Below, one piece after another: positions 1-64,000 of a stretch of 64,000 nucleotides of DNA. Location of the stretch: positions 3,095 to 67,094 of the forward strand of contig CAYYPI010000002.1 of NCBI GenBank assembly GCA_964473565.1, in the 5' to 3' direction. Numbering within the stretch: the stretch's first letter is position 1; each line of letters begins with the position of its first letter. The stretch is from an uncultured Gammaproteobacteria bacterium. Lineage in GTDB: Bacteria; Patescibacteriota; Patescibacteriia; Patescibacteriales; UBA12465. A model generated the notes under the pieces. It worked only from the letters and a program-made list of their open reading frames with translations, made no database searches and was not told the DNA's origin. Made by a program: the position numbers and the translations under genes.

Positions 1-64
1 ATATGTAATTATATTAACATAAAAAAGAAAAAAAGGGAATGCTTTTAGCTATTCCCTTTTGTTT

Positions 65-982
65 TTAATTAGAAACAAGAGTTTGTTTAACCATTGTCTT
101 CTCTAGAACTAAAACTTGAGCTTTAGTAGCTGGCCCTTTGAATGTCAAAGGAATGCTTAGATCTAGGTTCTTCACAACCTTGTCTTTATATTTATATCTA
201 GCTTCAGGTTGTCTGTAGCTAGCATAAATATCTACACAAGTGTTCACATGGCCTATAACGACACTGTTTTGCGCACCTTTGCTTTTAAGATTGATAATAA
301 CAATCTCAGGAGATTCCAACTTATTAAGGTCGTATCCATAAACATTAGTACGCAAAATTCCTTCGCTATTAGCATCATGTGATGAATAGATTTCATTAAT
401 TAATGTATCATATTCAGTCACATAAACAGACATAGAAGCAGGATTTTTTTCTCTGTAAACCTCAAGCCAATGATCTGTAGCTTTTCTACAAGTATCACCA
501 GTTATTGGATCAAAGAAATACTCCCCCTTGTTGTCTTCATGGATTTCATTGCTTGGACGATGAAAAATCTCACCGTTTTCAATGTTAATCCAATTTAGAA
601 CATCTCCATTAGGGTTAAAATTTGCCCTATCCAAGGAAGGTAGAAAATGAAAAACAAAGACCAAAAGTATTGGTAACCATTTCACTAACTTCCTCTTTTT
701 TTGCTCATGATCATTAAAGATCCTTGAAAAAAAAGTTGAGACAACAAAAGTTGCAACAAATAACACAACTAGATATAGCCACGGAGCCATGTACTGAATT
801 AAGTTTTGGAAGGTATAGAACCAAATAATTGTACCAATAATCACTAAAATAGCAATTACCACATTATTTTTAAATCCTGGCCACTGAAAAAACTTAATTA
901 ACTTTTCTTTTTTGCTTGTTTTTTTGCTCTCAGTTTCCGTTGTTTTACCAACTTCATGAGCTAATTTAGGTCTTTTACTCAT
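65..982 (-). CDS. hypothetical membrane protein (N-terminal TM helices, soluble C-terminal domain), immediately downstream of the SPFH gene
   Basis: 305-aa ORF with hydrophobic segments at about residues 40-115. There is a 20-nt gap to the upstream SPFH ORF. No recognisable motif. Confidence 0.5.
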   Translation of the reverse strand: MSKRPKLAHEVGKTTETESKKTSKKEKLIKFFQWPGFKNNVVIAILVIIGTIIWFYTFQNLIQYMAPWLYLVVLFVATFVVSTFFSRIFNDHEQKKRKLVKWLPILLVFVFHFLPSLDRANFNPNGDVLNWINIENGEIFHRPSNEIHEDNKGEYFFDPITGDTCRKATDHWLEVYREKNPASMSVYVTEYDTLINEIYSSHDANSEGILRTNVYGYDLNKLESPEIVIINLKSKGAQNSVVIGHVNTCVDIYASYRQPEARYKYKDKVVKNLDLSIPLTFKGPATKAQVLVLEKTMVKQTLVSN

Positions 983-1002
983 CTTTTACCTTTCCTTTCT
1001 TT

Positions 1003-2016
1003 TTATTTCTTACCAATTTCATTAGACATAGCAATGATTTCAGCCATTGCTTGTTTAGACATAGCAGCTCCTGAGTTTTCACTGTCAGAGAAAAATCCAG
1101 TCTCTACTTGAGGTACAGCCTCCCATTTCTTCATTGCTTGCAAGAAATGTGAAGCTTGATCAGGTCTAAGTTTGCTTTCAATAATTTTTTCTAAAGCAAT
1201 TTTCAAGCCTTCACCTTCAAATTCCTGAGCGCTTTGTTTAGCCTTAGCAATTTCTGTAATTCTCTGAGCTTCACCTTTAGCCTTAACTATTGTTTGCCTC
1301 TTCTGCAGTTTTACCACATCTAATTTGTTTCTTTCTGCATATACTTCTTCCCTGACTTTTCTATCAGCTTCAGATAAGATGATATCCTCTAAGCGCATAC
1401 TTATAATTTCTACACCCCATTTATCTTTTATATAAGTAAGGATGCTTAAATCACCAAAAAACAAAGCATTAAAATCAAAACTTGTAGACTTGTCTTTAAA
1501 ATTAAGCACATCTTTATCTTCCGCATAGTCACGAAAATATTTTTTAAAGATTTCCCTAATTTCCTTATAGACATCTTCAACTTCAATGTAAGCATTTTTA
1601 GGATTTACAACTTTCAGCCTAACTGATAGTTTTACCCAAGCAGCAGATAGTTTAAACTCCACCATCTCATCATAGTCCCCTTTAGCATCTTCAAATACAT
1701 CAATCGAATGCTCTGACATGTTATAGGCTATGGGAACATCAAAGATGTTAAACCAAGGATAAACAAAATTTAAACCTGGTTTTAAGTTTTTATGATGCCC
1801 ACCAAAATACGTTAAAATGTAATTATAACGTTCAGGCACGGTAACAATAGCCTGAATAATCAAATAGCCCAAAAGGACTAGAAACAACAAAACTCCAATT
1901 AAGAAGCTTGCTGTGAGGCTCAGCCAGGTGGTAAAAGTGCACGTAACTAGGATTGCAATAAGCGCAAACGATAAAATCGTTGCCTTCCAAATGTTCTTTA
2001 ATACAAAATCTTTCAT
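1003..2016 (-). CDS. SPFH/band-7 (prohibitin/HflC-like) membrane protein
   Basis: Two N-terminal TM helices followed by an SPFH-like core. The C-terminal part is a charged Ala/Glu/Lys-rich helix (KAKGEAQRITEIAKAKQSAQEFEGEG) typical of the family. Confidence 0.7.
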   Translation of the reverse strand: MKDFVLKNIWKATILSFALIAILVTCTFTTWLSLTASFLIGVLLFLVLLGYLIIQAIVTVPERYNYILTYFGGHHKNLKPGLNFVYPWFNIFDVPIAYNMSEHSIDVFEDAKGDYDEMVEFKLSAAWVKLSVRLKVVNPKNAYIEVEDVYKEIREIFKKYFRDYAEDKDVLNFKDKSTSFDFNALFFGDLSILTYIKDKWGVEIISMRLEDIILSEADRKVREEVYAERNKLDVVKLQKRQTIVKAKGEAQRITEIAKAKQSAQEFEGEGLKIALEKIIESKLRPDQASHFLQAMKKWEAVPQVETGFFSDSENSGAAMSKQAMAEIIAMSNEIGKK

Positions 2017-2121
2017 GTCTCTTATTTTTTTAGTTTATATTTTATTTTAATGTACAAATTACAATATTTTTGTAATCATATTATTTTATAATATTTATTC
2101 AGTTTTGTCAAGTGATAGCTC

Positions 2122-3252
2122 TTATCTTTTTAAGCGTTTCTCACCAACATATACATACTCCCATGGCTCAGGCTTTGGACCAATATCATCTGCTCCTGGT
2201 GGATAATTTGGAATAAAGCCAAACCTTTTAGCATTAAAGAAGTTATTTTTTGATATCCAATCATAAGCTCTGCTTTTACCAAAATCAGTAAATGAATAAT
2301 TAGAATTTGTATCAACCAAATCAACACTATAGCCACTGTGATGCTTAGAAAATCCTGGTATAGACCTACTTTCTAAAATATTTCTAATAATCTCATCAGC
2401 CTTACCACTTGCTATCTCATCTGTATCTAATTCCCTTCCATACTTTTCTTGCATTCTCTTTTCCATTTCATATCGAAAAATATTTCTCTGCTCCTCAACA
2501 CTTCTATATCCAGAAACAATATCTAAATTATACCCTTCTCTTCTAGCAGCTTCTCTTAGAGAAATGAAATGATTTTTAGCGCTTACTTGTAGATACTCAC
2601 CTTTAATTAATTCAAGCTCTGTACTAGCTACTGCTTGCAATTTATAATCCATATCCCTAGCTATACTAACAATCCGACTATCTGCTTCTTGGTCAAAATA
2701 TATAGCTGGAGAAGATTCAAGCTCTGTTGTGTTTGGCAAGGAAAGACTTTCATATAAATCTACAAAGTCACTAGAGGAAAAAACTTTATAATCATCTTTA
2801 ACTAAATTATCTATAGGGATAGAATTTAAATCTGAATTACTAACCCCTAAGCCAAGCTCTTGCATAATATTAAAAGCGGCTAATGGGCGACTCAAATAAT
2901 GAAAAGAAGCATCATCAGGATTTACATAATAAGCTTTACCACTATCTTCTACTTTTAATAATATAAGTCCTAATAATCTACTGGGAACATCACCTTCACT
3001 TATTTCTTCAAAATTATCATTACTAATTCCTATAGATAATTCTCTCATTATAGAAAAAGCATCAGCTGGGTCTCCTAAATAATATCTTTTTAAATTTTCA
3101 GGATAAATATACCAGGCTTCACCACTTTCTTCCACTTGCAATAATATCTTCCCAGAAAGTGAATGAAAGGCTAAAACAGGGGTATAAGAACCCATAAAAA
3201 GGAGAAAAACTAAACTGATTATTATTAATAATTTTAGATTATTTAATTTCAT
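2122..3252 (-). CDS. secreted D-Ala-D-Ala carboxypeptidase (VanY/peptidase M15B-like) with two N-terminal ~50-aa repeat modules
   Basis: The C-terminal part has SGYRSVEEQ and FSKHHSGYSVDLVD (HxxGxxxD zinc-ligand-type motif). Start placed at MKLNNLKLLIIISLVF (signal peptide, ATG at 3252), because the track's longer start runs through the purL terminator and overlaps purL. Confidence 0.7.
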   Translation of the reverse strand: MKLNNLKLLIIISLVFLLFMGSYTPVLAFHSLSGKILLQVEESGEAWYIYPENLKRYYLGDPADAFSIMRELSIGISNDNFEEISEGDVPSRLLGLILLKVEDSGKAYYVNPDDASFHYLSRPLAAFNIMQELGLGVSNSDLNSIPIDNLVKDDYKVFSSSDFVDLYESLSLPNTTELESSPAIYFDQEADSRIVSIARDMDYKLQAVASTELELIKGEYLQVSAKNHFISLREAARREGYNLDIVSGYRSVEEQRNIFRYEMEKRMQEKYGRELDTDEIASGKADEIIRNILESRSIPGFSKHHSGYSVDLVDTNSNYSFTDFGKSRAYDWISKNNFFNAKRFGFIPNYPPGADDIGPKPEPWEYVYVGEKRLKR

Positions 3253-3309
3253 ATAATATAATTTAGAAAACTTAGTATAGCATAAACAAAGAAGAATTTC
3301 AATTGTAAA

Positions 3310-3340
3310 TAAAAAACCCTTGCTTTTAAACAAGGGTTTA
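3310..3340 (-). terminator. rho-independent terminator after purL
   Basis: AAACCCTTG / CAAGGGTTT stem (3314-3322 / 3331-3339) followed by a T-run on the minus strand. Confidence 0.7.
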
Positions 3341-3355
3341 AAGGGTAAAAAGATT

Positions 3356-6300
3356 TTATTTCTCTTTACACCAGTCATAGGCATTTTGGACCATTTTTAA
3401 CCAGGGCGAAGCTTTTAAATTTTGCTTCCAATTCTCTGGCATATAAGCCCATTGCCATTTTAAAAAGGTTCTTTCTGGATGAGGCATCATAGCTAAATGT
3501 CTTCCAGATAAATCACAAACCGCTGCAATTCCCTTATAGGAACCATTGGGATTAAACGGGTATTGTTCAGTTATTTTCCCATCATCATCAACATAGCGTA
3601 TTGGTGCTAAATCAAAGCGGTTAATATAACTAAGCACCTCATGATTAGCATGGAACTTCCCTTCACCATGTGCAGACCAGATTCCTAAAACTGAATCAGC
3701 CATCTCTTTTAACATTATAGCCGGGCTACTGCTAATTTTTACAGTGGAAAACCTTGACTCGAAACGCTTAGAATCATTTTCAATAAATCTAATTTTTTTC
3801 TCATCCTTAAAGGCTTTCTTCGGTACCCAACCCAAGAGTGCTGATAATTGGCAACCATTACAAACTCCCAGTGAAAAAGTATCTGGACGATTATAAAAAT
3901 CATCAAACATTTTTTTCACTTTTTTATTAAATAAAATTGTAGCTGCCCAGCCTTTAGCTGAATCAAGTACATCCGCATAACTAAATCCACCTACAAAAGC
4001 CACTCCCCTGAATTCTTGCAGATCAGCTTTACCAGAAATAACGTCGGTCATTGTGACATCATAAACATCAAAACCTACCATTTTGAAATATGAGGACATT
4101 TCTCGGTCACCATTTGATCCTTCTTCCCTAACAATTGCAACTTTCGGCTCATCTACAACTTTATCACCAATATTATACTTTGGTGAATCAATTTCAAAAC
4201 TCAACTTGTAGGGCGTATAATTTCTGATATGAGAGTTTATCCTCTCTTGATTTACACACCTCTCATCACATTGTAAGCGATCAAGTTCAAAGCTGGTTTC
4301 TTCCCATATTGATCTAAAATTAGCCATAGAGTCCGCTAAAAGAAGCTCTTTTTTATCTCTCACATACCTGCTTAACCTTATAATCGGAATTGGCGTTGTT
4401 ATACCAATAATATCAAAAGGTATTTTGTTCGCTTCTAAAAGTTCGAGAATGTTTTCTTCTTTTTTGCAATCAAAGGCAATTATCCAGCCAGCTTCTTCGG
4501 CAAACAATTCCTCAATTACGGTATTTCTATCTGTCCTAACATGACAATCAAAACCAGAATTACCAGCAAAAGCCATTTCCATTAAGGCACTGATCATACC
4601 TCCATCACTAATATCATGACAGGCATTAATCATCCCATCACTCACCAGCTCCTGAACAACTTTAAAACCTCTTAAAAGTAATTGAGGATCATCAATATCA
4701 GGAGTCTCATTACCTAGCTGGTTATAAACTTGAGCTAAAGCAGAACCTCCTAAGCGTCTCTTACCAACAGCCAAATCAATTCTAAGAAGTCTATGTGTGC
4801 CAAGTTTAAAATCAGGTGTAACAACTTTAGTGATGTCAGGCATTGGAGCGTAAGCAGAAATTACCAATTCCAACGGTGATTTAACCAGTTCTGTTCTCCC
4901 ATCAGGATGCTCTACTTTAGTGGCCATGGATAAACTATCCTTACCACCATCAATTGCCATGCCAATTTCAATCATTAAATCTCGCATAGCAGTAGCTGCT
5001 TTATAGAAATTAACACCCTCACCCGGAAGTTTAGGTGCTCCCATCCAGTTGGCTGAGCACTTCACATAATCAAGTCCAGAAATTAGAGCTCCAGCCATGT
5101 TAGTAACTGCCTCAGCTACCGCCATTCTGGCACCAGCTTCAGGATTAACTAACATTTTAATTGGTTGTTCACCTATACTAGTAGCAGCGCCACTGTATAA
5201 CCCTTTATCATTTACAAAATGACTTTGAGCAACTACAGCCACATCAGAAACAGTCACTTGAGGCCAGCCACAACATTGCTGCTGTGCAATAAGTCCGGTA
5301 ACACTCCTATCACCTTTATTGGTTAAAAACCTTTTAGAACCAACTGATGATAATCTCATTACTCTTCTTAACATTGAGTAAATGGTTTCTTTTTTTGGTA
5401 AATGAAGTGTTGAAAAATTAATCCGCTCTTCATTACTAACAAAAGTTTTCTGTGGCATGCCACTTAATAGTGCTTTTAAATCAAGTTCAACCGGCATTTC
5501 ATCTTTTTCGCTATCATAAACACGAAAAATACCATCATCACTTGCCACTCCTAAAACCTCAAGTGGAACCTTTTCACGTTCACATATTTCTTCAAGTTCT
5601 TTTAATGAATCCTTGAAAATAAGGAGGCCATTGCGTTCCTGATACTCAGCAACCCAAATCTCCAATACTGAAAGTGTAGGATCTCCTAAATTAATGCGTC
5701 GGATATCAATGGTACCACCAGTTTTTTCTACTAATTCTTTCAGGACATTAGCAGGTCCACCGGCACCTTGATCATGAATACTGGCAATTGGATTTTTATC
5801 TCCTAACTCAACACAAGCCCTAACTACCCGATTCATTTTTTGCTCCATTTCAGCATCACCTCTTTGTACAGCATCAAAGTCAACTTGCTCTTTATTTTCA
5901 CCTTGCATTAAAGATGAAGCAGCGCCACCACCAAACCCAATACGATAAGCGGGCCCACCAATCTCTACAATCAACATGCCCTTTTTAGCATCAATTTTGT
6001 CCAAGTGTCTGCTGTCAATTTGACCTATGCCACCACTGAAAAGTATTGGTTTAAGGAATTCTCTGCGTTCACCGTTTGGTAAACGAGAAGCACCCGTACG
6101 CACAAATCCGGAAATAACAGGCTCACCAATTTCATTGCCATACCTGGTTGTACCGTTTGACCCAGCAATGAGAATATCTTTAGCACTAGCTAAAGTAGGC
6201 GGATAAACTGATTTTTTCTCCCAGGGCAAGTCATAATTTGTTAAAAACAAATCACCAACGGCATAACCAACTGTACCAGCAAGCATCAATCCTCCGCGAC

Positions 6301-7189
6301 CAGTAGCTTGAATATCACGTATACGACCACCGGTTCCAGTTTGCGCTCCTGGAAAAGGAGCTACCCCTGTTGGAAAATTATGGGTTTCAGCTGTGAAAAT
6401 AAAATGATACTTTACTTTTCTTCTTCTAAAGTTAGAAAAGTTTCCAGGAGAAGCGGGCATGATAGTATTAATATCAAAACCTTTAATTCCACTAGAATTA
6501 TCATTAAAAGCAATCACGCTGTTTTCAGGATTTGCAGACCAAGTAGATTTAACAACATCCATTAAAGTCTCTTTCATTTCCTGACCATTAATGATCTGTT
6601 GGCCTTTAAAGTAGCCGTGGCGGCAATGCTCACTGTTAGCATTATTCAAATCCATGATTTCCACAATTGTGGGATTTCGTTTTTCACGATTGACAAAATA
6701 ATCATAATACAATTTTTTGTCATACTCATCCATGGATAATCCATCAATTTCAGCAAAGGCAGACAAGCCTTTTTCCATTAGAGGAACCTCGTACACTTCT
6801 TCCGGTTTTTGTCCGGTAGAGAAAGTTTTAATAGGCTCTTCATAAAACATTTCTGTCATTCGATCAAACTCAAGCGTTGACCCCAAAGAACGCCTTGACA
6901 CTTCAATGCGACCAACTTTTTTGTTTAAACCACAGCTTCTTAAAATTGATAAAGCATTAGTGTTCCAGGGAGTGGCAAAATTTAATCGAGGACCTACTTC
7001 ATGTTTTTCAGCTGGAGCATTTTCCAAAAAAGACTTTTCTGAAAAACCTTTTTTATCAAATGTCTCACTCAGCAACCACCGTAGAATATTCTCTTCTGTC
7101 TTTGATAAAGGTTTAAGAATTTCCACATTAAAACAGACTTCACTTACCTCACTTTTTTTACGGTAATAATGTTTAACTAGTTTTTCCAT
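3356..7189 (-). CDS. purL: phosphoribosylformylglycinamidine (FGAM) synthase, large single-chain form
   Basis: 1277 aa with an N-terminal PurS-like region, duplicated AIR-synthase-like ATP-grasp halves and a C-terminal class-I glutamine amidotransferase (GVCNGCQ, HPE). Confidence 0.9.
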   Translation of the reverse strand: MEKLVKHYYRKKSEVSEVCFNVEILKPLSKTEENILRWLLSETFDKKGFSEKSFLENAPAEKHEVGPRLNFATPWNTNALSILRSCGLNKKVGRIEVSRRSLGSTLEFDRMTEMFYEEPIKTFSTGQKPEEVYEVPLMEKGLSAFAEIDGLSMDEYDKKLYYDYFVNREKRNPTIVEIMDLNNANSEHCRHGYFKGQQIINGQEMKETLMDVVKSTWSANPENSVIAFNDNSSGIKGFDINTIMPASPGNFSNFRRRKVKYHFIFTAETHNFPTGVAPFPGAQTGTGGRIRDIQATGRGGLMLAGTVGYAVGDLFLTNYDLPWEKKSVYPPTLASAKDILIAGSNGTTRYGNEIGEPVISGFVRTGASRLPNGERREFLKPILFSGGIGQIDSRHLDKIDAKKGMLIVEIGGPAYRIGFGGGAASSLMQGENKEQVDFDAVQRGDAEMEQKMNRVVRACVELGDKNPIASIHDQGAGGPANVLKELVEKTGGTIDIRRINLGDPTLSVLEIWVAEYQERNGLLIFKDSLKELEEICEREKVPLEVLGVASDDGIFRVYDSEKDEMPVELDLKALLSGMPQKTFVSNEERINFSTLHLPKKETIYSMLRRVMRLSSVGSKRFLTNKGDRSVTGLIAQQQCCGWPQVTVSDVAVVAQSHFVNDKGLYSGAATSIGEQPIKMLVNPEAGARMAVAEAVTNMAGALISGLDYVKCSANWMGAPKLPGEGVNFYKAATAMRDLMIEIGMAIDGGKDSLSMATKVEHPDGRTELVKSPLELVISAYAPMPDITKVVTPDFKLGTHRLLRIDLAVGKRRLGGSALAQVYNQLGNETPDIDDPQLLLRGFKVVQELVSDGMINACHDISDGGMISALMEMAFAGNSGFDCHVRTDRNTVIEELFAEEAGWIIAFDCKKEENILELLEANKIPFDIIGITTPIPIIRLSRYVRDKKELLLADSMANFRSIWEETSFELDRLQCDERCVNQERINSHIRNYTPYKLSFEIDSPKYNIGDKVVDEPKVAIVREEGSNGDREMSSYFKMVGFDVYDVTMTDVISGKADLQEFRGVAFVGGFSYADVLDSAKGWAATILFNKKVKKMFDDFYNRPDTFSLGVCNGCQLSALLGWVPKKAFKDEKKIRFIENDSKRFESRFSTVKISSSPAIMLKEMADSVLGIWSAHGEGKFHANHEVLSYINRFDLAPIRYVDDDGKITEQYPFNPNGSYKGIAAVCDLSGRHLAMMPHPERTFLKWQWAYMPENWKQNLKASPWLKMVQNAYDWCKEK

Positions 7190-7367
7190 TTCATTTAATT
7201 TTTATTAATATTTAATTTTAATGTTCATTTCTCTATTATTTATTCAATATAGAATAATATAATAAAATAACCTAATATCAGCAAGAAGTCAATTAATATA
7301 TTATTATTTTAATTGTAAAAAAATAAAATAAAAAACCCATCTTTTAAAGATGAGTTTTGAAGTGTTT

Positions 7368-7838
7368 TTAATTTTTTAATCCCAGGACATAATATCCTTC
7401 ATTAGTTCGTTTTTCCAGGCAACAGAAGTTAAAGCATTCATAGCCTAAACTATTTTTATTAGTGCTTTTCCCTCTATTTACAAAATTAAAAATATCACCA
7501 CCGGTTTCACATCTCCATGAACCCTCAGCTACAATATTTAAATTTTTAAATTCGGGAAATTGGTGCAGAAAACTTATTAGTTCAAACACGGTCGCCGGGC
7601 TATAGTTCTCTTTTTCAAATGTGGACTTTAAGTCTTCCCTGCTCTTAAAAGGAAAAAGCTTTACCACAAAAGAACCTCTAATGATTGAATCAATCATTGT
7701 TTTACCGACACTCCTAGTCTCTGCCGCTTTGATTAACCCAATCTTTTGCTCATCATCTTTTATAGCGATAAGAGCATCAGAAAAGTTCGCTGTTACTTCA
7801 AAAGTCTTTTGTTCTGTGATAGTTTTAATTTCTGTCAT
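7368..7838 (-). CDS. hypothetical protein (paralogue of the 39165-39698 ORF)
   Basis: 156-aa ORF followed by a hairpin/T-run at about 7325-7357. Shares the KLFxF...PATxxE...F...PE...IxAxGSxWR pattern with the 39165 ORF. Confidence 0.5.
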   Translation of the reverse strand: MTEIKTITEQKTFEVTANFSDALIAIKDDEQKIGLIKAAETRSVGKTMIDSIIRGSFVVKLFPFKSREDLKSTFEKENYSPATVFELISFLHQFPEFKNLNIVAEGSWRCETGGDIFNFVNRGKSTNKNSLGYECFNFCCLEKRTNEGYYVLGLKN

Positions 7839-8203
7839 TTTATTTAATTTTAAGGTTCATGAACTCAAATTAACTCTCAAAAATATATCATTTATATATA
7901 ATTTTGTCAATTTATTATTATATCAAGAGAGAGACTAGGGATAAAGCATAAAAAAATAGCACTTGCATGCTAATTAGATATATAAAAATATTATACTACT
8001 TATAATTTTCTATTAATTAATACAAAATAATATTTTTACTAGTCTCCCTTATTCTTTCCATAAAATTAAGATCAAACTCAATTAAAGATAATTGTAGTTA
8101 AATAATTTTAAATATGATAAAATAATTATAAGATTAGAGAAATTAAAAAACTATTAGTATCTAAAGCCCATTACTTAAAATAAGTAAATTAAATAATAAT
8201 TAT

Positions 8204-8458
8204 ATGGAAAATTTAGAAAAATATATCTCTAATAAGGAAAACAAAGAAATAGAGGAAGAGGAGAAAAAGAAAATAGAAGAAAGTGATAAGTTTAAAGAGG
8301 AGCTTGGAATTGAGAAACTAAAAGAAGCTGAAGAAGAATATGAAGCTCTACAAAAAAAGGAAGAGGAAGAAATAAAAAGAATAAAAGATGAGTTGATAAA
8401 AGAGCTCAAAAAATCAAGAGAAGATCAAAAAGATGACTTAGAAGATTTATACAGTTAG
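8204..8458 (+). CDS. small Glu/Lys-rich coiled-coil protein
   Basis: 84-aa ORF followed directly by a good terminator at 8471-8497. The antisense ORF is Ser/Phe low-complexity. Confidence 0.4.
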   Translation: MENLEKYISNKENKEIEEEEKKKIEESDKFKEELGIEKLKEAEEEYEALQKKEEEEIKRIKDELIKELKKSREDQKDDLEDLYS

Positions 8459-8470
8459 AGCAAAAACTAA

Positions 8471-8497
8471 AAATACCTTGAAAAAGGTATTTTTATT
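8471..8497 (+). terminator. rho-independent terminator
   Basis: AAATACCTT-GAAA-AAGGTATTT stem-loop followed by a T-run. Confidence 0.7.
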
Positions 8498-8536
8498 TAA
8501 AATCAGTATTAATCTTTAAGAGTACTTAAACATCTG

Positions 8537-8609
8537 AGCCGTTGCGCGGGCTTGAACCGCGGACCTCTTCCTTACCATGGAAGTGCTCTACCAACTGAGC
8601 TACAACGGC
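8537..8609 (-). tRNA. tRNA-Thr (anticodon GGT)
   Basis: Cloverleaf read by eye: acceptor GCCGTTG/CAACGGC, anticodon arm CTTCC-ATGGTAA-GGAAG, T arm CGCGG-TTCAAGC-CCGCG. No encoded CCA. Confidence 0.9.
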
Positions 8610-8659
8610 AAAAATAATAAAGATATTTTATAGTTTATATTAAAAACATCTTTTGTCAA

Positions 8660-9448
8660 CTACATATTTTCAATTATTTCTTTATACTTAGATAATTTTT
8701 TATTATCAGGATTTACCTCAAAAAGTCGCGTAAAAGCATCTAAAGCAGCCTCCTTATCTTTAGTTTCTATATTTATTTCTACTAATTTATCTAAAAATCT
8801 AGGGTTCTTACTATCAATACTTAAAGCTTGATGTAGGTCTTCTTTTGTCTGAGAAAGGTCATTATTTTTCTGGCTTATATCTGCCATAGTAAAATGTATT
8901 TTAGCTTTAGCAAGCTCATCTTCTTTTTCTTCAATTAACTTTAATAAAAATGAATAGGTTTCCCTGGCCTCTTCATATTTTTTTTGTAAGAAATATATAT
9001 TAGCTAATTTTTCAAAAGCTAACTCATTATGCTTATCAAACTCTAAAATTAAAATAGCCTTTTCTTCAGCTTTTTCATAATCTTCCTGATTGATATGTTC
9101 ATCAATCTCATTTAATAATTTCTTTGATTTTTTCTCTTTTTGCTCAAAACTAATCCTTTTTTGAGATAAATAAGACCTCTTTTTTTTATTTAAATTAGTA
9201 ATAATAGCTAAAAAGAATTCATTTATCTTTTTACCAATATCTAGCCAATATCTAGCTACTCCTCCACTATACCTACCCAAAGCTCTATCAAAAAGCTGTT
9301 TTTTAATTTGTTTTTTAAACTTAGCCTCCTTTTCTTCTGGAATACTTTCCACGTCTAAAATAGCTAAAGCGGGAAACTTTCTAATTATAATAATCAAAAT
9401 AATGATTATAGAAACAATTATTAAAATTATGGGTAATATATCAAACAT
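8660..9448 (-). CDS. membrane-anchored TPR-like repeat protein
   Basis: N-terminal TM (ILPIILIIVSIIIILIIII) followed by helical repeats with a TPR-like Y/A/F pattern. Confidence 0.5.
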   Translation of the reverse strand: MFDILPIILIIVSIIIILIIIIRKFPALAILDVESIPEEKEAKFKKQIKKQLFDRALGRYSGGVARYWLDIGKKINEFFLAIITNLNKKKRSYLSQKRISFEQKEKKSKKLLNEIDEHINQEDYEKAEEKAILILEFDKHNELAFEKLANIYFLQKKYEEARETYSFLLKLIEEKEDELAKAKIHFTMADISQKNNDLSQTKEDLHQALSIDSKNPRFLDKLVEINIETKDKEAALDAFTRLFEVNPDNKKLSKYKEIIENM

Positions 9449-9449
9449 A

Positions 9450-10214
9450 TTATTCTAAAATACTTTTACAAATTTGAAGAAAACTATTTAATTTCAAACT
9501 AGCTCCACCCACCAAAACTCCTTGAATCTCTAAATACTTGCTTATTTCTTTAATATTTTTAGTGTCTACGCTACCACCATAGATAAAAACAAATCTTTCC
9601 TCAGCCAAGCTTTTGCTATATAAGCTAATAATCTCCTCTTTAATGAAGCTAAGCATTTCTTTTACTTCCTTAGCTGCCATATTTTTACCTGTACCTATAG
9701 CCCAAATAGGTTCATAAGCAATAATAATTTCTTGTCCTTTCTTGGGTTTTATATTTTTTAAAGACTCTTTAATTTGCTTCTTTAAAAAAGTTTTTTCTCT
9801 TCCCTTTTTTCTGATTTCTTCACTCTCACCAATACACACAACTGGTTTTAGGTTCTTTTTCAAAACTAAAGCCAGTTTTTTATTTACCGTTTCTGAACTT
9901 TCATTTAAAATAGTTCTTCTTTCTGAATGTCCAAGTATAACTGTATTAACATTTAATTGTTCTAAATTTTTAATTGAAACCTCCCCTGTATATGATCCCT
10001 CTTCTTGCCAAAAAACATCTTGAGCTCCTAAATTTAATTTAGACTTTTCCAAAGCTAAACTTATAGAGCTTAAACTTAAAAAATCAGGACAAACAATTAC
10101 TTGCCTTCCCCAGATCTCTTTCATTATTTTTATATTTATTTTTTTTGCCAACTGAATACTTTCACTTAGTGATAAATTCATTTTCCAATTAGCAATAACA
10201 TAACGATTGTTCAT
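9450..10214 (-). CDS. tpiA: triosephosphate isomerase
   Basis: ANWKMN, GHSERR and AYEPIWAIGTG motifs. Confidence 0.9.
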   Translation of the reverse strand: MNNRYVIANWKMNLSLSESIQLAKKINIKIMKEIWGRQVIVCPDFLSLSSISLALEKSKLNLGAQDVFWQEEGSYTGEVSIKNLEQLNVNTVILGHSERRTILNESSETVNKKLALVLKKNLKPVVCIGESEEIRKKGREKTFLKKQIKESLKNIKPKKGQEIIIAYEPIWAIGTGKNMAAKEVKEMLSFIKEEIISLYSKSLAEERFVFIYGGSVDTKNIKEISKYLEIQGVLVGGASLKLNSFLQICKSILE

Positions 10215-10216
10215 AT

Positions 10217-11143
10217 TTATTGATTATTGTCTAAAGTCCATTTATAGGTAGCTTGAATTCCCTCCTCTAAACTTACCCTAGCTTGCCAATTTAAAACTTC
10301 TTTAGCTAAAGAGCTATCCAGAAAACTTCTTTGCTGCTCCCCTTTAGGTGCTGGATTTTTCTCAACTACACACTTTTTTTTACTATAATCTTCAATATAC
10401 TTAATAATATCTTTTACTTTACTTTCTACATTAGACCCAATGTTAATCTCTCCATTATAATCAACTGTCATTGCTTTAATTAGCGCTCTAACAACATCAT
10501 CAACATAAACAAAATCCCTAGTTTGACTACCATCACCATTTAAGGTCATTGGCGAGTTTTGTGCTATTTGACTACAAAATATTGCCACCACACCTGCTTC
10601 ACCCCCCTTATATTGTCTAGGACCATATACATTAGCAAAACGTAAGGTTGTATATTTTTGTTTAAATACTTGGTAATAATACTTTAAATAATTTTCAAAA
10701 CAAAGCTTATCAATTCCATATGGAGACAGTGGTGTAGCTGGATACTCCTCCGGTGTTGGAATAATATCTGCTTCACCGTAGACAGCTCCTCCGGTAGATG
10801 AAAAAATAATCTTTTTCACCTTATACTTATATGCATTTTTTAAAACATTTAAACCGCCTAAAATATTAACATTAACATCAAAGTCAGGATTTTCCACTGC
10901 TTTTCTTACATCTATTTGTGCTGCTAAATGATAAACATATTCAGGTTTTTCTTTTTCAAAAACATCATTTAAATTATCTTTAACTATATCTAAATGATAA
11001 AATTTGGCTTGACTAGGAATGTAATCCTCTTTACCAGAAAAAAGGTTATCTATAATAATAACTTCATAACCTTTTTCTATTAATTTATCAGCTAAGCTAG
11101 AGCCTATAAAGCCCGCTCCACCTGTAATAAGTACTTTAGTCAT
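10217..11143 (-). CDS. NAD-dependent sugar-nucleotide epimerase/dehydratase (GalE-like SDR)
   Basis: GGAGFIGS Rossmann motif and a YGxxK catalytic motif (SPYGIDK). Confidence 0.85.
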   Translation of the reverse strand: MTKVLITGGAGFIGSSLADKLIEKGYEVIIIDNLFSGKEDYIPSQAKFYHLDIVKDNLNDVFEKEKPEYVYHLAAQIDVRKAVENPDFDVNVNILGGLNVLKNAYKYKVKKIIFSSTGGAVYGEADIIPTPEEYPATPLSPYGIDKLCFENYLKYYYQVFKQKYTTLRFANVYGPRQYKGGEAGVVAIFCSQIAQNSPMTLNGDGSQTRDFVYVDDVVRALIKAMTVDYNGEINIGSNVESKVKDIIKYIEDYSKKKCVVEKNPAPKGEQQRSFLDSSLAKEVLNWQARVSLEEGIQATYKWTLDNNQ

Positions 11144-11248
11144 GTTAATAATATAACATTAAATTAAAATAAAAAAAAGAGCTTATTTAGAGATTGCCAA
11201 AGCCTATTTTGTGTGTTAAAATATTAATACAAAATTGAAATACATTAA

Positions 11249-13300
<2,052 letters not shown>

Positions 13301-13302
13301 AT

Positions 13303-13737
13303 ATGTATTTAATATTAATCACTCCAATTATAGCTGCTGGTTTAGCTCAGCTAATTAAACAATTTACTGTCAAAAAACACCGTTTCAAGTTTAAGAATTT
13401 CTTTGCTTACTCTGGTATGCCTTCAGGTCACAGTAGTGTGGTTGTATCTCTAGCTACTATAATCGCCTTACAAGAAGGTCTAGACTCACCTGTATTTGCC
13501 ATGAGTACAGTTCTAGCTATACTCATTATCACTGATGCAATTGGTCTTAGAAGTTATTTAGGCAATCATGGTAAGATACTTAATGTTTTAGTTAAAGATT
13601 TGGATGAGGATGAATTTCTTGATAAAAAGTATCCTATACTAGTAGAAAAAATTGGTCACACTCCACTGCAAGTTCTGGCTGGTTCTGTTTTAGGTTTTGC
13701 TGTAAGTTTAGTAGCTTGGTTTATCTTTAGTGTATAA
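13303..13737 (+). CDS. DUF212 / acid-phosphatase-vanadium-haloperoxidase-related membrane protein
   Basis: YSGMPSGHSS motif and four hydrophobic segments. Only 2 nt after gyrB. Confidence 0.65.
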   Translation: MYLILITPIIAAGLAQLIKQFTVKKHRFKFKNFFAYSGMPSGHSSVVVSLATIIALQEGLDSPVFAMSTVLAILIITDAIGLRSYLGNHGKILNVLVKDLDEDEFLDKKYPILVEKIGHTPLQVLAGSVLGFAVSLVAWFIFSV

Positions 13738-13754
13738 ATAAAAAAGCAATAGAC

Positions 13755-13792
13755 ATAAAAAAATAGCAAGTTATTTACTTGCTATTTTTTTA
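13755..13792. terminator. bidirectional terminator between the convergent 13303 gene and eno
   Basis: AATAGCAAGT / ACTTGCTATT stem flanked by an A-run and a T-run. Confidence 0.7.
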
Positions 13793-13820
13793 TCTATATC
13801 TTTCTTAATTTACTTCATCA

Positions 13821-15080
13821 TTATGAGTTTAATTCTTTCTCAATCTCCATTAATCTATTATATTTCACTAACCTTTCACCCCTAGATAAAGAACCAGCTT
13901 TAATATGCTCTGCCCCTGTAGCTACAGCTAAGTCAGCAATAAAATCATCAGTAGTTTCTCCAGAGCGATGAGAAGCCATAATTTCATAATCATGTTTTTG
14001 AGCTAATTTAATACAACTAATAGTTTCACTAAGAGTACCTACTTGATTAGGTTTAATTAGGATCGTATTAGCAGACTTTTTTTCTAAGCCCTTTCTAAGT
14101 CTTTTTTCATTGGTAACAAATAAATCATCTCCAACCAGCATTACTTCTGAACCAATCTGTTTATTTAATTCACTCCATCCTTCAAAATCATCTTGATCTA
14201 AAGGATCCTCAATAGAGACAAAAGGATACTTCTTTAACCATTCATAGTATAAGCCTGACAAGGTATCTTTAGTAAAGCTAGCATTATCAAGAGGAAAGAT
14301 ATATTTCTTTGTTTTTTTATCATACAACTCAGAAGAACCAACATCAGTTCCTAAACCAATATCAACTCCTGGTTCATAGCCTGCTTCTATTGTGGCCGCC
14401 AGGATTAATTCTAAAGCTTGAATACTAGAGTCAATATCAGGAGCATAACCACCTTCATTACCGATATCAGTATCATAATTAGCAGACTTTAAAACTTTTC
14501 CTAAAGTATGAAATATTTCAGCCCCTATACGTAATTTTTCTGCAAAAGTATTTTCTTTCAAAGGAACTATCATGAATTCCTGAAAATCTAAATTAGTGTC
14601 AGCATGAAGTCCTCCATTAAAAATATTAAAATAAGGTCTTGGTAATTTATATTTATGTTTAAATTTATAAGTTTTATATATGTATTGATATAAGCTCTGC
14701 TTCTTACTAAGAGCTGCTGCTCTAGCTACAGCTAAAGAAACTGATAAAATAGCATTTGCCCCCAACTTACTCTTATTATCTGTACCATCAAGTTTAATCA
14801 TTATTTTGTCAATTTCTTCTTGCTTGGTAACTAAGGTCCCTTTTAGTTTTTTACTTATAATTTCATTAACATTTTTAACAGCTTTTAAAACTCCTTTACC
14901 CTCATATCTGTCCTTATCATTATCTCTTAACTCATGTGCTTCATGTTCACCCGTAGAAGCTCCTGAAGGGACTGAAGCTTTCGCACTGAGACCTGAGCTT
15001 AAAGTTACCTTGGTTTCAACAGTGGGGTATCCGCGTGAATCAAGTATTTCTCTGGCTAAAATTGATTTTATTTTACTCAT
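13821..15080 (-). CDS. eno: enolase
   Basis: ILDSRGYPTVE, SHRSGETTDDFIADLAV and IKPNQVGTLSET. Confidence 0.95.
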   Translation of the reverse strand: MSKIKSILAREILDSRGYPTVETKVTLSSGLSAKASVPSGASTGEHEAHELRDNDKDRYEGKGVLKAVKNVNEIISKKLKGTLVTKQEEIDKIMIKLDGTDNKSKLGANAILSVSLAVARAAALSKKQSLYQYIYKTYKFKHKYKLPRPYFNIFNGGLHADTNLDFQEFMIVPLKENTFAEKLRIGAEIFHTLGKVLKSANYDTDIGNEGGYAPDIDSSIQALELILAATIEAGYEPGVDIGLGTDVGSSELYDKKTKKYIFPLDNASFTKDTLSGLYYEWLKKYPFVSIEDPLDQDDFEGWSELNKQIGSEVMLVGDDLFVTNEKRLRKGLEKKSANTILIKPNQVGTLSETISCIKLAQKHDYEIMASHRSGETTDDFIADLAVATGAEHIKAGSLSRGERLVKYNRLMEIEKELNS

Positions 15081-15090
15081 ATTATTTAAA

Positions 15091-16266
15091 TTATTTTATT
15101 AACCCTTTTAATCCTGGCATGTTTTCATGTGCTAAAAAAGAAAGCATTGCTCCCCCGCCAGTTGATATCCAATTAATGTAGTCCTTGTAGTTTAAAGCGT
15201 TAAGAGCTTCAACCGTTTCCCCGCCACCAACTATACAAACTGCTTCCTGCTTTGATTGCAATGATAGACTACGAGCAATAGAGATAGTGCCTTGCTTAAA
15301 ACTCTTATTTTCAAACATACCTAGTGGTCCATTCCAAATTAATGTTTGCGCTTTTTTAATCTCAGTACTGAACTTTAAAATAGTATCTGGACCTATATCA
15401 TATATTTTGTCAGTCTTTTTTAAATCTTTTAAATTTTTAACTATAATCTCTTTTTTTATATTTTCTACTAGAAAATCACTTGGTAACAAAATCTTGTCTT
15501 TAAGTTTTTTTTGTTTAATAAATTTCTTTGACCAAGCTAAGCTATCTTTATCTACTAATGACTTCCCTACTTCATTACCTTTAGCTAAATGAAGTGTATT
15601 AGCTAAAGCACCACCAATTAATATTTTATCCGCACTTTTACTTAAACTTTCCAGTAGTTTAATCTTAGTACTAATTTTAGCTCCACCCATAACTGCTAAA
15701 AAGGGCTTTTTAGGTTTAATTACTAAAGAAAGATTATTAATCTCTTTTTCTAATAAAAGACCACCATAACTAGGAAGCTGTTTTTTTATTTTATCTACTG
15801 AAGCTTGAGCTCTATGACTTACCGCAAAAGCATCATTGACATAAATATCAGCCAACTCAGCTAAAGACTTAGAAAAATCAAGACTATTTTCTTTTTCACC
15901 AGGATTAAAACGTAAGTTTTCTAAAAGCATTACCTCTTTATTCTTTAAAGCTTTAGCTTTCTTTAGAACCATTTTACCAACTACCTGTTTGCTAAACTTT
16001 ATATTAAAACCTAAAAGATCTTCAAGCGCTTTTGCTACTGGCTCCAAACTATATTTATCATCTTTCTTGCCTTTAGGTCTGCCTAAATGGCTAATAATAA
16101 TTACTTTAGCTTCTTTTTCTAATAAATAATTAATGGTTGGAAGAGCCATTTTTAATTTATAATCTTCTGTTACTTTTTTTCTTCTAATAGGGACATTTAA
16201 ATCTAACCTTAAAAGTATTGTTTTGCCTTTTAAACTTTTTATTTGTTTAATGGTTTTTATTTTCAT
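15091..16266 (-). CDS. pgk: phosphoglycerate kinase
   Basis: RLDLNVP, SHLGRPKG and GGGAMLSFL motifs. Confidence 0.95.
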   Translation of the reverse strand: MKIKTIKQIKSLKGKTILLRLDLNVPIRRKKVTEDYKLKMALPTINYLLEKEAKVIIISHLGRPKGKKDDKYSLEPVAKALEDLLGFNIKFSKQVVGKMVLKKAKALKNKEVMLLENLRFNPGEKENSLDFSKSLAELADIYVNDAFAVSHRAQASVDKIKKQLPSYGGLLLEKEINNLSLVIKPKKPFLAVMGGAKISTKIKLLESLSKSADKILIGGALANTLHLAKGNEVGKSLVDKDSLAWSKKFIKQKKLKDKILLPSDFLVENIKKEIIVKNLKDLKKTDKIYDIGPDTILKFSTEIKKAQTLIWNGPLGMFENKSFKQGTISIARSLSLQSKQEAVCIVGGGETVEALNALNYKDYINWISTGGGAMLSFLAHENMPGLKGLIK

Positions 16267-16267
16267 A

Positions 16268-17434
16268 TTATAATTCTACTTTAATTATTTGTAATGAATT
16301 GTCCCTTAAGACAGTTAAATCAACCACTTCTCCACTTTTAAACTGAAACAAAGCTTCTGACAAGCTAAGATTTTTATCTAAATTTAAACTATTGATAGCT
16401 AATATTACATCTCCTTTTTTAAGGCCAGCTTTATCAGCATTAGAATCTTTTAGCACAGCTACGCCATTATCATCAGGATACACTAACGCGCCCACTTGTT
16501 TTTCAAAACCCATTTGAGCTGTTTGAGAGAGGCTGATGTAATTAACGCCCAAGCTAGGCAAAGCAAGTTCTTCTTGTTGAGGTTCGAGCAAGGCGTTAGT
16601 TATTAGAAATTCTGAACTAGACAAAGGTGTCCAAGTGCCATCCTCTAGAAAGGCTACTGCCTGGCCCTTAAAGTTAAAGAGCCAAGGTAACTCCATTATT
16701 TCTTGCATTTGTGGATATATTTCTATACTAGAGACAAAAGTATCACTATTTTGAACTAGCTTATTATTTTCTTCTAAACTTAAAAAATTACTAATTATCT
16801 GTTTTTGTGAGTTTAAAACTAAAAGTGATTGTCCAGAAATTAAATCTTGACTAGACATAATACTAATAGGTCTAAGATTTGAGGCTTCTTTTAAATGTAT
16901 TAAAGCTAAAGAGCTATTTTCAATATTAATCTGTTGATCAATTTCATAAATAACTCTATCTGAATTAATAGCTACAAAATTATCAGCTAGACTAACATCT
17001 GAATCTAAACTATTTTTATTAATTATTGCCCAGCCATCAGCACTAATAATCAAGCCTATAGTTTCGGGATTATTTAATTGATAAAAATTGTTTAAATTAG
17101 CTAAGCCATCTTCATTTCCTTCTTGATCAGATTCCAAATCAGTATTTATTGTATCTATTTTTTTTGTAAATATAGTTAACATGCTTTCTCTGATTTGATC
17201 AGCACTCTCCTTTACTTGCACATCTTGATTAACTACCACCTTCTTAGCATCTCGTATAACTAAATTAGATCTATTATAATCATTTAAATTAAGCTCACTA
17301 GTAAAAGCACCTGGATATATATCATTTAAGACATAAGCTCGAACAAATAGCATACCTAAAATACCACCTAAAATAGATATGATGATAACGAATACAATGA
17401 TAAGTAAGTTAATTTTTATAGTTTTATTTTTCAT
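16268..17434 (-). CDS. membrane-anchored PDZ-domain protein (no protease triad seen)
   Basis: N-terminal TM and a C-terminal PDZ-like GLKKGDVILAINS. No GxSGG serine motif. Confidence 0.55.
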   Translation of the reverse strand: MKNKTIKINLLIIVFVIIISILGGILGMLFVRAYVLNDIYPGAFTSELNLNDYNRSNLVIRDAKKVVVNQDVQVKESADQIRESMLTIFTKKIDTINTDLESDQEGNEDGLANLNNFYQLNNPETIGLIISADGWAIINKNSLDSDVSLADNFVAINSDRVIYEIDQQINIENSSLALIHLKEASNLRPISIMSSQDLISGQSLLVLNSQKQIISNFLSLEENNKLVQNSDTFVSSIEIYPQMQEIMELPWLFNFKGQAVAFLEDGTWTPLSSSEFLITNALLEPQQEELALPSLGVNYISLSQTAQMGFEKQVGALVYPDDNGVAVLKDSNADKAGLKKGDVILAINSLNLDKNLSLSEALFQFKSGEVVDLTVLRDNSLQIIKVEL

Positions 17435-17438
17435 ATTT

Positions 17439-18197
17439 TTATATCCAACGGGAACTTAAGAAGATTAATAATAAGAAAATGATACTCAAAGCTAAATGAG
17501 TTTTCACTTGAATTTTAGTTAATTTATGACTTAAATGTAATAAAGTTAATCCTGTGCTAGCATAAAAAATTATAGCAATCACCAATCCTATAATGCTATA
17601 AATATGAGGTAAAAAGGTGCTAATTAAAACTATTTCTGTGATTGTAAGTGTAAGCATTATACTAAAAATTATATTATTTTTAAACTTTACCTGATATAGC
17701 CATAACATTTGAAATATAACAAAAAATAAGACAGCTGCTATAGGTAAAATCATTTGCCACAAGTTTAAATCAATAAAATTTTTCAAACCTAAAACACCAG
17801 AAACACTATAAAAAATAACTACGAAGGAAATTAGAAAATTAATATTCTCTAAACTTTGGTGTTTATATTTTAAAGGTTTAAAAAGATAAATATAAAGATT
17901 GCGCAGATAAATAAATAAAGCAACTAAGAAAAAGAAATATAATAATTGAATCAAAAAGCTATTAGTTAGTATACTGCTATACAAAATACTTGAATTAAGA
18001 AACAAAAATGGCAATATTAAGCTATGAAGACGGTGTCCAGCATTTTTTATATTTTTAACGAAAAAATATAAACTAAAAATAACTAGATTGCAAAATATAA
18101 GTACATAATAAAACCAAGAGGGCTCAATAGTTAAAGCCTGCAAGCCTAAAAATGCTAAAATCGGTACTAAAATTGTCATTAATCTTGGTGTTTTCAT
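17439..18197 (-). CDS. polytopic membrane protein, unknown function
   Basis: 252 aa with about 8 hydrophobic helices. Confidence 0.5.
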   Translation of the reverse strand: MKTPRLMTILVPILAFLGLQALTIEPSWFYYVLIFCNLVIFSLYFFVKNIKNAGHRLHSLILPFLFLNSSILYSSILTNSFLIQLLYFFFLVALFIYLRNLYIYLFKPLKYKHQSLENINFLISFVVIFYSVSGVLGLKNFIDLNLWQMILPIAAVLFFVIFQMLWLYQVKFKNNIIFSIMLTLTITEIVLISTFLPHIYSIIGLVIAIIFYASTGLTLLHLSHKLTKIQVKTHLALSIIFLLLIFLSSRWI

Positions 18198-18222
18198 CTA
18201 ATCTCTTTTATTAATTACACTA

Positions 18223-20430
18223 TTAGTTTTCATCTGGGTTAATTACATTAAAATCAGAACCCTCATAATCTAAATTAATATCTTTAATTAAATCTAAATT
18301 ATCAATATTATTTACTAAAATAGTATTGTCTGAGACAGTGTAGAGCTCATCCTCAATATACAAACTTCTTTTTACTTGATTATTATAATAATCTCTCCAA
18401 TTATCAGCTTCTTTTACATGATTAATTCTACCCCTTAAATTAAACTCTTTGTTCTCTGTATCAAACACCAATACTCCATTAAAAGAACTTTCCCAATTAT
18501 TATTTTCACTAGAATTTAAACGAACTGGTAAGACTAAAAGATCTCTTTCTCTAGAAAAAAGTAATGCCTTATGATCATTTAAAACCTCACTATAAGAACC
18601 AGAATCCCCGGCTATAAAAGTATCAATTTCTTTTGGTTCTACAGGGTTTGTAACATCAAAGAAAGATAATTTTAATCCCTTAGTTCTAACATTATCATTA
18701 TCATCAATATAAGTATCCTTACCAAATCCAATTAAAGTATTTTCATCATAGGGATGAAGATAGTTAGAAAAACCAGGAATTTTCAGTTCACCTAAAACCT
18801 TTGGATTTCTAGCATTACTAGCATCGATTACAAATAAAGGATCAACCTCTTTAAAAGTTACTAAATATATCTTATCTCCCATAAATCTAGCAGAATATAT
18901 TCTTTCACCTTCTGCTAATTTTTCAAGACCACTAAGCCTTTCTAGGTTCTCATCTAAAATATATACATTATTTTCTGATTCTGAGTTCATATCATCAAAG
19001 CGTCTTTGCCAATTATTATTTTTTGTAGTGGCTATTCTAAAATTATCTTTATACTCATCTAGAGAAAATTGATTAAGCACGCTACCAGGAACTTGTCCTT
19101 GAGCATCAGGCTCTAAATCATCATCACTTAAATTGATTTTGTGAACAATTGTTGATTCAATTTTATCTTCAAGTTCTAAAAATTTATCCCTTAAAGCAGA
19201 CTCCAAATTTTCCTCCCACTTTTCTTTTTCGTTCTCAGTTTGTTTATTTAAATACTCCTCTAAGATCATTCTAATTTTAGATTGTTTTTCCTCTAAACTT
19301 AGAACATGTCCTGGAGCTTCTTCAATGTCAAGTATTTTTTGTTTGTCTTCTTCATCTAAATAAGGATAGACTAATTCACGCATTACTTCAAACTCAATTT
19401 CATAAGCATTTACATGGCTTGTATATGTTAAATAAAGATTATTGTGAGACATGTAAACTTCTTGACTACCATCTACTAAAAAAGTAGAGGTCTTAATATC
19501 TGAGTCTAAATCACTTAAGTTAATCTTATAAACATTAGTGTAGCTATATGAATTATAAGGTCTAGGGTAATAATAAATATTAGGTACTAAACAATCATCT
19601 TCATCACATTCAAAACTTCTTAAATTACCATCTTCAAATACAGTAGGTAGCAGCTGGTCATCAGCTAAATTATAACTATACTTATTAGAAATTAAATATA
19701 AACTATCATTTAAAAGTCTGGAATCACTATAATTACCTTCAAACTCCCATTCTTTTTCTAAGTTTGGATTACTTATGTCAGCAATATCAAAAATCTTCAC
19801 AAACATAAAAGAGCTTCTAGGTAATATATCATAGGCAATTCTTTTATTACTTGTATCTAAGTTATAATTATGTCCAAAAACAATTAATCTATCTCCATTT
19901 AAATATAAATTAGAAGGTCTGTTTTCAAAGGCTATTACTGACTCTATTTGTGCTTCCTCACCTGGGTAAGCAGATAATAAAAATAACTCATCATCACTAA
20001 GAGTATAAATATTGTTACCATCAGTTTTAACTATATCAGCTTCATCAATACCCTTCACTTGCACATTAGTCTCTGAATAATCTAAATCTTCCGGAGCTGA
20101 AGCAGAAAGATTCGATGACTCTTTTTGTAGGGTTGGGGCACTACTGTCCATCATCATCTCTTGAACAACTTCACCATTTCTGCCTCTAAAATAATTATTT
20201 GCTTGATTATTTATATTTTCATCTAGAAAAGTTCTTAACTCATCAATAGAAGCAAATTTCTGCATTTTTTCTTGATTATCTATTTTTTCCTCTAGACTAG
20301 CTTGATTATTATCTAGATTAGGATTATAGCTATTGGGGTTATTATCTTCTTTTTCATTAAAAGAGCAAGCGCTTAAAAATAAAGCTAAGCCAATAACTAC
20401 AAATAAGGAAATAAATTTAAATTTGTTCAT
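18223..20430 (-). CDS. lipoprotein with C-terminal beta-propeller domain (COG4880/PF09826-like)
   Basis: Lipobox LFLSAC. The overall pattern (DYSETNVQVKGIDEADIVKTDG..., FMGDKIYLVTFKEVDPLFVID) is typical of the secreted beta-propeller family. Confidence 0.6.
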   Translation of the reverse strand: MNKFKFISLFVVIGLALFLSACSFNEKEDNNPNSYNPNLDNNQASLEEKIDNQEKMQKFASIDELRTFLDENINNQANNYFRGRNGEVVQEMMMDSSAPTLQKESSNLSASAPEDLDYSETNVQVKGIDEADIVKTDGNNIYTLSDDELFLLSAYPGEEAQIESVIAFENRPSNLYLNGDRLIVFGHNYNLDTSNKRIAYDILPRSSFMFVKIFDIADISNPNLEKEWEFEGNYSDSRLLNDSLYLISNKYSYNLADDQLLPTVFEDGNLRSFECDEDDCLVPNIYYYPRPYNSYSYTNVYKINLSDLDSDIKTSTFLVDGSQEVYMSHNNLYLTYTSHVNAYEIEFEVMRELVYPYLDEEDKQKILDIEEAPGHVLSLEEKQSKIRMILEEYLNKQTENEKEKWEENLESALRDKFLELEDKIESTIVHKINLSDDDLEPDAQGQVPGSVLNQFSLDEYKDNFRIATTKNNNWQRRFDDMNSESENNVYILDENLERLSGLEKLAEGERIYSARFMGDKIYLVTFKEVDPLFVIDASNARNPKVLGELKIPGFSNYLHPYDENTLIGFGKDTYIDDNDNVRTKGLKLSFFDVTNPVEPKEIDTFIAGDSGSYSEVLNDHKALLFSRERDLLVLPVRLNSSENNNWESSFNGVLVFDTENKEFNLRGRINHVKEADNWRDYYNNQVKRSLYIEDELYTVSDNTILVNNIDNLDLIKDINLDYEGSDFNVINPDEN

Positions 20431-20435
20431 ATAAT

Positions 20436-20873
20436 TTATAAATCAATAATGATGGTCTTAGGACCGATGTTAATTAAATTAATTTGCATTTGTTTTTGAA
20501 ACATACCAGTTTTAACTTCCAAACCTAAGGTTTGTAAGTTTTTGATGACCTCTAAATAAAATGCTTTTGCTTTCTCAGCTTTAGCTGAATTAATAAAACT
20601 AGGACGATTACCAGAGCTAGTATCAGCGTATAGAGTAAACTGAGAAACTAATAATATCTCACCCTTTACATCCTCTACAGACAAATTCATCTTATTATCT
20701 TCGTCTTCAAATATTCTTAATTTAGAAATCTTCTTCGCAATCTTTTGGCATTTTTCAAGCTCATCATCATTTTTAACTGCCAGAAAGACCAAAAGTCCCT
20801 TATCAATACTAGCAATCTCTTCACTATCTACCTTAACTTGAGCCTGACTAACTTGTTGTATGACAGCTCTCAT
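20436..20873 (-). CDS. dtd: D-aminoacyl-tRNA deacylase
   Basis: MRAVIQQVS..., SQFTLYADTSSGNRPSF. Confidence 0.9.
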   Translation of the reverse strand: MRAVIQQVSQAQVKVDSEEIASIDKGLLVFLAVKNDDELEKCQKIAKKISKLRIFEDEDNKMNLSVEDVKGEILLVSQFTLYADTSSGNRPSFINSAKAEKAKAFYLEVIKNLQTLGLEVKTGMFQKQMQINLINIGPKTIIIDL

Positions 20874-20876
20874 AGT

Positions 20877-21203
20877 TTAAGAAAAATTCTTAGCATCAAT
20901 TTCTTGCCAATTATCCTCATTATCATCCCAGCTATAAGCAATCAATTGTTGAGTTCTTTCACTGTCACTATAAACATACTCCACTGCTGTTTCTGAGCCA
21001 ATACGCTTAGAAAAAGTGGTCTTTTTATCAAGTATTACCGGCTTACTCACAAACTCTAATCTAAATTTTCCTTGACTGGATCTAAAAACAATATATTCAA
21101 TATCAATACCACCCTCATCTTCAATATGTTCTTTACCTGAATCTTCAACTTGAAAATTATCTTTAATATTGGCAATAATATCTTTCCATCTATCTATATT
21201 CAT
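20877..21203 (-). CDS. hypothetical acidic protein
   Basis: 108-aa ORF, 3 nt upstream of dtd. No motif recognised. Confidence 0.45.
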   Translation of the reverse strand: MNIDRWKDIIANIKDNFQVEDSGKEHIEDEGGIDIEYIVFRSSQGKFRLEFVSKPVILDKKTTFSKRIGSETAVEYVYSDSERTQQLIAYSWDDNEDNWQEIDAKNFS

Positions 21204-21300
21204 ATTTATTTTAGCTTAATTATTAACTAATATCTATATTTATTATAACATCTTAGACTAAAAAAATAAATCTTTTCTTGCTAATATTTATACGTATTAA

Positions 21301-22368
21301 CTATAAATTAGTATCGTTTCTTTTCTTTTTTTCCCACCAAGAAAAAAACACTACTAAAGATATCATAATACAAAAAAGAATAACTAACATATAAAACTTA
21401 CCTTGACTCTGTAGAAAGAGACCAGAAACACCAAAAGCTATAGCAAAGAAATAAAACACTAAAACTGCCTTTCTCTGCCCCCATCCTAAAGATAAAAAAC
21501 GATGATGCAGATGTTTATTATCAGCAGCTTTCATAGGATTCTTGCCTTTATATAACCTTCTTAAAATAGTCCAAGCTAAATCTAATATTGGTAAAGCTAA
21601 AACTAAAAGAGTGATAGCTATTTTACCTCCTGATATTATAGCTAAAATACCTAATAAAAAACCTAGAAGAAGAGATCCGCCCTCACCTAAAAATATCTTA
21701 GCAGGGTGCCAATTTAAAAGTAGAAAACCAGCGCTAGCAGCAGCTAATATTAAAGCAGCCAAACCAATGTCTGGTTGATAGTATTTAGTAGTGATAGTGA
21801 ATAGGAAAATAACTAAGGAACCAATAAGAGTAAGGCCTGAAACTAGGCCGTCTAAGCCATCTAGTAATTTAGTTGTATAAGTTATAGCTAAAAGCCAAAG
21901 AAATAGAAATATTTCTGACAAACTAATACTAGCTAATACTTGTATTTGTTTTAAGAATATAGAATCTCCTGTAGGTGTGCTTATTTTAGTTATTTCTACA
22001 CCTCCAGCTATAACTAAAATTACCGCTACTATTGGCCAAATAATTTGTTGCCAAGACTTAAGGTTATACTTGTCGTCTAAAAAACCACCAATCATAAGAA
22101 CTAGTGATCCAAAAAATACTCCTAGCCAATGATTAATATTTAATTCTCCTGATAATAAGTGTTCTTTAAATATAAAAGACACAAAAAAGAAGCTAATAAA
22201 TATAGCTATTCCTCCTAAAAGTGGTATTTTCCTTTTATGAATTTTTCTTCCTGGTGCTGGGTGATCAACAATTTTAAAATACAAAGCTAGTCTTCTGATA
22301 AGCTCTGTACTAAAAACGGTTAACACAAAAGTGAAAGAAAAAATTGTAATATATTGCCACCAAAGCAT
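21301..22368 (-). CDS. polyprenyl-phosphate N-acetylhexosamine-1-phosphate transferase (GT4, MraY/WecA family)
   Basis: About 10 TM helices with DDKYNL and LDGLDGL motifs. Confidence 0.8.
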   Translation of the reverse strand: MLWWQYITIFSFTFVLTVFSTELIRRLALYFKIVDHPAPGRKIHKRKIPLLGGIAIFISFFFVSFIFKEHLLSGELNINHWLGVFFGSLVLMIGGFLDDKYNLKSWQQIIWPIVAVILVIAGGVEITKISTPTGDSIFLKQIQVLASISLSEIFLFLWLLAITYTTKLLDGLDGLVSGLTLIGSLVIFLFTITTKYYQPDIGLAALILAAASAGFLLLNWHPAKIFLGEGGSLLLGFLLGILAIISGGKIAITLLVLALPILDLAWTILRRLYKGKNPMKAADNKHLHHRFLSLGWGQRKAVLVFYFFAIAFGVSGLFLQSQGKFYMLVILFCIMISLVVFFSWWEKKKRNDTNL

Positions 22369-22509
22369 AAGTTATTGATTATATGTGTATCTTAACTAAT
22401 ATTTGAAAAATATGCCAGAGATTGCTTAATTATATTAAAAAACCATAGGAATATGGTTTTAAAAAATACTCATTATACTTTAATGATTATAAATAGCACT
22501 CATTATTAA

Positions 22510-23019
22510 CTAGCATTGTCTTCTTTTCATCTCAATAGTTGGAATATATTTATCTTTTATTATTTCTTTTTTTTCCTCCGAACTATCAATAACATGAAAA
22601 TCAAATTTCTTGTAGAAATTTATTGCTTTTTTATTATAACTAGCTACCTCCAAGCACACTTCTTCAGAATTTTTTAAAAATTCTAATGCTTCTTTTAGTA
22701 ATACTTTACCAAAACCTTGACCTTGATATTGAGGTAAAACGTAGGTTGCACCAACCTGGCTCTTTTCTTTGTCTTTAGAGACTGTAGAAAAACCAACAAT
22801 CTTATTATCTAGTTCCAGGACCCAACCACAAGCATCTTTTCCATATAACTCTATTTTCTTTTTAAGTTTATTAATAATTTTTTCTTCATCAGCAAACTTT
22901 TCAAGAATATCATTGTATTTAATTCCATGTTTTTCATTTGGATAAACATCTAACCAGGTTGTTTTTTGAACATCAAAAACACCTTTAGCGTCATTGATTG
23001 TTATTAATCTGACTTTCAT
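22510..23019 (-). CDS. GNAT N-acetyltransferase
   Basis: QGQGFGKVLL acetyl-CoA-binding motif. Confidence 0.8.
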   Translation of the reverse strand: MKVRLITINDAKGVFDVQKTTWLDVYPNEKHGIKYNDILEKFADEEKIINKLKKKIELYGKDACGWVLELDNKIVGFSTVSKDKEKSQVGATYVLPQYQGQGFGKVLLKEALEFLKNSEEVCLEVASYNKKAINFYKKFDFHVIDSSEEKKEIIKDKYIPTIEMKRRQC

Positions 23020-23113
23020 ATTCTTTTAAACCTAAAATATTACAAATTATTTGTCTAAAACTTATCTCTGTTATTATGCAATATAACTAGAAATTTATTT
23101 TTATTAAAATAAT

Positions 23114-25507
23114 TTATTCTAATTCATCAAAATTATTATTAGATATTCCCAGTCCTAGATTTCTCATTACTTGGAAAGCATCTGCCGGTCTCCCAAGAAA
23201 ATATCTTTTACCATCGTTAGGATTTACATACCAAGCCTCACCACTGTTTTCAACTTGTAAAAAGATTTTTCCTTTTTGCTCCTTAGAAAAATTATCATCT
23301 AAACTTAATCTACTAGGACCATTAGGATTATAATTACTTTCTAATTCTATTTTATCATTATAGCCATCACCATCTGAATCAGGATTATTAGGGTTAGTAC
23401 CAACAGCGTCTTCAAATAAATCAGGTAGACCATCACCATCTGAGTCAGGGCCAGTTAAATTACTCAAGGCAACAGGAATTTTATTTAAATTATCATTAGT
23501 AATTCCCACTCCTTGTTCACGCATTACAGAAAAAGCATCATTAGGTCTACCTAGATAATACATTTTTTTACTGCTTGGATGGATATAAAAAGCTTCACCA
23601 TTATCCTCAACTTTAAGCATTATTTTACCCTTTAAACTATCATACATTGGATTATTTATAATATTTCTTTCTTGTAGATTATTATCAAGATTTAATTCTG
23701 TGTCCTCAAGAGATAGATAAGATAACATTTCATTAAATTTATTTAAAATATCATTATAAGTATCTGTATTATCACCATAAAAAGCCAAACTTACAACAAT
23801 ATATTTATCACCAGTCTTAATATAATAAAATCTATTTTGCTCTATTATTTCACCAGTACTTATAGATTTATCAACAGTATCTAGCATTATTATATCGTTT
23901 AGATTATTACCTAAATTATAATAAGCATCTTCTTTTAACACCTCCATTCTTAAATCATAGTTACTTGTTATATTATTATTTTCTTTTACCTCTTGCTTTT
24001 TATGAACTAAAAATTCATCATTATTCAAGCTTTTTGTATTATCATCAGTTTTTTCAATATTAATATCAACAAATGCAGATTTATTTTGCTTATGAGTTAT
24101 GAATAAAGGGTGAGACTTGGAATTACGATCAAGTAAAACCCAGTCATTTTTAAGATTAATATTAAATTTTGGATTATCTTGGCTATACTCCTTTTTTTCA
24201 GAATAAGTTCCTGAATCTATTAGAACTATAGAATTTACAATATCATCTATTATACTTTTATCTTTATCATTTTCCCCATAATCATACAGAACTTTTAGTA
24301 GATAGTTTTCAACAGGAATATAATAAAAATTATGTTGTTCACCAGCTATTGAAAGGATAACTTTTTTAGCTTGATATCCATTTATTAATACATCCTCATT
24401 TTTTACAATTGTTGCCATAGAATTTAAAAATAGCAAGTCTCTTTTAATGCTTGACTCCACAATATCAGTGCCAACTTCATAAGGAAATTTAACATTAGTT
24501 ATTGAGATAATACCGCCTTGATCATCGCTTTTCTTATCAATTGACAACGTCACCTCATCTTCATGTGTAAAATCCCAATCTTCTGGTTTAGTTATTTTGT
24601 AGACCGGCTCATTATTAATAAATTCATTATTATTTTTTATATTAATAATTTTTTTAGCCAAATCTTCAAGTCTAGTTGTTAGGGAGCTGGACTGTGGATT
24701 TTTAGCAATATTTGAATTAATCCAACTATTTAGCGAATTAGCACTAATTATATAACCTAAACTACCAAGAGTGTCAGAATGAGAACTACTAGTTATACCA
24801 ATAACTCCTGCCTTAGAATCTATAGCTGCTCCGCCTGAGCTACCATAAGACATAACTGCATCAGTTTTTAGCCAGCTTTTATTATATTTATTCTCTTTAC
24901 CGCTTAATACTCCTTTAGTTATTGTTATTGTATTACCCCCAATTGAAGGGTAGCCTAAAACTGTGACTTCATCATTTACTGAGATAGTTTCTGAAGTATT
25001 TAGATTTAAATATGAAAAAGATTCTTTATTACTATAATTATCTATGTTTTGTATTTTTAACAAAGCAACATCTAAATCTTTATCACTAGCAATTAATTCT
25101 CCACTATATTTACATTCTGGCTCATTATTAATATCTTCTGTTAAGCAAATCATATAAGAAGCTTCTTTCTCTGTACTATCAAAATCATCTTCCAGTGTGA
25201 CTACATGGTGGTTAGTTAATACAGTACCTTTTGAATCTATTATTACACCCGAACCAGTTGAAAAAAGACTCAACTCATTATCAACATTTAAGCTATAAGA
25301 TTTTATTTTTACTATTGCTTTATGAGCATCAGCTTTAGGTAGATCACTTACATCTGTAATAATTTCATTATTTGAATCAGAAACAATGTTAAAAGAAGTT
25401 GATGTAAATATGTCTTGAGCGGCCTGTATGTATTTATTTGGCACAAAAAAAGATATTAAAATAAGACACGATAACATTAAAAAATAAAATGGTTTTAGTT
25501 TTTTCAT
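23114..25507 (-). CDS. secreted trypsin-like serine protease (S1 family) with Ca-binding-type DxDxDG repeats and two ~50-aa repeat modules at the C-terminus
   Basis: Signal peptide. Triad context TNHHVV, DVALLKI and YGSSGGA. DSDGDGLPD and DSDGDGYND repeats. Modules GKIMLKVEDNGEAFYIHP... and GKIFLQVENSGEAWYVNP... Confidence 0.75.
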   Translation of the reverse strand: MKKLKPFYFLMLSCLILISFFVPNKYIQAAQDIFTSTSFNIVSDSNNEIITDVSDLPKADAHKAIVKIKSYSLNVDNELSLFSTGSGVIIDSKGTVLTNHHVVTLEDDFDSTEKEASYMICLTEDINNEPECKYSGELIASDKDLDVALLKIQNIDNYSNKESFSYLNLNTSETISVNDEVTVLGYPSIGGNTITITKGVLSGKENKYNKSWLKTDAVMSYGSSGGAAIDSKAGVIGITSSSHSDTLGSLGYIISANSLNSWINSNIAKNPQSSSLTTRLEDLAKKIINIKNNNEFINNEPVYKITKPEDWDFTHEDEVTLSIDKKSDDQGGIISITNVKFPYEVGTDIVESSIKRDLLFLNSMATIVKNEDVLINGYQAKKVILSIAGEQHNFYYIPVENYLLKVLYDYGENDKDKSIIDDIVNSIVLIDSGTYSEKKEYSQDNPKFNINLKNDWVLLDRNSKSHPLFITHKQNKSAFVDINIEKTDDNTKSLNNDEFLVHKKQEVKENNNITSNYDLRMEVLKEDAYYNLGNNLNDIIMLDTVDKSISTGEIIEQNRFYYIKTGDKYIVVSLAFYGDNTDTYNDILNKFNEMLSYLSLEDTELNLDNNLQERNIINNPMYDSLKGKIMLKVEDNGEAFYIHPSSKKMYYLGRPNDAFSVMREQGVGITNDNLNKIPVALSNLTGPDSDGDGLPDLFEDAVGTNPNNPDSDGDGYNDKIELESNYNPNGPSRLSLDDNFSKEQKGKIFLQVENSGEAWYVNPNDGKRYFLGRPADAFQVMRNLGLGISNNNFDELE

Positions 25508-25555
25508 AAGTTTTTTTTAAACATTGTTAATAAATATATTAAAGATAATTTTAAA

Positions 25556-26038
25556 TTATTTTAATGCTTCATTTAAACAATCCGTTTTGCTATTAAAATT
25601 ATTGCCATTAAAACTAATTATTCTTATATTAGGATCTTCAGGCGAAATTGTAGAAATAGAATCAACACAGTAAATAAGTTTTTCATTAATTGCTTTTACT
25701 TTAATCACATAATTATCATTGGTAGTAAAAATCATATGCTCTGCATTTGCTTTATTATAAGGTTCCTTTTCAGTAAGTGTGTCAATTCTTCTATTATTAA
25801 GATCATTTTCATAGAAACCATCAAAAGAATTATTTTTCTGACCCCAATCTTGTAAAATATCCCTTAAGCTGAATGTAACAACTTTTAAATTGACATCTTT
25901 TATCTTATCTTGATTAGATTTTAACTCCTCTGAATAATAATCTTTCATTTGATCAAACTGAAAATATATATACAACTTAACCCCGACACCCACAAGAACA
26001 ATAACAGTAATTATAATTAATATTTTTTTTAAACTCAT
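25556..26038 (-). CDS. membrane-anchored hypothetical protein
   Basis: 160 aa with a single N-terminal TM. Lies between the Clp-like ATPase and the protease. Confidence 0.5.
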   Translation of the reverse strand: MSLKKILIIITVIVLVGVGVKLYIYFQFDQMKDYYSEELKSNQDKIKDVNLKVVTFSLRDILQDWGQKNNSFDGFYENDLNNRRIDTLTEKEPYNKANAEHMIFTTNDNYVIKVKAINEKLIYCVDSISTISPEDPNIRIISFNGNNFNSKTDCLNEALK

Positions 26039-26062
26039 AATTTTGTTTTGTTTATTTTATTA

Positions 26063-28759
26063 TTATAATTGTCTGCCTTGTTTTACTTCTACTTTAGCCT
26101 GAGAGTTAATGTAAATAGTATCCCTTCTTCTAATCTTATCTTGTAATAACAAGTTGGCAATTTCGTTTTCCACTTTATCTTGTAGTAATCTTCTAAGTGG
26201 CCTAGCACCAAATTTAGGATCATAACCTTGCTGAGCAAGCTTTTCTACGCCACTTTCAGCATAATCAATATATATACCTTTTTGCTCTAAGCGCTTACCA
26301 ATCTTTTTAAGCATTAACTTGCAAATAGCTAAAACATTTTCAGGACTAAGTGGTTTAAAGACAATCACACCATCAAAACGATTGATTAATTCTGGTCTAA
26401 GAACTTTATTTAAATGTTCATCAATCAAAGCTTCTTTAATTATACTAATATCCACTTCTTTCTTTACTGCTTCTTGAATATATAAAGCACCAGCATTAGA
26501 GGTGGCAATAATAATTGAACTAGAAAAACTAATAGTTCTTCCTTGTCCATCAGTAAGTCTACCATCATCCATCATCTGTAAGAAAAGGTTTAAAATATCA
26601 GGATGAGCTTTTTCAATTTCATCAAAAAGTATTAAAGAAAAAGGCTTCTTCCTTACCGCTTCAGTTAGATAACCCAGAGTGCCATCACTATCCCCAATCA
26701 TCTTCTTAACACTATCAGGGTGCTGATACTCACTCATATCTAAACGGATCATGTACTTTTCATCACCAAAATATATATCACTAACAGCTTTAGCTAACTC
26801 TGTTTTACCTACACCAGTTGGACCCAAAAACAAGAAATTAGCAATTGGTCTATCAGTTTCTCTTACCTGTGTACGACTACGTCTTAAACTATTTGCTACT
26901 GCACTAACAGCTTCCTCTTGACCCACTAATCTAGCATGTATGTACTCTTCTAAATTGATAAGCTTATGAGTCTCATCTTGGGAGATCTGATCAAAAGGAA
27001 TACCTAATTCTTCACTTAAAACTCTAGAAACATCATTTTCTGTACAAACACAGTCTTTACCAGTGCTTTGGCACCTTTGATAAACTTGTCCAGCAGTTTT
27101 TCTTACTAAATTAATAGCTTTTTCTGGTAAAAACTTATTCTGAATATATTTATCACTAATTTTCACAGCTTTAGCAATAGCTTTATATGAAAAATATATA
27201 CCATAATGTGCTTCTAACTGATTAATTTTGCTCTCTGTCATGCAGATTGCCTGATCTATACTAGGCTCAGATACACCTACCGTACTTAGAATATTTCCTA
27301 AGGCTGAATTTTCTATATAGTTAGAATAATTAGCTCTTGTAACTGAACCAATAAAGTAAAGAGCTCTTTTATCTAAAGCATCAGCTAAAACCTCAGTTAA
27401 CTCTAAGCTCTCTTTGGAGCCAGAGCTAATTCCGCTTAAGTTTTCTATGTTTTCAATAAATAAGACAATATTTTTAGCTCTATTTATCTCATATGTACAG
27501 GTAAGGAGTCTTTGACTAGCTTCACTAGCACTAACACCACTGATAATTTTTGAAAGGTTAAGCTCTAATAATCTTTTATCTTGTAAAAATTTGGGCACCT
27601 CTTCTTTTACCATTAACTGCGCTAAGCCTTCAATGATAGTTCTCTTACCAACACCATATTCTCCTACTAAAATTGTGCCGGCATGTCCACTTTGCCAAGC
27701 TTGAAATATAGCTGAAAATTCTTTTTCCCTACCTACACAAAGCTCAAATTGATTGTATTTAGCTTTTAGAGTTAAGTCACTTGAAAAGCGGTTTAAAATT
27801 GGAGTAGCTACAGCGGTATATGATTTATTCATAGCTGAACCTGGCTTCAAGCGTGCTAATTTTCTTAACTCTTTTTTATTATTTTTAAATTTTTGATTAA
27901 TATAATGCCATTCAATAACATTTCTAAGTTTAGAGATATCTATTTTTAAATCATAAAGTATTTCTTCAATAATTTTATCTTTTTCAACTATAGGAATTAA
28001 AATATTCCATGGTTCTACTGCTTTTAATCTATACTCAGTAGCATTTAAATAAGCACTGATTAAGACTTGACGAGTTAAAGGGCTAACAGAAGAATTGCTT
28101 TGATTTTCTTCCTCTTGCTTAAGATGTCTTTTTAAAGTTGAGATTAGCTTTTTAGCATCTATATTTAATCGTGTGAAAATATTTTTTACCACCTCATCAC
28201 TTAAAAGTGACCAAAATAAATGTTTAGTAGTCGCTTGTCTTTGCCCTAATTTTCTAGATAAGAGATAAGCATCTTCCACAATCTTCACAGTTTTATCATT
28301 ATAAACTGTAGCAATATCTAAAGCCTCTTTTTTATTTTTCACTACAAGTCCAGTATTTGAAGTATCACCTTCCTTCCCTTTCTTGTATTTTATCTTTTCT
28401 TTTTTAGCTTTCTTTTCACTTTGTCTATAGATTATAAACATATCAAAAAACAAAGAGATCAAAAAAACTAATATCAACCAACTTTGATGCCTCCAAAACA
28501 TTAAAATCTCACTTGTGCTTTTATTAGTATCTGCACTAAATTCTAAGTAAAACCAATATATTAAAGCTAGCCACCCTAAAACAGCTAAAAAATAAAAGAT
28601 TATTAAAATAAGTTTATCTAAGCTCTTCTTAGTTCTTTTTAAGTATATGAAAGCGCGATTTAAAGGTTGTCCCCAAAATAATCTCTGACCTAAAAATATA
28701 TCTTCGTTTTCCGGTTGCTTGTCTTTATTAAAATTAGGTAGGAAATTGTTATCTGACAT
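26063..28759 (-). CDS. membrane-anchored Clp/Hsp100-family AAA+ ATPase, D1 degenerate and D2 intact
   Basis: Two N-terminal TM helices and Clp_N-like repeats. D1 Walker A is GEYGVGKRT and Walker B is VLFIENIEN (both non-canonical). D2 is canonical: [33 protein letters not shown]. No long M-domain. Confidence 0.8.
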   Translation of the reverse strand: MSDNNFLPNFNKDKQPENEDIFLGQRLFWGQPLNRAFIYLKRTKKSLDKLILIIFYFLAVLGWLALIYWFYLEFSADTNKSTSEILMFWRHQSWLILVFLISLFFDMFIIYRQSEKKAKKEKIKYKKGKEGDTSNTGLVVKNKKEALDIATVYNDKTVKIVEDAYLLSRKLGQRQATTKHLFWSLLSDEVVKNIFTRLNIDAKKLISTLKRHLKQEEENQSNSSVSPLTRQVLISAYLNATEYRLKAVEPWNILIPIVEKDKIIEEILYDLKIDISKLRNVIEWHYINQKFKNNKKELRKLARLKPGSAMNKSYTAVATPILNRFSSDLTLKAKYNQFELCVGREKEFSAIFQAWQSGHAGTILVGEYGVGKRTIIEGLAQLMVKEEVPKFLQDKRLLELNLSKIISGVSASEASQRLLTCTYEINRAKNIVLFIENIENLSGISSGSKESLELTEVLADALDKRALYFIGSVTRANYSNYIENSALGNILSTVGVSEPSIDQAICMTESKINQLEAHYGIYFSYKAIAKAVKISDKYIQNKFLPEKAINLVRKTAGQVYQRCQSTGKDCVCTENDVSRVLSEELGIPFDQISQDETHKLINLEEYIHARLVGQEEAVSAVANSLRRSRTQVRETDRPIANFLFLGPTGVGKTELAKAVSDIYFGDEKYMIRLDMSEYQHPDSVKKMIGDSDGTLGYLTEAVRKKPFSLILFDEIEKAHPDILNLFLQMMDDGRLTDGQGRTISFSSSIIIATSNAGALYIQEAVKKEVDISIIKEALIDEHLNKVLRPELINRFDGVIVFKPLSPENVLAICKLMLKKIGKRLEQKGIYIDYAESGVEKLAQQGYDPKFGARPLRRLLQDKVENEIANLLLQDKIRRRDTIYINSQAKVEVKQGRQL

Positions 28760-28762
28760 AAT

Positions 28763-29125
28763 TTATATTAATTGCAAAATAATAGCATACACTACTAAGA
28801 CTGGTATTAAAGCCCAAAAGAAAAATAATATTAAACAGAAAATAAAAATAAGTAATAAAATTATTCCTCTAAATATAACTTGCACTAAACGTATAAAAAA
28901 ACTGATTAATCTCCCACTAAAATCAGTTTGTCCGTACATGGGGATAAAAATATTTTTTAACCAAATCCAAACCCCTAAAGATGCGCTTTGCCAAGATAAA
29001 AAATTATACAAGCCCCTACCAAAACGTAACCAGCCTTGGCTGTACCACCAAATAGGAAAATACAAAAATTCCCAGATTATCTGAACAAATAGTTTAGGGC
29101 TAGCTGTAAGAGTTTTTATTTTCAT
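28763..29125 (-). CDS. small Trp-rich polytopic membrane protein
   Basis: 120 aa. Its stop is 4 nt before the Clp-like ATPase start, so the two are probably translationally linked. Confidence 0.5.
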   Translation of the reverse strand: MKIKTLTASPKLFVQIIWEFLYFPIWWYSQGWLRFGRGLYNFLSWQSASLGVWIWLKNIFIPMYGQTDFSGRLISFFIRLVQVIFRGIILLLIFIFCLILFFFWALIPVLVVYAIILQLI

Positions 29126-29177
29126 ATATATTTTAATTATAACATAAAAAGCAGTAATAATAAAAATAAAATAAGCA

Positions 29178-29206
29178 TTGACAAGTAATATATCTTTGAC
29201 TATAAT
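29178..29206 (+). promoter_or_regulatory. consensus sigma-70-type promoter of clpB
   Basis: TTGACA (29178-29183), a 17-nt spacer, then TATAAT (29201-29206). Confidence 0.75.
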
Positions 29207-29209
29207 GTA

Positions 29210-29236
29210 TTAGCACTCTAGAAAAGTGAGTGCTAA
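29210..29236 (+). promoter_or_regulatory. CIRCE element (HrcA operator)
   Basis: TTAGCACTC-tagaaaagt-GAGTGCTAA is a perfect match to the CIRCE consensus TTAGCACTC-N9-GAGTGCTAA. It starts 4 nt after the -10 box. Confidence 0.9.
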
Positions 29237-29265
29237 ATAAAACAAGTAACTATATCAATAATTAT

Positions 29266-31923
29266 ATGGAAAATATGTTTAATAAATTTACCAATAAATC
29301 ACAAGAGGCTATCATTAATGCGCAAATGTTAGCTCAAGAAAATGGACAGGAAAATATTGAAGCCCTGCATCTTTTGGCTGCCTTAATACAACAGCAAGAA
29401 GGAGTAGTTAGGCCTATACTTGAAAAAATGAAAGTTGATCCTGATCAACTTGAGTATGAATCTTTAGACAAGCTTAATAACCTACCTAAAACTCATACTG
29501 ACAAACCTGATTACGGCAATATCAATACAGTTCAAGGAACTGGTGAGGTAGCTGCTATCTTAGAAAGAGCAAAAAAAGAATCTGAAGCATTACAAGACCA
29601 GTACATCTCTACAGAACATATACTTTTAGCTTTAATTGGTGTAAAGTCACCTGCTCAGAATTTATTACTTAAATACAAAATTAGCTATGAAAATGTATAT
29701 AAACTTTTAGATGAAGTTAGGGGTAAGCAAAAAGTGACTGATCCTGCTCCAGAGAAAAAATTCAGAATACTAGAAAAATATACTACCAATCTAACTGAAA
29801 TGGCTAGAACTAAAAAATTAGATCCTGTTATTGGAAGGGATACTGAAATTAGAAGGATTATGCAGGTATTACTTCGTAGGACAAAAAATAACCCTGTTCT
29901 AATTGGAGAAGCAGGAACTGGTAAAACAGCTATTGTTGAAGGTTTAGCACAAAGAATTATTAGCGGTGATGTACCAGAAAATCTTAAAAACAAAGAAATT
30001 GTAACACTTGATTTAGGTTCCCTTTTAGCTGGAGCAAAATTTAGAGGTGAGTTTGAAGAAAGATTAAAAGCTGTGCTTAAAGAAATTAAGAGTCAAGAAG
30101 GTAAAACCATCCTTTTTATTGACGAGCTACACACTTTAGTTGGTACTGGCGCTACTGAGGGCTCTATGGACGCATCCAATATGTTAAAACCAGCTTTAGC
30201 TAGGGGTGAGTTAAGAACTATAGGGGCTACTACCACTAAAGAATATCAAAAATATATTGAAAAAGATGCTGCTTTAGAAAGAAGGTTTCAACCAATAATG
30301 GTAGATGAGCCAAGTCATGAAGATGCTATTAACATTTTAAGAGGAATTAAAGAAAAATATGAAGTGCATCATGGTGTTCGTATTACTGATAATGCAGTTA
30401 AAGCTTCTGTTGAACTTTCTACTCGCTACATTAGTGACCGCTTCTTACCAGATAAAGCAGTGGATTTAATTGATGAAGCTACTTCAGCCTTACGCATGGA
30501 AATTGACTCTATGCCTGAAGAGTTAGATGAGCTAAAACGAGAAGTAGAAAAGCTAGAAATTGCTAAAGCCGGTTTAGAATCAGAGAAAAAACAAAATACT
30601 AATCAGTATAAAAAATTAAGAAAAGACTTAGAACAAGTACGAGAAAAAGCTAATCAACTAGAGCTACACTGGAAAAATGAAAAGAACATCATTGCTACCA
30701 TTAGAAATCATAAAAAGAAAATAGATAAATTAAAGATTCAAGCTGAGATAATACAAAGACGTGGTGATGACTTAACCGAGGTCGCTCGTATTAGATATGG
30801 AGAAATACCTGAATTAGAAAAAGAGGTTAAAAAAGAAGAAGCTAAGTTAATTAAAATACAAAAGAAAGGTCAGCATATATTAAAAGAAGAAATAGATGCA
30901 GAAGATATCGCAAAAGTTGTAGCTCGTTGGACAGGAGTACCAGTTAATAAAATGCTAGAGAGTGAAATAAAGAAGCTGGAAAAAGCCGAGACTGAACTAA
31001 AAAAACAAGTAGTAGGACAAGATGAAGCTATTGTTTCTGTTTCTAATGCCTTAAGAAGATCAAGAGCTGGAATTAATGAAGAACAAAAACCTATTGGCTC
31101 TTTCTTATTTGTTGGTCCAACTGGTGTTGGAAAAACTGAATTAGCTAAAGCTTTAGCTAAGTTCATGTTTAACAATGAAGATTCTTTACTTAGATTAGAT
31201 ATGAGTGAATTCATGGAAAAACATTCTGTGGCAAGACTTATAGGTTCACCTCCTGGCTATGTAGCTCATGATGAAGGTGGACAACTAACTGAAAAAGTAA
31301 GACGCAGACCGTATAGTGTAATACTTTTTGATGAAGTAGAAAAAGCTCACCCTGAAGTATTTAACATCTTATTACAAATCCTAGATGATGGTCATATGAC
31401 TGACTCTAAAGGAAGAAAAGTTAACTTCAAAAATACTATTATCATCATGACCTCTAATCTTGGTAATGAAGTAATTAAAGAATATTCTATTGGTTTCAAG
31501 GAAGCTGAAGCAGATGCTACTGAAGGTGAAGGTAGGGATAAAGAAATGAAAGAAAAGATAGATAACATCTTAAAAGAATTCTTTAAATTAGAATTTTTAA
31601 ATCGTATTGATGAAATTGTATTATTCAAGAGCTTGGACACCAAAACCCTAGCAAAGATTGTTGAATTAGAATTAAAGAAAGTAGAAAAGAGACTACATAA
31701 TAAAAATATTAGTATTAAGGTGAGCCAAAAAGTAAAGAAACTTTTAGCTGAAAAAGGGTTTGATATTACCTTTGGAGCAAGACCTCTTAAACGTTTAATT
31801 CAAACTATGATTTTAGATGAGTTAGCTATGGATATTATTGCTGGTAAAGTTAAAGAAGGTGACAAAGTTAGTATTGATGTAACAGAAAAGGATGATGATA
31901 AGGTTTCTCTGCAAGTTAAATAG
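29266..31923 (+). CDS. clpB: ClpB-type chaperone/disaggregase (two intact AAA+ modules, long M-domain, plus an IGF-containing loop)
   Basis: [25 protein letters not shown], an M-domain of about 125 aa with [24 protein letters not shown] and [11 protein letters not shown]. Start moved to ATG 29266 (or 29275) because the track's GTG at 29230 lies inside CIRCE. Confidence 0.9.
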
Positions 31924-31950
31924 AAATTAAAGATACTTGAAGATAAAATA

Positions 31951-31979
31951 AAAACCGCTTTTAATTAAGCGGTTTTTTC
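31951..31979. terminator. bidirectional terminator (clpB / 31981 ORF)
   Basis: AAAACCGCTT / AAGCGGTTTT stem with flanking A- and T-runs. Confidence 0.75.
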
Positions 31980-31980
31980 T

Positions 31981-32496
31981 TTATTTTTCTATAACTAAAT
32001 ATCTTTGATAAATAGTTTGCAGATTATCTTTATAATCCGCAATAGAGTCCCAATAGTCTAAACCCAACGATTCAATTAACTCTATAAAAGCATATGAAAC
32101 TGTTGAGTTATAAACTACAATAGTTAAGCTCAGTTGCTTGTTAAAAGGTATACTAGAAATATTTCCACTTTCCGCTCTACCTTCAGGTTTAATGTATTTC
32201 TTTTCATAATACACAAAAGCTTCATCTTCTTTAGATCTTAGAATAAAGCCAAGTGGAGACTGAAGCCTATTATCAACTTCAATCCTAGATCTTGTGCTAG
32301 TATAACTAGGCCAAATCTTTATTTCTAAGTTACCTAAAATTTCAGGCTCAGGACTTAAAACATAAACACCATCATCGTGGGCATCCTGGATATAAACTAT
32401 CACCTCCTCAACTATAATCTCCTTTTTACAGGACTTAAAGACAAGAAGCATGCTAAGCAGAAGAAAACAATAAATAAAATAAAGAGACTTTTTCAT
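31981..32496 (-). CDS. putative lipoprotein, unknown function
   Basis: Signal peptide ending LVFKSC. Confidence 0.45.
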   Translation of the reverse strand: MKKSLYFIYCFLLLSMLLVFKSCKKEIIVEEVIVYIQDAHDDGVYVLSPEPEILGNLEIKIWPSYTSTRSRIEVDNRLQSPLGFILRSKEDEAFVYYEKKYIKPEGRAESGNISSIPFNKQLSLTIVVYNSTVSYAFIELIESLGLDYWDSIADYKDNLQTIYQRYLVIEK

Positions 32497-32602
32497 GATA
32501 ATTATTTTTTTGTTTAAGAACTATAAATTTAATTAATTTTAATAAAAAATCCCCTAAAATCAAATAGTTAAACCTAAAAGACTATAAGGGACTAATTTTA
32601 AG

Positions 32603-33253
32603 TCAAGAATCTTCCCTGCAAGGTACCACCAAGCGAGGATCATTTAAAGAACTTAAAATACGATTACTTTTAAAACTGACAACATTCAAATCCAAGCTAT
32701 CTAGGTTTTTGTAAACGCTAGCTACGAAGTATTTATTATTTTCTTTAAAAAGGAAAAAGGTGGCAGCACCATTTGCTTTTAAGTAATCTGGATATTTTTC
32801 ACAAAATCTACTAATTTGACTTTGTGTTAAACATAAAGTGCTTAATCTATTGCTAACAGCTGTAAATATTTGCTCATAGCTAGCATCCTTTTTAATTTCA
32901 TAAACCTTAACTTCAAGCTCCTTTGTTTCTTTCTGTTTATTGTTCATACTCCAAAAAGAAGTATCTAAATAGCCAGAAAAAATCTTTTTAGCCCTAGCTT
33001 TAATGTTAGAATCACTTGCTTGTGCTTCTAAAATAAGTTTTTTATCACTTACAAGCAGAGATAAAATATTAGCTGATTTTCTGTCACTATTAAAAAGTTC
33101 TTCATAGAATTCAAAAATCTCTATAGGATCTTCAATTAAGTCTTGTATTCGTTTAGCGCTAGGCTTCTTTTTTAAAATAGCATTAATAATAGCCTTATCA
33201 ACAATTGCGCTAAGCTCTAATGCTTGTTTGTAGCCTATACTTCCTTGTTTCAT
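32603..33253 (-). CDS. hypothetical protein
   Basis: 216-aa ORF. The C-terminal half has a weak resemblance to the 7368/39165 family. Confidence 0.45.
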   Translation of the reverse strand: MKQGSIGYKQALELSAIVDKAIINAILKKKPSAKRIQDLIEDPIEIFEFYEELFNSDRKSANILSLLVSDKKLILEAQASDSNIKARAKKIFSGYLDTSFWSMNNKQKETKELEVKVYEIKKDASYEQIFTAVSNRLSTLCLTQSQISRFCEKYPDYLKANGAATFFLFKENNKYFVASVYKNLDSLDLNVVSFKSNRILSSLNDPRLVVPCREDS

Positions 33254-33436
33254 AATATATTTTTTACTTTTTTAAAGATCTTTTCTGCGCCTCCCGGCAG
33301 ACTAGGATGCTAATTCTAGCATTATATAATAATCTCATATAAACATGCTTGTGTCAATATTTCCTCTAGAATAAAATTATAGTATAATTACTATACTTGT
33401 TTAATTAGTAATTCATAGCACAATAAACTAAAATTT

Positions 33437-34906
33437 ATGAAAAAAATAATTACTTATTCTCTTTTTATCAGTTTACTTCTAAGTACTTTTATACCTAGTC
33501 TAAGTAAGGCTGCTATTGATCCTGAGTTTGATCCCAATAATATTATTAGTGATAGCTTACTTTTAGATGCAGACACTATGAGTCTTGAAGATATTCAGGA
33601 ATTTTTAGAAAAGCAAGGAAGTTACTTGGCTTCTTATACTACAGAGGATACCTATGGAACTAAAAAAACCGCTGCTGAGATAATATATAATGCAGCTACC
33701 AACAATTATAATTGTGACGGTGTTGATTTAACTGACACGCCAACAGAAAATGAGAAAGCCTTAAAGTGTAGAAGAATAAAAACAGTTAATCCTAAATTTC
33801 TATTAGTATTACTACAAAAAGAACAAAGTTTAATTGAAGAAACTAATCCTAGCCAAAGACAATTAGACTGGGCTACTGGTTATGGATGTCCTGATGGTGA
33901 TTCTTGTAATCCATACTGGGAAGGCTTTGGTAAGCAGGTAAACAGCGCTGCTTTACAATTTTGGTGGTATATGAAATATCCTCAAAGCTATAATTACAAA
34001 ATGGGAAATACTTACACTTTTAACAATCCTTATGGAACTATAGAAACAAAAACTGTAACAGCTACACCTGAAAATAAAGCTACAGCAGCTTTATACAACT
34101 ACACCCCTCATGTATTTAATGGAAATTATAATGTTTATAAATTATTGAAAAGATATTTCCCTCCCACAAGATATCCTGATGGAACCTTATTGCAAGCTAA
34201 AGGAGAAGTTGGTGTTTGGTTGATAGATAACGGCGAAAAAAGACCATTTTTAACTAAAAGCGCTTTAGTTTCTCGCTTTGATGAAAATAAAATAGTAGAA
34301 GTAGAGAGCGCAGATTTAAACGCCTACATTAAAGGTGCTCCAATAAAATTTAGTAATTACTCACTAGTAAAGTCACCTAAAGGATCTATATATTTATTGG
34401 TTGATAATAAAAAAAGAAAGTTTGCTTCTACTGAGGCCTTTAAAAAAATTGGCTATAGCACAGATGAAATTCAAAATGCTAGCTGGCAAGATATAAACAG
34501 TTATGAAGATGGTGCTCCTATTACCATTACTTCAGCCTATCCAACTGGCGCCTTGCTACAAGATAAAATTACTGGTGGAGTATACTGGGTAGAAGAAGGA
34601 AAAAAACATCCCATTATTGATAAAAGCTTTTTAAACACTAAATATAAAGGAAAGAGTATTATTCCTGTTGAGCCAAGTGAATTAGCTCAATATGAAACTG
34701 CTGCTAAAGCCTTATTTGACAATGGTGAACTTCTAAAAAGTCCTCTTTCTACAGCAGTGTATCTAATTGATGATGGCAAGAAAAGACCATTTGCTTCAGG
34801 TGAAGATTTTGTTTCTCTAGGATATAAATGGGAAAATATAATTAGCACCTCTCCTCAAGTATTATATCTATATCCTGATGGAGCTATCTTAAATGATGAA
34901 AAATAA
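33437..34906 (+). CDS. secreted protein with four C-terminal ~45-aa repeats
   Basis: Signal peptide. Repeats are GVWLIDNGEKRPF..., SIYLLVDNKKRKF..., GVYWVEEGKKHPI... and AVYLIDDGKKRPF... Confidence 0.55.
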   Translation: MKKIITYSLFISLLLSTFIPSLSKAAIDPEFDPNNIISDSLLLDADTMSLEDIQEFLEKQGSYLASYTTEDTYGTKKTAAEIIYNAATNNYNCDGVDLTDTPTENEKALKCRRIKTVNPKFLLVLLQKEQSLIEETNPSQRQLDWATGYGCPDGDSCNPYWEGFGKQVNSAALQFWWYMKYPQSYNYKMGNTYTFNNPYGTIETKTVTATPENKATAALYNYTPHVFNGNYNVYKLLKRYFPPTRYPDGTLLQAKGEVGVWLIDNGEKRPFLTKSALVSRFDENKIVEVESADLNAYIKGAPIKFSNYSLVKSPKGSIYLLVDNKKRKFASTEAFKKIGYSTDEIQNASWQDINSYEDGAPITITSAYPTGALLQDKITGGVYWVEEGKKHPIIDKSFLNTKYKGKSIIPVEPSELAQYETAAKALFDNGELLKSPLSTAVYLIDDGKKRPFASGEDFVSLGYKWENIISTSPQVLYLYPDGAILNDEK

Positions 34907-35039
34907 AGAAACTCATCTATATAAAACTAATAAATTCCGCTCTAAACGGAATTTATTACTTTTATAGTCAAAAATACTTTACAGATTCATTACAAACAGT
35001 ATAATTAATAACTAGACTAAAAAATAAGATAAAAAAGAT

Positions 35040-35849
35040 ATGCCTGTAATTTATAGCGCACTACTTCCCCACTCTCCTCTACTTTTAAAACCTATTGGTA
35101 AGGAAAATACAGAAAAATTAGAAACTACTATCAATTCATACCAAAGGGTTATTGATAAAATCAAACAAAAAGAAATTAGCACTATTGTTGTTATTACTCC
35201 ACATGGAAAAAAAGATGATGATAAACATTGTATTAATAATAACTTAAAATATAAAATTGATTTAAAAGAGTTTGGAGATCTTTCAAGTAGATTGGAAATA
35301 AAACCTGACTTACCTTTATTTCAGAAATTACAAGATTCTGAACATGTAAATAAACAATTAAAGACTTACCAGGAAGAAAATCTGGATTATGGTAGCGCAA
35401 TTGCACTTTATTTAATTATATCTCAACTAAGCAACCTTACAGCTCTAAGTATTAGTACTAGTGATAATGATAATCAAGAAAATTATGATTTTGGTAAAAA
35501 GCTAAATCAAGCTCTTAAAAAAAGTAATCAAAATATTGCTTTAATAGCTTCCGGAGATATGAGCCACTGTCTTAGCAAAAAATCACCTCAAGGGTACAAT
35601 CCTAAGGCAGTAAAGTTTGACAACCAGCTTAAAGAAATTATTTCACAAAACACTGAAATTGATAAAAAAATACTGGCTTTTGACCAGAATTTAATTGCGA
35701 AAGCTAAAGAGTGCGGACTTAAACCACTGCTAATAGCTCTAGGAGTCTTATCAGATTATAATTATGAAAGCAAAGTTCTTTCTTATCAAGATGATTTTGG
35801 TATTGGTTATTTATCAGCAGACTTTGATAATCTAGAAATTAAAAACTAA
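35040..35849 (+). CDS. class-III extradiol dioxygenase (LigB)/MEMO-like family protein
   Basis: N-terminal ALLPHSPLL and internal ASGDMSHCLS are typical of the fold family. Function is unclear. Confidence 0.5.
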   Translation: MPVIYSALLPHSPLLLKPIGKENTEKLETTINSYQRVIDKIKQKEISTIVVITPHGKKDDDKHCINNNLKYKIDLKEFGDLSSRLEIKPDLPLFQKLQDSEHVNKQLKTYQEENLDYGSAIALYLIISQLSNLTALSISTSDNDNQENYDFGKKLNQALKKSNQNIALIASGDMSHCLSKKSPQGYNPKAVKFDNQLKEIISQNTEIDKKILAFDQNLIAKAKECGLKPLLIALGVLSDYNYESKVLSYQDDFGIGYLSADFDNLEIKN

Positions 35850-35863
35850 TAATGAAAAAAGTG

Positions 35864-36181
35864 TTATTTTTTTTCAGTATTATTTATTTTTTTAGTATCT
35901 TTTGCTTGATTGCTAATAACCTTAAAAAAATACTTCCACTTAGGACCGCTAGGACAAAGCTCCTTAGTGTCTATTAAAGCCTGACGAACCTGTTTTTCGC
36001 TATATACCTTACAAATCCTAAAAACAGAAGAACGTTTAAAGTTAGGAATACTTAGCTCATTAATTACTTGTAAAGCTAAGTCTTGCCATTGATAGGCTGG
36101 TGCTTTAACCTTTTTCTTGTGCTGCATGATTGAACCAAAAGATTCAAAATCACTATTAGTCTTTTTATTGTCTTCACTCAT
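35864..36181 (-). CDS. hypothetical small basic protein
   Basis: 105-aa ORF with no motif. Confidence 0.4.
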   Translation of the reverse strand: MSEDNKKTNSDFESFGSIMQHKKKVKAPAYQWQDLALQVINELSIPNFKRSSVFRICKVYSEKQVRQALIDTKELCPSGPKWKYFFKVISNQAKDTKKINNTEKK

Positions 36182-36220
36182 ATAGAAAAAAACTTAGATT
36201 ATTTATTACTATTATAACAT

Positions 36221-36694
36221 ATGGCTAAAATCTTACCTATAACTATAGCCCCCAACAAAATATTAAGAGAAAAATCTAAGGATATCAATCCTGAAGATTT
36301 AAAAAAAGCTGAAATAAAAGAGCTGCTTTTAGATATGGAAAAAACAATGATTCAAGAGGATGGTTTGGGTTTAGCTGCCCCTCAAATTGGTAAAAACCTT
36401 AACATTTTTGTAATTAATAATAAAGGAAAAACATTATTTATCATTAACCCTAAAATAACTAAACGTTCCTGGGCAAAAGCAATGGATCAAGAAGGTTGTC
36501 TTTCTATCCCTAATACCTACGGCGATGTTTTAAGGCACAAAAAAATAAATATTAATTATATAAATGAAAAAGGCAAAAAACAGAAACTCAGTGCCTCTAA
36601 TTTACTAGCTAGAATAATACAACATGAATACGACCATATAAATGGCATATTATTTACTGATAAGGCAGAAAATATAATAGTAAAAGAAAATTAA
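36221..36694 (+). CDS. def: peptide deformylase
   Basis: GLAAPQIG, EGCLS and QHEYDH motifs. Confidence 0.9.
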   Translation: MAKILPITIAPNKILREKSKDINPEDLKKAEIKELLLDMEKTMIQEDGLGLAAPQIGKNLNIFVINNKGKTLFIINPKITKRSWAKAMDQEGCLSIPNTYGDVLRHKKININYINEKGKKQKLSASNLLARIIQHEYDHINGILFTDKAENIIVKEN

Positions 36695-36699
36695 TTAAT

Positions 36700-37644
36700 A
36701 TGATTAAATCGAAAAAATACAAAACTGTTATCATGGGCACACCTGAGTTTGCTGTTAAACCCTTCTCTGCTTTAATCTCAGACCCTAATTTTGAGGTTGT
36801 TTTAGCTGTATCACAGCCAGATAAAAAAGTAGGAAGAAAACAAATCATGCAAGCTACGCCAGTAAAAAAGCTAGCTCAAGAAAATAATATTGAAGTAGCT
36901 CAACCTGAAAAAATAAAAGATATAGAAGAAAAATTAAAAAGTCTAAATGCTGATATACTAGTAGTTATCGCCTATGGCAAAATACTTCCACAAAGAATAC
37001 TGGATATCTTTAAGCGTGGCGCTATTAATGTCCACGGCTCACTACTTCCAAAATACAGAGGCTCTAGTTGCATGCAGGCAGCTATTTTAAATGGAGATAA
37101 AGAAACAGGAGTAACTATCATGTTAATGGATGCTGGCATGGATACAGGAGATATTTTAAAACAATTTAAAGTTAATATAGAGACTGATGAAACTATTAGC
37201 TCCTTACATGACAAGCTAAGTGAACTTAGCGCTAAAACACTACCAGCAACTTTAATTGAATACTTACAAGGAAATATAAAACCTCAAAAACAAGATGAAG
37301 AAAAGGCCTGTACAGTGAAGATGCTAAGCAAAGAAGATGGACACTTAAACTTTAACAAAAGCGCTAACTATATTGATAGACAAGTTAGAGCCCTAAATCC
37401 TTGGCCCTCAACTTTTGCTAGACTAGATAAAGAATACTTGAAAATTTTAGAAACAGGCAGTATAATAACAACAGATCAGCCACATGAAATTGGTGAGCTG
37501 TTTTTTAATAACAACTCTTTATTTGTGCAAACCAAAGATAAAGCAATAGAAATAACAAAATTACAGGTTTCAGGTAAAAAACCAGCCAATAAAGAAAACA
37601 TTATAAGTGGGTACAAACACTTAGAAGGAAAAGTATTGCAATAA
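36700..37644 (+). CDS. fmt: methionyl-tRNA formyltransferase
   Basis: Classic def-fmt adjacency. INVHGSLLPKYRG and the formyltransferase N- and C-domains. Confidence 0.9.
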   Translation: MIKSKKYKTVIMGTPEFAVKPFSALISDPNFEVVLAVSQPDKKVGRKQIMQATPVKKLAQENNIEVAQPEKIKDIEEKLKSLNADILVVIAYGKILPQRILDIFKRGAINVHGSLLPKYRGSSCMQAAILNGDKETGVTIMLMDAGMDTGDILKQFKVNIETDETISSLHDKLSELSAKTLPATLIEYLQGNIKPQKQDEEKACTVKMLSKEDGHLNFNKSANYIDRQVRALNPWPSTFARLDKEYLKILETGSIITTDQPHEIGELFFNNNSLFVQTKDKAIEITKLQVSGKKPANKENIISGYKHLEGKVLQ

Positions 37645-37654
37645 AATACTATAA

Positions 37655-37726
37655 GGTCCCTTCGTCTAGTGGTTAGGACGCCAGGTTCTCATCCTGGTAA
37701 CAGGGGTTCGATTCCCCTAGGGACTA
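37655..37726 (+). tRNA. tRNA-Glu (anticodon CTC)
   Basis: GGTCCCT acceptor, anticodon arm CCAGG-TTCTCAT-CCTGG, T arm AGGGG-TTCGATT-CCCCT. Confidence 0.9.
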
Positions 37727-37734
37727 CATTAAAA

Positions 37735-37763
37735 AGAGCTGACAGAAAGTCAGTTCTTTTTTT
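37735..37763 (+). terminator. rho-independent terminator after tRNA-Glu
   Basis: AGAGCTGAC-AGAAA-GTCAGTTCT followed by T6. Confidence 0.75.
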
Positions 37764-37836
37764 AATTTAAAGAATTTAAAATATAAAAAAGACCTATATT
37801 AAATACAGGCCTTATAAATAGCTTTTAGTAGCTAGT

Positions 37837-38997
37837 CTAGTAAAAAATGGTTTGATTAGAACCGAACTTTGATTTGATAGCTACGGTATAATCTTTCTTT
37901 TCTGTAATTACACCAGCTACTCTAGCATCAACATTAAAAGTTCCTGCTAAATCCAGGAATTTCTCCACATTCTCATCATCAACCACTACAACAGATCCCT
38001 GTCCTCCATTCCAAGTGCTATAACACTCTTCATCAGATAAGCCTCGCCAAGAAGCACACTTTAGCATTATCTCTGGTGGCTCAAAAAGATTAAACAATTC
38101 AGCTGAGAGTCCTTGGGGTGAAAGCATATCTTTACCAAGTTTAGACTCAAAAGCACCACCGGATAAATGAACAATTAAATGCATTGGAATAAAAGGTTCA
38201 ATTGAAACCTCATTCTCATTAGAAGTCCAACCATGAGCATAGTTAAGCAAACGATCATACTGAGTTGATGGAGTAGAAGCCGCAATAATGTCATCTAAAG
38301 CATCTGGGTTATCATACCAATTATCACCATAATGAATTTGTAGCGCCTTTCTAACACTACTAATACCATTACTTCTAAAATCATCACGCAAAGCAATGAT
38401 TGTTTGACCAGGTTTCAAGGTGTCACCGTAAATCATTTTATCAGGATGATAGACTCCAAGCATGGTTCCGCCCCAATTAAATGCTAACTCAGGGTTAGGA
38501 TTATCAGAACCTACACAAACTCCCAATTCAGCAGTTTCACCTCCCAGTAGTACATAGTTGTGCTCATCAGCTAAAACTTTCAATCCAAGCATAGCGTCTT
38601 TGCACATACGATATGTTTTTGAATCAAGTCCTCCTAGACTACGAACATCAAAAATATTCATAAAAACTAGCGGCAGACCACCATAGCGGGTAATATCCAT
38701 AGCCGTCATAGCAATTACATTGCTAGCGGCTGTTTCTAGTTTACCAGAAGCAACAATAGGAATAACCTTAGTGCCAACACCATCAACCACCATAGTTAGC
38801 ATTGAGTGCGTTGGTAGATTTTTAAAATTAAAGCCCCTGGGACCACGAAAATTGGCTTTGGACAAATCATTAACTCTCACAAAACGAGAGTTGTGATAAG
38901 TGCTTTTGCAAATATCACCGCAAAAACTACTAAACGCATCACCGGCATTAATATTAACACCATCCTGCGCGTACTTGTCATTACTGTTTTTTACCAT
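37837..38997 (-). CDS. AIR-synthase (PurM)-family protein, divergent
   Basis: YAQDGVNINAGD and the VVDGVGTK motif are PurM-like. The remainder is divergent. Confidence 0.6.
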   Translation of the reverse strand: MVKNSNDKYAQDGVNINAGDAFSSFCGDICKSTYHNSRFVRVNDLSKANFRGPRGFNFKNLPTHSMLTMVVDGVGTKVIPIVASGKLETAASNVIAMTAMDITRYGGLPLVFMNIFDVRSLGGLDSKTYRMCKDAMLGLKVLADEHNYVLLGGETAELGVCVGSDNPNPELAFNWGGTMLGVYHPDKMIYGDTLKPGQTIIALRDDFRSNGISSVRKALQIHYGDNWYDNPDALDDIIAASTPSTQYDRLLNYAHGWTSNENEVSIEPFIPMHLIVHLSGGAFESKLGKDMLSPQGLSAELFNLFEPPEIMLKCASWRGLSDEECYSTWNGGQGSVVVVDDENVEKFLDLAGTFNVDARVAGVITEKKDYTVAIKSKFGSNQTIFY

Positions 38998-39164
38998 TTT
39001 AATTTATTTTTAATGAAAAGAACTATTTCTATTAATTATACTAACATAATATAATATATTAAAATCGTCAATAATATTGTTATTAATAAAAAATCCCGCT
39101 TATTTTTAAAACGAGATTTATTTTTTTGTTTAGCTTGAAAGAATAAAGAACTAAAACTTTAAAA

Positions 39165-39698
39165 TTACTTGCTAACAGCAAGGAAACGGCAAAATGGTTG
39201 CCAAATACCTTCCAGGCGTGAAGTTCCCAGTTCTCGCCCATGATCATCAAAATCAATAGCAACAACCCGAGAAGAAGAACGAGTAACTCTCCAAGCAGAG
39301 CCAAGTGCAATAATTGGGAAACTTTTTTGTAATTCAGGGTAACTTTCTGCAAAGGCTAATTGCTCTGCTAAAGTAGCTGGTCTAAACCGTGAATCTGTTT
39401 TATTAATTTTATCAATAACAGACTCGCTACTCATAAAACGGTCAAAGTGAAATAGTTTAGCACATACACTTACTTTTTGGCCTAATAGTTCCACTGGCAA
39501 AGGAAAATATTTTTCCTTAATGTCTCTATCTATCCAATCAAAAGCGCAAACCTTAATCATTTCTTCTAAACTGCGGGAATAATCAACAGTTAACTTAAAC
39601 TCTTTGTCTTTAGTGACTTTCATGTTTTCAACAGCAGTGAAATCTTTTTCATTTATTACTTCACATCCTGTACTCTCTTCATTTGCCCTAATGTTCAT
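39165..39698 (-). CDS. hypothetical protein (paralogue of the 7368-7838 ORF)
   Basis: Shared KLFHF...RPATLAE...YPE...IIALGSAWR pattern. Confidence 0.5.
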   Translation of the reverse strand: MNIRANEESTGCEVINEKDFTAVENMKVTKDKEFKLTVDYSRSLEEMIKVCAFDWIDRDIKEKYFPLPVELLGQKVSVCAKLFHFDRFMSSESVIDKINKTDSRFRPATLAEQLAFAESYPELQKSFPIIALGSAWRVTRSSSRVVAIDFDDHGRELGTSRLEGIWQPFCRFLAVSK

Positions 39699-39845
39699 AA
39701 TTACTTTTTCAGTTATTAGTTATTATTTAATTTTAAAAAACCTTCAATATCGTAGCAAAATATTAATACTTAGTCAATAACAAAATAGCAAACAAGATAA
39801 ACTTATTTGCTAAATATTTTATTTATTAGATTTTTGAAGCTATAT

Positions 39846-40238
39846 TTATAACAACTTTTTCATCTTCCTAATATAAAAGATTAAAGTCAATACAAGTATT
39901 AGATCTAATAGAAAAATTACTGAATAAGAACTGAAAGAAATGCCAAGATAATTAATTTTATTAACCCAAAAATATAAAGCAAACAATCCATCAAAGAAAA
40001 TTAAACCTAAGATGTACTTTAACCAAAATACTTTAGTCTTCTCTTTTATTAAATTCAAATTTAAAATAGCTAAAGCTGCAATTAAAATCATTAAAACTCC
40101 AGAGAACCATAAAGGCATGGCATATGTGCTAATAAAAATATCAGCACTGCTAACTAAACGTAAGAAATGCATAAATGCAACTACTGTAAAGATAACTGCA
40201 TTAAGAACTATAATGTTTTCTTTATTAATCTTTTTCAT
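39846..40238 (-). CDS. small polytopic membrane protein
   Basis: 130 aa with 4 hydrophobic helices. Confidence 0.5.
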   Translation of the reverse strand: MKKINKENIIVLNAVIFTVVAFMHFLRLVSSADIFISTYAMPLWFSGVLMILIAALAILNLNLIKEKTKVFWLKYILGLIFFDGLFALYFWVNKINYLGISFSSYSVIFLLDLILVLTLIFYIRKMKKLL

Positions 40239-40263
40239 ATTTTTATATTAATAATAAATAATA

Positions 40264-41913
40264 CTAGTAGTATTCCATTTTCTCTAAAGACTTTATCGCT
40301 AAATTTTTAAAAATAAGTATAGCTATAAGTGAAAAAAGAGTAAATAATATAAGTAAGAGATAATTAGTACTAGATATACTTAGATAAAAAATATATGTAG
40401 CTAAAGCTATATAAATTAAAGCAGATATCATAAAAATAATACCAGGAGCCGAAGTGCTTAAATCATTAGGATCATTGGTTTCAAAATTAATGTAAATAGC
40501 ACCTAGAGCTAAACCAAACATACTTAAAGTTGCAACACTTATTATGACAATAAAGTTTAAAAGTAAGGATAAATAAAGATTTATTTCTAAAGGTATAATA
40601 TATAATAACAGCGACAAAACACCTAAAAGAATTAAAACCAAAGTAAATAATTTAAACTTAGTTAAAAAAACCTTAGACATCTTAATCGGTGCTGAGCCCA
40701 TAATCCAGGAAGTGTCACTTTCCTGACTAAAAGATGGGAAAACAAATCTAATAATAAAAGCTGTAATAAAAAATAGAACAATCACTAACTGCACAGCTAT
40801 CATATTATCACCCAAAACAAAACCATCACCAATACTTGAATATTTATCCAGCAGTGTAATTACACCTACTTGAGCAAATAATAATATTGCTAAAAATGAA
40901 AACCACAAAAAGTTTTTAGCTGAGCGCAATGAAGTTAAGAGTTCTTTTTTGTAAATAACAGCTTCAGCTGATTTTGGAAAACTTCCTTCTAAGACATGCC
41001 TATTAGTTTCCTTTTTTTCTCTCTTAGCTTCAAAAGAGCCCTCTTGAAAACCTTGCCAAATATTAAGAAACTTGGACTCTAAAACTTTAAATATTAAAAA
41101 TATGATAAATAAAGCTAATAATAATATACTTACATATTTAATGGCAGCCATATTATTAGCTATTTGAAAATTAAAAATAACCATAGCAGGATAGTGGGAT
41201 GGAAATACAGAAAAATATTCAAGAAAAAGTGATAAATTAGGATTAACAATATTATCTACTTGAAAAACTTTCTCTAAGTTCATGTTAATAATTTTTTGCC
41301 ATACAAATAAAGCCATGTAGACCACCACAGCACTGACAAGTAAAACTAGAACTTTAAAGCTTTTTATCTTAAACTGATTCATGATTATTGAAAAGATAAA
41401 AATAATCATTATTGCCAATAAAGAACAAATTATCGCAAAAAATAACACTGCTAAAACTGATAAAAAAACAGCTAAAAAAGAAAAGTTAAAGATTTGACCA
41501 GCAGCTATCAGTAAAGGAATACTAATAATAACAATAGCCCAAGTAGAGTGATTTATAGCTTTAAAGGAATTGACCCATAACATTTTTTTATATTTAGGGC
41601 TAGCCATTATCCAGTTATCCTTATAAGCTTTAAAAAAGTTAACTAAACCAAAAACTGTACTGCTAACAAAAATTAAAAAGCCAGTAATTACTAATAAAAT
41701 CTCATAAATATATAAAGGGCCTATTTGATTCATGAAAATATCCTTTTCTGTTTGTGTAAACTCTAAACCAAGTTTAGCTGCATAAAAAACGCCCCAAGCG
41801 ATAAAAGCTATAAGTACAAGCATTAAAATACTTACAGAAATTCGCGCTACTTTATTTTCTTGAAAGTATCTCAACAAGATTCTTTTTTGATATTTAAAAA
41901 ATTCTTTAAACAT
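40264..41913 (-). CDS. ABC transporter permease (polytopic, 12+ TM)
   Basis: Overlaps the ATPase gene stop by 8 nt. Highly hydrophobic, 549 aa. Confidence 0.6.
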   Translation of the reverse strand: MFKEFFKYQKRILLRYFQENKVARISVSILMLVLIAFIAWGVFYAAKLGLEFTQTEKDIFMNQIGPLYIYEILLVITGFLIFVSSTVFGLVNFFKAYKDNWIMASPKYKKMLWVNSFKAINHSTWAIVIISIPLLIAAGQIFNFSFLAVFLSVLAVLFFAIICSLLAIMIIFIFSIIMNQFKIKSFKVLVLLVSAVVVYMALFVWQKIINMNLEKVFQVDNIVNPNLSLFLEYFSVFPSHYPAMVIFNFQIANNMAAIKYVSILLLALFIIFLIFKVLESKFLNIWQGFQEGSFEAKREKKETNRHVLEGSFPKSAEAVIYKKELLTSLRSAKNFLWFSFLAILLFAQVGVITLLDKYSSIGDGFVLGDNMIAVQLVIVLFFITAFIIRFVFPSFSQESDTSWIMGSAPIKMSKVFLTKFKLFTLVLILLGVLSLLLYIIPLEINLYLSLLLNFIVIISVATLSMFGLALGAIYINFETNDPNDLSTSAPGIIFMISALIYIALATYIFYLSISSTNYLLLILFTLFSLIAILIFKNLAIKSLEKMEYY

Positions 41914-42631
41914 GTTTAGTGAAATTAAAATATACTTCAGATAAACTAGCGCTCTCGCTATTAATTTTCTTCCTTAAATTATCTAGAGTGTCAGTAGCAA
42001 TAAGCTTACCTTCATGCAAAATACCAATCTTTGATGAATATTTTTGAGCTACAGGTAGGGTATGAGTGGTCATAAATACTGTTCCACCTTCCCTGCTAAA
42101 TTTACTTAGCAAATTCATGGCTACCTCAGCAGACTCTGGATCAAGGCCCACTATAGGCTCATCTACTAAAATTAACTTAGGATTATGTAGTAAAGCTGCT
42201 AAAATACTAAACTTTTGCTTATTACCCCTAGAATAATTTTCAAAATATTTCTTTTCAATACCCTTTAAATCAAAGTGAGCTAAAAGCTCAACAATCTTTT
42301 TGGAGATCTCTTCTTTTTTCATACCATAAAGAGCTCCTGAGAAATATAAAAACTCTTCACCAGTAATATGATTCCAAATTTTAGGTTCATCAGGGATATA
42401 AGCTAACTGCTCCTTAGCTTTAATTGGAGATTCTTTAATACTTTTACCATTAATCAAAACATCACCAGAGCTAGGGCGTAAAAGCCCTAAGATATTTTTT
42501 ATAATAGTAGTCTTACCTGAACCATTAGGACCTATTAAAGAAAAAAATTCCCCTTCATTAACTCTTAGATTAATATTTTTAACAGCAGAAAATCCAGCAA
42601 ATTTTTTATTTAAGTTTTTTATCTCTAACAT
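41906..42631 (-). CDS. ABC transporter ATP-binding protein
   Basis: GPNGSGKTT, signature YSRGNKQKF, Walker B LILVDEP. Confidence 0.9.
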   Translation of the reverse strand: MLEIKNLNKKFAGFSAVKNINLRVNEGEFFSLIGPNGSGKTTIIKNILGLLRPSSGDVLINGKSIKESPIKAKEQLAYIPDEPKIWNHITGEEFLYFSGALYGMKKEEISKKIVELLAHFDLKGIEKKYFENYSRGNKQKFSILAALLHNPKLILVDEPIVGLDPESAEVAMNLLSKFSREGGTVFMTTHTLPVAQKYSSKIGILHEGKLIATDTLDNLRKKINSESASLSEVYFNFTKHV

Positions 42632-42670
42632 TTTAATATTGTTAATATTCTTAAGTAACTATAGTATAAC

Positions 42671-42700
42671 ATAAAAAAACAGCTTAGTTAAAAGCTGTTT
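42671..42700 (-). terminator. terminator after the tRNA pair
   Basis: AAACAGCTT / AAGCTGTTT stem followed by a T-run on the minus strand. Confidence 0.65.
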
Positions 42701-42714
42701 TAATATAATTTGTG

Positions 42715-42788
42715 AGCCACCCGTCGGATTCGAACCGACGACCTACTGTTTACAAAACAGTTGCTCTAACCAGCTGAGCTAGGGTGGC
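42715..42788 (-). tRNA. tRNA-Thr (anticodon TGT)
   Basis: GCCACCC acceptor, anticodon arm ACTGT-TTTGTAA-ACAGT, T arm GTCGG-TTCGAAT-CCGAC. Confidence 0.9.
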
Positions 42789-42835
42789 AATATCTAAATA
42801 TATTTAAATACTTATATAAATATATTATTTGTATG

Positions 42836-42908
42836 TGCGCCCACTAGGATTCGAACCTAGGACCTTCTGCTTAAAAGGCAGCTGCTCTACCGACTGAGCT
42901 ATAGGCGC
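42836..42908 (-). tRNA. tRNA-Lys (anticodon TTT)
   Basis: GCGCCTA acceptor, anticodon loop CTTTTAA, T arm CTAGG-TTCGAAT-CCTAG. Confidence 0.9.
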
Positions 42909-43081
42909 TAAAAAATAAAAGTGCTATCTGAGCACAGTTATTAATAATAATAACAAAACATTTTTTATTTGTAAATACCTGCTTAAAAAGTGCAAAACCT
43001 GTGTAATAAATGGGGTTGATTTTTAATGCTCACTTAGTGTAAGATAAAGAAATACAAGTAGATATAAATAACTAGAAAAGC

Positions 43082-44479
43082 ATGAATAATGAAAAAGAAA
43101 AAAACTTAACACAAAGAGTACCACCTCAAAATCTAGAAGCAGAACAATCACTACTTGGTTGCCTGCTTATTGATAAAGACGCTATTGTTAAAATAGCTGA
43201 CAGTCTATTTGAAGATGATTTCTATAAGAATGCTCATGGTGTTATCTATAATATCATTAAAGATTTATTTAATCATCAACAACCAATTGACATCCTTACA
43301 GTTGCTAACCGCTTAGAAGAAAAAAAGAAATTAACAGAAGTAGGCGGACGCACTTATTTAGCTGAACTTTCAAATACTATTGCCACCTCAGCTAATGTAG
43401 CCAACTACTCACAAATCATTCAAAGAAAGGCAACTCTGAGAAGACTACAACATGCAGCTAGTGAAATCATGGATTTAAGCTTTAAAGAAGATGAGGATGT
43501 AGATAATATTTTAGATACTACAGAGAAAAAGATATTTGCTGTTTCTAGAAAATACATGAATGCCACCTTCTCTCCTATTGATACACTTTTAACAGATGCT
43601 TTTGACAGAATTGATGAACTTCATAAGCAAAGTGGGAAATTAAGAGGAGTGCCTACTGGTTTTAATAAGCTAGACAGTCTCTTAGCAGGACTACAGAAAT
43701 CTGATTTAATTATTTTAGCTGCTAGACCTAGTGTTGGTAAAACTGCCTTTGCTTTAGATATAGCTAGAAATGTTGCTACTAAAGATAAAACTGGAGTAGC
43801 AGTCTTTTCACTGGAAATGAGTAAAGAGCAAATGGTAGATAGAATGCTCTGTGCTGAGTCAGGTGTAAATCTTTGGAAAATGAGAACTGGTAATTTATCT
43901 GACAAAGAAGATGATAATGATTTCTCTAAAATAGGAGAGTCTATGGGGGTACTGGCTGACTCACCAATATACATTGACGATTCTCCGACTTCTTCTATAA
44001 TGGAAATCAGAGCTAAAGCTAGAAGATTACAAATGGAAAAAGATTTAGGATTAATCATTATTGATTATTTACAATTAATGGAAGGTAGGGGTAAATATGG
44101 AGATAACAGAGTGCAGGAAGTAGCTGAAATTAGTAGAGGGCTAAAGGCAGTGGCTAGAGAGTTAGATATACCGGTATTAGCTCTAGCACAGCTATCTCGT
44201 GCTGTAGAGCAATCATCACCTGCTATACCTAAGCTTTCTCACTTAAGAGATTCTGGATCTATTGAGCAGGATGCTGATGTAGTTATGTTTCTATATCGTA
44301 AAGCAGCTGATAAGAACTATAATGAGGATGACTTATCTGAAGAAGAAAAAAATAGTGCTAAGGTTTATATTGCTAAGCACAGAAATGGACCAACAGGAGA
44401 AATTAATCTTTTCTTTGATAAAAATACTGTTAGCTATAAAAATCTTGACACTCAACATGAAGCTCCGCCTGAGTTTTAG
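43082..44479 (+). CDS. dnaB: replicative DNA helicase
   Basis: PPQNLEAEQSLLGCLL, ARPSVGKTAFAL, IIDYLQLM and SRAVEQ. Confidence 0.95.
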   Translation: MNNEKEKNLTQRVPPQNLEAEQSLLGCLLIDKDAIVKIADSLFEDDFYKNAHGVIYNIIKDLFNHQQPIDILTVANRLEEKKKLTEVGGRTYLAELSNTIATSANVANYSQIIQRKATLRRLQHAASEIMDLSFKEDEDVDNILDTTEKKIFAVSRKYMNATFSPIDTLLTDAFDRIDELHKQSGKLRGVPTGFNKLDSLLAGLQKSDLIILAARPSVGKTAFALDIARNVATKDKTGVAVFSLEMSKEQMVDRMLCAESGVNLWKMRTGNLSDKEDDNDFSKIGESMGVLADSPIYIDDSPTSSIMEIRAKARRLQMEKDLGLIIIDYLQLMEGRGKYGDNRVQEVAEISRGLKAVARELDIPVLALAQLSRAVEQSSPAIPKLSHLRDSGSIEQDADVVMFLYRKAADKNYNEDDLSEEEKNSAKVYIAKHRNGPTGEINLFFDKNTVSYKNLDTQHEAPPEF

Positions 44480-44532
44480 AAAATATCTAATTAATGATAA
44501 AATAAAGTTAATAACTAATATAAATAAAAAAT

Positions 44533-44808
44533 ATGTTCAACAAATTAAAACAATTCAAAGACATGCGTAGTCAAGCTAAGGATCTGCAAAGCAAATTAGC
44601 CCAAGAGCATGTAACAGAAGAATCAAATGGTGTAGAGGTTAAATTAAATGGCAATCTTGAAATAGAATCAATTAAAATTAATACTGAACTAGAAAAAGAT
44701 TACCTAGAAAGAACCATTAAAGACCTTACCAATAAAGCTATTAAGAAAGCTCAGAAAATAATGGCTAAAAAAATGCAAGAAATGGGTGGAATTCCTGGCC
44801 TAAGCTAA
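44533..44808 (+). CDS. ybaB: YbaB/EbfC nucleoid-associated protein
   Basis: 91 aa with the typical size, pattern and C-terminal GGIPGL. Adjacent to recR. Confidence 0.8.
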   Translation: MFNKLKQFKDMRSQAKDLQSKLAQEHVTEESNGVEVKLNGNLEIESIKINTELEKDYLERTIKDLTNKAIKKAQKIMAKKMQEMGGIPGLS

Positions 44809-44855
44809 AAGATTATATTTGTATTGTATATAAAATATAAGTTCTAGATATATAA

Positions 44856-44890
44856 AAATAACCTCAAATTAAATGAGGTTATTTTTATTT
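44856..44890 (+). terminator. rho-independent terminator
   Basis: AAATAACCTCA / TGAGGTTATTT stem followed by a T-rich tail. Confidence 0.65.
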
Positions 44891-44923
44891 GCTAAATGAG
44901 CTTTAATTTCATATAATAAAATC

Positions 44924-45520
44924 ATGAAATACCCTAAAACTATAGCCAAACTAATTGAACATTTTCAGAAGCTTCCAAGCGTTGGGCCTAAGACAGCTGA
45001 ACGCTATGTTTTTTATTTGCTTAAAAAATCTCCTCAAGAATTAGCTGACTTCGCATATAACCTTAATCAATTAAAAACAAGCACTAAAACTTGTAACTAT
45101 TGCCAAGGAATTAGTGAGACTAATCCTTGTGAGATTTGTGGTGATAAAAATAGAGATAGATCTATACTTTGTGTTATGGCTAATACCCAAGAAATGATTA
45201 GTTTAGAGAATACTCATAAATACAATGGTTTATACTTCATTTTAAATAACCTGATAAATACTATTGAAAATCAAGGTCCAGAAAATTTGAATATAAATAA
45301 ATTAATAGATAGGGTAAAAAAAGAAAATATAAAAGAAGTTATATTGGCTCTTAGTCCTACCTTAGAGGGTGAAAGCACACTAATGTATTTATCTAAAATA
45401 TTAAAAAAAGAAGGTCTAAGAGTAAGTCGTTTAGCTAGAGGTTTGCCACTAGGATCTTCATTGGAATATACTGATGAAGTTACTCTTTCTCAATCATTAA
45501 AGTATAGGAATATTCTTTAA
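44924..45520 (+). CDS. recR: recombination protein RecR
   Basis: LPSVGPKTAERY HhH motif, a Cys4 zinc finger (CNYCQ...CEIC) and a Toprim region. Confidence 0.9.
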   Translation: MKYPKTIAKLIEHFQKLPSVGPKTAERYVFYLLKKSPQELADFAYNLNQLKTSTKTCNYCQGISETNPCEICGDKNRDRSILCVMANTQEMISLENTHKYNGLYFILNNLINTIENQGPENLNINKLIDRVKKENIKEVILALSPTLEGESTLMYLSKILKKEGLRVSRLARGLPLGSSLEYTDEVTLSQSLKYRNIL

Positions 45521-45521
45521 T

Positions 45522-45552
45522 AAAAAAATCCGTTTAAATAACGGATTTTATT
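45522..45552. terminator. bidirectional terminator (recR / rplU convergent)
   Basis: AAATCCGTT / AACGGATTT stem. Confidence 0.7.
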
Positions 45553-45574
45553 ATATCTGAGTTGAAACTTGTTT

Positions 45575-45889
45575 TTAAGCTATTTTTTCAATCTTAACCA
45601 AACTATATGGTTGACGATGACCTTTAGTTCTTTTATATCTAGTCTTATTCTTGTACTTAACCACTGTGATCTTTTTATCTTTATCCTGTTTTTCAATGGT
45701 ACCAGAAACTTTTTCACCTAAACTTGGTTCTCCCAAATTAATTTCTTTACCGTCAGTAGAAGCAACTAAAAGAGTATCAAACTTAATTTTTGATTTTTCT
45801 TCACTATCCAATTTTTCAATTTTAATAGTTTCACCTTCTTTTACCTTATACTGCTTACCACCGGTTTTAATAACTGCAATTTTACTCAT
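45575..45889 (-). CDS. rplU: 50S ribosomal protein L21
   Basis: AVIKTGGKQYKV and KYKNKTRYKRTKGHRQ. Confidence 0.9.
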   Translation of the reverse strand: MSKIAVIKTGGKQYKVKEGETIKIEKLDSEEKSKIKFDTLLVASTDGKEINLGEPSLGEKVSGTIEKQDKDKKITVVKYKNKTRYKRTKGHRQPYSLVKIEKIA

Positions 45890-46018
45890 ATGATAATTAA
45901 TTAAATTAATTATTTAAAAAACGTGGGGCAACCACGCCTATAGAAATATATTAACAAAGATTTGAAAAATGTCAACAAATAAGATACTATTAAAGTAATT
46001 AAACATAAATATAATTAT

Positions 46019-47275
46019 ATGCCTAAATTTATCATTCAAGGACAAAAGCCGCTTAAAGGAGAAATCTCAGTAAAGGGCGCTAAAAATTCAGCTTTAAAGA
46101 TTATTCCTGCCTCTATTTTGTCAACTGAAACCATAAAGATTAAAAACTTACCAGAAATAGAAGATATTGGAAAATCACTTGATCTATTATCCTCTTTAGG
46201 GGCCAGTATTAGACATAGCGGTGATGAAGTTGATATAGAAACTAAAGACATTAATACTGGAGTCTTAGAGCCTAAACTAGCAGACAAATTTAGAACCTCT
46301 ATGATGTTTGTAGGGCCATTACTAGCCCGTTTTAAAGAAGTTCGCTTCCCTCACCCAGGCGGATGTGTTATTGGTGCTGGTGGTAGACCTATTGATTTAT
46401 TCTTAGAAGGTTTTAAAGCCTTAGGTGCTGAAATTAATGTCAAAGGAAAATTTTATGAAATTAAAGCTAAAGAGCTTAAAGGTAATGATTATTTTTTTAC
46501 CAATGTTAGTGTGACAGGTACTGAAAGCCTTATGATGACAGCTACCTTAGCTAAAGGCACAACTACCTTAAAAAATTGCGCTATGGAACCAGAGATAAAA
46601 GCTTTAGCTGATTATTTAAATAAACAAGGCGCTAAAATAAAAGGGGCTGGTAGTGCAACTATAGTTATTGAAGGTGTGAAAAAATTAAGCGCTGGTACCT
46701 TTAAAATTGTGCCTGATAGGATTGAAACAGGCTCCTTCGCTATTATGGCAGCAGCTACTAAATCTGAACTTAAAATCACTAACTGTGAACCAAACCATGT
46801 TCTTAGTTTACTGGCTATATTTAAGAAAATTGGAATTAATTTTGAACAAGGTCAAGACTGGATAAAAATTAAAGCAACGCAGAAATTTAAACCTTATAAC
46901 ATTAAAACTCATGAATATCCTGGCTTCCCTACTGACTTACAATCTCCTTACACTGTTTTAATGACTCAAGCCTCTGGTCTTAGCACAATTCATGAAACTA
47001 TCTATGATCGTAGGCTGCTCTATATTGATATGCTTTCTCAAATGGGCGCTAATATTATCATGTGTGACCCACACAGAGCAGTGGTTAATGGACCTACTGC
47101 ACTACATGGTAAAAAACTAATTAGCCCTGACATTAGAGCAGGTATAGCTCTTATCATTGCTGCTTTAATTGCAAAAGGACAAACAGAAATTGATAATATT
47201 TATCAAATTGATAGAGGTTATGAAAAAATAGACGAACGCTTAAGAAACTTAGGAGCTGATATAGTTAGAGTATAA
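46019..47275 (+). CDS. murA: UDP-N-acetylglucosamine 1-carboxyvinyltransferase
   Basis: VKGAKNSALK, active-site region HPGGCVIGAGGRPID and the C-terminal IDRGYEKIDERL. Confidence 0.95.
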   Translation: MPKFIIQGQKPLKGEISVKGAKNSALKIIPASILSTETIKIKNLPEIEDIGKSLDLLSSLGASIRHSGDEVDIETKDINTGVLEPKLADKFRTSMMFVGPLLARFKEVRFPHPGGCVIGAGGRPIDLFLEGFKALGAEINVKGKFYEIKAKELKGNDYFFTNVSVTGTESLMMTATLAKGTTTLKNCAMEPEIKALADYLNKQGAKIKGAGSATIVIEGVKKLSAGTFKIVPDRIETGSFAIMAAATKSELKITNCEPNHVLSLLAIFKKIGINFEQGQDWIKIKATQKFKPYNIKTHEYPGFPTDLQSPYTVLMTQASGLSTIHETIYDRRLLYIDMLSQMGANIIMCDPHRAVVNGPTALHGKKLISPDIRAGIALIIAALIAKGQTEIDNIYQIDRGYEKIDERLRNLGADIVRV

Positions 47276-47278
47276 TAT

Positions 47279-48619
47279 ATGAATGCAAAAATAAGAGCTA
47301 GACTTTTTTATATTTTTATCTTCTTTTTTGTAGTGATAACCATGTTCACTTCTCTTTATGCTACTGGTTATAGATTTAATTTAACCTGGCCTTTAGAATT
47401 TGAAGGTATTTTAATTAAAACAGGGACGCTGCAAATCAAAACTGAACCTAAAGGAGTGAAAGTCTTTTTAGATAAAAGCACTAAAAATATTTTTTCCAAT
47501 ACTGCTAAAATACAAGGACAAGCCACAACCCCGGTGAAAATACGAAACCTTTTACCAGGTGAATATAAATTAAGCTTAAAAGAACAGGGTTATTGGACTT
47601 GGGAAAAAAAGATAAACATTGAACCTGGAGTTTTTCTCTACTTAGATAATATTACTTTATTTAAAAAAACCTTACCTTTAAACATTTATAGCACAGAAGT
47701 TCAAGATCTTTATCCTAGTCCTGATTATAAATATGCTTATCTAAGCCAGGAACAAGCAATTATTGATTTAAAAACTGAAAATAAAATAGGAGAAATTGAT
47801 GAAAAAACAGACAATGTTACTTGGTCCCAGGATAGTGAAAAATTAATCACTAATAATTTAATCTATGATGTAAGAACTAATACTGTTAATACTTTCAGTG
47901 ATGATATTGAAGGTGATATTGATAATTTTCAGTGCTCTGATGATGCTAAAACTATTAGCTACCAACAAGAAGAAATAATAAAACAATATGATGTTAAAAA
48001 AAGTGAAGATAATATTTTAATCTCAACAAAAAACAACTGCCAAGATTTTATTATAAAAAATAATAAACTTATCTATATTATTAATAATAATAAGGAGAGT
48101 CAGCTTATAATAAACAACTTAGATGATGATGAGAAAACTATAATCAATCTACCCCTGGCAAATAACTATCAATTTATCAACACTGATAATAAATACCTAA
48201 ACATCTTAGAAAAAAATCATCAAACTCTTTATATCTTAGATGATAATTCAAGGTACTCACACTTTCTGGCTAAAATTAATAATTTTAAAGAAGGTGTTTG
48301 GATTAATGATTATCAACTTTTATACATCAGTGACTTAGAATTTTTTATACATGATCTTAGAATTAATGAATCTGAATTAATAACTAGAGTCTCAGATAAA
48401 ATTGATAGTTTGCTTTGGCATGATAATAAGCAATATATATTATACACCAGTGACTCCTCCCTTTTTGCTATTGATTGGACTAATAGAAAATATACTATCA
48501 CCAAAATTATTACCTTAGAAGAAATTAAATCTCCATTTCTTGACCAAAAAAATGACACCGTATATTTCACTGCTAAAATAGGACAGCAATCTGGTTTATA
48601 TAAAATGCAAATACAGTAA
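47279..48619 (+). CDS. membrane-anchored PEGA-domain protein
   Basis: N-terminal TM and a PEGA-like KTEPKGVKVFLD...PGEYKLSLKEQGY. 3 nt after murA. Confidence 0.55.
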   Translation: MNAKIRARLFYIFIFFFVVITMFTSLYATGYRFNLTWPLEFEGILIKTGTLQIKTEPKGVKVFLDKSTKNIFSNTAKIQGQATTPVKIRNLLPGEYKLSLKEQGYWTWEKKINIEPGVFLYLDNITLFKKTLPLNIYSTEVQDLYPSPDYKYAYLSQEQAIIDLKTENKIGEIDEKTDNVTWSQDSEKLITNNLIYDVRTNTVNTFSDDIEGDIDNFQCSDDAKTISYQQEEIIKQYDVKKSEDNILISTKNNCQDFIIKNNKLIYIINNNKESQLIINNLDDDEKTIINLPLANNYQFINTDNKYLNILEKNHQTLYILDDNSRYSHFLAKINNFKEGVWINDYQLLYISDLEFFIHDLRINESELITRVSDKIDSLLWHDNKQYILYTSDSSLFAIDWTNRKYTITKIITLEEIKSPFLDQKNDTVYFTAKIGQQSGLYKMQIQ

Positions 48620-48694
48620 AAAAACTAATTATATATTGACATAAATTATTATATATTTTAATGTATATTAATTAGAACATTAAAACTAAATATT

Positions 48695-49015
48695 ATGAGA
48701 CACTTTAAAGTTATGACAAGAACGGTGCTTACCCTGATAATGATTGTAGTAAATCTTATACCAATAATTGGTCCATCATTAATATCTCACGCGATAGGAC
48801 GTAATATTCAAAGACATAGATTAACCATTACAGATGGAATTACACCTATTGTATTGGGAACTACAATATTTTATTTAATAATAGGATTATGGGCCAGTGT
48901 AAATAATTTATTTTTTTATGCTGTATTAATTGGATTTATAAGTAATTTATTATTTTCAATTACGCTATATTTTATTGGACATAAACAATACAAAAAAGAA
49001 CATTATTCTCCTTAG
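48695..49015 (+). CDS. small membrane protein
   Basis: 106 aa with 3 hydrophobic helices. Confidence 0.45.
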   Translation: MRHFKVMTRTVLTLIMIVVNLIPIIGPSLISHAIGRNIQRHRLTITDGITPIVLGTTIFYLIIGLWASVNNLFFYAVLIGFISNLLFSITLYFIGHKQYKKEHYSP

Positions 49016-49017
49016 AA

Positions 49018-49048
49018 CCAAAAAACCTGATTAAAATCAGGTTTTTTA
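49018..49048. terminator. bidirectional terminator
   Basis: AAAACCTGAT / ATCAGGTTTT stem. Confidence 0.7.
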
Positions 49049-49071
49049 ATTTAAAAGATTTAAAATTAATA

Positions 49072-49950
49072 TTATAAACCTTTAGCCATTTTTTTAATAA
49101 ATTCCTTTAAGTCTTTACCAACTTCTTTATCTTTTATACCTAGTTTTAAAGTAGTTTTAATAAAATTAAACTTATTGCCAGTATCCAACCATTCACCATC
49201 AATCTTCTTTCCATAAAGAGGGCGATCACTTTGCAACATAATATCAAAAGCATCAGCTAATCTTAACTCACCAGATTTACCACTCTTCATCGAGCCTAAA
49301 GTTTTAAATACTTCAGAATTTATAACATAAATACCCACAGCCACTAAATTAGAAGGTGCATCTTCAGGGTCCGGTTTTTCTACAAATTTATCTATTTCAT
49401 ATACTCCATTGCCTAAATCTTTACCAGATATTACACCAAACTTATTAACTTCACTAGGATCCACCTCTGCTAAGCCAATAACAGGATCTCCATATTTTTC
49501 ATAAACATCAATCACTTGCTTAGCTGGTGATATTTTAGCATCATACAAGGTATCACCAAACATAACCAAAACTGGCTCATTAGCAACTATATGACTAGCA
49601 CAATTTACAGCATGACCATCTCCTAAAGGTAGAGCCTGTCTAACATAAGAAAACTTAGCTAAATTTTCTATCTCTCTTACTTTTTTAATCATGTCAGTTT
49701 TATTCTTTTCTACTAATCGGGTCTCTAATTCAAATGATTTATCAAAATGATCCTCAATAGCATGCTTACCACGTCCAGTTACAAAAATAATTTCCTCAAT
49801 ACCAGCTTTAACAGCATCTTCTGCTAAATATTGAATAGCTGGCTTATCCACTACTGGTAACATTTCCTTGGGTTGAGCTTTGGTAGCTGGCAAAAATCTA
49901 GTTCCAAAACCTGCAACAGGAAATACAGCTTTTTTTACTTTCTTTATCAT
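49072..49950 (-). CDS. galU: UTP--glucose-1-phosphate uridylyltransferase
   Basis: PVAGFGTRFLPATKAQPKEMLPV. Confidence 0.9.
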   Translation of the reverse strand: MIKKVKKAVFPVAGFGTRFLPATKAQPKEMLPVVDKPAIQYLAEDAVKAGIEEIIFVTGRGKHAIEDHFDKSFELETRLVEKNKTDMIKKVREIENLAKFSYVRQALPLGDGHAVNCASHIVANEPVLVMFGDTLYDAKISPAKQVIDVYEKYGDPVIGLAEVDPSEVNKFGVISGKDLGNGVYEIDKFVEKPDPEDAPSNLVAVGIYVINSEVFKTLGSMKSGKSGELRLADAFDIMLQSDRPLYGKKIDGEWLDTGNKFNFIKTTLKLGIKDKEVGKDLKEFIKKMAKGL

Positions 49951-49955
49951 ACTTT

Positions 49956-50747
49956 TTAATTTTTAATTTTTATTTTATTCCATTTATAAAAATACTTTAA
50001 CCATGATTTAATATGCTCTCTAACAATCCTGTTAGTAAAAAAGGCTAAATACCAAGCACCTTGTGCACTTTCTCTTTGATGATCATGAATAAGAGTAGCT
50101 TCAGGGTTATATATTACTTTATAATCATTATGCCAAGCAGACCTGCAAAGATCAATGTCTTCAAAGTACATAAAATATCTTTCATCAAAACTTAAGTTGC
50201 TATTTTTTCTAATCATTAAAGATGATCCCATTAACCAGTCTACCTCTTTGATTTCATTATGATTAAAATCTTTCATTAAAAACCAATCAATATGCTTTTT
50301 AAAAAACTTAGCTAAAAAAGTACGTCTAATAATAGGTGTGTAAAATTTAGGAAATCTAGCACAAGAATATTGCAGGCTCCTGTCTGGATTTAAAAGTTTT
50401 GGACCTACTACAGCCACCTCTTTATTATGTTTAATATAATTAAACAAAATTTTAATAGTATCTTTTTCTACTAAAGTGTCAGGATTAAGTATTAAGCAAA
50501 ATTCTCCTTGAGCTCTAGTAATTCCCATATTATTACCTCCTCCCATGCCTTTGTTTTTAAAGCTTGAAATAAAGATTATTTCTGGATATTTTTGTTTTAA
50601 GCTACTAGCAATATTTTCCTTTGAATTATTATCAACTACAATAATCTCATAATTAAGTCCTTTCATGTCAGCATTAAAAATAGACTCTAATAAACTTAAA
50701 GTCTTAAGAGCGCTATTATAGTTAACAATAATAATACTCAAATCCAT
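49956..50747 (-). CDS. glycosyltransferase family 2
   Basis: LSIIIVNYNS, VVDNNS and a DxD-like EDIDL. Confidence 0.8.
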   Translation of the reverse strand: MDLSIIIVNYNSALKTLSLLESIFNADMKGLNYEIIVVDNNSKENIASSLKQKYPEIIFISSFKNKGMGGGNNMGITRAQGEFCLILNPDTLVEKDTIKILFNYIKHNKEVAVVGPKLLNPDRSLQYSCARFPKFYTPIIRRTFLAKFFKKHIDWFLMKDFNHNEIKEVDWLMGSSLMIRKNSNLSFDERYFMYFEDIDLCRSAWHNDYKVIYNPEATLIHDHQRESAQGAWYLAFFTNRIVREHIKSWLKYFYKWNKIKIKN

Positions 50748-50749
50748 AC

Positions 50750-51808
50750 TTATACTAATCTTTTAACAATTTTATAATAAAATATAACTAATGGACTAAA
50801 TAGTTTAAGCGCTAAGCTTGGCTTAGCTCCAAACTCTAATTTAGCACTTATGCTATCAAATAATTCTTTGTCGCTAATTTTTTGTATTCCTTTAATTCTT
50901 TTTCTCTCTCTTCTTATTGTAGCAATATTTTTAAAAGAAAAGAAATATTTATATGTTTTTAATTTAATAAGTAACCATGAATTAAATGAAGAGTATATAA
51001 TTAATCCCAATTCACTTAGTATTAAAGCTGGTGTAAGAAGTAGCAAGGTTTTAATATTATAAAATAAAAATAGAGTCATTAACCTATTTCTTTCCATATA
51101 ATATAACATTCTAATACTTCTAGAAAACTCATACTTATGATAAACCACTGATTTAGGAGCTAAGATTATATTGTATCCTAAAAGTCTTGTCTTTAAACTA
51201 AGCTCAACATCATCATGATACATATAAAATTCTTCATTATAACCAGCAATCTCTTCAAATACTTCTTTTCTAATTAGAAAAGAACAGCCAGAGGCATAAG
51301 TAAATTTATGATTATAATTGTTTATCTTCCTATCATCTTTACCATAATAACTAACAAGTCCAAAACCTAAAAAGTGCAAATTATTACCTAAAGTGTTAAT
51401 TTTTTCTCTGCCTTTATTTTCTTTATCATATAACAGTATTTTAGATTGAATGATGCCTGCCTCTTTATTGTTTTCAGCGCTAAGCACCAGCTCTTTTAAC
51501 CAATCCCTTTTAAAAACAGTATCCATATTGCAAATTACAATATAATCACAATTATCTTCAATAGCTTTTTTTGCTCCTAAATTATTAGCAGCTGCATAAT
51601 TTCCATCTTCCCTGCTTAAAACTTTAGCTTCTGGATAATTATTTGATAAATAAAAAAGGCTTTCTGAGCTAGAAGCATTATCTACAATATATACATAATA
51701 TTTATCTTTAGGATAGTCTTGCAACATTAAAGATTGCCAAGCTTCTGCTAAATATTTTTTGGCATAATCTTTATAGTTTACTAAGACGATTCCTACTTTC
51801 TTGTTCAT
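50750..51808 (-). CDS. glycosyltransferase family 2 with C-terminal TM segments
   Basis: GIVLVNY, IVDNAS and HDDVEL. Confidence 0.8.
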   Translation of the reverse strand: MNKKVGIVLVNYKDYAKKYLAEAWQSLMLQDYPKDKYYVYIVDNASSSESLFYLSNNYPEAKVLSREDGNYAAANNLGAKKAIEDNCDYIVICNMDTVFKRDWLKELVLSAENNKEAGIIQSKILLYDKENKGREKINTLGNNLHFLGFGLVSYYGKDDRKINNYNHKFTYASGCSFLIRKEVFEEIAGYNEEFYMYHDDVELSLKTRLLGYNIILAPKSVVYHKYEFSRSIRMLYYMERNRLMTLFLFYNIKTLLLLTPALILSELGLIIYSSFNSWLLIKLKTYKYFFSFKNIATIRRERKRIKGIQKISDKELFDSISAKLEFGAKPSLALKLFSPLVIFYYKIVKRLV

Positions 51809-51848
51809 AACTTAAATTAAATAATTTAATTCTTTTATATTAAACAAA

Positions 51849-52709
51849 TTAAGTTCTTTGCTTAATCTTCACTTTCAAACTTTGCTTAAAAAACCAAGTA
51901 AAAAATAATACTAACTGCCAGGCTAAATAAAGAATAAAATACTGCCAATATGGGTGCCACTTTTTAAAATATTTAAGCATGGAATCAGAAAAATACTTTT
52001 GTGTTTGATAAGTTTTAAGTTGCGAAAAGCTTTTCCCTACTAAATCAACAGCCTTAGCACTATCAGTGTACCAAACCTCTTTATTCTTAGATCTAGCATA
52101 TTTACAAAAATCAACTTCCTCAAACCATAGAAAATATCTTTCATCCAATAAATAACTAGCAAAAGAATCTTTATTAATACAAAAAAAGGCTCCTCGTACT
52201 GAATCTACTTGAGAGCTTTTGTTATAATTAAAATCTTTTCTAAGATATTTGTTTAAAACTCTAGGTAATAAATGAGGTAATTTTAAAACAATACTTAATT
52301 GATCAAAAAATCCTGGAAAACGACGCACATGTTTAACAATAGCACCTTTTTCATCAACCAGTTTGCAACTAGCAACGTCAGCCTGAGGATTATTTTTTAA
52401 CCAAGTGATAAAATTATCCAAAGTGTCTCTTTCTAATTTCATGTCAGGATTTAAAAGTAGTATATATTTACCTTGAGATTTTTTTATTCCCTGATTACAA
52501 GCTTTAGCAAAACCTAAATTTTCTTTATTTCTAATTAAATTTACATCCGGAAAGGTGTGCTTAACCATATTAGCACTATCATCTGAGGAATTATTATCTG
52601 CTACAATAATTTCAAAACTAAAATCACCTAGACTTTGATAAATAGATTTAATATTCTCCCTTAACTTATCTTTCACATTCCAAGAAACAATTATTATTGA
52701 TATATCCAT
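51849..52709 (-). CDS. glycosyltransferase family 2
   Basis: ISIIIVSWN, VADNNSSD and EEVDFC. Confidence 0.8.
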   Translation of the reverse strand: MDISIIIVSWNVKDKLRENIKSIYQSLGDFSFEIIVADNNSSDDSANMVKHTFPDVNLIRNKENLGFAKACNQGIKKSQGKYILLLNPDMKLERDTLDNFITWLKNNPQADVASCKLVDEKGAIVKHVRRFPGFFDQLSIVLKLPHLLPRVLNKYLRKDFNYNKSSQVDSVRGAFFCINKDSFASYLLDERYFLWFEEVDFCKYARSKNKEVWYTDSAKAVDLVGKSFSQLKTYQTQKYFSDSMLKYFKKWHPYWQYFILYLAWQLVLFFTWFFKQSLKVKIKQRT

Positions 52710-52710
52710 A

Positions 52711-52986
52711 TTATTTACTAATACTTACTCTCTTAATTTTACTCGTATGCCCATTTATTATATTAACATTATTTAAAGGCACTTTAAATTCTTGAGACAA
52801 AAGCTGTCTTAGCTCTAAATTAGCTTTACCCTTCTCTGGAGGACTAGAGACTCTAATCTTTAAAGCTCCGTCACTCATTGTTTCTTTAATATCGCTACTT
52901 TTAGACTGAGGTGATAATCTACAGTCAATAACAAAGCTTCCCTTCTTTTTTAAGCTGCTCTTATATTTATCAATTAGATTATTCAT
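52711..52986 (-). CDS. DUF167 (YggU-like) protein
   Basis: PPEKGKAN...GHTSKIKRV pattern. Confidence 0.65.
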   Translation of the reverse strand: MNNLIDKYKSSLKKKGSFVIDCRLSPQSKSSDIKETMSDGALKIRVSSPPEKGKANLELRQLLSQEFKVPLNNVNIINGHTSKIKRVSISK

Positions 52987-53123
52987 ATACCTACATCATA
53001 CAAATTAAAAAGACAAAAGACAAGTAGAATATAATAAAAATTATCTTAGATTTTAGTTGAATTATCTATATAGTTCTGGTAATATAAAAATGCAAGAACT
53101 AATATAATAATATATTTTAATAT

Positions 53124-53684
53124 ATGGTACTATCAGATAAAGATATTAAAAAAGAAGTAAAAAATGGGAATATTATAATCAATCCTTTCAATGAAGATAT
53201 GATACAACCTGCTAGCGTTGACTTGCGTTTAGATAAAGAGTTTTTAATATTTAATACCGTTGATAATTATGTTATTGATGTAAAAAATAAAACTGATAAC
53301 CTCATGGCGAAAAAAGTTATAGACGAAGATAAACCCTTTATCTTACAACCCCAGCAATTTGCACTGGGTCTTATTTTAGAAGAAACAGGTGTTTCAGAAA
53401 AATTGGTAGGCAGATTAGAAGGTAAAAGCTCCCTAGGAAGACTAGGATTAATAATTCACACTACTGCTGGTTATCTTGATCCAGGCAATTCCCTTAAAAT
53501 GACTTTAGAGCTCTTTAATGCTGGTCCTCTACCAATAAAGTTATACTACAACATGAAGATAGGACAAATGGCTTTTGAATATTTATCATCTGCCTGCGAA
53601 AAACCATATGGCTCTAAAGGCTTAAATAGTAAATACTATAAAGATCAAGAACCTAAAGCATCACAAATGTATAAAAACTTTTAA
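53124..53684 (+). CDS. dcd: dCTP deaminase (Dcd/dUTPase-fold)
   Basis: MVLSDKDIK..., IQPASVDLRL and GKSSLGRLGL. Confidence 0.85.
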   Translation: MVLSDKDIKKEVKNGNIIINPFNEDMIQPASVDLRLDKEFLIFNTVDNYVIDVKNKTDNLMAKKVIDEDKPFILQPQQFALGLILEETGVSEKLVGRLEGKSSLGRLGLIIHTTAGYLDPGNSLKMTLELFNAGPLPIKLYYNMKIGQMAFEYLSSACEKPYGSKGLNSKYYKDQEPKASQMYKNF

Positions 53685-53720
53685 TAAGATAATTTTAGAT
53701 AATAAACTAAATGCAAACAT

Positions 53721-54533
53721 ATGAAACAATATCTCAACTTGCTCCAAGATGTTTTAGAAAATGGTACCGTTAAAGATGATAGAACAGGTACTGGTACTAT
53801 TAGCGTCTTTGGTAGACAAACAAGATATGATTTAAGCAAAGGCTTCCCTTTACTAACCACTAAAAAAGTACACTTAAGATCAATTATTCATGAACTACTG
53901 TGGTTTTTAAGTGGTGATACTAATATTAAATATTTAAATGACAATAAAGTTAGTATTTGGGATGAATGGGCAGATGAAAATGGAGATTTAGGACCAATAT
54001 ATGGAAAACAATGGACAGCTTGGGAAGGAAAAGATGGCACTAAGATTAATCAAATTAAAGAAGTGCAAGACATGCTTAGAAACAATCCAGACTCTAGAAG
54101 AATAATTGTAAGTGGTTGGAATGTAGCAGACTTACAAACCTTAATTAGTGGTAAAAAAACTGCCCCACCTCCATGTCATACCATTTTTCAATTCTATGTA
54201 GCTAATAATAAATTATCTTGTCAGTTATATCAAAGAAGTGCAGATATTTTTTTAGGTGTGCCTTTTAATATTGCTTCTTATGCCCTTTTAACCATGATGC
54301 TAGCTCAAACTACTGGTAAGGAATTAGGAGAATTTGTACACACCTTTGGAGATCTCCATATCTACAAAAACCACCTAGACCAAGTTAATACTCAACTACA
54401 AAGAACTCCAAAAGAATTACCACAAATGAAGTTAAATCCTGAAGTGAAAGATATCTTTGATTTTAAATTTGATGACTTTGAGTTAGTTAATTATAATCCT
54501 GAACCAGGAATTAAAGCACCTATTTCTATATAA
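53721..54533 (+). CDS. thyA: thymidylate synthase (ThyA type)
   Basis: [19 protein letters not shown] and [22 protein letters not shown]. Confidence 0.95.
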
Positions 54534-54534
54534 T

Positions 54535-55041
54535 ATGATACCAGTAACCTTAATGATGGCTATTACCTTAGATGGTAAAATAGCTAAAAATAGTTCTCAC
54601 TTTGCCAATTGGACCAGTCCTGAAGATAAAAAAGTCTTCAGAAAGGTTTCTAAAGAATTTGGCGTCTTTATGGTTGGTGAAAATACATATAAAACATTCC
54701 CTGGACCATTACCAGGCAGGCTTAATGTGGTATTTTCTAGAGCAGTAACACCAAAACAAGAGGGTGACCTAAAATATGTACAAGGAGATCCTGAAGTAGT
54801 TTTAAAGGATTTAGAAAAAATGGGCTATAAAAAAGCATTGCTATGCGGTGGAGCAAATCTCAATAGTTTGTTTTTAGAGAATAAACTTATAGACGAAATG
54901 ATTATTACTATTGAACCTAAAATATTTGGAGCGGGTCTAAGTCTTTTTAGCTCTGAATTTGATGCTGATTTAGAACTTAAAAGCGTTGAGAAAATAAATG
55001 ATAATGCCTTAAATATTAGATATAAAGTAATATATAAATAA
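54535..55041 (+). CDS. dihydrofolate-reductase-family protein of the RibD C-terminal type
   Basis: MAITLDGKIA..., VGENTY and LCGGANL. Starts 1 nt after the thyA stop. Confidence 0.6.
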   Translation: MIPVTLMMAITLDGKIAKNSSHFANWTSPEDKKVFRKVSKEFGVFMVGENTYKTFPGPLPGRLNVVFSRAVTPKQEGDLKYVQGDPEVVLKDLEKMGYKKALLCGGANLNSLFLENKLIDEMIITIEPKIFGAGLSLFSSEFDADLELKSVEKINDNALNIRYKVIYK

Positions 55042-55042
55042 T

Positions 55043-55615
55043 ATGGAAAAAACTAAACTACTAGCAGTAGTAGGATTACCTGGCTCAGGTAAAACTGAAG
55101 TTGTTAATTATTTAAAAAAAGAATATCAATTCCCTAACGTTTATTTAGGACAAGTTACTTTTGACAGATTAAAAGAAGAAGGATTAGAAATAAATCCTCA
55201 AAATGAAAAAATGATTAGAGAAAAGCTTAGAAAAGAACATGGAATGGCTTCTCATGCTATTCTTTCACTTCCTAAAATAGAAAAGCTAATGGGAACAAGT
55301 AAAATATTACTACTTGAAAGTATGTATAGTTGGGAAGAATACCTAAGCTTTAAAGAAAGGTACAATCAGAACTTTATCACTTTAGCAGTTAATGCCTGCC
55401 CTAAGACCAGAGAAAATCGTTTGAGAAATAGAGCTATTAGACCACTTAAAAATAGTCAAGAATTTGTAGATAGAGACTACTCACAAATAGAAAACTTAAA
55501 CCAAGCAGGTCCAATTGCTAGAGCAGACTATACTATAGTTAATGAAGATTCTTTAGAAATTCTTCATGAAAATATTGAAAAATCCTTAGAAAAATTAAAC
55601 CTAAAAAATCTATGA
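55043..55615 (+). CDS. P-loop nucleotide kinase (UPF0200 / dephospho-CoA-kinase-like)
   Basis: VVGLPGSGKTEV P-loop. Its stop overlaps the adk start (ATGA). Confidence 0.5.
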   Translation: MEKTKLLAVVGLPGSGKTEVVNYLKKEYQFPNVYLGQVTFDRLKEEGLEINPQNEKMIREKLRKEHGMASHAILSLPKIEKLMGTSKILLLESMYSWEEYLSFKERYNQNFITLAVNACPKTRENRLRNRAIRPLKNSQEFVDRDYSQIENLNQAGPIARADYTIVNEDSLEILHENIEKSLEKLNLKNL

Positions 55616-56187
55616 TCAACCTTATCATTTTTGGCGCTCCTGGAGCTGGTAAAGGGACTCAAGCTCAAAAAATAGCTGAGTCACACAAATTACAGCACTT
55701 ATCTACTGGAGATCTATTTAGAGAAGAAATAAAAAATAATACAGAGCTGGGAAGAAAGGCTCTAGATTACTCAAGTAAAGGCGAGCTAGTACCTGATTCT
55801 CTAGTTATTGAAATACTTAAAAAAGAGATAGAGAAACATCCTGAAAGCTCAGGCTTTGTTTTTGATGGCTTCCCTAGAAATTTAAATCAAGCTCAAGAAT
55901 TAGATAAAATTTTAAATGAAAAAAATAATAACATAACGGCAGTTTTAGCTCTAGATGTTCCTGATCAAGAATTGATTAAAAGAATTAAAAACAGAGCTAA
56001 GGAGTCTAATAGAATTGACGATCAAAATGAAGAAATTATCAATAATCGTTTAGATGTATATAAGCAAGACACCCAACCTTTACTTAACTATTATCAACAA
56101 GAAGCTAAATTACATAAAATTAATGGGCTAGGAACTATTGATGAAGTTACAAATAGATTGAATGAGGTTGTTGACAAATTAGTATAA
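55612..56187 (+). CDS. adk: adenylate kinase (short-lid form)
   Basis: FGAPGAGKGTQA, STGDLFR and FDGFPRN. Confidence 0.9.
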   Translation: MINLIIFGAPGAGKGTQAQKIAESHKLQHLSTGDLFREEIKNNTELGRKALDYSSKGELVPDSLVIEILKKEIEKHPESSGFVFDGFPRNLNQAQELDKILNEKNNNITAVLALDVPDQELIKRIKNRAKESNRIDDQNEEIINNRLDVYKQDTQPLLNYYQQEAKLHKINGLGTIDEVTNRLNEVVDKLV

Positions 56188-56245
56188 TTTAGATATAATA
56201 ATATAATTATTATTTACAAAGAGTGCTAAGATACAGCGCTCTTTT

Positions 56246-56848
56246 ATGAGCATTATGAATAAAAAAACAGGAAAATTTATCGTCTTCTATGGCATTAATA
56301 ACTTGGGTAAAAGCACCCAAGCAAAAATGTTGGTTGAAAGGTTAAAGTTCAATGGCCATAAAGCTAAATACATTAAATATCCTTTATACAAACTCAAACC
56401 ATCTGGAATAATCTTAAATGATTATTTAAGAAATGGTAACTATTTTAAACTTAGTGCAAGAGAAGCGCAAATACTATACACCCTCAATCGTTTTCAATAT
56501 CAAGAAAAATTATTAAAGGATTTAAATGATGGTATAAATATCATAGCTGAAGATTATGTAGGCACTGGTATATCTTGGGGATTAGGGGCAGGTGTTGATG
56601 AACTATTTTTAAAAAAAATTAATGCTGGTTTAATTAAAGAAGATAAAAGCTTTTTATTTGATGGTGAAAGATTCTTAGAAGCTAAGGAAAAAAACCATAA
56701 ACATGAAACTAATGATGATTTGAGTAACAAGGTGCGCTGGGCTCATCTCAAACTTAAAGAAGAATATGGATGGCATAAAATTAATGCTAACCAAACCATT
56801 GTTGATATACATGATGAAATCTGGGATGAAGTTATGAAGATAATATAG
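56246..56848 (+). CDS. thymidylate-kinase-like P-loop kinase
   Basis: FYGINNLGKSTQ P-loop, with size and context consistent with dTMP kinase. Divergent. Confidence 0.55.
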   Translation: MSIMNKKTGKFIVFYGINNLGKSTQAKMLVERLKFNGHKAKYIKYPLYKLKPSGIILNDYLRNGNYFKLSAREAQILYTLNRFQYQEKLLKDLNDGINIIAEDYVGTGISWGLGAGVDELFLKKINAGLIKEDKSFLFDGERFLEAKEKNHKHETNDDLSNKVRWAHLKLKEEYGWHKINANQTIVDIHDEIWDEVMKII

Positions 56849-56865
56849 TTAAAAATACTAGAAAA

Positions 56866-56898
56866 TAAAAAATACACCAAAACAATGGTGTTTTTTTA
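56866..56898 (+). terminator. rho-independent terminator
   Basis: ACACCA / TGGTGT stem followed by T7. Confidence 0.65.
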
Positions 56899-56926
56899 TA
56901 TTTAAATTACTATATATTAAAAATAA

Positions 56927-57238
56927 TTAATCGTTTTGAGAGCCAGCAGAACCTTTTTTTAATCTTTTTTTATACTTATCCAGAACTTTATTTAAAGCAT
57001 CTTTTAAATCAATATCATAGGTATTAGCAATTGTTATCAAAGAAAATAAGACATCACCTAATTCAACTTTTAACTCTTGCCTATACTCAGATTTTTTCTT
57101 GCCATAATCACTCATCTTTAACACCTCTTTTGCTAACTCACCAAGCTCTGACATGGCATCCAGAACTCTGTGTTCAACTGATGTTTCCATATCATTTTCT
57201 TTGCAAAAGTCTTTTATTTTTTCTTGTATTTTTTTCAT
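56927..57238 (-). CDS. MazG-type nucleotide pyrophosphohydrolase
   Basis: About 100 aa, all-alpha. ELGELAKEV...ELGDVLFSL EExxE/D pattern. Confidence 0.7.
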   Translation of the reverse strand: MKKIQEKIKDFCKENDMETSVEHRVLDAMSELGELAKEVLKMSDYGKKKSEYRQELKVELGDVLFSLITIANTYDIDLKDALNKVLDKYKKRLKKGSAGSQND

Positions 57239-57246
57239 AGATAATT

Positions 57247-57753
57247 TTATCTAATTATCTTAACTTTAGCATAAAGGTGTGCATCAAAAAATTCATTTCC
57301 ATTTTTTATAACTTTTTTCATTGTTCCCTCTTTTTTATAGCCACACTTTATAGCCACCTTTTCACTAGCAATATTTCCAGGATTCATTAAAATTTCAATT
57401 CTATTTAATCCTAATTTCTCAAATCCAATCTTTTCAAGAATCTTTACAGCTTTAGTGGTAATTCCCTTTCCCCAATATTTCTCATCTAAGAAATAACCTA
57501 TTTCACCAATAAAAGTTCTATGTTGATTTATTTTAATTCCACACCCACCAACTACCTTGCCATTAAACAAAATAGCATAATTATATGATATATTATTTTT
57601 TCTCTTTTTAGTATTTTGTCTTAAAAAATCTTTTTCAGCTTCTACATCTTTTGGACAAATCTTAAGATACTTAAAATTAGGATTATTTAATATTTCATAA
57701 AACCTTTTTGCATCAGAGACTCTTTGATTTCTTAACTCAATTTTTTTTGACAT
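57247..57753 (-). CDS. GNAT acetyltransferase (RimJ/RimL-like)
   Basis: WGKGITTKAV motif and family layout. Confidence 0.8.
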   Translation of the reverse strand: MSKKIELRNQRVSDAKRFYEILNNPNFKYLKICPKDVEAEKDFLRQNTKKRKNNISYNYAILFNGKVVGGCGIKINQHRTFIGEIGYFLDEKYWGKGITTKAVKILEKIGFEKLGLNRIEILMNPGNIASEKVAIKCGYKKEGTMKKVIKNGNEFFDAHLYAKVKIIR

Positions 57754-57781
57754 ATAATTTATTTAAAAAATTATCTAATTT

Positions 57782-58051
57782 TTATTTATAAACTTTTTTT
57801 GCGTATATTAAATATAATACAAGTATAATATTAAACAAATAATTAATATAAAGCGGAAAATGTGTAATTTTTAATAATATATCGTCTATAACGATATAGG
57901 TAAAAGTGAGTATTTCCCCTAAAAGCCAAAAAATTAAAAACAGCCAGGATAAATCTCCTGCTTTCTTAGTTCTCCATGTTTGAATTACTTGTGGAACAGC
58001 GCATATTGCAAATAAAAATGCTCCGATCCAACCAATGTAATGATGTAACAT
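57782..58051 (-). CDS. PQ-loop (SemiSWEET-like) 3-TM membrane protein
   Basis: 89 aa with three helices and the AVPQVIQTWRTKKAGDLS PQ motif after TM1. Confidence 0.6.
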   Translation of the reverse strand: MLHHYIGWIGAFLFAICAVPQVIQTWRTKKAGDLSWLFLIFWLLGEILTFTYIVIDDILLKITHFPLYINYLFNIILVLYLIYAKKVYK

Positions 58052-58076
58052 ATTCTATAAATTATTAGATTTACTT

Positions 58077-58478
58077 TTACAATAAATCTAAAAGCTTCTT
58101 AATACTATTATGTGAAACCACGTATTTATCACTGAAAAATTCATCTTTTGTTACCCATTTATATTCAATTATATTTTCACCAGTAGGATTTTTTGTTAAA
58201 TCAATTTCATCATCAGCACTACATAAAAATGTAGTACAAATTACTTGACCCTTATCTTGTCTAAAAAACCAAAAAAAACCAATGGGTCTTAATATTTTAA
58301 CAGAAAGATTAACTTCTTCCTTAACTTCACGTACTAATGTGTCATAAGGAGATTCGCCATAATCAACCTTGCCACCAGGTAAATCCCAAGTATCCATATC
58401 TGATATTTTCTGTTTAATTACAAGAAATCTTTCTCCACGTTGGATTATTGCTTTAACTGCTGGGTATACACGATTCAT
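58077..58478 (-). CDS. NUDIX hydrolase
   Basis: Nudix box GGKVDYGESPYDTLVREVKEEVNL. Confidence 0.85.
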   Translation of the reverse strand: MNRVYPAVKAIIQRGERFLVIKQKISDMDTWDLPGGKVDYGESPYDTLVREVKEEVNLSVKILRPIGFFWFFRQDKGQVICTTFLCSADDEIDLTKNPTGENIIEYKWVTKDEFFSDKYVVSHNSIKKLLDLL

Positions 58479-58508
58479 ATTTTCTATTAATTAAATTAAA
58501 TATTTTCT

Positions 58509-59102
58509 TTATTCCCTTTTCCAATCACCATCATTAAACCTATTATTCGCTTTAAGATGCCAATCATGTGGATTTGAGTCCTGAATTTCTTTCCACATCT
58601 TTTTAGCTGTCTCTGTGAATAATGTTTCATATACTCTATCTCTTATAACTTGAAAATCTTCTTTAACCTTCACCCCGTTAACATATTGCTCTTGAAGCTC
58701 CATATCAACATCTAAATTATCAGCGTCTTTAACAATTTTGGCTTCTATAGACTGCCTATCTTCATATTCATTGAATATTTTCAGAAACTCATCTTCAACA
58801 CTAGTATCCTTCAATATATCATCAATTGCACCTTTATCATCTCTTTTTGTATACATTCTAGATAAATAATTGACATCTGAATTTCTTGATTCAACAATAT
58901 CATGCACTAGGGCCATTTTAATTACTTTATCAATATCAGCTTTTTCTTCCTTAGCAATTATAATAGCAGTCCAAATAACTCTAAAGATGTGCTCAGATAA
59001 ATTAGCAAAATCTTTATTTAGAAATTGCCTCCACATTCTTGGGATAAATCTCATGGTTCCAAGCTCATAAAGAAACTCTAAATTACGATTATGATTTTCC
59101 AT
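58509..59102 (-). CDS. HD-domain phosphohydrolase (YfbR-like 5'-deoxynucleotidase)
   Basis: SEHIFRV...ALVHDIVESRNSD H...HD...D pattern. Confidence 0.75.
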   Translation of the reverse strand: MENHNRNLEFLYELGTMRFIPRMWRQFLNKDFANLSEHIFRVIWTAIIIAKEEKADIDKVIKMALVHDIVESRNSDVNYLSRMYTKRDDKGAIDDILKDTSVEDEFLKIFNEYEDRQSIEAKIVKDADNLDVDMELQEQYVNGVKVKEDFQVIRDRVYETLFTETAKKMWKEIQDSNPHDWHLKANNRFNDGDWKRE

Positions 59103-59120
59103 ATTGTTTATTTTAAAAAT

Positions 59121-59155
59121 AAAAAAAGCACTAAATTATAATTTTAGTGCTTTTA
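59121..59155 (-). terminator. rho-independent terminator
   Basis: AAGCACTAAA / TTTAGTGCTT stem with a T-run on the minus strand. Confidence 0.65.
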
Positions 59156-59168
59156 AAAAACATAAATA

Positions 59169-59435
59169 TTAAACTTTTAGCTTTTCTAAAAGGTTGTTCC
59201 ATTTTCCTTCAATATCACTCATTAATTCATCAGATTTACTTTTTAAGTCTTCTACTTTGTCACCCCCTGCACTCTGTAATTCTTCCATCTTTGCCTTCAT
59301 TTCATCAAGCTTAGATTCTAATTCACCCATTTCGTCTTGATTTGAAATTTCCAAATCAGCTTTTTTCTCGGCAAGTTCTGCTTTAACTTTATCGTACTTA
59401 GCTTTTAATTTGTCTAAATAAGGTTGCATATCCAT
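59169..59435 (-). CDS. small acidic coiled-coil protein
   Basis: 88-aa ORF with a heptad-like K/E/L pattern. Confidence 0.4.
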   Translation of the reverse strand: MDMQPYLDKLKAKYDKVKAELAEKKADLEISNQDEMGELESKLDEMKAKMEELQSAGGDKVEDLKSKSDELMSDIEGKWNNLLEKLKV

Positions 59436-59629
59436 AAATTTAAAGTTAAGAATAATACATTATTATTATAACATACATAGAAAAAAGTGCAAAAAATAAC
59501 TTTTATATAGTTAAATAATATACTAAATTATATTCTTATTATATCCTCATAAAAAACATAAAAATCTCATATAAAGTTCACTCATGATCCGTAATTCGAG
59601 GTGCCGTGGAAAATTTTGTATCAAGTATT

Positions 59630-59650
59630 GTATATCCCAATGGATTATAG
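59630..59650. repeat. decayed remnant (element D) of the GC-rich cassette-boundary element
   Basis: GTATATCCCaatGGATTATAG compared with element B GTATATCCCttGTTATACG. Lies just 3' of the 59676 ORF stop. Confidence 0.25.
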
Positions 59651-59675
59651 TAAAACAAAGAAATTTGAAAAATAG

Positions 59676-60164
59676 TCACTTTGAATTTTTAATATATTCT
59701 TGAACAGCTTTTATATCAATCCTTTGATGATCACCTGACAACAATTTTTTATAGTTTATGAGATCACTTGGATTAATCACAGTCAACTTAATACCTTCAA
59801 AATATACTTTTTTTAATTTTGAAAAATTGGCAGGACTGTGTATCCATCTTTTAGAAAGATCATCAAATATTTTTTGATTATAAGCACCTCCAATATCTAT
59901 TTCTTGTCCAAGGTAGTTGAGTGTCATTAACTTCAAGTTCCATCTTTCATCTTTATAATTTTCAGGGCCTAAAATTATATAATCTTTTACTTTATCAAAA
60001 ATTTTTTCAAAATCATTTTCAGGAATATCTATGTCTATATCGTTCACCTCTCTCTTTGATCCATAAAGATGAGCTGCAAAACCACCAGAAATACGATATT
60101 GGATGTTATCTTTACTAAGGATATTAATAATCCAGCGAAGAGCTTGTAACTGTTTATTTTTCAT
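59676..60164 (-). CDS. nucleotidyltransferase-fold protein (Lnu/ANT-like minimal NTase)
   Basis: SGGFAAHLYGSKREVNDIDIDIP (G[GS]...DxD). Start placed at MKNKQL (60164) because the track's first 13 codons (to 60203) are built from the duplicated HD-gene tail. Confidence 0.55.
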   Translation of the reverse strand: MKNKQLQALRWIINILSKDNIQYRISGGFAAHLYGSKREVNDIDIDIPENDFEKIFDKVKDYIILGPENYKDERWNLKLMTLNYLGQEIDIGGAYNQKIFDDLSKRWIHSPANFSKLKKVYFEGIKLTVINPSDLINYKKLLSGDHQRIDIKAVQEYIKNSK

Positions 60165-60184
60165 TTTAGTATTTAAGTTGAGCC

Positions 60185-60325
60185 TTACTTTTTTCCATTC
60201 CATTCATCAAAGAATTCTTCAAGAAATAATTCCATAAATTTATGCCTTTTATCAGCCATCTTCTTTGCTGTTTCTGTATTCATATTTTCTTTTAATTTCA
60301 AAAGCTTACTATAAAGAAGATGATT
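60185..60325 (-). pseudogene. 3'-terminal fragment of an HD-hydrolase gene (duplicate of the 61931-62070 region)
   Basis: 60195-60313 matches 61941-62059 with 6 mismatches in 119 nt (hand alignment). It encodes ...YSKLLKLKENMNTETAKKMADKRHKFMELFLEEFFDEWNGKK* with no start or N-terminal domain. Confidence 0.7.
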
Positions 60326-60378
60326 TTCTGGAGTGATAACGGAAGAGAAACAAACACAATGACGTCTTGAGTTATAAA

Positions 60379-60693
60379 TTAGTCACTCCTTGTTTCCTCT
60401 AAAATAATTTTATTTTTAAATCCACCTCTTTTCTCTCTCTTTTTCAGCATAATCTGTTCTAATTCCTCAAATTTAATTCCTCTAAAAGCTAACATTGCAT
60501 GTATTACTTCCAATACATCTGCTAATTCTTCATCTATATTAGAATCCTCCAATACCTCATTAACTTCTTCTTGTAATTTAGCTTTCAATTTTACCCAATA
60601 TTCTGAATCATCTGCTATATGAGTCAGAGGAATAGATCCTTTATCTTTGATAATTTGAGGAATTTTATCTCTTACTAATTTATCGTATTTCAT
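60379..60693 (-). CDS. MazG-like all-alpha NTP pyrophosphohydrolase (COG4997-like)
   Basis: MKYDKLVRDKIP... and EELADVLEV typical of the family. Confidence 0.6.
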   Translation of the reverse strand: MKYDKLVRDKIPQIIKDKGSIPLTHIADDSEYWVKLKAKLQEEVNEVLEDSNIDEELADVLEVIHAMLAFRGIKFEELEQIMLKKREKRGGFKNKIILEETRSD

Positions 60694-60744
60694 ATTAAGG
60701 GTTTAAAAATGAAATTTATAATTATTATGACTAACTTATAATTT

Positions 60745-60898
60745 CGCACAACGTTTGCGGATATGAGAACTTGCAACCGTAGGAAGCAATTTGGGTGAGC
60801 CCCGAGCCGAGGGGCGAACCGGATACACCTTGTTATACGTCCCGCCGACTAAAAGGAGAAGAGTGTAGCGTGGTCGGAGCGAAGCGGAGAAGTTTAAA
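60745..60898. repeat. GC-rich structured boundary element A (attC-like)
   Basis: CGCACAAC-GTTTGC...TTTGGGTGA-[GCCCC gagccga GGGGC]-GAACC-ggatacac-ctt-GTTATACG, then a ~50-nt GC-rich hairpin region. Colinear with elements B and C. Confidence 0.6.
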
Positions 60899-60916
60899 TT
60901 ATTTTATGAAAATTCA

Positions 60917-61204
60917 TTATGTTAAAAACCTAATCAAATCAATTATTAAGCGAATTATTCCCATACCAACAATAATTTGCCACCTTCTTGTTATCAAAGA
61001 CAATAATATGATTAAAATCAAAATTGCTGGATATGTAAAATAATATAATTCAAGTCCAAAAGAAAAATCTAAAAATATAGGTGATGATTTGATAATAATA
61101 TTTATCATTTCAGCAAAAATAACTGCAATTACTCCAATAATTATATCAATCTTTTTTATTTTCTTTTCGGTGAGTTTATTATCTATTTGTTTAAAAATTT
61201 TCAT
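60917..61204 (-). CDS. small membrane protein
   Basis: 95 aa with 2-3 hydrophobic helices. Confidence 0.4.
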   Translation of the reverse strand: MKIFKQIDNKLTEKKIKKIDIIIGVIAVIFAEMINIIIKSSPIFLDFSFGLELYYFTYPAILILIILLSLITRRWQIIVGMGIIRLIIDLIRFLT

Positions 61205-61318
61205 AAAATAATCTAAAATACATATAATTAAAGTGCTATCTGAAGTTTTTGAAAACTCCTTATTAAAATTAATTATTTTTCAAAATTTTGTCTGAGAAAA
61301 TAAAAAAGAAAAAATCGT

Positions 61319-61597
61319 TTACTTTTTACTTCTTCTAATCTTATTAATTCCACCATATATTGATCCGAATGAAGCTAGAATTATTAACAAGCCAACAATT
61401 TTTTGAACAGTCATTAGTGCTAAGCCAAGAAAAATCATTAAAAAGCCTTGAACTAGAAATATGTAACCAACTTTTTTAGCGCCATACTTTATATCTGGTG
61501 GAAATTTTCCCCCAGTATAAACACCTGGTTGGTATTGTTTTTTTTGCCATTCATTTAAATCTTCTGAGTATTTTTGAGATTCACTTTTTTTATTCAT
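61319..61597 (-). CDS. small membrane protein
   Basis: 92 aa with two hydrophobic helices and a basic C-terminus. Confidence 0.4.
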   Translation of the reverse strand: MNKKSESQKYSEDLNEWQKKQYQPGVYTGGKFPPDIKYGAKKVGYIFLVQGFLMIFLGLALMTVQKIVGLLIILASFGSIYGGINKIRRSKK

Positions 61598-61812
61598 AGG
61601 TTTTTTCTTTTTTATTGTCGTAGCTAGATATCATATGTTGTGTGTAGCTGGTCTTCGCATTTATTTGAGCTTATTAGAACATTAATGCTTGATACGAACA
61701 TTGCATTTGAAGAAATAAGAAGACTAATTTCATATAACATTTGAGTGTATCTGAAGTTTCAGATACTTTTTTGATTTCTCATTATTATTTTATCATAAAA
61801 AAATACAAAAAA

Positions 61813-61927
61813 GAAGCTGAAATTTGGGTAAGCCCGAGTCGAGGGCTGAACCGTATATCCCTTGTTATACGAGGGTGAGGAGCGATAGCAACGAAAGCGC
61901 AGCGTCCCTCTAGCGTTTAAGTTTGGG
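61813..61927. repeat. GC-rich structured boundary element B (half-element)
   Basis: AATTTGGGTA-[AGCCC gagtcga GGGCT]-GAACC-gtatatcc-ctt-GTTATACG (61864-61871), a 44-nt GC-rich segment, then TTTAAGTTTGGG (61916-61927). It lacks the half that carries the second core in A and C. Confidence 0.6.
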
Positions 61928-61930
61928 CTG

Positions 61931-62593
61931 TTACTTCTTGCCATTCCATTCATCAAAGAATTCTTGAAGAAATAATTCCATAAATTTATGTCTTTCATTA
62001 GCCATTTTCTTAGCTGTTTCTGTATTCATATTTTCTTTTAATTTCAAAAGCTTACTATAGAAATGATGTACTGTTGAAGAATCTTTTTCAGATTCATCAA
62101 AACTATCTCTATCAAAAGGTTTTTCTGGAATCCACATGGGAACTTGATTTGCTCCACTAAATGAAAAAGTTCTTCCAATTCCAATTGCACCAATTGCATC
62201 TAAGTTATCAGCATCTTGTAAAACTAATGTTTCAATATCATTTACTGTTTTTCCATTTTCAGAAAAATTGTATTCTTCATGATATTCGACACAATGAAGA
62301 ACTTTTTCTTTTTGTTCTTCAGTTAAATTAGTTTTATCAAGAATTTCTTTAACTTTTGGTAATGAATCTTTTGGAGAGCAAAATTTTCCAGTTTCCTTTT
62401 GAATGATTCTATGAACATCATGTAAAAATGCAGAAACAGCAATAATTAACTTATCTCCACCTTCTTTTTCTTGAAGTGTTAAAGCAGTATTCATAGTACG
62501 CTTTAAATGATAAATATCATGTCCGCTACTTTCTTCATGAAAAAGAACTTTTACTTCTTTTTCAAGCTGATGAATTATTTCTTCCATAAACAT
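61931..62593 (-). CDS. HD-domain phosphohydrolase (YpgQ-like)
   Basis: SGHDIYHLKRT...AFLHDVHR...DADNLDAIGAIG. Start moved to MFMEE (62593, or 62587) because the track's TTG start at 62767 reads through element C. Confidence 0.75.
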   Translation of the reverse strand: MFMEEIIHQLEKEVKVLFHEESSGHDIYHLKRTMNTALTLQEKEGGDKLIIAVSAFLHDVHRIIQKETGKFCSPKDSLPKVKEILDKTNLTEEQKEKVLHCVEYHEEYNFSENGKTVNDIETLVLQDADNLDAIGAIGIGRTFSFSGANQVPMWIPEKPFDRDSFDESEKDSSTVHHFYSKLLKLKENMNTETAKKMANERHKFMELFLQEFFDEWNGKK

Positions 62594-62630
62594 AGATAGA
62601 TGAATGGTTATTAATAAATTTTCGGTTATA

Positions 62631-62745
62631 CCCAAACTTAAATGTCGTATAACGTTCGCGTATATCTGATGTTGCGACCGAAGGGAGCCATATGGGTGAG
62701 CATTTGCCGTTAAGCAAGCGCGAACCAGATATACGCTGTTAGCTG
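62631..62745. repeat. GC-rich structured boundary element C (attC-like)
   Basis: CCCAAACTTAAA-tgt-CGTATAAC-GTTCGC...ATATGGGTGA-[GCATTTGC cgttaa GCAAGCGC]-GAACC-agatatac-gct-GTTAGCTG. Also the internal 11-bp inverted repeat GCGTATATCTG / CAGATATACGC. Confidence 0.6.
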
Positions 62746-62854
62746 ATGTATTCCTTTTCTTTTCCAACGATAGTCAGTTGTTTTAAAAATTTTCAAATTT
62801 CTTTTTCCGTACCCAAAACACCACTTTCTGTTTGAGGGAGGAGCAAGAGGGGAA

Positions 62855-62875
62855 CAAAAGGGGTGAATTGCCCCG
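62855..62875 (-). terminator. weak terminator-like hairpin after the ATPase ORF
   Basis: GGGG-caattca-CCCC followed by TTTTG on the minus strand. The stem is only 4 bp. Confidence 0.3.
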
Positions 62876-62889
62876 ACCGAAAACATTCC

Positions 62890-64000
62890 CTATTTGTTCA
62901 ATAAATATTTCCTTTCTCGTTGCCTAAAGGCTTCCTCTCCGCCTTCAAGAATATCTCTGATATTTTTGTTTATTTCGGGGTTTTCAATGCTTCCTGCTAA
63001 ATAGTCCAATTCTTGATCTAGTCTTGCTACGATTATTTGTTCAGCATCCGCATTAACTACCAGATTGGCGTTGTGGGTTGACATTATGATTTGCCTTGAT
63101 TGTTTGGCCTTCCGGATTAGTGGAACAAGCTCATTCATTATGAAGTTGTTATCAAGGTTGTCTTCGGGCTGATCTATAATGAACACTTGTTTTGCAGTTG
63201 CGGTAGCTAAATAGACTTTTAGTAACAGCGTTCCTCTTTGTCCGATTGATAAAATTTCCGTTGCCTTTCCATTTAATTTCGCAATTGCTTTTACTCCCAA
63301 GAAGTCAGCCCATTCAGTGAATATATAATATGTAATTCCGCTGATTCCATCACGGCTAAAGCATTTTTGTTCACTTAAATCAGTTTTTTGTATCCATACT
63401 GATAGATTTTCAAAAGTTATTTCTCGGGGTGTTCCATCTTCATTTGTACCGGCTATCATTTTTTTCAGATCAGTTTCATTTGCCACTTTCCGATTATCTA
63501 GGAAATCATCCAACACACGTTTAGCAAATTTTTTGAAATTAAATTCAATTTTTCCCTCAACTTCAATACCTTTGATAATTTTATCGAATAGTTCCTTTTC
63601 TTCGACTGTTGAATCATCGCGTGAATTTTGAAAATCTTGAAATGCTTGCGTTATAGCATTTTTTAGGGCAAGCAATGAATTACTAATTTGTTCCAAAATT
63701 TTTCTTCTTTCATCGTGTAAGTCCGTCAATTGTTTTTTTGACTGCTTGTAACTTTCAATATCTTTTCCAATGTTGCTTATTTGGCGTTGTAAATTTTCAC
63801 TGGCTTGTAATAGAGTGTTAACGTCTTCCTTGATACCCTGTTCAATAAGTTTCTTTTTTAAGGCGATAATTTCATCTCTCAATTGTTTCATATCTTCCTC
63901 AATTTTTGCCTGTAATTCGCTTAGTATTTTTGTCTGCTTGCTAACATCTAGCCCTTCAATTAGATCATTGTCAGGGTAGTGTTCTTTTAAAATGACGTTG
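62890..64000 (-). CDS. SMC/Rad50-like ABC-type ATPase, C-terminal part (5' end lies beyond the window)
   Basis: The frame stays open upstream of the track's ATG to position 64000. Coiled-coil stretch, then signature-like LSIGQRG, Walker B FIIDQPEDNLD and H-loop STHNANL. Confidence 0.75.
   Translation of the reverse strand, partial: NVILKEHYPDNDLIEGLDVSKQTKILSELQAKIEEDMKQLRDEIIALKKKLIEQGIKEDVNTLLQASENLQRQISNIGKDIESYKQSKKQLTDLHDERRKILEQISNSLLALKNAITQAFQDFQNSRDDSTVEEKELFDKIIKGIEVEGKIEFNFKKFAKRVLDDFLDNRKVANETDLKKMIAGTNEDGTPREITFENLSVWIQKTDLSEQKCFSRDGISGITYYIFTEWADFLGVKAIAKLNGKATEILSIGQRGTLLLKVYLATATAKQVFIIDQPEDNLDNNFIMNELVPLIRKAKQSRQIIMSTHNANLVVNADAEQIIVARLDQELDYLAGSIENPEINKNIRDILEGGEEAFRQRERKYLLNK

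Follow-up and report, generated by a model that had tools for sequence, protein, structure and literature searches.

The locus analysed here, part of a window of 64,000 nucleotides (the whole stretch of DNA examined), appears to consist of two unrelated units. These are a conserved core, formed by the small membrane protein gene g1 and the gene of a membrane-anchored Clp ATPase ("TM-Clp"), and a strain-variable slot behind TM-Clp whose cargo in this genome comprises g3, the S1 protease gene g4 and a GNAT acetyltransferase gene (Table 1). We infer that g1 and TM-Clp probably constitute a membrane-tethered remodelling ATPase pair that acts independently of a protease and is driven by the second AAA+ module (D2) of TM-Clp. 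The core is found across many Patescibacteria, usually with an adjoining clpB and a WecA-like glycosyltransferase (GT4) gene after it. The pair spans hundreds of Patescibacteria, apparently without having been studied before.

Table 1. Position of genes, protein domains and regulatory elements within the window.
Feature	Position	Strand	Length	Remarks
GT4, WecA-like membrane enzyme	21301..22368	-		Pfam Glycos_transf_4
GNAT acetyltransferase	22510..23019	-	169 aa	Acetyltransf_1, E=6e-17; third slot occupant
g4	23114..25507	-	797 aa	ORF list
g3	25556..26038	-	160 aa	ORF list
TM-Clp	26063..28759	-	898 aa	membrane-anchored Clp ATPase; ORF list
D2 AAA+ module	26081..26974	-		catalytic motifs intact
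D2 region without ClpP-docking tripeptide	26375-26497	-
D2 Walker B	26606-26632	-
D2 pore loop	26660-26698	-		IGDSDGTLGYLTE, remodelled
D2 Walker A	26798-26824	-		identical in 75/75
D1 AAA+ module	27050..27802	-		catalytically degenerate; aligned to ClpB of the window and B. subtilis ClpC
D1 Arg-finger region	27278-27304	-		ALGNILSTV
D1 Walker-B equivalent	within 27437-27466	-		FIEN
D1 pore loop	27518-27544	-		SGVSAS, without Tyr
D1 Walker A	27638-27664	-		GEYGVGKRT
Cytoplasmic Clp N-domain of TM-Clp	27848..28315	-		aa ~149-304; Clp_N 164-213, E=7e-8
Membrane hairpin of TM-Clp	28427..28612	-		TM1 aa 50-72, 20-aa external loop, TM2 aa 93-111
g1	28763..29125	-	120 aa	ORF list
Control region shared by clpB and g1	29157..29236	.		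three elements
g1 promoter-like site	29184-29157	-		10/12, promoter scan; back-to-back
clpB sigma-70 promoter, predicted	29178-29206	+		12/12, promoter scan
CIRCE/HrcA operator, perfect	29210-29236			regex scan, 0 mismatches
Canonical clpB	29266..31923	+		divergent from g1; TIGR03346 1187 bits; M-domain present

Gene organisation and the variable slot

The original prediction had combined g1, TM-Clp, g3 and g4 into one operon. The four minus-strand ORFs, their lengths and their intergenic gaps (3, 24 and 48 nt) are exactly as it claimed, and these are genuine genes rather than chance ORFs: full-length homologues of the ATPase number more than 100, and 103 homologues were found for g1. The description of g1 as rich in tryptophan (8 Trp in 120 residues), of g3 as a protein with a single membrane segment (one N-terminal hydrophobic stretch) and of g4 as an S1 protease with a signal peptide and repeat modules also holds.

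For g3 neither a Pfam nor an NCBIfam match was obtained, and no match was detected in the 80 related loci; a search of 5.8 billion proteins returned only g3 itself and one ortholog cluster. It is a signal-anchored protein confined to this lineage and carried in an accessory cassette.

The product of g4 begins with a signal-like segment and resembles HtrA/DegP in its S1C-like trypsin-fold domain (Trypsin_2 at residues 85-238, E=4.7e-23), in which the His, Asp and Ser motifs of the triad are in place, and in its signal peptide. However, a Pfam search detected no PDZ domain and the protein reaches no HtrA/DegP cut-off, scoring far below those for HtrA, DegP, DegQ and DegS. It furthermore differs by a middle region of about 350 aa without assigned fold and by a C-terminal module, in which two copies of a repeat of about 55 aa enclose TSP3 repeats (TSP3_bac at 688-709, Pfam).

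Strains whose TM-Clp is 86-88% identical differ in the content of the slot. It is empty in L086-L088, holds only a gene for a 272-aa HD-domain protein in L001 and L002, and contains this HD-domain gene together with g3 and g4 in L082-L084 (74-76% identity for g3, 77% for g4). In L085, g3 ends at residue 80 beside a transposase. Orthologues of g4 occur only in L082-L084, the remaining matches in the 80 loci covering residues 617-795 only, and for the GNAT acetyltransferase no BLASTP match was obtained in the slots of L001-L004 and L082-L085. Thus, g3 and g4 represent an accessory cassette in a strain-variable slot, present in a few very close relatives only.

These data bear directly on the proposal that TM-Clp, two small membrane proteins and a secreted protease form a single module for protein extraction, export or quality control. 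The co-directional genes with their short gaps, the lack of predicted terminators between the four genes in the window, and the position of the g3 and g4 orthologues downstream of TM-Clp in L082-L084 as well would be compatible with such a module. In the latter strains, however, the 272-aa gene separates TM-Clp from g3 and g4, equally close strains lack both genes or carry a disrupted g3, and beyond this group g3 is an orphan. TM-Clp moreover faces the cytoplasm and g4 carries a signal peptide, the locus offering no conduit across the compartments. The claimed genetic coupling of the ATPase to a secreted protease is contradicted by the complete lack of a trypsin domain linked to TM-Clp in the related loci (0/80). 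A module of all four genes is therefore largely refuted by synteny and highly unlikely. The original prediction had named non-conserved gene order in relatives as an observation that would speak against it: the pair of g1 and the ATPase is kept, but the order of g3 and g4 is not, so that for these two genes the prediction fails by its own measure. Its overall interpretation is only partly supported.

Family affiliation and membrane anchor of TM-Clp

TM-Clp contains the Pfam domains Clp_N, AAA_lid_9, AAA_2 and ClpB_D2-small. It misses every curated ClpA, ClpB, ClpC-like and ClpV cut-off, falling short about two-fold (530.7 vs 1232.1 for ClpB, 466.9 vs 993.15 for ClpA, 425.6 vs 884.95 for ClpV). 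Its full-length homologues share 49-88% identity, comprise 860-930 aa and originate exclusively from Patescibacteria-type records; 485 TM-Clp loci were confirmed by tblastn in species-representative genomes. The source databases label these relatives "ATP-dependent Clp protease ATP-binding subunit ClpC". The closest solved structures in sequence and fold searches are ClpC and ClpB, and none of these searches places the protein outside the class-I Clp/Hsp100 proteins, of which TM-Clp is, judged by sequence and modelled fold, a paralogue. Since a canonical clpB stands alongside, it is an additional paralogue and not a replacement of clpB. Family statistics below refer to 75 aligned members, and synteny to 80 related Patescibacteria loci.

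According to hydropathy, conservation, charge bias and AlphaFold2 helices, TM-Clp is predicted to be anchored by a conserved two-helix hairpin in N-in/C-in orientation. As originally claimed, two N-terminal segments (residues 50-72 and 93-111) are hydrophobic, a property conserved in 71/75 (TM1) and 72/75 (TM2) members, and the loop connecting them comprises 15-24 aa across the family. The net charge amounts to +4 ahead of TM1, 0 in the loop and +5 past TM2; G62, L97, F99, F108, Y111 and R112 are near-invariant; and AlphaFold2 models helices at residues 35-75 and 94-120. The N-domain is modelled as a helical bundle, and 8/80 members additionally carry a DnaJ/ClpE-style zinc ribbon (CxxCxGxG twice) at the N-terminus. 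The family thus keeps elements for the binding of substrates or adaptors, namely Clp_N and, in these eight members, the zinc ribbon.

If the start codon had been mis-called and the hydrophobic segments were not translated, TM-Clp would be an ordinary soluble unfoldase of the ClpC/ClpA type, as the database label of its relatives would imply. However, the N-terminal 120 residues are conserved as protein in 75 sequences with G62, F99 and Y111 invariant, the ORF begins 3 nt past the stop codon of g1, the profile cut-offs including that of ClpC-like proteins are missed as described, and the ClpP-docking tripeptide and the M-domain are lacking (see below). This N-terminal conservation refutes a soluble ClpC/ClpA with a wrong start, which is practically out of the question, and upholds the membrane-anchored Clp/Hsp100 protein of the original prediction.

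Motor domains of TM-Clp

The catalytic motifs of D1 are degenerate. The position of the Walker B glutamate is occupied by Asn in 70 and by Asp in five of the 75 members, arginine is absent from the finger positions of the family alignment, and none of the members possesses the pore-loop tyrosine (0/75). In D2 the Walker B DE, sensor-1 Asn, Arg finger and sensor-2 GAR are conserved to about 100% (75 sequences). Its pore loop has the form G-[T/S/A]-L-G-Y, in which an invariant G-Y is followed by a deletion of five residues, and the position of the tyrosine in GYVG is taken by Thr (50 members), Ser (10) or Ala (9), an aromatic residue occurring in none of the family. These motif states suggest that D1 acts as a structural pseudo-ATPase ring and D2 as the sole motor. 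With neither of the canonical aromatic tyrosines left in its pore loops, TM-Clp is doubtful as a processive threading machine like ClpB or ClpX; a Torsin-like mode of action without threading may apply instead.

The stretch between SNAGA and LRPEL in D2 is exactly 28 residues long, and a ClpP-docking tripeptide ([ILVM]G[FLM]) was found there in none of the 75 members, as the original prediction had noted for this ATPase. Taken by itself, the missing loop is no unusual trait, given that ClpB, Hsp104 and ClpV have no IGF loop either. TM-Clp also lacks an M-domain, the distance from the D1 lid to the D2 Walker A being 96-101 residues in all members. TM-Clp is therefore not built as an Hsp70-coupled disaggregase like ClpB, and without the docking tripeptide it cannot feed ClpP.

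The loss of the D1 catalytic motifs and of both pore-loop tyrosines could also be taken as decay of a functionless clpB paralogue. This seems hardly credible and is contradicted by the D2 motifs, which remain conserved among sequences only about 50% identical overall, by the full length maintained in more than 100 homologues and by the retained pairing with g1, all of which argue for purifying selection on an enzyme with an active D2.

The small membrane protein g1

No Pfam or NCBIfam family could be assigned to g1, although 543 clusters (50% identity) match it at E<=1e-3, nearly all of them 115-130 aa long. Its conserved core reads FPxWWY...WLKNIFxPMYGQxDxxGRxISFxxR. The AlphaFold2 model (pLDDT 90.7) consists of helices at residues 10-50, 52-57 and 69-119 and yielded no fold match in the PDB. 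In 73/80 related loci g1 was detected beside TM-Clp, in 70 of them as the adjacent upstream gene, the median distance to TM-Clp being 4 nt; five of the seven loci without detected g1 are contig ends. In the zinc-ribbon members L010 and L061, g1 was not found within the retrieved locus. The tight and widespread coupling supports g1 as a conserved partner of TM-Clp.

Gene neighbourhood and control region

A Clp paralogue adjoins g1 in about 60 of the 80 loci, and a CIRCE element lies upstream of this paralogue in at least 50. The element is located on the clpB side and is missing where the locus has no neighbouring clpB. In locus L008 the stretch between clpB and g1 holds an intrinsic terminator as well as a distinct promoter-like site. 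The heat-shock link of g1 and TM-Clp is hence a positional one only. The true start of clpB in the window is probably the ATG at 29266 and not the GTG at 29230; its orthologues in L002 and L082 begin with MENMFNKFT.

On the other side of TM-Clp the GT4 gene, whose best NCBIfam match is WecA with a score under the cut-off of that family, lies one to three genes downstream (+1 to +3) in the same orientation in 73/80 loci and is often present twice; where it is directly adjacent, the median distance is 16 nt. Still further downstream lie genes whose products belong to the envelope or are secreted, namely a protein with TSP3 repeats, a beta-propeller and a PDZ protein. Taken together with the lost aromatic pore loops, which would fit a non-threading mode as in Torsins, this arrangement could indicate that g1 and TM-Clp serve envelope glycan synthesis as a regulator or assembly factor, governing how the WecA-like GT4 enzymes are activated, assembled or turned over. 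Parallels for such a control of glycan synthesis are LpxC, controlled by FtsH with a membrane adaptor, and MurAA, controlled by ClpCP. However, the junction between TM-Clp and GT4 accepts up to five unrelated genes, a transposase and gaps of 122-315 nt, which disfavours an obligate coupling. Furthermore, the glycolytic genes pgk, eno and tpiA come next in the same block here and, since Patescibacteria retain long syntenic blocks, the neighbours other than g1 may reflect inherited gene order rather than function. A role as controller of GT4 thus seems rather unlikely.

Proposed function and comparison with known AAA+ systems

In the preferred reading of a D2-driven remodelling pair, the hairpin would place the N-domain and both AAA+ rings on the cytoplasmic surface of the membrane. 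TM-Clp would form a hexamer there, probably packed against g1. D1 may still bind nucleotide, its hydrolysis, Arg finger and pore-loop tyrosine having been lost, and ATP hydrolysis by D2 would serve to pull on or remodel proteins lying within the membrane or close to it, both these substrates and the direction of work being likewise supposed. The presumed outcome is quality control of membrane proteins or remodelling of complexes without a protease.

TM-Clp shares with ClpB/Hsp104 and ClpC the order N-domain, D1, AAA_lid_9, D2 and D2-small, its D2 being about 40% identical to those of ClpB and ClpC, but differs from them by the two-helix anchor, the dead D1 and the lack of an M-domain, of both pore-loop tyrosines and of the VGF/IGF loop. 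FtsH is likewise a bacterial AAA+ protein held by two N-terminal TM helices (N-in/C-in) with its ring at the inner membrane face. In FtsH, however, a single classical AAA module is fused to an M41 zinc protease, and the periplasmic domain measures about 70 aa; TM-Clp carries two modules of the Clp type, lacks a protease domain and exposes only the short external loop.

Like Msp1/ATAD1 and Skd3/CLPB, eukaryotic AAA+ remodellers tethered to a membrane or situated next to one, TM-Clp is proposed to be a protease-independent AAA+ motor at a membrane. Skd3 possesses a single ClpB-D2-like module, which matches the D2 of TM-Clp with E values of about 1e-41 to 1e-37. Msp1 and Skd3 keep aromatic pore loops, Msp1 having one TM helix and Skd3 ankyrin repeats, and Msp1/ATAD1 and Skd3/CLPB differ from TM-Clp in lacking a pseudo-D1 ring.

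FtsH is the known route for the extraction of membrane proteins (PMC7949044, PMC8943139). A division of work between a non-hydrolysing ring and one motor, as presumed for TM-Clp, is also found in Pex1/Pex6, NSF and p97, which have one inactive structural ring and a single motor ring (review: PMC5447069); these are, however, soluble eukaryotic proteins of the classical AAA clade and not of the Clp/Hsp100 type.

The Torsins of the eukaryotic ER and nuclear envelope are related to Clp/Hsp100, associate with the membrane via a hydrophobic N-terminus, lack aromatic pore loops and have the membrane partner LAP1/LULL1 (PMC5425593). TM-Clp resembles them in its N-terminal membrane association, the absence of aromatic pore loops and a membrane-protein partner. 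This likeness suggests an analogy, not membership: Torsins reside in the ER lumen and consist of a single AAA module without its own Arg finger, which the cofactor supplies, whereas TM-Clp has two modules with Arg finger and sensor-2 intact in D2, and its partner g1, small and helical, is not an AAA-like cofactor such as LAP1/LULL1.

Organisation of the locus and its conservation in related genomes

The four minus-strand genes that the original prediction had combined into one operon were recovered in the ORF listing of the window at the predicted positions, separated by gaps of 3, 24 and 48 nt. They encode a Trp-rich membrane protein (g1), the Clp/Hsp100 ATPase, a small protein (g3) and a secreted S1 protease (g4). 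The window has a G+C content of about 30% and carries ordinary chromosomal genes including gyrB, dnaB, murA, purL, pgk, eno and tpiA. Proteins identical to those encoded here are recorded under a MAG of a “Parcubacteria group bacterium”.

Positions of the genes and sites of the locus in the window
Feature	Position	Strand	Remark
g1	28763-29125	minus	120 aa
ATPase	26063-28759	minus	898 aa
g3	25556-26038	minus	160 aa
g4	23114-25507	minus	797 aa
sigma-70 promoter for clpB	29178-29206		12/12 match
CIRCE/HrcA operator	29210-29236		perfect: TTAGCACTC-N9-GAGTGCTAA; directly after the clpB promoter
g1 promoter-like site	29184-29157		back-to-back with the clpB promoter
clpB, listed start	29230		GTG
clpB, probable start	29266		ATG
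PDZ protein	16268-17434	minus	388 aa
ORF antisense to g1/clpB	28719-29084	plus	
ORF antisense to g1/clpB	29685-29993	minus	
ORF antisense to g1/clpB	30870-31214	minus	
ORF antisense to g1/clpB	31392-31643	minus	

A profile built from the part of D1 (the first AAA+ module of the ATPase) that is specific to this family was run against one genome per species (GTDB) and yielded 485 loci confirmed by tblastn, the best 80 of which were fetched with 10-kb flanks; loci fetched for comparison are designated L001 to L088. Of the predicted four-gene order, the pair formed by g1 and the ATPase recurs among these best 80 loci. Of these, 73 have a g1 homologue (74 by profile search), which in 70 is the adjacent upstream gene of the ATPase on the same strand; contig ends explain five of the seven original misses. 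The median gap between g1 and the ATPase in related loci is 4 nt. Neither g3 nor the trypsin domain of g4 had a match in any of the 80 loci. The four-gene unit is not conserved, and the juxtaposition of g3 and g4 with the ATPase is specific to this lineage.

Many of the loci (L004-L006, L010, L012 and many other CAY*/CAZ* records; L077) resemble Patescibacteria in their low G+C content and agree with the rest in synteny and gene families; their records bear the titles “uncultured Gammaproteobacteria bacterium ... binchicken” or “Bacillota bacterium”, which look like placeholders or wrong taxonomic assignments. The antisense ORFs of 83-121 aa opposite g1 and clpB almost certainly arose spuriously from the AT richness of the sequence.

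Membrane hairpin and AAA+ modules of the ATPase

The two N-terminal hydrophobic segments claimed for the ATPase were confirmed by hydropathy (residues 50-72 and 93-111) and are kept in 71 (first) and 72 (second) of 75 family members, with a loop of 15-24 aa between them. The net charge amounts to +4 before, 0 between and +5 after the helices. In an alignment of 76 sequences G62, F99 and Y111, located in or beside the helices, are invariant, while conservation of L97, F108 and R112 reaches 90% or more. Together, the conserved hydrophobic helices, the charge pattern and the invariant residues indicate a predicted N-in/C-in hairpin with specific helix packing. Since the N-terminal hairpin residues are conserved at the protein level, a mis-called start is ruled out and the annotated start of the ATPase is supported.

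An N-terminal zinc ribbon of the DnaJ/ClpE style (CxxCxGxG x2) is present in eight of the 80 members (L010, L021, L028, L037, L047, L055, L061 and L067), where it lies ahead of the hairpin, and only a beta-hairpin remnant of it is found in the ATPase of the window. Members of this subclade are less tightly linked to g1: the gap measures 96-1070 nt, or g1 is missing from the locus.

The AAA+ motifs were counted in 75 family sequences and aligned to the window's own ClpB and to ClpC of B. subtilis. In D1 the position of the Walker B Glu is occupied by Asn (70/75) or Asp (5/75) and never by Glu, the “ERRF” stretch of the Arg finger has become “GNIL” or similar, and the Walker A Lys is retained but followed by Thr or Ser in just 30 of the 75 sequences. 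The KYRG pore loop is gone, all 75 sequences having SG[AVS][SDT][PA] instead. Based on these motifs D1 is predicted to be a dead pseudo-ATPase ring. Walker A, Walker B, sensor-1, Arg finger and sensor-2 of the second module (D2) are essentially invariant, the Arg finger (RPELINRFD) and sensor-2 (GARPLRR) being conserved in 71-72 of the 75 members, and D2 is predicted to be catalytically competent. Its pore loop has changed from GYVGY-EEGGQ to G-[T/S/A]-L-G-Y with a deletion of five residues, so that the canonical Tyr position holds T, S or A and never an aromatic residue; a Tyr two residues later is invariant.

The ATPase lacks an M-domain, as seen from a gap of about 122 columns in the alignment with the window's ClpB and from a distance of 96-101 residues between the D1 lid and the D2 Walker A in 75/75 members. 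The predicted absence of a ClpP loop was borne out as well: exactly 28 residues separate SNAGA from LRPEL without an IGF-type tripeptide, the docking motif [ILVM]G[FLM] occurs in the D2 segment of none of the 75 members, and the HMMER alignment to ClpC shows the ATPase deleted across the VGF region. A search with the E. coli ClpP sequence found no ClpP-like ORF in the 64-kb window and the 80 fetched loci, a stretch too small for this to carry weight. The name under which the family is stored, “ClpC, ATP-dependent Clp protease ATP-binding subunit”, is misleading because these proteins would be unable to dock ClpP.

Assignment of the ATPase within the Clp/Hsp100 proteins

Searches returned more than 100 full-length homologues (860-930 aa, 49-88% identity). 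All of them stem from Patescibacteria-type records (Falkowbacteria, Paceibacteria, Parcubacteria), and the source databases label them generically as ClpC. By domain content the ATPase is a class-I Clp/Hsp100 protein, comprising two tandem AAA+ modules, AAA_lid_9, ClpB_D2-small and Clp_N (Pfam: AAA_2 2.4e-51, ClpB_D2-small 1.4e-22, AAA_lid_9 4.9e-12, Clp_N 7.3e-8). In the AlphaFold2 model (pLDDT 82; 76-sequence alignment) helices at residues 35-75 and 94-120 precede the N-domain, D1 and D2, and the top Foldseek matches of the model are ClpC and ClpB.

With respect to the individual subfamilies the ATPase misses every curated equivalog cut-off tested, falling about two-fold short: it scores 530.7 bits against ClpB (TIGR03346, cut-off 1232.1; the neighbouring clpB product reaches 1187.3), 466.9 bits against ClpA (TIGR02639, cut-off 993.15) and 425.6 bits against ClpV/TssH (cut-off 884.95). 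In defining features it differs from ClpB (no M-domain, score below the cut-off), from ClpA/ClpC (no ClpP loop, score below the cut-off) and from ClpV (score below the cut-off, other gene context); no genes of a type VI secretion system are present near the ATPase, whose neighbours are clpB, g1, a WecA-like Glycos_transf_4 gene (GT4) and a beta-propeller gene. Two usual hallmarks of class-I Clp/Hsp100 proteins, an active D1 and aromatic pore loops, are missing from the ATPase as well.

Two N-terminal TM helices followed by a cytoplasmic AAA module are also known from FtsH, and hydropathy, charge bias and the AlphaFold2 helices of the ATPase agree with this arrangement, a likeness of topology only. 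In contrast to FtsH, which combines Peptidase_M41 with a single classical AAA module, the ATPase has two Clp-type modules and no Peptidase_M41 match.

The membrane protein g1

The claimed Trp richness of g1 was confirmed (eight Trp in 120 residues). According to a profile search against 1.84 billion representatives its family comprises 543 clusters at 50% identity (E<=1e-3), nearly all of them stand-alone proteins of about 120 aa, and every named source is a member of the Patescibacteria. Even at E<=1 g1 matches no Pfam or NCBIfam family. The family shares a conserved polar core, FPxWWY...WLKNIFxPMYGQxDxxGRxISFxxR, and in the AlphaFold2 model (pLDDT 90.7) the conserved loop joins two long helices; a Foldseek comparison of this model with the PDB gave nothing better than E=5.

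A fusion of g1 with the ATPase would be Rosetta-stone evidence for their interaction. The only long match among the 1.84 billion representatives, P0268, is a 414-aa ORF of a high-GC organism in which a g1 domain is joined to a sequence similar to the N-terminus and the TM hairpin of the ATPase. It is more likely a frameshift or read-through artefact than a true fusion and was not counted as evidence.

An accessory cassette between the ATPase and GT4

The conserved wider gene order in close relatives is clpB (divergent), g1, ATPase, a variable slot, GT4, a 108-aa gene, dtd and the beta-propeller gene. The content of the slot differs among strains whose ATPases are 86-88% identical to that of the window. 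It is empty in L086-L088, holds only a gene of 272-275 aa with an HD domain in L001 and L002, and in L082-L084 contains this gene together with g3, g4, a 165-aa gene and a DUF805 gene; in L085 the HD-domain gene is accompanied by g3 truncated at residue 80 beside a transposase. The slot of the window consists of g3, g4 and GNAT, and that of the more distant L003 and L004 (~61-64% identity) of a 93-aa ORF or nothing. Both g3 and g4 are absent from L001-L004 and L086-L088, and their orthologues in L082-L084 are 74-77% identical to those of the window. The two genes form a small accessory cassette which travels as a pair inside the hypervariable slot.

The slot is a strain-level hotspot. In L085 (10555-11613) a Transposase_mut gene adjoins the g3 copy ending at residue 80; other strains, whose ATPase protein is identical, hold five extra genes in the slot, and further close strains none. 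The 272-aa protein with a faint HD_4 (RelA/SpoT-like HD) signal (L082, 9716-10534; L001, 5869-6687) directly follows the ATPase in several close relatives and is absent from the window.

Hydropathy confirmed the single N-terminal hydrophobic segment of g3. No Pfam or NCBIfam match was obtained for g3 even at E<=1, and a database of 5.8 billion proteins returned only g3 itself and one ortholog cluster. As predicted, g4 has a signal-like N-terminus and a protease domain, which matches Trypsin_2 and retains His, Asp and Ser at their positions. The C-terminus of g4 contains a TSP3 repeat and two copies of a module of about 55 aa. Although g4 shares the trypsin fold and the triad with HtrA/DegP proteases, it lacks the one or more PDZ domains of these proteins, and it scores 72.8 against TIGR02037 (cut-off 416.2) and lower against other HtrA/DegP models.

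The original prediction had taken the ATPase and g4 as parts of one protease-coupled export or quality-control module. In this strain g3 and g4 may well be co-transcribed with the ATPase, because no terminator is predicted between them. However, the trypsin domain is missing from the 80 loci and g4 occurs among the close strains only in L082-L084, and we consider such a coupling very improbable. Matches to g4 about 1.6 kb downstream of the ATPase, initially a candidate for a conserved protease, were rejected: the matches in 30 loci all align only to C-terminal residues 617-795, i.e. the repeat/TSP3 module.

Other secreted proteins encoded in these genomes share the C-terminal arrangement of g4 (repeat, TSP3 repeats, repeat), among them a 2487-aa protein directly upstream of g1 (L029, 1200-8663), and the arrangement was also noted at L080 (2-3052); it looks like a common module for surface display or anchoring. 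In about 25 loci a conserved TSP3 protein of ~240 aa is encoded a few genes downstream of the ATPase (ORFs at ~13400-14200).

Presumed mode of action

On the evidence of its sequence the ATPase faces the cytoplasm, tethered by the two-helix hairpin, with D1 as a pseudo-ATPase and D2 as the competent ring; it has neither an Hsp70-coupling M-domain nor ClpP docking, and its constant companion is the small conserved membrane protein g1. We infer that it forms a hexamer at the membrane, packed with g1, and that hydrolysis in D2 would drive the protease-independent remodelling or extraction of proteins embedded in or close to the membrane. Taken as a whole, this package appears somewhat more probable than not. 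The chief reservation concerns the pore loops, whose loss of aromatic residues makes a non-threading mode similar to that of Torsin a live possibility by analogy (PMC5425593).

The ATPase resembles Torsin-LAP1, Msp1 and Skd3 in its logic, and Pex1/6 and NSF in the division of labour between rings. Unlike Torsin, which has no Arg finger of its own and whose activity is completed by a cofactor, the ATPase family conserves both the Arg finger and sensor-2 of D2. A more far-reaching reading, which we put forward only tentatively and consider rather doubtful, would make g1 and the ATPase the bacterial counterpart of Torsin-LAP1 and Msp1: a membrane-tethered Hsp100 hexamer specific to Patescibacteria, in which D1 serves as scaffold and D2 as the single motor, and which acts with a dedicated small membrane cofactor, extracting or remodelling membrane proteins or envelope-biosynthesis complexes via non-aromatic pore loops. 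If true, the pair would act in a way so far undescribed among bacterial Clp/Hsp100 proteins.

Full-text literature searches found no description of a membrane-anchored Clp/Hsp100 protein. Chaperones of the Hsp100 type have been studied intensively, and a conserved membrane-tethered member would extend them by an architectural class of its own, distinguished by a putatively dead D1 ring, by changed pore loops and by a small membrane protein as dedicated partner. The ATPase family is present in hundreds of Patescibacteria species and would offer a natural test of how far AAA+ remodelling relies on aromatic pore loops and a second active ring. It points to a form of membrane or envelope proteostasis particular to this lineage of ultra-small bacteria, whose genomes are reduced, and should interest workers on AAA+ proteins and on the Candidate Phyla Radiation.

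Neighbouring genes and regulation

In 73 of the 80 loci the WecA-like GT4 gene lies downstream of the ATPase; where the two adjoin directly, the median gap is 16 nt. The g1-ATPase pair may instead regulate the adjacent GT4 enzymes, an explanation we retain partly because of the possible Torsin-like non-threading mode and which seems unlikely compared with the remodelling of membrane proteins. Beyond GT4 follow genes for envelope or secreted proteins and then glycolytic genes, and much of this downstream gene order may be inherited.

A canonical clpB adjoins g1 in about 60 of the 80 loci, in divergent (~41) or co-directional (~17) orientation. In the window a sigma-70 promoter for clpB is directly followed by a CIRCE/HrcA operator, identified with the established consensus, and CIRCE precedes clpB in at least 50 loci. 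The element is situated towards clpB, at 26 nt upstream of the -35 site of g1; loci in which clpB is no neighbour lack it, and in L008 clpB is separated from g1 by a terminator and a further promoter-like site. The heat-shock link of g1 and the ATPase is therefore positional only. A single CIRCE-controlled operon of clpB, g1 and the ATPase in the 15-17 co-directional loci is unsupported (gaps of 58-195 nt) and is also opposed by the L008 sites and by a promoter-like site in L005.

Between the clpB promoter and the g1 promoter-like site the -35 hexamers overlap in back-to-back orientation. For clpB the listed GTG start falls within CIRCE, and its orthologues start at a position corresponding to a downstream ATG (MENMFNKFT), which is probably the true start. 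Further along the same long syntenic block, the window encodes a conserved membrane-anchored PDZ protein; Pfam shows only the C-terminal PDZ domain, the N-terminal ~300 residues having no detectable family.

Follow-up and report, generated by a model that had tools for sequence, protein, structure and literature searches.

A probable integron-like gene-cassette array with folded, attC-like sites in a Parcubacteria (CPR/Patescibacteria) genome

Integration of the CTX phage at dif (IMEX) is carried out by a Xer-type recombinase without the IntI domain, which joins the phage attP, a folded single-stranded hairpin, to a chromosomal duplex site; the pdif modules of Acinetobacter plasmids are bounded by short duplex sites of alternating orientation. 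The integrons described from Archaea (Ghaly et al., 2022; PMC9668308), most of them reported without an IntI, as CALINs, have attCs of the classical layout (R''-AAYTC-L''...; Data S9) and IntIs with an extra domain. The 'Cand' subgroup (Smyshlyaev et al., 2021; PMC8138268), in the part of that study drawn on here, comprises simple Xer-like recombinases of candidate phyla that are related to Xer. In the literature we found no description of a CPR gene-capture system such as the one presented below, which comes from a 64-kb stretch of a Parcubacteria (CPR/Patescibacteria) genome (hereafter the window). We are fairly confident that the region is best read as the distal half of a chromosomal integron-like gene-cassette array. 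Our results support the view that its GC-rich elements are folded recombination sites between mobile gene cassettes in an integron-like arrangement, and they point to a widespread gene-capture system in which both the recombinase and the sites are unlike those of classical integrons.

The first-pass annotation had proposed that three such elements (A, B and C) are homologous, and they prove to be so far beyond chance: A and C share a 76-nt repeat at 72% identity (repeat family D6), A and B a 52-nt repeat at 77% (D11), and a covariance model (R1), built from 14 family members including A and C with B left out, assigns 76 bits to C, 72 to A and 54 to B (E-values of 1e-10 to 1e-15), giving one weak match only (E=0.17) in the rest of the 64-kb window. 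The motif CGTATAAC has four copies in the window against 0.42 expected, three of them inside the elements. The three elements belong to one family of structured sites of about 80-200 nt with the layout NNNNTAAC-A-L''(12)-GGTTC-hairpin-CACCCAAATT-hairpin-AACTTC-L'(12)-GAT/GAAC-GTTRNNN. As a single strand this folds into an R stem (NNNNTAAC/GTTRNNNN), an asymmetric loop of 1 nt against 3-4 nt after the R stem, and an L stem of 12 continuous base pairs with no bulged base seen, enclosing two hairpins set around the conserved GGTTC, CACCCAAATT and AACTTC.

All of these features lie on the minus strand of the window, which is that of the genes. Site C (62646-62745; 76.3 bits, E=1.8e-15) is an intact attC-like site with the cores that had been read from it, R'' CAGCTAAC (62738-62745) and R' GTTATACG (62646-62653), and the L stem GCGTATATCTG/CAGATATACGC; both R and L stems form in folds of the complementary (plus) strand, and the L stem alone in those of the gene strand. 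It is adjoined by the right copy of an inverted repeat of ~75 nt (62746-62823; sequence comparison), which, taken with CAGCTAAC, is mirrored at the beginning of its own cassette (GTTAGCTGAAATATTCC..., outside the window); the same leader and inverted copy surround other genes in L004, L023 and L031. This repeat stands between R'' and a GC-rich module read directly 3' of the ATPase stop codon (62824-62889), which is a putative 5' module by its post-stop position, shared with the modules that we aligned, and is itself outside that alignment. Site B (61731-61871; 54.2 bits, E=1.7e-10, with non-pairs flagged) had been taken as truncated; it is instead complete, with R'' CGTATAAC, R' GTTATATG at 61734-61741 and an AT-rich insertion in the second hairpin, and it has lost the L''/L' pairing, with no long-range stem in folds. 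Site A (60745-60839; 71.6 bits) has the cores claimed for it (R'' CGTATAAC, R' GTTGTGCG) and intact inner motifs, and its L'' (AGGTGTATCCG) and L' (TCTCATATCCG) are not complementary, which marks it as a hybrid or decayed site; its fold is without an R/L stem (z=-0.8). The sites thus exist where elements had been marked, but their extents differ: the GC-rich stretches at 60840-60898 (beside A) and 61872-61915 (beside B; core GGGACGCTGCGCTTTCG...CTCACCCT) are no part of them and constitute a separate 5' GC-rich hairpin module with a conserved ACGCTGCGCTYTC core in an alignment of 13 modules. Element D (59630-59650) resembles R''+L'' of B (TATAA..GGGATATAC); the earlier view of it as a decayed remnant is favoured by GGGATATAC, found in the window in B and D only, but the covariance model does not detect D, leaving that view plausible only. 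We regard A and B as decayed hybrids, C as intact and D as a plausible remnant, and the array appears to decay distally, the broken A and B being the farthest from the recombinase.

The fold is borne out by covariation. Over 27 sites 89% of the cells pair, against 67% in shuffled and about 40% in slid alignments, the covariation score is 0.554 versus 0.164, and 15 of the 24 predicted pairs in the covariation alignment show at least one compensatory change. The variable hairpin likewise keeps its pairing through compensatory change (alignment columns 26-29 with 63-66), as had been anticipated from the window. The long-range helix GTTYGC/GCGAAC fared less well, being weak across the family (73% paired versus 66% in shuffles); the main covarying helix is the 12-bp L''/L' stem, and the single G-T pair from which bottom-strand folding had been argued is therefore silent on the folding strand. 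Counts of G-T versus A-C pairs in the stems are mixed, and the strand complementary to the genes folds better by 0.5-3.8 kcal/mol in four of four intact sites. The AAC and GTT cores are invariant or nearly so across the 27 sites; the outer four core positions vary (CGTATAAC, CGCCTAAC, CAGCTAAC...) and do not strictly follow RYYY/RRRY. Beyond the R box, complementarity reaches outward as cassette-specific outer inverted repeats.

Each cassette starts with TTRNNNG after the attI G, contains one gene or operon and ends in a site of ~80-200 nt. In 13 of the 27 sites the first core matches, in reverse complement and without a mismatch, the core at the head of the cassette to which the site belongs (6% under random pairing of cores), with a mean of 1.04 mismatches versus 2.52 to the site's own R' and 2.70 in random pairing. 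The cassette rule, first noted for the HD cassette, which indeed begins with TTATACG and ends at the CGTATAAC of B, hence holds statistically over the family, and about 51-58 nt lie between R' and the ATG of the ORF that comes next. The exchange point lies at GTT, site F and L014_653 being near-identical up to ATAC-GTT and different beyond.

At the right edge, 62890-64000 encodes the C-terminal part of a 924-aa P-loop ATPase (gene calls; Pfam AAA_21/SMC_N), a Ppl-like defence protein (PADLOC Ppl, 2e-37; also REase_II and MTase_II in the cassette); this gene closes a 5.7-kb cassette (HTH, M.HpaII-like, R.HpaII-like, Vsr, ATPase) whose start lies outside the window. The next is a single-gene cassette for a 218-aa HD-domain hydrolase (61931-62587; gene call, PF01966), with a 12-nt inverted repeat at its ends (TTTAAGTTTGGG, 62631-62642; CCCAAACTTAAA, 61916-61927), followed by a cassette of two ORFs for small predicted membrane proteins (60917-61597; ORF list and gene calls) of 92 aa (61319-61597) and 95 aa (60917-61204), neither with a Pfam match. 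A 104-aa MazG-like ORF (60379-60693; weak PF03819/PF01503 matches), whose exact protein is present on the NCBI contig, opens the last recognisable cassette. Farther on, a stretch 92% identical to the 3' end of the HD gene (60185-60322; repeat family D2) is debris of a lost HD cassette and is overlapped by the listed start of a nucleotidyltransferase ORF (59676-60203; ORF list, 175 aa as listed, weak PF10706 match). Six co-oriented genes without sites (56927-59435; MazG, GNAT, PQ-loop, NUDIX, HD_3 and one of 88 aa), none of which occurs in the syntenic interval of the related locus L006, probably represent fossil cassettes at the array's far end.

The array had been seen to run to the edge of the window, and extension of the contig places the platform, a recombinase with an attI-like sequence, just outside: a tyrosine recombinase of 270 aa, divergent from the array, lies ~7.8 kb past the right edge (L003 8-820, opposite strand), followed by a conserved attI-like junction (...ATAAAAAGTA|GTT) and seven cassettes. 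Seven loci are alike at this junction up to ...ATAAAAAsnA-GTT and cassette-specific right after, and L137 provides an eighth with a different first cassette. The recombinase sequence has the usual catalytic-region motifs (GLRVSE, KGNKDR, HSLRHS, LLGH and TYTEV) and matches VchIntIA (2a3v) in two parts (query 11-179 to 11-183 and 201-270 to 248-317), with 21 residues where IntI has 64; the IntI-specific additional domain (around patch III), without which classical attC recombination does not proceed, is absent. It scores below the cutoffs of all NCBIfam Xer and IntI models (TIGR02249: 203 bits, in two stretches, under a cutoff of 265), and its closest solved structures are XerA (1.9e-40 and 4e-38). 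It may be called Xer/XerA-like, with a probable, putative placement in the 'Cand' subgroup as far as the consulted part of its description goes (PMC8138268).

The same layout recurs in six further CPR lineages, with recombinases 62-88% identical, conserved flanks and unrelated cargo, and in all seven CPR lineages examined the recombinase is adjacent and divergent, with the conserved attI abutting its start. The flanks in L006, recombinase-GatB and Tmk-Adk-DHFR-ThyA, are those of the array in the window, with 3-4 genes only between them. Related genomes thus bear out the expectation of different cassettes joined exactly at GTT, and cassette content is fully replaced between relatives. The GNAT gene from the distal end of the array in the window is 82% identical in nucleotides to the first cassette of L137, which adjoins attI and is followed by an intact site; its fixed distal position here versus the attI-proximal one there would be evidence of mobility. 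Copies of the sites are confined to arrays at gene boundaries, the scattered copies envisaged at the outset not being found: of 32 covariance-model matches, 30 fall within arrays and on the gene strand, all sites are in direct orientation, and a search of 202 kb on both strands gives no match outside arrays with E below 0.1. Sites of this class are also present in DPANN, in other Archaea and in many bacterial phyla; some non-CPR loci have the recombinase inside the array or in the same orientation as the sites.

An attI with G|TT insertion, co-oriented cassettes with inverse cores and the cassette rule are features of an integron sensu stricto, a class ruled out here by the want of an IntI-specific domain and of a classical attC fold; the attC reading first put forward accordingly survives as an integron-like array and fails in the strict sense, the sites having no unpaired central spacer or extrahelical bases. 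One could still suppose a classical integron or CALIN with ordinary attCs, served in trans by a canonical IntI elsewhere, the 270-aa protein being only a chromosome-dimer resolvase like XerA/XerC. The cores and the cassette rule are indeed those of attC sites, and the recombinase is so unusually conserved (at least 60% identity across CPR phyla; annotated XerD in many sources) that, also in view of its putative 'Cand' placement, it could be a housekeeping Xer merely beside the array. We nonetheless consider this unlikely, given the attI-abutting recombinase of all seven CPR lineages and the absence of any IntI with the extra domain from about 135 loci, 14 of which carry the short type. Further, the site architecture is unlike that of nine classical archaeal attCs recombined by IntI1, and JAFNKG010000085.1, a contig on which R1 finds two sites, is missing from the IntegronFinder output published for GCA_017883965.1. 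A Xer-like enzyme with XerA as its closest structures, and insertion beside one fixed chromosomal site, would also suit double-stranded dif-like elements, that is, IMEX or pdif-like cassettes put at a chromosomal dif by the housekeeping Xer. This is quite improbable, as segments 60-150 nt apart are kept complementary by compensatory change, which is needless for a duplex site, the uniformly direct orientation differs from the alternating one of pdif, and inspection of the junctions by eye showed no dif-like palindrome of the 11-6-11 type.

That the elements play no part in recombination and are structured 3'-UTR RNAs (terminators, stabilisers or insulators), the alternative raised in the first-pass annotation, accords with their constant position downstream of ORFs on the sense strand, with a G-T pair, innermost in the L stem, that 23 of the 27 sites keep on that strand, with TTCG or TACG loops in some hairpins, and with the frequent complementarity between a cassette's opening 60 nt and its final 130 nt, which would pair mRNA ends. 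Such a role leaves the cassette rule, the attI junction and the turnover of cargo between relatives unexplained; the two strands are about equal in folding, T-tails are lacking from the sites, and with Rfam 15 no match falls on the elements even when E is allowed to reach 10, only four tRNAs in the window reaching the gathering score. We hold it to be very unlikely as the whole explanation, though the sites may have a secondary RNA role. REP- or MITE-like selfish repeats gathering by chance between genes would likewise be imperfect palindromes with terminal inverted cores, and an AT-rich insertion variant of one site is common to distant genomes. We give this hardly any credence: neither the roughly 59 kb of core genome in the window nor the core flanks of any locus contain a site, and the sites are strictly of one orientation, tied to the recombinase and, as judged by eye, without target-site duplications.

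Returning to the integron-like array, we propose, by analogy to integrons and to the Xer-mediated integration of the folded CTX-phage strand, that the folded site would be recognised by the recombinase, with strand exchange at or beside the G|TT of R'. Recombination between two sites would then excise a circular cassette, and that between a site and attI would insert it beside the recombinase gene. The enzyme acting on the sites would be the 270-aa recombinase and the substrate single-stranded DNA of one strand, a chemistry that the IMEX precedent makes feasible; site C is probably still active, and A and B probably no longer so. Cassette order is identical in the three contigs with recombinase P0002, and neither excised circles nor empty sites nor rearrangements within a population were observed.

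Among known systems, the sedentary chromosomal integrons (the Vibrio cholerae superintegron with its VCR attC) are alike in having a divergent tyrosine recombinase and an attI where insertion takes place at G|TT. In both, the cassettes form a long co-oriented array, are mostly small, obey the cassette rule and are each closed by an imperfect palindrome whose cores are AAC...GTT; the cargo is of toxin-antitoxin, NUDIX, GNAT and restriction-modification types, and the array appears to decay distally. These integrons differ in that the recombinase here, at 270 aa, is without the ~40-aa IntI-specific domain, that a 1 x 3-4-nt loop, not a 5 x 6 unpaired spacer, stands between the R and L stems, that no extrahelical bases are seen and the conserved motifs lie in the inner part, and that there is an extra 5' GC-rich hairpin and complementarity outward beyond the R box. 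The CTX-phage IMEX involves phage genomes, XerC with XerD and the 28-bp dif, and has neither tandem single-gene cassettes nor an array of repeated sites. The pdif modules are similar in that each is a discrete set of genes with sites for a Xer-type recombinase at its borders, whereas the elements here are folded, ~100 nt long, of a single orientation and beside a fixed attI. The 'Cand' recombinases probably belong to the same family as the one here, the part of their description consulted mentioning no cassette array or site (PMC8138268). As for the archaeal integrons (PMC9668308), the present site class is not listed for the genome common to both analyses, but the two are alike in the semi-conserved attI with its canonical insertion point, in the cassette arrays of uncultivated small-genome lineages and in the distribution across domains.

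At the right end of the window, homologous G+C-rich elements separate co-oriented small genes. Against a background of 25-39% G+C in 1-kb bins, three G+C-rich islands lie between the ORFs of the 59.6-64 kb region, all of which are encoded on the minus strand. Read on this gene strand, the islands hold sites A (60745-60839), B (61731-61871), and C (62646-62745), with a plausible remnant, D, at 59630-59650. Repeat finding recovers a common stretch of 76 nt between A and C (72% identity) and of 52 nt between A and B (77%), bearing out the homologous islands between co-oriented ORFs described in the first-pass annotation. The octamer CGTATAAC, with an expectation of 0.42 copies in the 64 kb, is present in four, all but one of them inside the islands. 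No Rfam family matches the islands at either gathering or permissive thresholds, the RNA genes of the window comprise four tRNAs and no others, and scans for promoters and terminators find neither enriched. Four copies of a ~62-nt repeat (61-76% identity), arranged as two pairs 20 kb apart (2910-3154 and 23212-23630), are probably repeated protein-coding segments with no relation to the array.

The MazG-like protein of the window is also encoded on the NCBI contig JBKHAF010000005.1 (GCA_046543045.1), which is identical to the window across 13.6 kb of checked overlap and carries a recombinase whose source is named as 'Parcubacteria group bacterium'. By coordinate mapping, this contig starts at about window position 42927, directly past two tRNA genes (42714-42908), implying that the assembly behind the window, though of the same organism, is a longer or different one. 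Extension past position 64000 uncovers a 270-aa tyrosine recombinase about 7.8 kb beyond the right window edge, on the strand opposite to the array, together with a conserved attI, the junction beside the recombinase; no other tyrosine recombinase is found within the window, where the first-pass annotation had likewise seen none. The recombinase is followed by seven co-oriented cassettes, whose genes were assigned with Pfam and PADLOC. Counted from the recombinase, they encode a GDSL lipase (1), a 249-aa protein (2), an Ltp-type lipoprotein (3), an HTH regulator, cytosine methylase, HpaII-type endonuclease, Vsr, and a 924-aa ATPase, the C-terminal part of which is window 62890-64000 (4), an HD hydrolase (5), two small membrane proteins (6), and a MazG-like protein and a nucleotidyltransferase with an HD-gene fragment (7). 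The cargo includes a complete restriction-modification system and a Ppl-like defense ATPase.

We compared this locus with those of six further lineages, with recombinases 88, 80, 79, 74, 63, and 62% identical to the present one. In all six, small co-oriented genes lie upstream of the recombinase on the other strand, and the 150-400-nt gaps between them carry the same kind of element as the window. The cargo is unrelated among genomes (e.g., serpin, glycosidase, NUDIX, GNAT, HicAB, type I methylase, and P-type ATPase), and one relative (L006) has the same two flanks as the window array (recombinase-GatB and Tmk-Adk-DHFR-ThyA-Dcd), with only three or four genes in the interval; hence, the locus is hypervariable between conserved core genes. 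In seven loci, conservation of the stretch that joins the recombinase gene to the first cassette runs up to ...ATAAAAA(G/C)NA-GTT, past which the sequence diverges at once into GTTAAGTG, GTTAGCTG, GTTATACG, GTTGTGCG, GTTAGGCG, or GTTGTACG. The comparison of related genomes advised in the first-pass annotation thus yields one platform with unrelated cassettes that part company right after GTT. The attI region (821-898 of L003, the same contig past the right window edge; equivalents in the CPR loci L004-L015) spans ~75 nt from the start codon to GTT, is strongly conserved across CPR lineages, and holds several TATAAT-like boxes along with a pair of direct repeats resembling AGTTNAG; recombinase-binding sites and divergent promoters probably overlap here. 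A metagenome scan for further cassettes at attI returned two contigs, of which one (L137) is new and informative: its attI is followed by GTTATACG, a GNAT gene, and an intact site. This gene shows 82% DNA identity to window 57247-57753. Given that the GNAT gene of the window has this counterpart in the attI-proximal cassette of L137, the six site-less genes at 56.9-59.4 kb are most plausibly fossil cassettes.

On the gene strand, the elements share an ordered layout: a G+C-rich hairpin module with the core ACGCTGCGCTYTC, NNNNTAAC (the outer core R''), a single A, the 12-nt arm L'', GGTTC, a variable hairpin, CACCCAAATT, a second hairpin, AACTTC, the 12-nt arm L' complementary to L'', one of GAT/GAC/GAAC/AAAC, and GTTRNNNN (the outer core R'). 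The consensus fold of a 14-site alignment has at least one compensatory change in 15 of its 24 predicted pairs. A covariance model derived from this alignment found 27 sites in six loci, all within arrays and on the gene strand. In core regions and the other ~59 kb of the window, it matched nothing except 5365-5452 on the plus strand (E=0.17), so that the copies prove to be bound to arrays rather than scattered. Both this match and an isolated CGTATAAC octamer outside the array, at 17253-17260, are probably due to chance. Across the 27 sites, in an alignment fitted to the model, 89% of the cells pair, as against 67% in shuffles and ~40% with slid partners, and the covariation score is 0.554 vs 0.164; an independent MAFFT alignment yielded the same helices. 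The covariation analysis suggested in the first-pass annotation accordingly backs a fold built on the L stem. The long-range helix GTTYGC/GCGAAC that the same annotation had put forward does not stand as the main fold, being barely above control and incompatible with the L stem. Our initial search with a fixed-spacing motif pattern gave no matches because hairpin length varies, and the raw counts of a naive AAC...GTT stem scan were no better than in shuffles, the true sites being distinct only by their common layout. When four intact sites were folded as single-stranded DNA, three of them formed the R and L stems on each strand, and the R stem of site C formed on the complementary strand only. 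The gene-complementary strand is slightly more stable in all four, and the counts of G-T vs A-C in the stems are mixed as to the folding strand.

Several features point to the movement of these units as cassettes. When the R'' of each site is compared with the reverse complement of the preceding R', which begins the same cassette, 13 of the 27 cases agree perfectly and the mean is 1.04 mismatches, as against 2.52 for the site's own R' and 2.70 (6% perfect) for random pairs; as several distinct core variants follow this cassette rule, it is not a by-product of a single common core. Up to ...ATAC-GTT, site F of the extended contig is near-identical to one in the relative L014, and beyond it the two are unrelated, with recombinases only 62% identical. 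Moreover, in 19 of the 27 cassettes (control 5%), at least 10 nt within 60 nt downstream of R' are exactly complementary to a segment in the 130 nt that precede the cassette's own R''. In a circular cassette, this end complementarity would prolong the R stem beyond its outer end, and the 5' module would branch off to the side. The integron-like cassette array recognized in the first-pass annotation is therefore backed by the attI junction, the cassette rule, the GTT boundary, and a GNAT gene found in two contexts. By analogy to integrons and to Xer, which acts on the folded CTX-phage strand, we infer the link between the enzyme and the sites, a single-stranded substrate, and the strand used.

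Site C is intact. In sites A and B, cores and inner motifs are preserved, but L''/L' are unpaired and the R and L stems do not form; these sites look like hybrids from recombination within the conserved center. Site B also bears an AT-rich insertion, and D shares with it only TATAA..GGGATATAC. As the two sites farthest from the recombinase are broken, the array appears to decay with distance from it. Between the MazG-like and nucleotidyltransferase ORFs, 138 nt (60185-60322) repeat the 3' end of the HD gene (61931-62068) at 92% identity, without a site; the listed start of the nucleotidyltransferase overlaps this copy, which is apparently what remains of a deleted HD cassette.

Some sites have AT-rich insertions of 50-90 nt in the second hairpin (L003 3900-4069, L014 9182-9353, and window 61731-61871); one such variant is near-identical between genomes with recombinases only 62% identical, which suggests that the site was transferred recently. 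The G+C-rich module with the core ACGCTGCGCTYTC, situated between the stop codon and R'', is seen at 60840-60898, 61872-61915, and 62824-62889, the last being outside the module alignment and grouped by its post-stop position, and in the 5' flanks of most sites elsewhere; its loop is replaced by AT-rich sequence in two loci. An accessory binding site and an RNA element are both possibilities for it. A further ~75-130-nt 'leader' (GTTAGCTGAAATATTCC...TTGTTTTAAAAAATTTTCAAATTTC...) occurs at cassette starts in many CPR genomes and one Woesearchaeota contig (L003 4062-4190, window 62746-62823, and the loci L004, L005, L023, L030, L031, L066, L093, L095, L116, and L127), often with an inverted copy at the cassette end and with unrelated neighboring genes; a module carrying a promoter and an independent element are both conceivable.

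The recombinase combines Phage_int_SAM_4 and Phage_integrase domains, and catalytic-region motifs of the usual kind are readable in its sequence. Its best NCBIfam models are the integron integrase TIGR02249, with 203 bits in two stretches (cutoff 265), and archaeal XerA, with 198 bits (cutoff 220). The Pyrococcus and Thermoplasma XerA structures align with it end to end, whereas the alignment with VchIntIA breaks at the IntI-specific domain, with 21 residues against 64 in VchIntIA. Homologs of ~270 aa number in the thousands across CPR phyla, at 60-88% identity. The enzyme probably belongs to the 'Cand' subgroup that a published classification recognizes among Xer-related recombinases of candidate phyla (PMC8138268). 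It is conceivable, if rather unlikely, that CPR have in this 270-aa enzyme their one housekeeping Xer, with attI doubling as or deriving from its dif. If so, CPR, and many DPANN and other uncultivated lineages with this site class, would capture genes via the chromosome-dimer-resolution machinery, the platform would operate without the IntI domain, which is thought indispensable, and it would represent a living intermediate for the origin of integrons and a large class of cassette arrays invisible to current integron-finding tools.

A scan with the pattern TAACA-N10-GRTTC-N(8-38)-CACCCAWAT-N(5-35)-AACWTC over one genome per species returned at least 120 loci. The matches listed include CPR (Kerfeld-, Uhr-, Magasanik-, Gracili-, Berkel-, Roizman-, Shapiro-, and Saccharibacteria), archaea (Woese-, Pace-, Micr-, and Aenigmatarchaeota, ANME-1, Methanosarcinales, Methanocellales, and Thermoplasmata), and other bacteria (Spirochaetia, Aminicenantes, Atribacteria, Dehalococcoidia, Halothermothrix, Ignavibacteriae, Chlorobium, KSB1, and Omnitrophota). 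As several lie on contigs of 0.3-2.4 Mb, mis-binning cannot account for all of them. By the covariance model, many of the matched loci hold co-oriented multi-site arrays; one Spirochaetia chromosome, for example, has eight sites within 8 kb. Among the matches listed, at least 14 of the 8-kb loci contain a recombinase homolog, every full-length one is without the IntI insertion, and none gives the split two-stretch alignment expected of the IntI extra domain. The recombinase is divergent from the array in the CPR and DPANN loci among these matches. Outside them, in L061 (Micrarchaeota), L073 (Atribacteria), L082 (Aminicenantes), and L088 (Dehalococcoidia), the layout is unlike the divergent CPR platform, the homolog being co-oriented with the sites or within the array; in L061 and L082, its ORF has 349-360 codons, with ~70 residues preceding the matched region.

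We found no published description of the present system in the integron literature searched on CPR, Patescibacteria, or DPANN. In the study of archaeal integrons, the attCs are classical, the IntIs have the extra domain, and most arrays lack an integrase (PMC9668308). For GCA_017883965.1, its IntegronFinder table records two attCs, on contig 033 only (PMC9668308), and our model, built from 14 sites including A and C, finds two sites on contig 085; this single case indirectly suggests that the standard attC model misses the present site class. CPR genomes are very small and thought to have few routes of gene gain. If the enzyme acts on these sites, a major gene-exchange system has been overlooked, which would provide a concrete model for the emergence of integrons from Xer-type systems. 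It would also help account for the excess of integron-type recombinases in a 2026 study, where 97% of the contigs with such enzymes are without a recognized attC and novel attC sites are one proposed explanation (PMC13323075).

Among the closest known counterparts are the classical integrons. These are defined by an IntI with the extra domain and by the classical attC, and surveys depend on models of both. Nine archaeal attCs recombined by IntI1 have a 7-nt R'', ~5 unpaired nt, and an L'' with a bulged base (Data S9, PMC9668308). We contrasted the present sites with these by inspection, a MAFFT alignment of the 3' halves of the nine being poor. The R and L stems of the present sites are parted only by a 1 × 3-4-nt asymmetric loop, and their 12-bp L stem runs uninterrupted, no bulge having been seen in it. 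Further, unlike the classical attC, they have conserved sequence in the inner part, an extra 5' hairpin module, and cassette ends complementary beyond R (19/27). Strict membership among integrons, as judged from sequence, fails on two defining features, namely the IntI domain and the classical attC fold. The system has every genetic hallmark of an integron, yet with an Xer-like recombinase devoid of the IntI domain and a distinct, more elaborate site.

Follow-up and report, generated by a model that had tools for sequence, protein, structure and literature searches.

In integrons, such as those of class 1 or the Vibrio chromosomal integrons with their VCR sites, short ORFs of one orientation are arranged in arrays. 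An imperfect palindrome, attC, follows each ORF, and in it R boxes of the type ...AAC / GTT... flank an inner L stem. The additional domain of the integrase IntI and the extrahelical bases that it reads are regarded as enabling integron recombination. Xer-dependent integrative elements (IMEX) rely on the Xer recombinase of the host and on the chromosomal dif site; the CTX phage, for example, integrates into dif as a folded single-stranded hairpin. Cassette arrays have also been described in DPANN and methanogen-related archaea, where the IntIs carry the additional domain and the attCs have the usual fold, and cross-domain sharing of cassettes has been proposed (Ghaly et al., 2022; PMC9668308). 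In Acinetobacter, pdif (XerC/D-site) modules are reported to carry genes between Xer-type sites from one replicon to another (bioRxiv 10.1101/2024.04.09.588662). Here we compare with these systems a locus in a 64-kb window (the whole stretch of DNA analyzed, 64,000 nucleotides), in which an HD-domain phosphohydrolase gene is flanked by nested inverted repeats.

The gene (219 aa; ORF 61931-62590, minus strand; Pfam PF01966, E = 1.3e-9) lies between a left 8-mer, GTTATACG (61864-61871), followed after 44 nt by a left 12-mer, TTTAAGTTTGGG (61916-61927), and a right 12-mer, CCCAAACTTAAA (62631-62642), followed after 3 nt (TGT, 62643-62645) by a right 8-mer, CGTATAAC (62646-62653). The 8-mers are exact reverse complements of each other, as are the 12-mers, and the repeats enclose only the HD ORF and a 40-nt leader, so that the pairs, spacings and content given in the initial annotation agree with the sequence. 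With high confidence, we consider that the HD gene is carried as cargo by a mobile cassette, that this cassette belongs to an integron-like array, and that the two halves of its one attC-like hairpin are what is seen as nested repeats. What appeared as odd inverted repeats thus becomes a precise annotation, namely the ends of a 915-bp mobile cassette, its likely crossover bond and its folding strand.

The 8-mers belong to structured elements of approximately 100 nt, of which the window holds three copies, A, B and C, besides decayed units. A pattern derived from the right half of these copies matched 67 genome contigs, with a chance expectation that we roughly estimate to be well below 1, and gave no matches in the viral contigs scanned. 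According to the pattern scan and a covariance model (R1), the hosts are CPR bacteria, DPANN archaea, methanogens, Atribacterota and others. The model recovered 186 copies, most of them in same-strand arrays with a median spacing of 713 nt and usually one short ORF per interval, as in integrons; the dominant ORF was on the strand opposite to the element in 74 of 77 intervals. In the alignment of the copies (A4), 94.9% of the paired cells were complementary versus 68.9% in shuffles and 32-47% in slid controls, percentages that are inflated by the fitting of this alignment to the model, and 22 of 24 pairs in the element alignment showed changes on both sides. AAC and GTTA are invariant, and a covarying L stem of 10-11 bp is present (alignments A2 and A4), so that R boxes and inner stem resemble those of attC. 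Several features set these elements apart from integron attC sites, however. Instead of a variable terminal loop, they have a three-way junction (ATwTGGGTrAGC and GCGAACC) that is invariant across phyla, and the sequence of the core is nearly identical in bacterial and archaeal phyla. In the consensus, the L stem is continuous and has no extrahelical bases, with an asymmetric spacer of 4 nt (GTTy) on the 5' side versus 1 nt (T) on the 3' side. Past the R box there is an outer stem of 10-24 bp, often with a GC-rich side hairpin of 16-65 nt. Together, the conserved three-way junction, the lack of extrahelical bases, the outer stem past the R box and the optional GC-rich side hairpins would characterise the hairpin of a possible distinct class of integron-like elements.

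Within the window, element C (62644-62745, plus strand; 100.9 bits with model R1, and supported by its fold) is the core of the next attC-like site, with boxes R''b CGTATAAC (62646-62653) and R'b GTTAGCTG (62738-62745) and a perfect L stem (GCGTATATCTG / CAGATATACGC). Element B (61729-61871, plus strand; 46.8 bits, E = 3.9e-8) is the core of the site of the HD cassette. Its boxes are R''b CATATAAC (61731-61738) and R'b GTTATACG (61864-61871), read on the folded (bottom) strand, which is the plus strand of the window, and between them lie HP1, an inner hairpin of considerable length, and the conserved junction ATTTGGGTAAGC / CTGAACC, an architecture that matches four other loci (L005, L012, L015 and L031). 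A reading of B as 5'-truncated was discarded given its full length from 61729 to 61871, its score and the long inner hairpin seen also in L005 and L012. Its L'' and L' arms are unpaired, so that B is chimeric; mismatched L arms are likewise found in L001 and L002, and elements of this sort may be either real recombinants or assembly chimeras. The arms are also unpaired in element A (60743-60839, plus strand; 64.4 bits and fold), the copy of lowest coordinate, whose boxes are R''b CGCACAAC (60745-60752) and R'b GTTATACG (60832-60839); the unpaired L arms of A and B could mean that the HD cassette's own site is crippled. The 8-mer occurs four times in the window, versus 0.54 expected, and three of the four copies are within A, B and C.

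The relation between consecutive elements carries much of the argument. In the 95 intervals examined, GTTnnnnn, with which an element ends, pairs with the nnnnnAAC that begins the following element and not with the nnnnnAAC of the same element. There were no mismatches in the five variable nucleotides between R' of one element and R'' of the following in 50 of the 95, whereas the same was true for 5 of 158 comparisons within one element and for 124 of 2000 random pairs (6%); in the window, complementarity is 8/8 from B to C and 7/8 from A to B. The complementarity extends outward in most cassettes, where 10-24 additional nucleotides are paired past the R box and a 3-nt spacer. The longest complementary run between cognate ends was at least 10 nt in 55 of 68 cassettes, while runs of at least 11 nt appeared in only 10 of 1301 non-cognate controls, whose mode was 6-7 nt. 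Against this family background, the pairing around the HD gene greatly exceeds chance. On the R'' side the outer stem begins 3 nt beyond the box; on the R' side it begins either after 3 nt or after a GC-rich tail of 42-65 nt, tails of this length being present between R'b and the outer arm in about 40% of the cassettes. With a gap of 3 and an offset of 44, the HD cassette is a typical case: the left 12-mer is the 3' arm of its outer stem (plus strand), as indicated by the exact match, the family rule and covariation, the right 12-mer is the 5' arm (plus strand), and the 44 nt between R'b and the left arm (61872-61915, plus strand) form in the junction fold a separate side hairpin (AGGG...CCCT) that holds mini-hairpins of the GCGNAGC type. 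The reconstituted HD junction folds with -36.8 kcal/mol (z = -4.97), versus -26.7 kcal/mol (z = -2.83) for the hybrid site found in situ. The proposal that the 12-mer would lengthen the R-box stem in a single-stranded or circular cassette is thus borne out as a general rule of the family, by the junction fold and by compensatory changes in relatives.

The role of the 12-mer as a boundary motif recurring across the region was not confirmed, since outer arms vary between cassettes and the exact 12-mer is found at two sites in the 64-kb window, both flanking the HD gene. Allowing up to two mismatches, there were 13 matches in the 64-kb window versus 15.4 expected, which indicates that the 12-mer is not a genome-wide motif. 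The copy previously noticed at 60172-60184 lies in a second, decayed HD cassette, where it forms the arm; the GTTTAAA half-motif past element A begins the 22-nt arm of another cassette.

Since the first bases of a cassette pair with R'' of its own site, the crossover would be located at G/TT (AA/C on the bottom strand), as in integrons, and the sites present within an array are hybrids. Between two partners there is a whole gene and a distance of 0.3-3.7 kb, and the change of partner falls at AA/C, a signature of recombination. With exchange at this bond, the outer arm, the 3-nt spacer and nnnnnAA of the HD cassette's site are at 62631-62652, and the remainder of that site at 61738-61927; CGTATAA of the R''b box of element C is part of the HD cassette, with the predicted crossover just past 62652. 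As to which strand folds, 93 of 106 copies retain a G-T wobble on it, and GCGNAGC is found in the element regions 142 times on the folded strand and once on the complement, while elsewhere the numbers are 76 and 73. GCGNAGC is an exceptionally stable DNA mini-hairpin. The asymmetries in wobble, GCGNAGC and ORF strand agree and are consistent with the bottom strand, that is, the plus strand of the window, being the folded substrate, which would be the strand opposite to the ORFs, as in integrons. These same asymmetries, and the joint inheritance of tails and cores, led us to reject the 3' R box of the plus strand as the place of the crossover.

Perfect inverted repeats around a single ORF are also the geometry of an invertible segment, in which the repeats would be the crossover sites as in a shufflon or a fim-type switch. 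We regard this as very improbable for the HD gene, given that its repeats are halves of one hairpin whose remaining parts lie outside them, that about 55 other cassettes follow the same rule with unrelated arms, and that the elements flanking the cassettes are in direct, not inverted, orientation. Gene-to-element orientation is moreover the same in the two relatives of the HD locus with a detectable adjacent element (L069 and L071), although this is a small sample, and ORF orientation is uniform (74/77). The mobile cassette reading is in agreement with the comparison with other metagenomes. No exact match to the HD protein was present in the contig index, and its relatives in metagenomes show 51-93% identity. 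In six loci (L068, L070, L071, L072, L078 and L135), homology ends at window positions 62652-62656, with different flanks beyond, and its other end corresponds to 61860-61863 or 61912-61931. Compensatory changes could be observed in L078/L079, where the R boxes are GTTGTAAG/CTTACAAC and the arms TTTAAGCTTGA/TCAAGCTTAAA, while L071 has an altered R box (GTTAGGCG/CGGCTAAC, 7/8 complementary) with the same arms; tails homologous to that of the HD cassette are found in L068, L071 and L078, and their length varies. Neither excised circles nor empty sites were seen, and it is from these comparisons that we infer mobility of the HD cassette. Of the two possibilities raised at the outset, an excisable or an invertible segment, the former is therefore retained, in the integron sense, since the cassette is found in differing contexts and homology stops between CGTATAA and C, and the latter is not, since the repeats are half-sites of a single hairpin and keep the same relative orientation in the two relatives mentioned. 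Most HD homologues, including some with approximately 82% identity, have no adjacent element, and model R1 gave only 2 matches in 43 HD-homologue loci. Inspection revealed diverged or deleted sites in some of them; the diverged sites that were missed imply that R1 under-detects the family.

The presence of the HD unit in several contexts could also be expected if the gene were carried by a small transposon or MITE, with the repeats as its terminal inverted repeats. This seems to us extremely improbable: neither a target-site duplication nor a transposase was found, the boundaries coincide with the conserved AA/C of a site common to all neighbouring cassettes, the arms are internal to these boundaries and covary with each other, and the units are in ordered arrays beside a tyrosine recombinase gene. 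Strong covariation and conserved junction nucleotides are, on the other hand, properties of structured RNAs, and the elements could be UTR elements, terminators or antisense RNAs, with the repeats reflecting RNA pairing. We give this very little credence. Rfam searches of the whole window at gathering thresholds and of the region 60650-62950 at permissive E-values returned four tRNAs and noise, and no family for the elements. Folding is best on the strand antisense to the ORFs, cognate partners are 0.3-3.7 kb apart over a whole gene with a partner switch at AA/C, and GCGNAGC is a mini-hairpin stable as DNA. Hammerhead and other ribozymes, domain V of group II introns, the ends of IS200/IS605 and retron and bridge RNAs were also discarded, as their conserved nucleotides do not fit and they leave the cognate pairing across a whole gene unexplained.

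Neither a recombinase gene nor an attI-like site was found within the 64-kb window. In eight loci of other genomes, a tyrosine recombinase gene of 269-287 aa (frameshifted in one of the eight) is present near the array, in all cases on the predicted side and strand; the one in L012, for example, is at 3957-4775. Upstream of its start codon, at 76-130 nt, there is in all eight an exact complement of R' of the last element, followed by non-attC sequence; this is an attI-like junction, and its position and the divergent orientation of the recombinase gene beside the first cassette are as in integrons. These proteins reach 196-222 bits, in two stretches, against the TIGR02249 model, whose cut-off is 265, and their alignment to VchIntIA (PDB 2a3v) skips residues 212-241 approximately and is otherwise end to end, without a 30-aa insertion. 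They are thus IntI/Xer-like and, in contrast to the recombinases of integrons, lack the IntI-specific additional domain. The family is large and usually annotated as XerD, XerA or 'integron integrase'.

We also considered that the locus could be an ordinary sedentary chromosomal integron with long attC sites, a canonical IntI encoded elsewhere in the genome and the short recombinases being unrelated Xer genes. Integrons follow the same cassette logic, and a nearby recombinase is missing from about half of the arrays whose flanking sequence is long enough. Moreover, integrons, as well as attC clusters without an integrase, are known from Woesearchaeales, Pacearchaeales and other archaea, with IntIs that have the additional domain (PMC9668308). 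We nevertheless find this explanation unlikely. The eight recombinases near arrays are all short and without the insertion, with the exact R-box junction upstream, no canonical IntI was found in the 67 element loci, and the sites differ from canonical attC in their lack of extrahelical bases and in having a conserved three-way junction where the terminal structure of attC is variable. The conserved core motifs were not found in the supplementary text searched for the study on archaeal integrons (PMC9668308). The linked recombinase without the IntI insertion brings these arrays close to IMEX, with which they share as well the tandem accumulation at one chromosomal site and, presumably, a folded single strand with two recombinase-binding arms around an unpaired centre. 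Unlike IMEX, their cargo consists of single promoterless ORFs in long arrays and not of phage genomes. Whereas pdif modules are flanked by short 28-bp duplex sites in inverted orientation, the sites here are directly oriented and form long structured hairpins.

Taking these comparisons into account, a complete site read on the plus strand of the window would comprise an outer arm, 3 nt, nnnnnAAC (R''), GTTyGC, L'', the three-way junction (hairpin 1, ATwTGGGTGAGC, hairpin 2 and GCGAACC), L', TGTTnnnnn (R') and, after 3 nt or a GC-rich tail, the second outer arm. A tyrosine recombinase, for which the IntI/Xer-like protein of approximately 270 aa without the IntI domain is the candidate, would exchange strands within AA/C of R'', and integration would separate the two halves of the HD cassette's hairpin site. 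Recombination between B and C would set free 915 bp as a circle and so restore both the R box of 8 bp and the outer stem of 12 bp, with a junction predicted to read ...CCCAAACTTAAATGTCGTATAA joined at the crossover to CATTTGAGTGTATCTG..., and this circle could then be inserted elsewhere at an attI-like site beside a recombinase gene. Folding of the single strand in vivo, cleavage at precisely this bond and resolution by replication would probably be part of the process. The repeats mark a real cassette boundary, and the integron variant is probably undescribed: in the literature on integrons and attC sites in Patescibacteria, CPR bacteria and Parcubacteria, on three-way junctions and on Xer, this type of site was not found, with a coverage that is incomplete and leaves room for an earlier description. 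Somewhat more tentatively, with slightly less than even confidence, these arrays could represent a distinct cross-domain class of integron-like elements, combining a Xer-type tyrosine recombinase in which the IntI domain was never gained or has been lost, a site beside its gene that is attI-like and possibly dif-like, and long-hairpin cassettes. Such a class would stand to integrons as a sister group or as their ancestor, or would link them to IMEX, and its cassette pool would be shared by CPR bacteria, DPANN archaea, methanogens and other anaerobes. Cassette arrays with the full bookkeeping of integrons appear to run here without the additional domain of IntI or extrahelical bases, with a conserved three-way junction and a longer stem in their place and a plain Xer-like enzyme linked to them. 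If confirmed, this would bear on the origin of integrons from Xer-type recombinases, provide a new site model for integron-finding software and reveal a gene-exchange pool common to some of the least understood bacteria and archaea.

The surroundings of the HD cassette contain other units of the same kind, in different states of preservation. At the lowest coordinates, the decayed second copy of the HD cassette 3' end (60172-60340, plus strand; alignment A3) consists of a diverged outer arm, TTTAAGTTGAGCC, and the last 50 codons approximately, without an attC core, and shows 85-91% identity to the HD cassettes in loci L068-L079. It is followed by the remnant of a MazG-like cassette (60372-60741, plus strand; Pfam), whose arms (60372-60385 and 60728-60741, complementary in 13 of 14 nt) bracket an ORF on the minus strand (60379-60693); the left-hand site has been lost, and past the right arm come TTT and element A, beginning with its R''b. 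Positions 60840-60914 of the plus strand hold the tail of that element (60840-60892) and the outer arm TTTAAATTATTTTATGAAAATT (60893-60914). This arm forms, with 61196-61217, an inverted repeat of 22 nt (I1, 95% complementary) that brackets a small membrane-protein ORF (60917-61204, minus strand), and the partner arm is followed by a truncated element remnant, ACATATAAT TAAAGT GCTATCTG AAGTT, the whole extending from 61196 to 61250 on the plus strand. A second small cassette-like unit (61296-61619, plus strand) is delimited by an inverted repeat of 19 nt (I2, arms 61296-61314 and 61601-61619, 95% complementary) around another membrane-protein ORF (61319-61597, minus strand), with no intact R box afterwards. 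On the other side of the HD cassette, past element C, the start of the next cassette (62746-62889, plus strand) opens with the spacer ATG and the outer arm TATTCCTTTTCTTTT (62749-62763), after which come a mini-hairpin and an AT-rich plus G-rich module that is conserved; directly past it is the stop codon of an ORF for an AAA_21/SMC-like ATPase (Pfam), which runs on the minus strand from 62890 to beyond 64000. The same sequence of approximately 150 nt is found past elements in seven other loci (L003, L016, L032, L049, L057, L061 and L062), and in two of these, L003 and L062, the partner of the TATTCCTTTTCTTTT arm is present, as AAAAGAAAAGGAATA-TTT-CAGCTAAC.

The nested inverted repeats surrounding the HD-hydrolase gene are the split halves of the hairpin recombination site of this cassette. 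Both pairs proceeding from the initial annotation proved exact: the 8-mer GTTATACG (61864-61871) with CGTATAAC (62646-62653), and the 12-mer TTTAAGTTTGGG (61916-61927) with CCCAAACTTAAA (62631-62642), the left 8-mer and 12-mer being 44 GC-rich nt apart and the right pair having 'tgt' as spacer. They bracket a minus-strand ORF of 219 aa (61931-62590) with a Pfam HD domain (E = 1.3e-9). The 8-mer occurs four times in the window, against 0.54 expected. With up to two mismatches, 13 matches to the 12-mer were found in the window versus 15.4 in shuffled sequence, i.e. no excess. Three GC-rich islands, A (60743-60839), B (61729-61871) and C (62644-62745), could be aligned with one another; they lie within the final 3.3 kb of the window, where background is 30% GC, and had no match in an Rfam search. 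Between 56.9 and 62.6 kb, every ORF is short and minus-strand (MazG, GNAT, PQ-loop, NUDIX, HD_3, ANT(2'')-like nucleotidyltransferase, MazG-like, two small membrane proteins and HD), and the remainder of the window is ordinary chromosome (gyrB, clpB, FGAM synthase). Nucleotide 'house-cleaning' or modification enzymes are abundant in this minus-strand segment (56927-62590), with two MazG-type, one NUDIX and two HD-domain proteins, one nucleotidyltransferase and one GNAT, and recognisable sites remain at the last three or four units only.

A degenerate pattern derived from the region common to the three islands had matches in 67 contigs of one-genome-per-species assemblies, with a chance expectation that we roughly estimate as far below one. 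The hosts include, among others, Patescibacteria/CPR, Atribacterota, Omnitrophota, Desulfobacteraceae and MAGs labelled Gammaproteobacteria, and, among archaea, Woese-, Pace- and Nanoarchaeota, Methanocellales, Methanophagales, Methanobacteriaceae and Altiarchaeales. Matches were frequently close to contig ends, many copies being at about 150 nt or less (L004, L021, L030, L054, L064 and others), which suggests that the element repeats break metagenome assemblies; the arrays are probably under-represented in MAGs. In the common layout, ...yAyAAC GTTyGC is followed by one inner-stem arm (L''), (A/T)GTT, variable hairpin 1 and ATwTGGGTGAGC, and the 3' half consists of variable hairpin 2, GCGAACC, the other arm (L') and ..TGTTA plus four variable nt. 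The RNAalifold consensus is a three-way junction closed by an L stem of 10 bp. Paired cells amounted to 94.9% in 106 copies, as compared to 68.9% after shuffling and 32-47% with slid partners, percentages that lean high because the 106-copy alignment was fitted to the model; in that alignment, both-side changes were found in 22 of 24 pairs. Element B was also considered as a truncated copy, a reading rejected given its hairpin 1 of ~80 nt, comparable to those in L005, L012, L015 and L031.

A covariance model of the element (R1) identified 186 copies in the window and the 67 loci, those in the window being A, B and C over the same intervals. The copies mostly form same-strand arrays (nine in L049, ten in L036, eight in L037) with a median spacing of 713 nt, and in 74 of the 77 intervals with a dominant ORF this was opposite in strand to the model match. 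Read on the strand of the match, the outer boxes are R'' = nnnnnAAC and R' = GTTnnnnn. The five variable positions of R'(i) and R''(i+1) were perfectly complementary in 50 of 95 consecutive pairs, versus 5/158 for the two boxes of the same element and 6% for random pairs; within the window, complementarity is 8/8 from B to C, which corresponds to the 8-mer, and 7/8 from A to B. Complementarity between R'(i) and R''(i+1) is the hallmark of integron cassettes. A crossover immediately 3' of the variable R'' positions would make the sites found in arrays hybrids, and would leave both R-box halves at the ends of their own cassette.

The 12-mer follows a second rule. Cognate ends of 68 cassettes whose R boxes match were compared for their longest complementary run, 30 nt upstream of R''(i+1) against 150 nt downstream of R'(i). 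Runs of at least 10 nt were present in 55 of these cassettes, with a maximum of 24 nt; non-cognate controls peaked at 6-7 nt and reached 11 nt in just 10/1301. Runs started nearly always exactly 3 nt outside R'' on that side, and on the other side either 3 nt past R' or past a GC-rich insert (the tail) of 42-65 nt. Given these cognate runs outside the R boxes, the hairpin would extend 10-24 bp past the R box. With a gap of 3 and an offset of 44, the window 12-mer conforms to this outer-arm rule and is a textbook example of it. Other arm pairs, of 22 nt (60893-60914 and 61196-61217) and 19 nt (61296-61314 and 61601-61619), each surround a small membrane-protein ORF, and one of 14 nt with one mismatch surrounds the MazG-like ORF. 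Between outer arm and ORF stop there is a conserved module of ~100-150 nt (62780-62889 in the window), also present in L003, L016, L032, L049, L057, L061 and L062, with a related version in L001, L014, L018 and L067; it is AT-rich, followed by the G-rich motif GAGGGG..GGGGTGAA, at times within a long perfect hairpin, and is common to cassettes carrying different ORFs. Judged by its flanking outer arm and module, the AAA_21/SMC-like ATPase ORF on the minus strand at 62890-64000, which continues past the window end, appears to be the next cassette of the array.

Of 106 copies, 93 retain a G-T wobble in hairpin 1, and A-C is never seen in its stead; the motif GCGNAGC in element regions (L001-L067 and the window) was found 142 times on the matching, folded strand versus once for its complement, as compared to 76 versus 73 elsewhere in the loci. 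Along with ORF orientation, these sequence biases put the predicted folded strand opposite the genes, as with the bottom strand of integron attC. Tails and hairpin loops are composed of GCGNAGC mini-hairpins; d(GCGAAGC) is an unusually stable DNA mini-hairpin. An RNA fold was ruled out, since the pairing partners are separated by an entire gene and change over at AA|C. The junction of the circular cassette was reconstituted by joining 62622-62652 to 61738-61935 and folded as DNA. The predicted fold, at -36.8 kcal/mol (z = -4.97, equalled by none of 200 shuffles), has an outer stem of 13 bp, an R stem of 10 bp and the inner hairpins, and the tail protrudes as a side hairpin; the hybrid site in situ gave -26.7 kcal/mol (z = -2.83). 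The proposal that the 12-mer would prolong the R-box stem in a single-stranded or circular cassette is thus borne out by the outer and R stems of this junction, and that of an invertible segment in duplex DNA fails, the repeats being halves of one hairpin site.

A scan of metagenomes for the HD protein yielded 71 loci. In L068, L070, L071, L072, L078 and L135, DNA homology ends at window positions 62652-62656, which correspond to CGTATAA|C of element C, and on the opposite side at 61860-61863 or 61912-61931, and the flanks of the cassette vary from locus to locus. L068 has arms of 14 nt and an R box identical to that of the window; in L071 the arms are unchanged and the R box is GTTAGGCG / CGGCTAAC. 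L078/L079 show GTTGTAAG / CTTACAAC as R box and TTTAAGCTTGA / TCAAGCTTAAA as arms, so that both repeats show compensatory changes, with a tail of just 16 nt. More distant HD homologues are devoid of arms and resemble ordinary genes. The 12-mer had also been viewed as a recurring boundary motif, a notion that does not hold: exact copies in the window are limited to the two repeat positions, and the similar sequence at 60172 is there because 60172-60340 is what is left, after decay and 5' truncation, of a second HD cassette copy: its last ~50 codons and an outer arm that has diverged (TTTAAGTTGAGCC), immediately upstream of the gene for the nucleotidyltransferase. No attC core was present on either side of this copy, and the array looks decayed at its low-coordinate end.

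At eight of the related loci (L006, L012, L023, L026, L029, L049, L051, L052) there is a tyrosine recombinase gene (269-287 aa, one frameshifted), whose strand and whose side of the array are the predicted ones in every case. In 8/8, an exact 8-nt complement of R' of the last element lies upstream of the start codon, at a distance of 76-130 nt. Spacer and outer arm precede it, and what comes after, AAC T(G/C)(G/C)TT..., is non-attC sequence; this is an attI-like junction. Past the junction, AAC TsGTTwTTATrC... has the appearance of a brief inverted counterpart to the R'' arm (yATAA ... TTAT), much like the inner palindrome of dif; the attI-like site may accordingly be nothing more than a duplex site of the Xer type. 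The best-scoring solved structure was VchIntIA, aligned in two pieces with residues ~212-241 skipped; the integron-integrase model TIGR02249 matched below cut-off in two stretches, and scores with the XerA model were near cut-off. From the two-piece matches to VchIntIA and TIGR02249 it follows that these proteins lack the additional domain specific to IntI. They belong to a large family, with at least 6797 proteins at E <= 1e-30; its members are consistently ~270 aa long, and they are annotated as XerD, tyrosine recombinase or 'tyrosine recombinase/integron integrase'. It is position that ties this short recombinase to the arrays. No ~270-aa recombinase gene is present in the window; according to the orientation rule, it would be expected past 64000.

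As in integrons, there are arrays, hybrid sites, a crossover in AAC, a predicted fold of the bottom strand and, in related loci, a divergently placed recombinase gene beside an attI-like junction. Unlike in integron attC, extrahelical bases are absent, the spacer is an asymmetric 4-by-1 loop, and a sequence-conserved three-way junction takes the place of the variable terminal structure, and unlike IntI the array-linked recombinase is devoid of the additional domain; hence four integron features, defining or typical, fail. The outer stem, the optional GC-rich tail and the near-identical cores across domains go beyond integrons. In published archaeal integrons, IntIs have the additional domain and attCs have been described as canonical (PMC9668308); some attC clusters in that study lack an integrase, and these may include the present type. 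The family described here seems to represent a new variant within the integron kind and deserves further study. In the literature searched, whose coverage was partial, no account of this site type was found. A Xer-like enzyme acting on a folded hairpin would, by analogy, recall CTX phage, which integrates at dif via a folded hairpin.

Mismatched L''/L' arms were observed in A and B of the window and in L001, L002/L022, L027, L038 and L048, where the arms are unpaired because left and right halves stem from different subtypes; L001 and L002 resemble reciprocal products (chimeras). They could have arisen by homologous exchange within the conserved centre of 33 nt, through a different mode of crossover, or as chimeras of the assembly. 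With its L arms unpaired, element B, the HD cassette's own site, may be impaired. Upstream of the HD cassette in L070 (2318-2447) there is a diverged site variant, with L arms GGAATTTAACG / CGTTAAATTCC, the junction GAAACC..GGTTTCCCAAAT and additional hairpins, which R1 misses, so the family is broader than the 186 copies.
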